Positions 1 through 10,068 of a stretch of 10,068 nt of DNA are shown here, in pieces. The translations under genes and the position numbers were made by a program. The DNA comes from Candidatus Latescibacterota bacterium (GTDB taxonomy: Bacteria; Latescibacterota; UBA2968), in assembly GCA_038279365.1 (NCBI GenBank), contig JAYODI010000015.1, positions 1-10,068 of the forward strand, read 5' to 3'. The notes under the pieces were generated by a model. The model saw nothing but the letters and a program-made list of their open reading frames with translations, made no database searches and had not been told where the DNA came from. Position 1 is the first letter of the stretch. Each line of letters starts with the position of its first letter.

Positions 1-466
1 GCACCCGCTCCATCACCGCGCGCAACACATCCATCGTGCTCAAAATGCCCACCAAGCGGCTGTCTTCCAAAACCAGCAAGCGATGAATCCGGTCGGTGTA
101 CATAATCTTGGCCACCTCTTCAATGGGTGTATCCACAGACACCGACAACACATCGGTAGACATAATATCGCGCACCTGCAGGTTCACCACATCGTCGGGC
201 ACAAGATCTTCCGAAAGCATGTCTCCCCCCGCATCATCGTGATGTTTGTGATACTCCGACTCCACCACGTGTGAATCGCCAAACACATCGCTGTGCAACA
301 ACACATCGGTGGTTGAAACCACCCCCACCAAATGGCCTGCATCATCCACCACAGGCGCACCACTGATATCGTGTTTTTGAAACAACTGTGAGAGTGCCAA
401 AACCGTCATCTTCTCATGTGCAGGAATAATCTCAGTCGTCATAATGTCTTTTGCGGTCACACTCAT
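1..466 (-). CDS. Tandem CBS-domain (Bateman module) protein; 3' end runs off the left edge of the window
   Basis: Not in the ORF track because there is no stop codon in the window. Manual translation from ATG at 466 (SD GGAG at 475-478) gives MSVTAKDIMTTEIIPAHEKMTVLALSQLFQKHDISGAPVVDDAGHLVGVVSTTDVL...LQVRDIMSTDVVGVCVDTPIEEVAKIMYTDRIHRLLVLEDSRLVGILSTMDVLRAVMERV. This has two typical CBS repeats (xDIM...PVVD..G.LVGxxSxxD) and 155 open codons. Confidence 0.93.
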   Translation of the reverse strand, partial: MSVTAKDIMTTEIIPAHEKMTVLALSQLFQKHDISGAPVVDDAGHLVGVVSTTDVLLHSDVFGDSHVVESEYHKHHDDAGGDMLSEDLVPDDVVNLQVRDIMSTDVLSVSVDTPIEEVAKIMYTDRIHRLLVLEDSRLVGILSTMDVLRAVMERV

Positions 467-514
467 TTTGTCAGCTCCGGTTTTGATAATCGATAAAAGA
501 GAACCATCAACATT

Positions 515-2701
515 TTATTTTTCTGGGCCAAAAATTAATGCCTCCGCAGAAAGGCGTTGAACTTCAATACCACCCAAGTGCGCTTTAATCTCTTCATCAC
601 GGTGCCAAGAAGCGACCGGTGTCGTATTTTTGGTATATGTTACAGAACGCTTCGCATCTTCGCCAGACACCACAAAAGACACATTTTTGAGGGGTTCACG
701 CACCGCCCAAACATGTTTTAAATAAAATTTTTGTGGGTCCGATGCATACACAAACAGCACCCCCCGTTCTGGCAAAGCGAGGTCTGCACTTTCTTCGGGT
801 TCTGTGCGAGCAAATATAAAAGCCATCTCAAAACGTTTGTTCTTTAGCGCAGACACCGTTGGTTTGTTTTCACGGTCTTTAAACATTTGAGCCAACGCTG
901 CCTCCTGAGCGGCAGCCCGTTCTTTCCGGGGTTCTACATAAGCGGTAACCTCTTGTGTTAAACTGCGCTTCAAATCTTGAATGGTCACCGGCGGAACATC
1001 TGTGCGCCGCAAATAAACCTTGGTCTCCCCATCATCGGCACCCAATGGCTGAATCGCTTCAATAGATACGCCCTGATGCACCGTGCCCCGCACGCTAACC
1101 GACAGCGAATCATCAGTTTCACCTTGTGATTCGTCAACACCTGCTTTGATGCGTATCAAATCTTCAATCTCCCGCTTGGCATCTGCAATAGTGCCTTCAA
1201 GCGCAATTTTTACTTTGGCCGCCTTGGCAAAGTCCATCAACACGGCCCGTTCGGTAGGTCCTTTTGGCGCACGTTTTTCGCCCTTCATCAACCCCTGCCA
1301 ATAGGTGCTTTTTCGGCTCCTTTTCTCCATCTCTTCCAAAAAGGCACCCAACTTGGCAACATTGTTTTCCAAGTCAACCTTCAATGTTGCAATGCTGTGA
1401 TCCAACCGTGCCTTTTGGGCATCTTCGCGCGGCATACCCCCAATGCGAATGCGTGTAAGCGCACCCCGTTCATTGCCCATATTTCCGCGCACCAAAAGCC
1501 GCCCACCAAACGTGGTCACCCCACCCACCAAATCGCCATCAATGCGCACATCGTGCCCAGCTTCCAACGAAGACATCACACACTTAGCACCAATCAAAAT
1601 CTGGCCCGCAGAAATGTTTCGGCCCGAAACCTCTTGCGCCACAAATGTCTCCTGCACTTCAATTTCAGACAGCGCCAATGTGTTTCGAATTTTGTCCTGC
1701 GCACTTTCTTCTAAGGCATCGGTTTCTCCACTCAAAAATTCTTTGGGCAAACCAGCACCAACCACCTGCCCATTGACAATCAAATGCCGTGCATGCACCT
1801 GTGTACCTTTGTCAATTGACGCAGGCATATCCGACTGGCCAATCAACACATCACCCGTGGTAAAAACCCCACCCCCTTGCCGAATCCCATTTTTGATCCG
1901 AAAATGGCTCGTGGCCACACCCGTGCGCGGCAAATTGCCCGTAGACATATTGACCTCGTCGGCCTGAACCTCTTGTACCACTTGCACCTGCCCTGCTGCA
2001 TCTTCAAAATAAACCCCTTCAATAACCGCCACAATCTTATCGCCCTGCACCTCTGTGTTTGGGCCATTTATCTTCTCCAAAGACACATCTTTGGGTGCGT
2101 CAACAGCTACCACTTCGCCCCGCACATCACTGCCTTCGGTGCCTGGCTCGGGTGGCTGGCGTGCAACCAACGTATCTCCCGGTTTCACGTGGTGTACCTT
2201 TTGACTGGCCAACTTACGATCGGCCAACATCATTTTGTGCAACGGCTCTTTATTGGCATGCAAAGCATACACCAGCTTGCCATCCACACCCGGTTGGGGC
2301 GGCTGTCCTGCTGCCACCTTACGTGTTCCCATCACGCCCGTGCCAGCCAATACCGACGCCACAAAATCATCAATGGCACCCAATACCTCTTCTTCCATAA
2401 TCCCCGAAGAAATATCCCGGCGTGAAAACTCTGCATAAGTTTGTTTGTGTATCAAATCGCGAATAAGCGGTTCCGTATCGGGGTCTTTCAAAAGCCCAGC
2501 CAAAAACGCATCATCTTGGCTCTTAATGCCCAATCCGGCAGACAACCCATTTTGAAATACGGCTGCGCGCACCAAACACGGCAGTTTTTGCCCGTTCCAA
2601 ATCAAATAGTTAGCAGGGGCCTCTTGGGCCTGTGAAGGTTTCCCTTGGTCTTTGGCCGCCTGATCCGAATCAGCAGTCGGTTTTTTTTCAGGTGATTCCA
2701 T
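515..2701 (-). CDS. FapA / DUF342 family protein (flagellar assembly protein A-like) with a long C-terminal extension
   Basis: 728-aa ORF with SD GAGG at 2707-2710. DUF342-type motifs: GQPPQPGVDG, VKPGDTLVARQPPEPGTEGSDVRGE, GPNT...DKIVAVIEG, EVNMSTGNL, beta-solenoid repeats (AGHDVRIDGDLVGG...GNMGNERGALTRIRIG), a coiled-coil insert, then VSVRGTVHQGVSI. Confidence 0.82.
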   Translation of the reverse strand: MESPEKKPTADSDQAAKDQGKPSQAQEAPANYLIWNGQKLPCLVRAAVFQNGLSAGLGIKSQDDAFLAGLLKDPDTEPLIRDLIHKQTYAEFSRRDISSGIMEEEVLGAIDDFVASVLAGTGVMGTRKVAAGQPPQPGVDGKLVYALHANKEPLHKMMLADRKLASQKVHHVKPGDTLVARQPPEPGTEGSDVRGEVVAVDAPKDVSLEKINGPNTEVQGDKIVAVIEGVYFEDAAGQVQVVQEVQADEVNMSTGNLPRTGVATSHFRIKNGIRQGGGVFTTGDVLIGQSDMPASIDKGTQVHARHLIVNGQVVGAGLPKEFLSGETDALEESAQDKIRNTLALSEIEVQETFVAQEVSGRNISAGQILIGAKCVMSSLEAGHDVRIDGDLVGGVTTFGGRLLVRGNMGNERGALTRIRIGGMPREDAQKARLDHSIATLKVDLENNVAKLGAFLEEMEKRSRKSTYWQGLMKGEKRAPKGPTERAVLMDFAKAAKVKIALEGTIADAKREIEDLIRIKAGVDESQGETDDSLSVSVRGTVHQGVSIEAIQPLGADDGETKVYLRRTDVPPVTIQDLKRSLTQEVTAYVEPRKERAAAQEAALAQMFKDRENKPTVSALKNKRFEMAFIFARTEPEESADLALPERGVLFVYASDPQKFYLKHVWAVREPLKNVSFVVSGEDAKRSVTYTKNTTPVASWHRDEEIKAHLGGIEVQRLSAEALIFGPEK

Positions 2702-2755
2702 GAAAACCTCAAAGTTAAAATCTCACCCCCCCCACACACCATCAAATACCTGCCC

Positions 2756-4009
2756 TTAATCTGCCGAAATCACCGGCGACACACTCGCCCTTTGAAACAA
2801 ATCATCAAACTCAGCACTTGCATCATCACGTATCAACTCCGAATGACACCCCCACTCATCCACAGGTTGGTTGCCCTGGCCATAGAACACCCACATTTGT
2901 CGGGTCTTGGCAAAATAAATGTTCATCCCACCCGGCCGGGTTGTTTTAATCACATGGCGTGGCAAACTGTGATCGGCCTTGTCCACACGGTATTTTTCCA
3001 ACGCAGCTTCATCCAATTCAACGCCCAAGCCTGGCGCGTCGGGCACCTGAGCATGCCCGCCCACCACAGGTATGCGCTTTGTGAGCAAACTGTGGTCATA
3101 CAACTCATGGCATGTAATGGTGGGCCACTGTGCGTGGCTCAATACCGCACTCAAATGCAACGACATCGCCGTGGTGGGGCCTGCACCCACCATTTGCAAA
3201 AAGAACGGCATATTTAACGAAGCCGCCGTTGCACCTTGTCGCATCACCGCCGACACGCCCCCCCCCAGCACCCACCCATCACACACACCGCCCATCTCCA
3301 AACCTTCTCGTGGGGGAATAATGCCATAATGGTGCGCAATGGGCGTTTCAATTTGGGTGCGCATATATCGGTTGCCCGAAGCATCGTTTCTTGGAATCGG
3401 ATCTTCAAACATTTTAATTTTGGGAAACGTGCTTTCCAACTCACGCAACACCGGAATGGCATTGGAGGCGTTGTTTAAAAACGCATTCCAATCGGCATCA
3501 ATGCGAAAATGATCGGGCGTCACGGCACTGATGCGCCGAATCGTCTCCCGCACATCAAACCAAGGCCGTGTCTTAATCTTTATACAAGTATACCCCAAAG
3601 CAACGGCTTCTTGTGCTTCGCGTTCATATTTTTCGGGCGACATGTCATGATCCCAAAACGAAATGGCACACCAGTCTCGGCATTTTTCGCCCAACAACCG
3701 ATACACAGGCACCCCCGCCAACTTGCCCGCCGCATCAAACAAGGCCATTTGCAAACCGGCCCCCAATGAATCATCCCACATCGTCTCAAACGGTGTTTTG
3801 CCCACCACGCGCTCATGCGCCTTTACCCGCCCCCACGTATAATTTTGAATCGTTTCGCCCCACCCCACAATACCCGCATCGGTTTCAACCCGCGTAATTT
3901 CCAACTCAGACCACGTATGAATCTCCGCACGCTCCATCTCAGTACGCACCCGATCCACAAACGGCACATGTAAGGTGAAACGTTCTACATCTGTGACTTT
4001 GGCAGACAT
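2756..4009 (-). CDS. Enolase superfamily enzyme (mandelate racemase / muconate lactonizing enzyme family), substrate unknown
   Basis: Preferred start is ATG at 4009 (SD AAGGA at 4017-4021), giving 417 aa; the ORF track start at 4027 is an upstream alternative. Motifs: capping domain ETDAGIVGWGE and MALFDAAGKLAGVPVYRLLG, KxK (K144/K146), metal ligands D173 (DWN) and E202 (EDP), and the C-terminal PDAPGLGVELDE. Confidence 0.93.
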   Translation of the reverse strand: MSAKVTDVERFTLHVPFVDRVRTEMERAEIHTWSELEITRVETDAGIVGWGETIQNYTWGRVKAHERVVGKTPFETMWDDSLGAGLQMALFDAAGKLAGVPVYRLLGEKCRDWCAISFWDHDMSPEKYEREAQEAVALGYTCIKIKTRPWFDVRETIRRISAVTPDHFRIDADWNAFLNNASNAIPVLRELESTFPKIKMFEDPIPRNDASGNRYMRTQIETPIAHHYGIIPPREGLEMGGVCDGWVLGGGVSAVMRQGATAASLNMPFFLQMVGAGPTTAMSLHLSAVLSHAQWPTITCHELYDHSLLTKRIPVVGGHAQVPDAPGLGVELDEAALEKYRVDKADHSLPRHVIKTTRPGGMNIYFAKTRQMWVFYGQGNQPVDEWGCHSELIRDDASAEFDDLFQRASVSPVISAD

Positions 4010-4058
4010 AAAAAAATCCTTAGGCATAAAAGATTGAAAATGAGATCAGCATGGCGTC

Positions 4059-4069
4059 AAGATATCACA
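4059..4069 (-). promoter_or_regulatory. Putative extended -10 promoter element (TGTGATATCTT) for the enolase-family gene
   Basis: Minus strand reads TGTG-A-TATCTT (TRTG plus a TAnnnT box), about 50 nt upstream of ATG 4009. The identical 11-mer lies at an equivalent distance upstream of the DUF5916 gene. Confidence 0.5.
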
Positions 4070-4131
4070 AACAACACAACTACGCCAGCATTGGAAAGAC
4101 AGACAAAATATAAAAATGATGCATTTAAAGT

Positions 4132-4160
4132 TTGTATTCCACTTGCATATACCGTATTTT
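4132..4160 (+). promoter_or_regulatory. Putative sigma70-type promoter for the cyclase pair
   Basis: TTGTAT (4132-4137), 17-nt spacer, TATTTT (4155-4160), preceded by an AT-rich tract (about 4105-4130). SD AGGAG at 4205-4209 lies 8 nt before GTG 4218. Confidence 0.4.
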
Positions 4161-4217
4161 CGCACAATCTAATTTTTGCAGATCGTTTCATAGCGATCGA
4201 TCCCAGGAGCATGACGC

Positions 4218-5942
4218 GTGAAAAATATTTTTAAAAACCTGCCCATATCCATTAAAATTTTTGGCTTGGCCACAAGCATATTGCTCTTGCAAACCATATT
4301 GAGCATTGTGACATACGATCAAGTCAGTCAAGTGACCAAAAAATTAATCGATATCACAGACTATTTGGTGCCTATTGGCGACGCAATCGTCGAAGCCAAC
4401 TTACAGACCACAGAACGCAAAATTTATATGGAACGCATCTTACGCCAATATGAGGGTGTCTCCCCAGATGAGGCCCTATTTAAAGAAGCGCTCAGTGTTT
4501 GGCAAGAACACAGCCTGCATTCTGATACAGCCATTGACCGTGCCATTGATCTGTCAAACAAAGGCCTTTCCCATATCTCCACAACCGAAGACATTGTTGC
4601 TTTTGCGCGTTTGCAACCGGCTTTAGAAAATTTGAAAGTAATGCACCAAGAACACCAGGAAATGGCGCTGGAGATTCTACAAATGCTCCAAAAAGGAGAC
4701 CGTGAATCAGCCCATTTACTCGAAACAGAATTGGAAAAAAGCGGTACAATGCTCGACATCAGAGCCCAGAGAATTCTCGACGATTTGGAATCTTTTTTGG
4801 GCCGATCCATTCGCACAAGTATCAAACACGAACAACAAGCCTTACAACTCAGTTGGGTCATGATGGGCATTGCCGCAGTCATTAGCATTGCCTTTGCTTC
4901 ACAGGTCACCATGGGTTTGATTCGACCCATCAAACAATTGGTCGCAAGCACCACAGAGGTTGAAGACGGAAATCTAAATATAAATGTGCCCGTTGTGTCC
5001 ACGGACGAAATGGGCGAGTTAACAGGCATCTTCAACAATATGGTACACGGCATTCGAGATACGCAACAACTAAAAGCCACATTTGGTCAATACGTCGATC
5101 CGCGCATTGTTGAAGAACTCCTTCGGCAAACCAGCCAAGTAGACGAACACCCCACAAGACAAAGCATGACCGTATTTTTTTCTGATGTCGCGGGTTTTAG
5201 CAGCATCAGTGAAAAACTCACGGCAGAAGGCTTGGTCAAACTCATCAACCAATATCTAACCTTGGCATCAGAACCCATTAGTAACACACATGGGGTCATC
5301 GACAAATTTATAGGGGATGCCATCGTAGCCTTTTGGGGGCCACCATTTACAGAAGCAACAGCCCACGCCACACTGGCCTGCCAAGCCGCACTGGCACAAG
5401 CCAATCAGGTTAAAAAGCTAAATCGCATGATACCCGATCTCATGGGCATCCGGCAAGGTTTGCCTCCCGTCCAAATTCGAATAGGACTTGCCACCGGAGA
5501 ATTGCTCTTGGGCAACATGGGTTCCGACACCTCCAAATCATATACCGTTATGGGAAATGCTGCAGGTTTGGCCGAACAACTCGAAAGCGCAAGCAAAGTG
5601 TATGGCACCCATATTTTAGTGAATGAAGAAACCAAGAACCAAGCAGAGGGTTTTGAATATCGTCAAATAGACACCCTGCTCAATGCCGAAAACGGACAAC
5701 CCGTGCGCATTTATGAATTGCTTTCCGAGCTTGGCGATTTAGATGAGGCAGTCAAACAGACATACAGAATATTTGAACAAGGCTTAGAAGCCTATCGCAA
5801 TCAACAATGGGATCTGGCCAGCACCCATTTTGAACACTGTGTGGCACAGCAAGATGATGCCCCATCCAAAGTATTTCTCAAACGCATTGATACATTGCGA
5901 CGCACCCCCCCAGCGGAGGATTGGCATGGCATCTGGGTTTAA
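4218..5942 (+). CDS. Membrane-bound class III adenylate cyclase, subunit A (C1-like: metal-binding Asp pair intact, catalytic Asn/Arg lost)
   Basis: 574 aa, GTG start with SD AGGAG. TM1 at about aa 12-32, helical periplasmic domain, TM2 at about aa 211-234, HAMP (RPIKQL...GNL...DEMGELTGIFNNM), transducer element FGQYVDP. Cyclase motifs FFSDVAGFS, DKFIGDAIVAFW, RIGLATG, GNMGS...YTVMGNAAGLAEQLE. TPR-like tail ends in PPAEDWHGIW. Confidence 0.95.
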   Translation: MKNIFKNLPISIKIFGLATSILLLQTILSIVTYDQVSQVTKKLIDITDYLVPIGDAIVEANLQTTERKIYMERILRQYEGVSPDEALFKEALSVWQEHSLHSDTAIDRAIDLSNKGLSHISTTEDIVAFARLQPALENLKVMHQEHQEMALEILQMLQKGDRESAHLLETELEKSGTMLDIRAQRILDDLESFLGRSIRTSIKHEQQALQLSWVMMGIAAVISIAFASQVTMGLIRPIKQLVASTTEVEDGNLNINVPVVSTDEMGELTGIFNNMVHGIRDTQQLKATFGQYVDPRIVEELLRQTSQVDEHPTRQSMTVFFSDVAGFSSISEKLTAEGLVKLINQYLTLASEPISNTHGVIDKFIGDAIVAFWGPPFTEATAHATLACQAALAQANQVKKLNRMIPDLMGIRQGLPPVQIRIGLATGELLLGNMGSDTSKSYTVMGNAAGLAEQLESASKVYGTHILVNEETKNQAEGFEYRQIDTLLNAENGQPVRIYELLSELGDLDEAVKQTYRIFEQGLEAYRNQQWDLASTHFEHCVAQQDDAPSKVFLKRIDTLRRTPPAEDWHGIWV

Positions 5943-7686
5943 AAAAATGGAAGACGAAACATTCAAAAAATCGGGCCTGTCATTGGGCGCGCGCATATTT
6001 TCCCTGTCTTTGGCACTCTTAGTCTGTCTGATGGGTGTGGTTTCATTTTCTTTATATCGACTCAGCAATGTGAGAGACGGCATTGATCGGTTAAACGACT
6101 ATTGGTTCCCATTGGTGCAAGTGGTCAGCAAAACCGACGAAGCCATCTTGACACAGCGCTTGTCTTTTGAACGCCTCATAAAATTATATGCCTTCAATCC
6201 ACAACCAGCAGAACAAATTGCCCAAGAAAAACAAACCTGGACACAACTGGGCCATCAAATTGATTCGTTGATCACATTTGCCAACCAGATCCCCCCCGCT
6301 GTTGTCCACGAAAGTGATCAAGACCATCTTTCCTCACTTGTGACCGTCTTCGAGCAAATAGCCACCCGCCATAAAACCGTTCAAAAGCAGGCCCAACAAA
6401 TCATCGCCTTACTGGCAGAAGGTCGGCAAGAGGAGGCTCAAACACACATAGAGGTTTTAGAAAAAGACGAAGGAGCCTTTGAAAGAACAATTGAAAAACG
6501 CCAACAAATTTTTGAAACAGCGTTTCGCAATGCCGCACACAATGCCGCACAACATGAATCTCAAGTTTTGCGAGTCAACGCACTTGTAACCCTGGGAACG
6601 GTTCTATTTGGTCTCTTTTTTGCCATCTTAATAGCCACAAAACTCACAGCACCCATTCGCCAACTCATGGCAAAAATGCGCGACGTTGGAAACGGCAATC
6701 TCGAGGTGCATCTACAACCCTCCTCCCGAGACGAAATTGGATTTCTAACCAACTCTTTTAACAACATGGTTGACAAGCTGAAACAAAAAAGCACCATCGA
6801 ACAAACATTTGGCAAATATGTCGATACCAGAATTGTAGAACGCTTAATGGAACGCAACGCGGAACCACAAACCGTTGGTAAAAATCAAGTCATGACCGTA
6901 CTCTTTCAAGATGTTGTTGGCTTCAAAGCCTTTGCACAGCACCTAAGCCCCGAAGACTGGCTCATCATGACCAACAAATATTTGACCCACTTGTCCAAAC
7001 CCGTAACCGATCATGGTGGCATTATCGACAAATTCATCGACACCATGGTCATGGCCTTTTGGGGCATGCCATTTACCAACGAAGAAGACCATGCCCACAA
7101 AGCCTGCGAATGTGCATTGGCACAAATAACCCTCATGCAAGAAGTACATCAGTGGATCTCTCAAGTAGACCATGCAAAAGATAAAACACCCCCTATCGCC
7201 CTCCAAATCGGGTTGGCAACAGGGCCTTTGGTTGTCGGCAATATGGGATCTGAGCAGGCAAAATCATACACGGTCATGGGCGACACCGTGAACATTGCCT
7301 CACGACTCAAAGGGGCCAACAAAGTCTATGGCACACAAGTACTCATGACCGAAGAAACCCAACAAATGGCATCAGAGCACATGATCACACGCGAAATTGA
7401 TTTGATACAAGCAGTCGGAAAAGACGAACCCGTGCGCATCTATGAATTGTTGGGACGCACCACAGATTCTTCTAATGAAACAACGCAATTAAAAACCTTG
7501 TTCCACGAAGGTGTCGTGGCCTATCGTGCACAAGATTGGCATCAGGCACAAACACATTTTGAACGCTGTCTACACCTTCGCCCCACAGACACACCATCCA
7601 AAGTCTACTTGGAACGCATCTCCGCATTCCAAAAAACCCCACCCCAAAATAATTGGGATGGGGTATGGCAACTCACCCAAAAATAA
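5926..7686 (+). CDS. Membrane-bound class III adenylate cyclase, subunit B (C2-like: Lys/Thr/Asn/Arg intact, second metal Asp lost)
   Basis: Start is either ATG 5926 (SD GGAGGA at 5915-5920, overlapping the upstream gene by 17 nt) or ATG 5947 (4 nt after its stop); the 5830 start in the track is unlikely. Same architecture as the upstream paralog: 2 TM, helical periplasmic domain, HAMP (PIRQL...GNL...RDEIGFLTNSFNNM), FGKYVDT, LFQDVVGFK, DKFIDTMVMAFW, QIGLATG, YTVMGDTVNIASRL, AVGKDEPVRIYEL, TPR-like tail ending WDGVWQLTQK. Confidence 0.95.
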   Translation: MASGFKKMEDETFKKSGLSLGARIFSLSLALLVCLMGVVSFSLYRLSNVRDGIDRLNDYWFPLVQVVSKTDEAILTQRLSFERLIKLYAFNPQPAEQIAQEKQTWTQLGHQIDSLITFANQIPPAVVHESDQDHLSSLVTVFEQIATRHKTVQKQAQQIIALLAEGRQEEAQTHIEVLEKDEGAFERTIEKRQQIFETAFRNAAHNAAQHESQVLRVNALVTLGTVLFGLFFAILIATKLTAPIRQLMAKMRDVGNGNLEVHLQPSSRDEIGFLTNSFNNMVDKLKQKSTIEQTFGKYVDTRIVERLMERNAEPQTVGKNQVMTVLFQDVVGFKAFAQHLSPEDWLIMTNKYLTHLSKPVTDHGGIIDKFIDTMVMAFWGMPFTNEEDHAHKACECALAQITLMQEVHQWISQVDHAKDKTPPIALQIGLATGPLVVGNMGSEQAKSYTVMGDTVNIASRLKGANKVYGTQVLMTEETQQMASEHMITREIDLIQAVGKDEPVRIYELLGRTTDSSNETTQLKTLFHEGVVAYRAQDWHQAQTHFERCLHLRPTDTPSKVYLERISAFQKTPPQNNWDGVWQLTQK

Positions 7687-7708
7687 ACATGCGCCCGCCT
7701 ACAAAAAA

Positions 7709-9853
7709 TTACAAACGCCAGTTATAAGCCGCTTTCACAAAAACACTTCTGCGAATGCGCCGATAGTTTGTATCTAACGTTTGTGCCAATGGATCAACCA
7801 TTTGCTTTTCATACAACGATCCATATCCCACATGACACACGGTGCCAGGAATATACGTAAAGCTCGCCAAAAAATCGGTGGTCAACTGATCGTCGGCATC
7901 GTTGTATTCTCCAATTATCCGAAACAACAAATACTTGTTGGCCTGATACGTGGCCTTGCCCCGATAAATATGAATGTTGTACACCTCACGGTTCGTGGCC
8001 CGCTCGTGAAACCGCACCCGTGTGGCGGTGCCTTCCAGCGCAAGATTGGCTGTGGGTTGAAATGTGGTTTCCATATGGATCACTTGCTCATCACCCTGAA
8101 AAGGCGCTGTCGGATCAAAATAAGGTTTGCCAGCCAACTGAAAATACAATTCCCAATGCACCTGTTTCATAGGGCGTGAAGAACTGTAAATTTCCAAACC
8201 CGAGCGGTCATATTTGGAACCTAAAAAAACCTCATTTTCACGCCGATAGGTCAGACTCACCCCCGTGAGCCGCGGCATATCAAATGACAAATAAAATTTG
8301 TGCGACGTTTCGTTCATGTCATAAAACAGATCTTTGCTAAAACGCCCCCAATAAGCCGGCCTGATCGCCTTCAAAAACGAAACCGACGGATAAAGCGTGC
8401 GTTCCATTCCCGCATTAAAAGAACGAATCCCTTGGCGCTCTACAAACCCCGTTGCCAAATCAAACTGTCGGCTCGTGGTATTAAAAGACATATCCCCTTG
8501 ATACACATTGGTTCGATACCGAAACACCACATCCGACGCATAGCCCTTTACAACAGACCCACCACCATTTTGTATCCGACTGCCCATCATATCAAACTGA
8601 AACGATGTGGTTTTTGTCAGCCGAAAACGTGTGTCCACACCGCCTGCACGGCTATAATCGGTACCCAATTCGCGGCAGGTCAACACCCCACCGACATAAC
8701 TGTCATCATTTAATAATTTTTTATAACGCACAATACCAAACTGCGCATTTTCAGTTCGGTTTTCCAACACCTTAGGCGACCGATCCAGCGCACCCAACAC
8801 CGAAATCACATGCGTTTTACCCGGTCGCCCGGTGAGCTTCAGCCCCACAACAGGGTCCACAATTTTGCGCGTATGAATCACCACCGGCACATGGCTGTTG
8901 TTGTAACCGCCAACCCCCGAAATGAATAAATGTTCTGTGCCCTCAAGAAAAAAGGAACGCTTTTCATCGTAAATAACCGCAGAACGCTGGTTAAACTCGA
9001 CTTGTGAAGCGTCAGCTTCCACCTGATTAAAATCGGGCGAAACGGTGGCATCGAGTAAAAAAGTAGACGACAAACCCACTTTGGCCGTCAACCCAACATT
9101 GGGGTCTTGGTCGGTCACGCCCCGCGCATCGGTATAGGCATGTGTCACAGAAGGCAAAAACTCAAGCGTGCGCCGATAGGCCAAGTTGTGATAATCCACA
9201 GTTGCAAACTGACTCAGCACCGTGCCCTTATCTCGGCTCACCGCCGGATAGGCATCCCACTCAGACAGCCGCACAATGCGCCTCCGAAACCCAATGCCCA
9301 TGGTTACCACATCACCCACAGGATAACGAATACTTTTAAGTGGAATACGGATCTCCACATCATATCCCTTATCGTGCCGAACACCTGCCGCATACCACAC
9401 AAAGTCTTCCGACGCCTCCCAATCAAATTTATCATCGGCCACCACATCTTCTTGCACACCCAAAGGGTTCACCATAAACCCAACCGCCGATTGTTGGTCG
9501 TGATACAAATCCAAAAAAACACCCACCTTGTCTTCGGTGTTGATATTGTCGCGTTTGGTCATAGATGCCGTAATATTCTGAGGGTGAGAATCCAAAAACC
9601 GAAATGCAAAGTAAAGATGATCATCGTCATAGGCCGCATAGGCCACCGTTCGTTCAGAGGCAGGTTGCCCACTCACCGGATCGGTCGTTACAAAAGCGTC
9701 ATAAACCTTGGTCTGTTGCCAAACCGCATCGTCCAATCGCCCATCAATTTGTGGTGCGATATCTGTGCGCAATGCTTCAATCTCTTCGGCCACCACCGGG
9801 TGCACACAAACAAATAGGACAAGAAAAAAAACCAAAAATCTTCGAGATATCAT
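7709..9853 (-). CDS. Exported CBM9-like (DOMON-like) domain + DUF5916 putative outer-membrane beta-barrel protein
   Basis: Preferred start is ATG 9853 (714 aa), which gives a Sec signal peptide MISRRFLVFFLVLFVCVHPVVA|EE; ATG 9874 is an alternative. CBM9-like motifs APQIDGRLDDAVW, AYDDDHLYFAF and YDVEIRIPLKSIRY. DUF5916-type motif LDATVSPDFNQVEAD...EKRSFFLEG. Amphipathic beta strands follow, with a C-terminal beta-signal-like VFVKAAYNWRL. Confidence 0.87.
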   Translation of the reverse strand: MISRRFLVFFLVLFVCVHPVVAEEIEALRTDIAPQIDGRLDDAVWQQTKVYDAFVTTDPVSGQPASERTVAYAAYDDDHLYFAFRFLDSHPQNITASMTKRDNINTEDKVGVFLDLYHDQQSAVGFMVNPLGVQEDVVADDKFDWEASEDFVWYAAGVRHDKGYDVEIRIPLKSIRYPVGDVVTMGIGFRRRIVRLSEWDAYPAVSRDKGTVLSQFATVDYHNLAYRRTLEFLPSVTHAYTDARGVTDQDPNVGLTAKVGLSSTFLLDATVSPDFNQVEADASQVEFNQRSAVIYDEKRSFFLEGTEHLFISGVGGYNNSHVPVVIHTRKIVDPVVGLKLTGRPGKTHVISVLGALDRSPKVLENRTENAQFGIVRYKKLLNDDSYVGGVLTCRELGTDYSRAGGVDTRFRLTKTTSFQFDMMGSRIQNGGGSVVKGYASDVVFRYRTNVYQGDMSFNTTSRQFDLATGFVERQGIRSFNAGMERTLYPSVSFLKAIRPAYWGRFSKDLFYDMNETSHKFYLSFDMPRLTGVSLTYRRENEVFLGSKYDRSGLEIYSSSRPMKQVHWELYFQLAGKPYFDPTAPFQGDEQVIHMETTFQPTANLALEGTATRVRFHERATNREVYNIHIYRGKATYQANKYLLFRIIGEYNDADDQLTTDFLASFTYIPGTVCHVGYGSLYEKQMVDPLAQTLDTNYRRIRRSVFVKAAYNWRL

Positions 9854-9900
9854 AGGAAGCACAAACCCATCCATTAAGTAAGTTGTAGCGCACAATAGCT

Positions 9901-9915
9901 TGTGAAGATATCACA
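9901..9915 (-). promoter_or_regulatory. Putative extended -10 element (TGTGATATCTT, 9905-9915) embedded in a TGTGA-N5-TCACA inverted repeat
   Basis: Plus strand reads TGTGA-AGATA-TCACA. The minus-strand TGTGATATCTT lies about 52 nt upstream of ATG 9853, with a possible -35 TTCAAA 16 nt further upstream. Confidence 0.45.
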
Positions 9916-9937
9916 CTTCGGGCGTATTTGAATAAAA

Positions 9938-10037
9938 AGCGATCAGCGATCAGCATTCAGCCCACCCATCCTTGCCTTTGGGTTATGGTTTAAGCTGATT
10001 GCTGATTGCTGATTGCTGACTGCTGACTGCTGATTGC
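9938..10037. repeat. Inverted heptamer tandem-repeat element: (RWTCAGC)3 - 32-nt spacer - (GCTGAYT)6
   Basis: Left arm is AGC GATCAGC GATCAGC ATTCAGC (9938-9961). Right arm is GCTGATT x3, GCTGACT x2, GCTGATT, GC (9994-10037). The arms are near reverse complements of each other. Confidence 0.9.
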
Positions 10038-10068
10038 CAGTAGATTCGATAAACGCACAAATGATATT

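Follow-up and report, generated by a model that had tools for sequence, protein, structure and literature searches.

In the mammalian membrane adenylyl cyclases the catalytic residues are reportedly divided between two domains. In the structures of Tesmer and Sprang one domain is said to provide the metal-binding Asp pair, the P-loop and the phosphate-binding Arg, and the other the Lys, the specificity residue, the Asn, the Arg and the loop Lys. Class IIIb is reportedly marked, according to Linder and Schultz, by a substrate-specifying Lys together with Thr instead of Asp. The original work on complementing mutants of Rv1625c is said to be that of Guo et al. 2001. According to PMC4821796, the Rv1625c variants D300A and R376A are each inactive alone and cyclase activity is regained on their co-expression. 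Soluble guanylate cyclase (sGC) is described in passages of PMC3591389 as having one active site made from two subunits and an inactive beta homodimer, and for Cya2 one active site is reported to be sufficient. Two reviews (PMC9552081, PMC5699072) portray the class III cyclases of bacteria as homodimers whose two sites are equivalent; in their account a heterodimer with a single site is an innovation of eukaryotes, reached after genes had been duplicated and fused. A literature search returned no natural two-gene heterodimeric bacterial class III cyclase, although a prior mention is possible; the word 'heterodimer' is counted three times in Shenoy et al. 2004 (PMC2447327). The split-site arrangement is familiar from animal cyclases and is not the one described for bacteria. 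The present analysis concerns two adjacent genes, A and B, in a stretch of 10,068 nt (the window, meaning the whole stretch of DNA that was analysed). The sequence evidence makes it likely that the two genes encode the subunits of a heterodimeric class IIIb adenylate cyclase, a HAMP receptor of the membrane with one ATP site.

Organization of the locus

A preliminary description of this DNA had claimed two open reading frames, and both were found in place. The features of the locus are the following.

4206..4210, + strand: Shine-Dalgarno-like AGGAG, 7 nt 5' of the GTG of gene A (direct reading)
4218..5942, + strand: gene A, predicted 'C1-like' receptor cyclase subunit, 574 aa, GTG start (ORF list)
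4245..4913, + strand: TM1 (aa 10-32), periplasmic helical sensor (aa 33-207) and TM2 (aa 208-232) of A (hydropathy, AF2 model)
4917..5060, + strand: HAMP domain of A, aa 234-281 (PF00672, E 4.8e-12)
5154..5732, + strand: class III cyclase domain of A, aa 313-505 (PF00211)
5915..5919, + strand: GGAGG ribosome-binding site of gene B, within the 3' end of gene A (direct reading)
5926..7686, + strand: gene B, predicted 'C2-like' receptor cyclase subunit, 586 aa (ORF, public gene call P0121)
6631..6786, + strand: HAMP domain of B, aa 236-287 in the 586-aa numbering (PF00672, E 4.5e-15)
6886..7458, + strand: class III cyclase domain of B (PF00211)

The longest frame of gene B runs on the plus strand from 5830 to 7686 (618 aa counted from the first TTG), and this extent had been assigned to it earlier. 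The frame and the end at 7686 stand, and the start has been moved: B most likely begins at ATG 5926 (586 aa) and not at 5830, because GGAGG is present at 5915-5919 and the public call P0121 has the same start. The beginning of B overlaps gene A by 17 nt, up to and including its stop codon (5940-5942). No terminator-like site was detected between the two genes in a scan of the plus strand, and an uninformative promoter scan gave 6 sites against 6.1 expected. As part of the best explanation of the sequence, A and B would form one operon. A second assembly from another study, a 9953-nt contig, spans 4100-7800 with 16 substitutions and no indels, and all 16 variants leave the catalytic residues untouched; the A/B sequence is backed by independent assemblies. 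Separately, it was observed that gene B contains two 175-nt contigs of one marsh metatranscriptome, which are too few to claim transcription or co-transcription.

A and B have a common plan, which consists of TM1, a periplasmic four-helix bundle, TM2, HAMP, the cyclase domain and, at the C-terminus, a small helical domain (three helices in A). The transmembrane scan found two hydrophobic segments in each protein and both structure models place a helical bundle between them; this is the TM-sensor-TM-HAMP-cyclase layout of HAMP-linked receptor cyclases. The HAMP and cyclase matches of both proteins exceed the Pfam cut-offs (PF00211: 56.1 bits for A and 63.7 bits for B, cut-off 21.9), and the profile of both, with the fold of A, places the proteins among the class III nucleotide cyclases (PF00211). 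The AF2 model of A (pLDDT 79; helices H10-79, H85-119, H123-158 and H162-249) superposes on CyaB 3r5g with a TM-score of 0.88, and the model of B has a pLDDT of 78.9. A Pfam search of A and B found no H-NOX or PAS domains. Overall the two proteins are 33% identical across 571 residues (E 2e-110), and their periplasmic sensors share only 20% identity.

Division of the catalytic residues between A and B

Residue equivalences were checked against the solved class IIIb cyclases CyaB of P. aeruginosa (3r5g) and CyaC of Spirulina (1wc0/1wc1); CyaB 3r5g matches A with E 7.5e-30 and B with E 2.6e-26. All residues and nucleotide coordinates given previously were recomputed and proved correct, and the alignment of A and B is indeed ungapped, as had been claimed, from the first Asp through the Arg position. 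A keeps D323 (nt 5184), GFS at 326-328, K363, D367 (5316), R421 (5478) and T443, and has lost the Asn to G450 (5565), the Arg to Q454 (5577) and GK to E491 N492 (5688-5693). It thus has both metal Asp residues and the phosphate Arg, without the transition-state Asn, the Arg and the GK loop.

In the 586-aa numbering B keeps D329, K369, T449, N456, R460 and G498 K499, which in the 618-aa numbering are D361, K401 (7030), T481 (7270), N488 (7291), R492 (7303) and G530 K531 (7417-7422). Its changes are GFS to GFK334 (K366, 6925), GD to D372 T373 (DKFIDT with T405, 7042), Arg to Q427 (Q459, 7204) and RLE to RLK462 (K494, 7309), again with the 618-aa numbers in brackets. It thus has the Lys, Thr, Asn, Arg and GK, without the second metal Asp and the phosphate Arg. 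The reciprocal active-site loss proposed earlier was in this way confirmed residue by residue and mapped on the CyaB and CyaC structures. The full catalytic set of a self-sufficient homodimer is absent from either chain, and the residues are divided reciprocally between two homologous domains as in the mammalian mechanism. In CyaB and CyaC the Lys and Thr stand at the positions of K363/T443 of A and K369/T449 of B, as expected of class IIIb. It should be noted here that B of this locus, which retains the first metal Asp (D329), has an Asp one position before the lost one (DKFIDT), and a B:B dimer of this ortholog may show residual metal binding.

Two protein families with complementary losses

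The survey set comprised 235 related proteins, or 237 with A and B. Classification by catalytic residues sorted them into 99 A-type, 83 B-type and 55 canonical proteins. Losses on both sides of the site occur in none of the 237, and the catalytic residues are all intact in 55 of 55 canonical relatives. In a FastTree from which the 16 catalytic columns had been removed, a single branch separates the 99 A-type rows from the rest (support 99), and another does so for the 83 B-type rows (support 100). These results uphold the earlier assertion that the losses are not random pseudogene decay. In an outgroup-rooted IQ-TREE of 79 rows, with the catalytic columns retained, both types were again clades, each with support 97; the two clades meet the canonical relatives in a polytomy, and a sister relation of A and B was not recovered. 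Since the trees place both clades among bacterial HAMP cyclases, their origin is independent of the mammalian enzymes. Judged from these sequences, recurrence throughout two whole protein clades puts the reciprocal pattern far beyond chance. Clustered at 50% identity, the best 150 representatives include some twelve A-type and some twelve B-type clusters, which at present carry the names of plain adenylate/guanylate cyclases or HAMP proteins; this is a warning for annotation. No fused A-B chain was found among 15 longer relatives, each with one cyclase domain and other sensors; the search is a weak one, and A:B thus gains no Rosetta-stone support from it.

Residue conservation was counted over 98 A-type, 82 B-type and 55 canonical proteins. 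The residues predicted as essential are invariant within each clade. Exceptions to the losses exist in the A-type, where the Asn is retained in 3/98 and the Arg in 10/98. Among features outside the classification, GF(S/T) and the Glu of RLE are each present in 98/98 A-type proteins, and the B-type proteins have the loop Gly in 82/82, the loop Lys/Arg in 82/82 and the change of RLE to RLK in 73/82. The A-type Lys is lost in 39/98 (Q in 36, C in 3), and the first metal Asp is absent from 18/82 B-type proteins. This natural variation agrees with the mutant pattern predicted in the preliminary description, in which the Lys of A and the first Asp of B were dispensable. The shifted Asp of DKFIDT occurs in only 28/82 B-type proteins, so that, with the first Asp gone from 18/82, metal binding is not conserved in B. 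Family-specific charges lie on the Asn/Arg helix, with Glu453 in 93% of A-type and Lys462 in 89% of B-type proteins. Between the window and a genome of the same genus (G001), dN/dS is 0.14 for A and 0.20 for B; by this sequence measure both genes are under purifying selection. The distance matrices of A and B correlate with a Mantel r of 0.96, which means joint inheritance and not necessarily co-adaptation.

Adjacency of A-type and B-type genes

Eighty public genome loci were compared, 18 with a B-type gene and 62 without. At the 18 B-type loci the A-type neighbour is intact in 13, cut by the contig end in one and in two frames in one, and the remaining three lack the flank. The search for tandem orthologs with reciprocal substitutions had been put forward as a critical test of the heterodimer, and an A-type neighbour on the same strand was found at 15 of the 15 B-type loci with readable flanks. 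An A-type gene occurs at 0 of the 62 loci without a B-type gene, and all five genomes found with an A-type gene carry B beside it; the tandem in G001 has identical substitutions. Where this could be tested the orthologs therefore occur in pairs, as had been anticipated, and co-occurrence and adjacency are those expected of an A:B heterodimer. The order is A then B in the window, G001 and one Planctomycetota MAG, and B then A at 12 cyanobacterial loci. A Pfam search of 33 flanking ORFs at 11 paired loci revealed no further gene, for instance one for a cAMP receptor, that these loci share.

In the genomes sampled, 2 of 301 from cyanobacteria match, both with an adjacent pair in the order B then A; 1 of 401 Planctomycetota genomes has the pair; and for the window's own phylum the count is 3 of 168, all of the window's genus. 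A metagenome scan by A-type alignment gave 80 loci with no A-type or B-type gene, and has no bearing on lone A-type genes; these loci were 33 canonical, 46 'other' and one partial plus canonical, and 44 of the 46 'other' loci differ from canonical at the phosphate-Arg column only.

Proposed heterodimer and alternative explanations

The division of residues is conserved across two monophyletic families, and the genes are adjacent wherever this could be checked. In the proposed dimer A would donate the residues of one monomer (two metal Asp, GFS and phosphate Arg), and B those of the opposite monomer (the adenine-specifying Lys and Thr, the Asn and Arg of the transition state, and the GK loop). 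A:A and B:B would have no complete site and would be inactive or nearly so. The A:B dimer would have one complete ATP-specific site, formed by D323, D367 and R421 of A with K369, T449, N456, R460 and K499 of B, and its second pocket would be degenerate. Two unlike periplasmic sensors would signal through a mixed HAMP bundle to the single site, and the pair probably makes cAMP only as the mixed dimer.

Alternatively, A and B could be no more than tandem paralogs, each forming a homodimer of its own with reduced or altered activity, B for example using D329 and the shifted D372 as metal ligands. The presence of these two Asp residues in B is consistent with this, and tandem canonical paralogs do occur, as in a Bryobacteraceae MAG (locus L072) with two complete genes that are 66% identical. 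However, the shifted Asp is confined to 28/82 B-type proteins and the first Asp is gone from 18/82, equivalent loss of the Asp or the Arg inactivates Rv1625c, and the strict adjacency of A at 15/15 testable loci would be left unexplained, which makes separate homodimers highly improbable. Still less probable is that both are non-catalytic pseudo-cyclases, serving as receptors or scaffolds that only dimerise or bind nucleotide and make no cAMP. Each protein taken alone does lack canonical catalytic residues, but the two jointly hold the full set, and functionless decay would not keep complementary halves invariant in two clades. Two-sided losses are absent from the 237 proteins; in each clade the functional half does not vary, and it is the unused half that drifts (A-type Lys to Q or C in 39/98; first Asp lost in 18/82 B-type).

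The least probable explanation is that the partners of A and of B are other, complete cyclases, with which each acts as a modulating subunit, A:B not being the main complex. The host genome does have four further cyclase domains. One of these (a 997-aa frame on contig C172) belongs to the same subclass and is fully canonical, and pairing of A or B with a canonical protein would likewise give one complete site. Those four genes, however, are unlinked to A/B and have different sensor architectures, whereas A and B are inherited together, lie side by side in different phyla without any further conserved neighbour, and share the TM/HAMP/C-terminal plan needed for a common membrane dimer.

An extension of the A:B heterodimer, which we regard as rather doubtful, is that the genes belong to an old, horizontally mobile two-gene module, and that its conversion to an asymmetric receptor cyclase of obligate partners took place separately from that in eukaryotes. 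The two periplasmic sensors could then form a heteromeric ligand site or an AND gate on one catalytic site, and the degenerate pocket (K363/T443 of A facing D329 of B) could be an allosteric nucleotide or ligand site resembling the forskolin site. Charge changes, namely Glu453 in the A-type and Lys462 in the B-type on the Asn/Arg helix, might enforce hetero-pairing.

If the A:B heterodimer is true, bacteria also took the step of sharing one active site between two genes, and did so without fusing them. The pair would then offer a simple model system amenable to genetics, and Leptolyngbya sp. PCC 7375 (locus L037) is one of the cultured strains in which it could be used. The questions to be addressed with it include the assembly and regulation of asymmetric dimers, the role of a degenerate pocket and the action of two unlike sensors on one site.

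Comparison with known cyclases

Mammalian membrane adenylyl cyclases (C1/C2, such as AC5 C1 with AC2 C2) resemble the predicted A:B dimer in having one complete site and one degenerate pocket. In a PDB sequence search the mammalian matches of A were C1 chains or regions (1cjk_A, 1azs_A, 1cs4_A; AC5 466-607; AC8 413-544), and B matched IIC2 chains (1azs_B, 1cul_B, 1ab8_A) and C2 stretches of AC5 and AC9, together with one C1-region stretch (AC8 414-544). The mammalian enzymes are of class IIIa, with C1 and C2 on one polypeptide, two bundles of six TM helices, regulation by G proteins and Lys+Asp specificity. A and B lack that fused arrangement; they are two genes with two TM helices each, periplasmic sensors with HAMP, and Lys+Thr (class IIIb). 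The alpha and beta subunits of sGC, like A and B, are separately encoded homologs, with one active and one pseudosymmetric site. However, sGC is eukaryotic, cytosolic and GTP-specific, and its H-NOX/PAS sensors and Glu/Cys GTP-specifying pair are not found in A and B, which have Lys/Thr at the specificity positions. The chytrid RGC/NeoR are reportedly likewise heterodimeric class III cyclases outside animals, but are fungal rhodopsin fusions producing cGMP.

Among enzymes of known structure, CyaB (3r5g) and CyaC (1wc0/1wc1) are nearest to A and B in sequence and fold and have the same Lys+Thr pair, but carry the full catalytic set in each chain, form two-site homodimers and have other sensor domains. 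The canonical 4HB-HAMP-cyclases, for example those of Thiobacillus and Verrucomicrobiota MAGs, are the nearest tree neighbours, with the same length and plan and 34-40% identity; unlike A and B, their genes are single in 55 loci, with no A- or B-type neighbour in the 62 non-B loci. Rv1900c is an asymmetric homodimer with half-of-sites activity, and differs in being encoded by a single gene. In Rv1625c, D300A corresponds to B (second metal Asp lost) and R376A to A (transition-state Arg lost). That pair is a laboratory construct in a class IIIa, 6TM homodimeric enzyme, whereas A and B are natural, conserved and diverged genes. By this analogy, A/B is best read as the natural counterpart of the engineered D300A and R376A pair.

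Gene organization and domain architecture

Two long plus-strand open reading frames, genes A and B, fill positions 4218-7686 in the ORF listing of the window. The genes on either side are on the opposite strand and were assigned by Pfam to the enolase superfamily (upstream) and to DUF5916/CBM9 (downstream).

Features of the A-B region
2756-4027, minus strand: enolase-superfamily (MR/MLE) gene, upstream of A-B
4218-5942, plus strand: gene A, ORF of 574 aa; GTG start with AGGAG ahead of it, TAA stop at 5940-5942
5915-5919, plus strand: ribosome-binding-like GGAGG ahead of the ATG of B at 5926
5926-7686, plus strand: gene B, 586 aa from ATG 5926; the longest frame, from TTG 5830, has 618 aa
7709-9895, minus strand: DUF5916/CBM9 gene, downstream of A-B and convergent

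The public gene call of a protein identical to B (P0121) has 586 aa, corresponding to the start at ATG 5926, and with this start B overlaps A, up to the end of its TAA at 5940-5942, by 17 nt. A scan of the junction for terminator-like sites on the plus strand found none between the genes. Both flanking genes hold the same positions around A-B in a genome of the same genus (G001), and the DUF5916/CBM9 gene is also retained downstream of B in another (G002); neither lies beside the pair in the flanks of 11 paired loci from other phyla. In an independent assembly from another study, one contig of 9953 nt spans 4100-7800 with 16 substitutions and no indel relative to the window, and a contig from a second sequencing run bridges the A/B junction. 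The 20 variants listed from independent assemblies leave every catalytic residue unchanged.

A strong terminator-like hairpin (7636-7664, minus strand; 12 pairs and then a T run), serving the convergent DUF5916/CBM9 gene, sits within the final 50 nt of the B coding sequence. Also upstream of A on the minus strand are genes for a FapA-family protein of 728 aa with FapA_N and a beta-solenoid (515-2701) and for a tandem-CBS protein (2-466), and no link of either to the cyclases was seen.

A HAMP domain and a class III cyclase domain were detected in both proteins with scores above the Pfam cut-offs, and a transmembrane scan found two hydrophobic segments in each. The AlphaFold2 models (pLDDT 79 for A and 78.9 for B) have an identical plan, which runs TM1, long helical bundle, TM2, HAMP, short helical linker, cyclase domain and three-helix C-terminal domain. 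On these models the bundle between the TM segments is a predicted periplasmic four-helix-bundle sensor in both proteins. The modelled cyclase domain of A superposes on Pseudomonas aeruginosa CyaB with a TM-score of 0.88. Overall identity between A and B is 33%; it is 20% in the sensor, 40% in HAMP and 44% in the cyclase domain.

Reciprocal active-site losses

The active sites of class III cyclases span the dimer interface, as in mammalian C1/C2 and in bacterial structures. One monomer provides two metal-binding Asp, the P-loop and the phosphate-binding Arg, and its partner provides the base-specifying pair, the transition-state Asn and Arg, and the loop Lys. A Lys and Thr pair is the class IIIb signature for ATP.

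Equivalence to the canonical residues was set by HMMER alignment to the solved class IIIb enzymes CyaB (3r5g) and CyaC (1wc0/1wc1). A carries FSD(323)VAGFS, DK(363)FIGD(367) and IR(421)IG; it reads GNAAG(450)LAEQ(454)LES at the position of GREVNLASRLES in CyaB, and AENG at the site of the loop Gly-Lys seen in B and in canonical relatives, which keep the full set. B, in the 618-aa numbering, carries FQD(361)VVGFK, DK(401)FID(404)T(405) and LQ(459)IG, and retains YT(481)VMGDTVN(488)IASR(492)LK(494) and VGK(531)D. The preliminary description of this DNA had reported these residues with their coordinates and a core without indels; on recomputation every residue and coordinate was correct, and the A/B alignment is gap-free from the first Asp to the Arg position.

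Two clades in the wider family

Homologs at E <= 1e-30 numbered 569 for query A and 948 for query B among 8000 candidates scored. The best 120 matches per query gave 235 distinct proteins, which were aligned with A and B and read at the catalytic columns. Sequences keeping both Asp and the phosphate Arg with the opposite half incomplete were called A-type, and those keeping Lys, Thr, Asn and Arg with the opposite half incomplete were called B-type. Together with A and B there were 99 A-type proteins, 83 B-type proteins and 55 with the complete set; losses on both halves were found in none of these 237 aligned rows. Since the labels rest on catalytic residues, a tree was made from the HAMP-to-C-terminus columns leaving out 16 catalytic and loop columns. 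In this tree one branch (support 99) sets apart all 99 A-type rows, another (support 100) sets apart all 83 B-type rows, and the label changes twice across the whole tree. An outgroup-rooted IQ-TREE analysis of 79 rows with the catalytic columns included gave support of 97 to each clade, and the branching order of A, B and canonical relatives was unsupported in it. As judged from these sequences, the reciprocal losses are a property of the family and not local decay.

The half that A-clade proteins would donate is invariant, and 98/98 keep both Asp, the phosphate Arg, GF(S/T) and the RLE Glu. The Asn position holds Gln in 39, Glu in 13, Lys in 12, Gly in 10 and other residues, with Asn in only 3 of the 98; Arg is found at its position in only 10/98, and 39 proteins have Gln or Cys in place of Lys. 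Among B-clade proteins 82/82 carry Lys, Thr, Asn, Arg and the loop Gly, together with a loop Lys or Arg. At the second Asp position 74 of them have Thr, 3 have Ser, 3 have Pro, 1 has Ala and 1 has Asp; 18 of the 82 are missing the first Asp, only 28 retain the phosphate Arg, and the position after GF varies. It had been predicted that substitutions of D323 and D367 of A and of the Arg of B would abolish activity and that those of the first Asp of B and K363 of A would be tolerated, and natural variation in the two clades follows the same pattern.

The helix bearing Asn and Arg has changed in charge in both clades. In 93% of A-type proteins the residue immediately ahead of the lost Arg is Glu instead of Ser (aa 453 of A, nt 5574-5576), and in 89% of B-type proteins the RLE motif has Lys in place of its Glu (aa 462 of B in the 586-aa numbering, nt 7309-7311). 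These changes may steer hetero-pairing or compensate within the active site. Between the window and G001 dN/dS is 0.14 for A and 0.20 for B, figures that are rough because dS is near 1, and both genes are under purifying selection.

Linkage and distribution of the two genes

The search for tandem orthologs proposed earlier found A (73% identity) followed by B in G001 with identical catalytic substitutions; in G002, B lies at a contig edge. A scan with the B-type alignment, using one genome per species, gave 80 loci that were classified by script, and 18 of them hold a B-type gene. In thirteen of the 18 the immediate neighbour is an intact A-type gene of the same strand, so orthologs standing mostly alone, named in the preliminary description as evidence against its reading, are not what was found. 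As for the others, L051 has, next to its B-type gene, an A-type gene truncated by the contig end, and L029, L034 and L053 are B-type loci without a flank. In L048 (Spirulina sp. 06S082, 2974-4693) an A-type-like gene in two overlapping frames lies beside an intact B-type gene, and with contig coverage of about 4x either a sequencing error or a genuine frameshift could account for it. Adjacency is thus strict at B-type loci with readable flanks. The other 62 of the 80 loci lack an A-type gene and contain canonical or near-canonical genes.

The order is A then B in the window, in G001 and in a Planctomycetota MAG (L030), and B then A in 12 cyanobacterial loci, among them those of the cultured Leptolyngbya sp. 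PCC 7375 (L037) and Adonisia turfae (L039). Intergenic gaps range over 16-103 nt (first-start ORFs) in the 11 paired loci that were listed, and Pfam found no third gene common to their flanks. Pairwise protein distances of A and B across 15 pairs correlate with r = 0.96, and none of 5000 permutations was as high. This shows joint inheritance of A and B and is by itself no proof of co-adaptation.

Among the 62 loci without a B-type gene, that of a Bryobacteraceae MAG (L072, 1071-4586) has a tandem of two fully canonical 4HB-HAMP-cyclase paralogs, 66% identical, with a codon-sized gap between them. It could represent the state preceding division of the active site, or a two-site heterodimer.

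With 4 candidates scored per genome, matches were found in 2/301 cyanobacterial genomes, both as the adjacent B-A pair. The pair occurs in 1/401 Planctomycetota genomes, the other match there being a canonical gene, and in the window's phylum matches occur in 3/168 genomes, every one in the window's genus. Among the matches listed, other sources by name are Desulfococcaceae, SAR324, Spirochaetes, Gemmatimonadetes and Tectomicrobia. The best 150 of the 50%-identity representatives of 1.84 billion proteins include 15 labelled B-type and 11 labelled A-type by script, and 4 of those 15 depart from canonical solely at the phosphate Arg column. This patchy spread is consistent with a two-gene module that is mobile. 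In the wider family, four of the 50%-identity representatives (P0353, P0357, P0361 and P0370) show losses matching neither pattern, for example first Asp to Asn with Arg to Gly or Lys to Asn, so further kinds of degenerate HAMP cyclases exist.

Proposed mechanism and alternatives

The reading of A and B as a putative heterodimeric cyclase is well supported by the comparative evidence. An A:B dimer would have a single complete site, made of D323, D367 and R421 of A and K369, T449, N456, R460 and K499 of B (586-aa numbering), and its second pocket would be dead. Neither A:A nor B:B would contain a complete site, and the homodimers are expected to be inactive. A and B would bind each other, produce cAMP and probably pass the signal through a mixed HAMP bundle.

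That A and B are pure pseudo-enzymes is unlikely, because their halves complement each other and the half in use does not vary in either clade. It is also unlikely that they act as independent weak homodimers, as the B clade does not conserve metal binding and the two genes are strictly adjacent; B of the window does retain D329, with another Asp just one position ahead of the lost one, and residual B:B activity is possible. Pairing with other cyclases of the genome is possible too. The window's own genome has four further cyclase domains, on contigs C172, C41, C6 and C15 (L001-L004), one of them in a fully canonical open frame of 997 aa conserved in related genera, but such pairing leaves the linkage of A and B unexplained.

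Comparison with known systems

Two recent reviews describe bacterial class III cyclases as homodimers with two sites and the heterodimer as the eukaryotic state (PMC9552081, PMC5699072). No description of a natural bacterial two-gene heterodimeric class III cyclase was found in searches of the full texts available. The A-B pair has an engineered counterpart in Rv1625c, where D300A and R376A are inactive singly and activity returns on co-expression (PMC4821796). A single site reportedly suffices in Cya2 (PMC6005667). By analogy, the pair would work like the C1/C2 of mammalian membrane adenylyl cyclase and the alpha/beta of soluble guanylate cyclase, and is a member of neither. It is class IIIb, bacterial and encoded by two genes, with two TM helices per subunit and HAMP-coupled putative periplasmic sensors, and its clades are placed among the bacterial HAMP cyclases.
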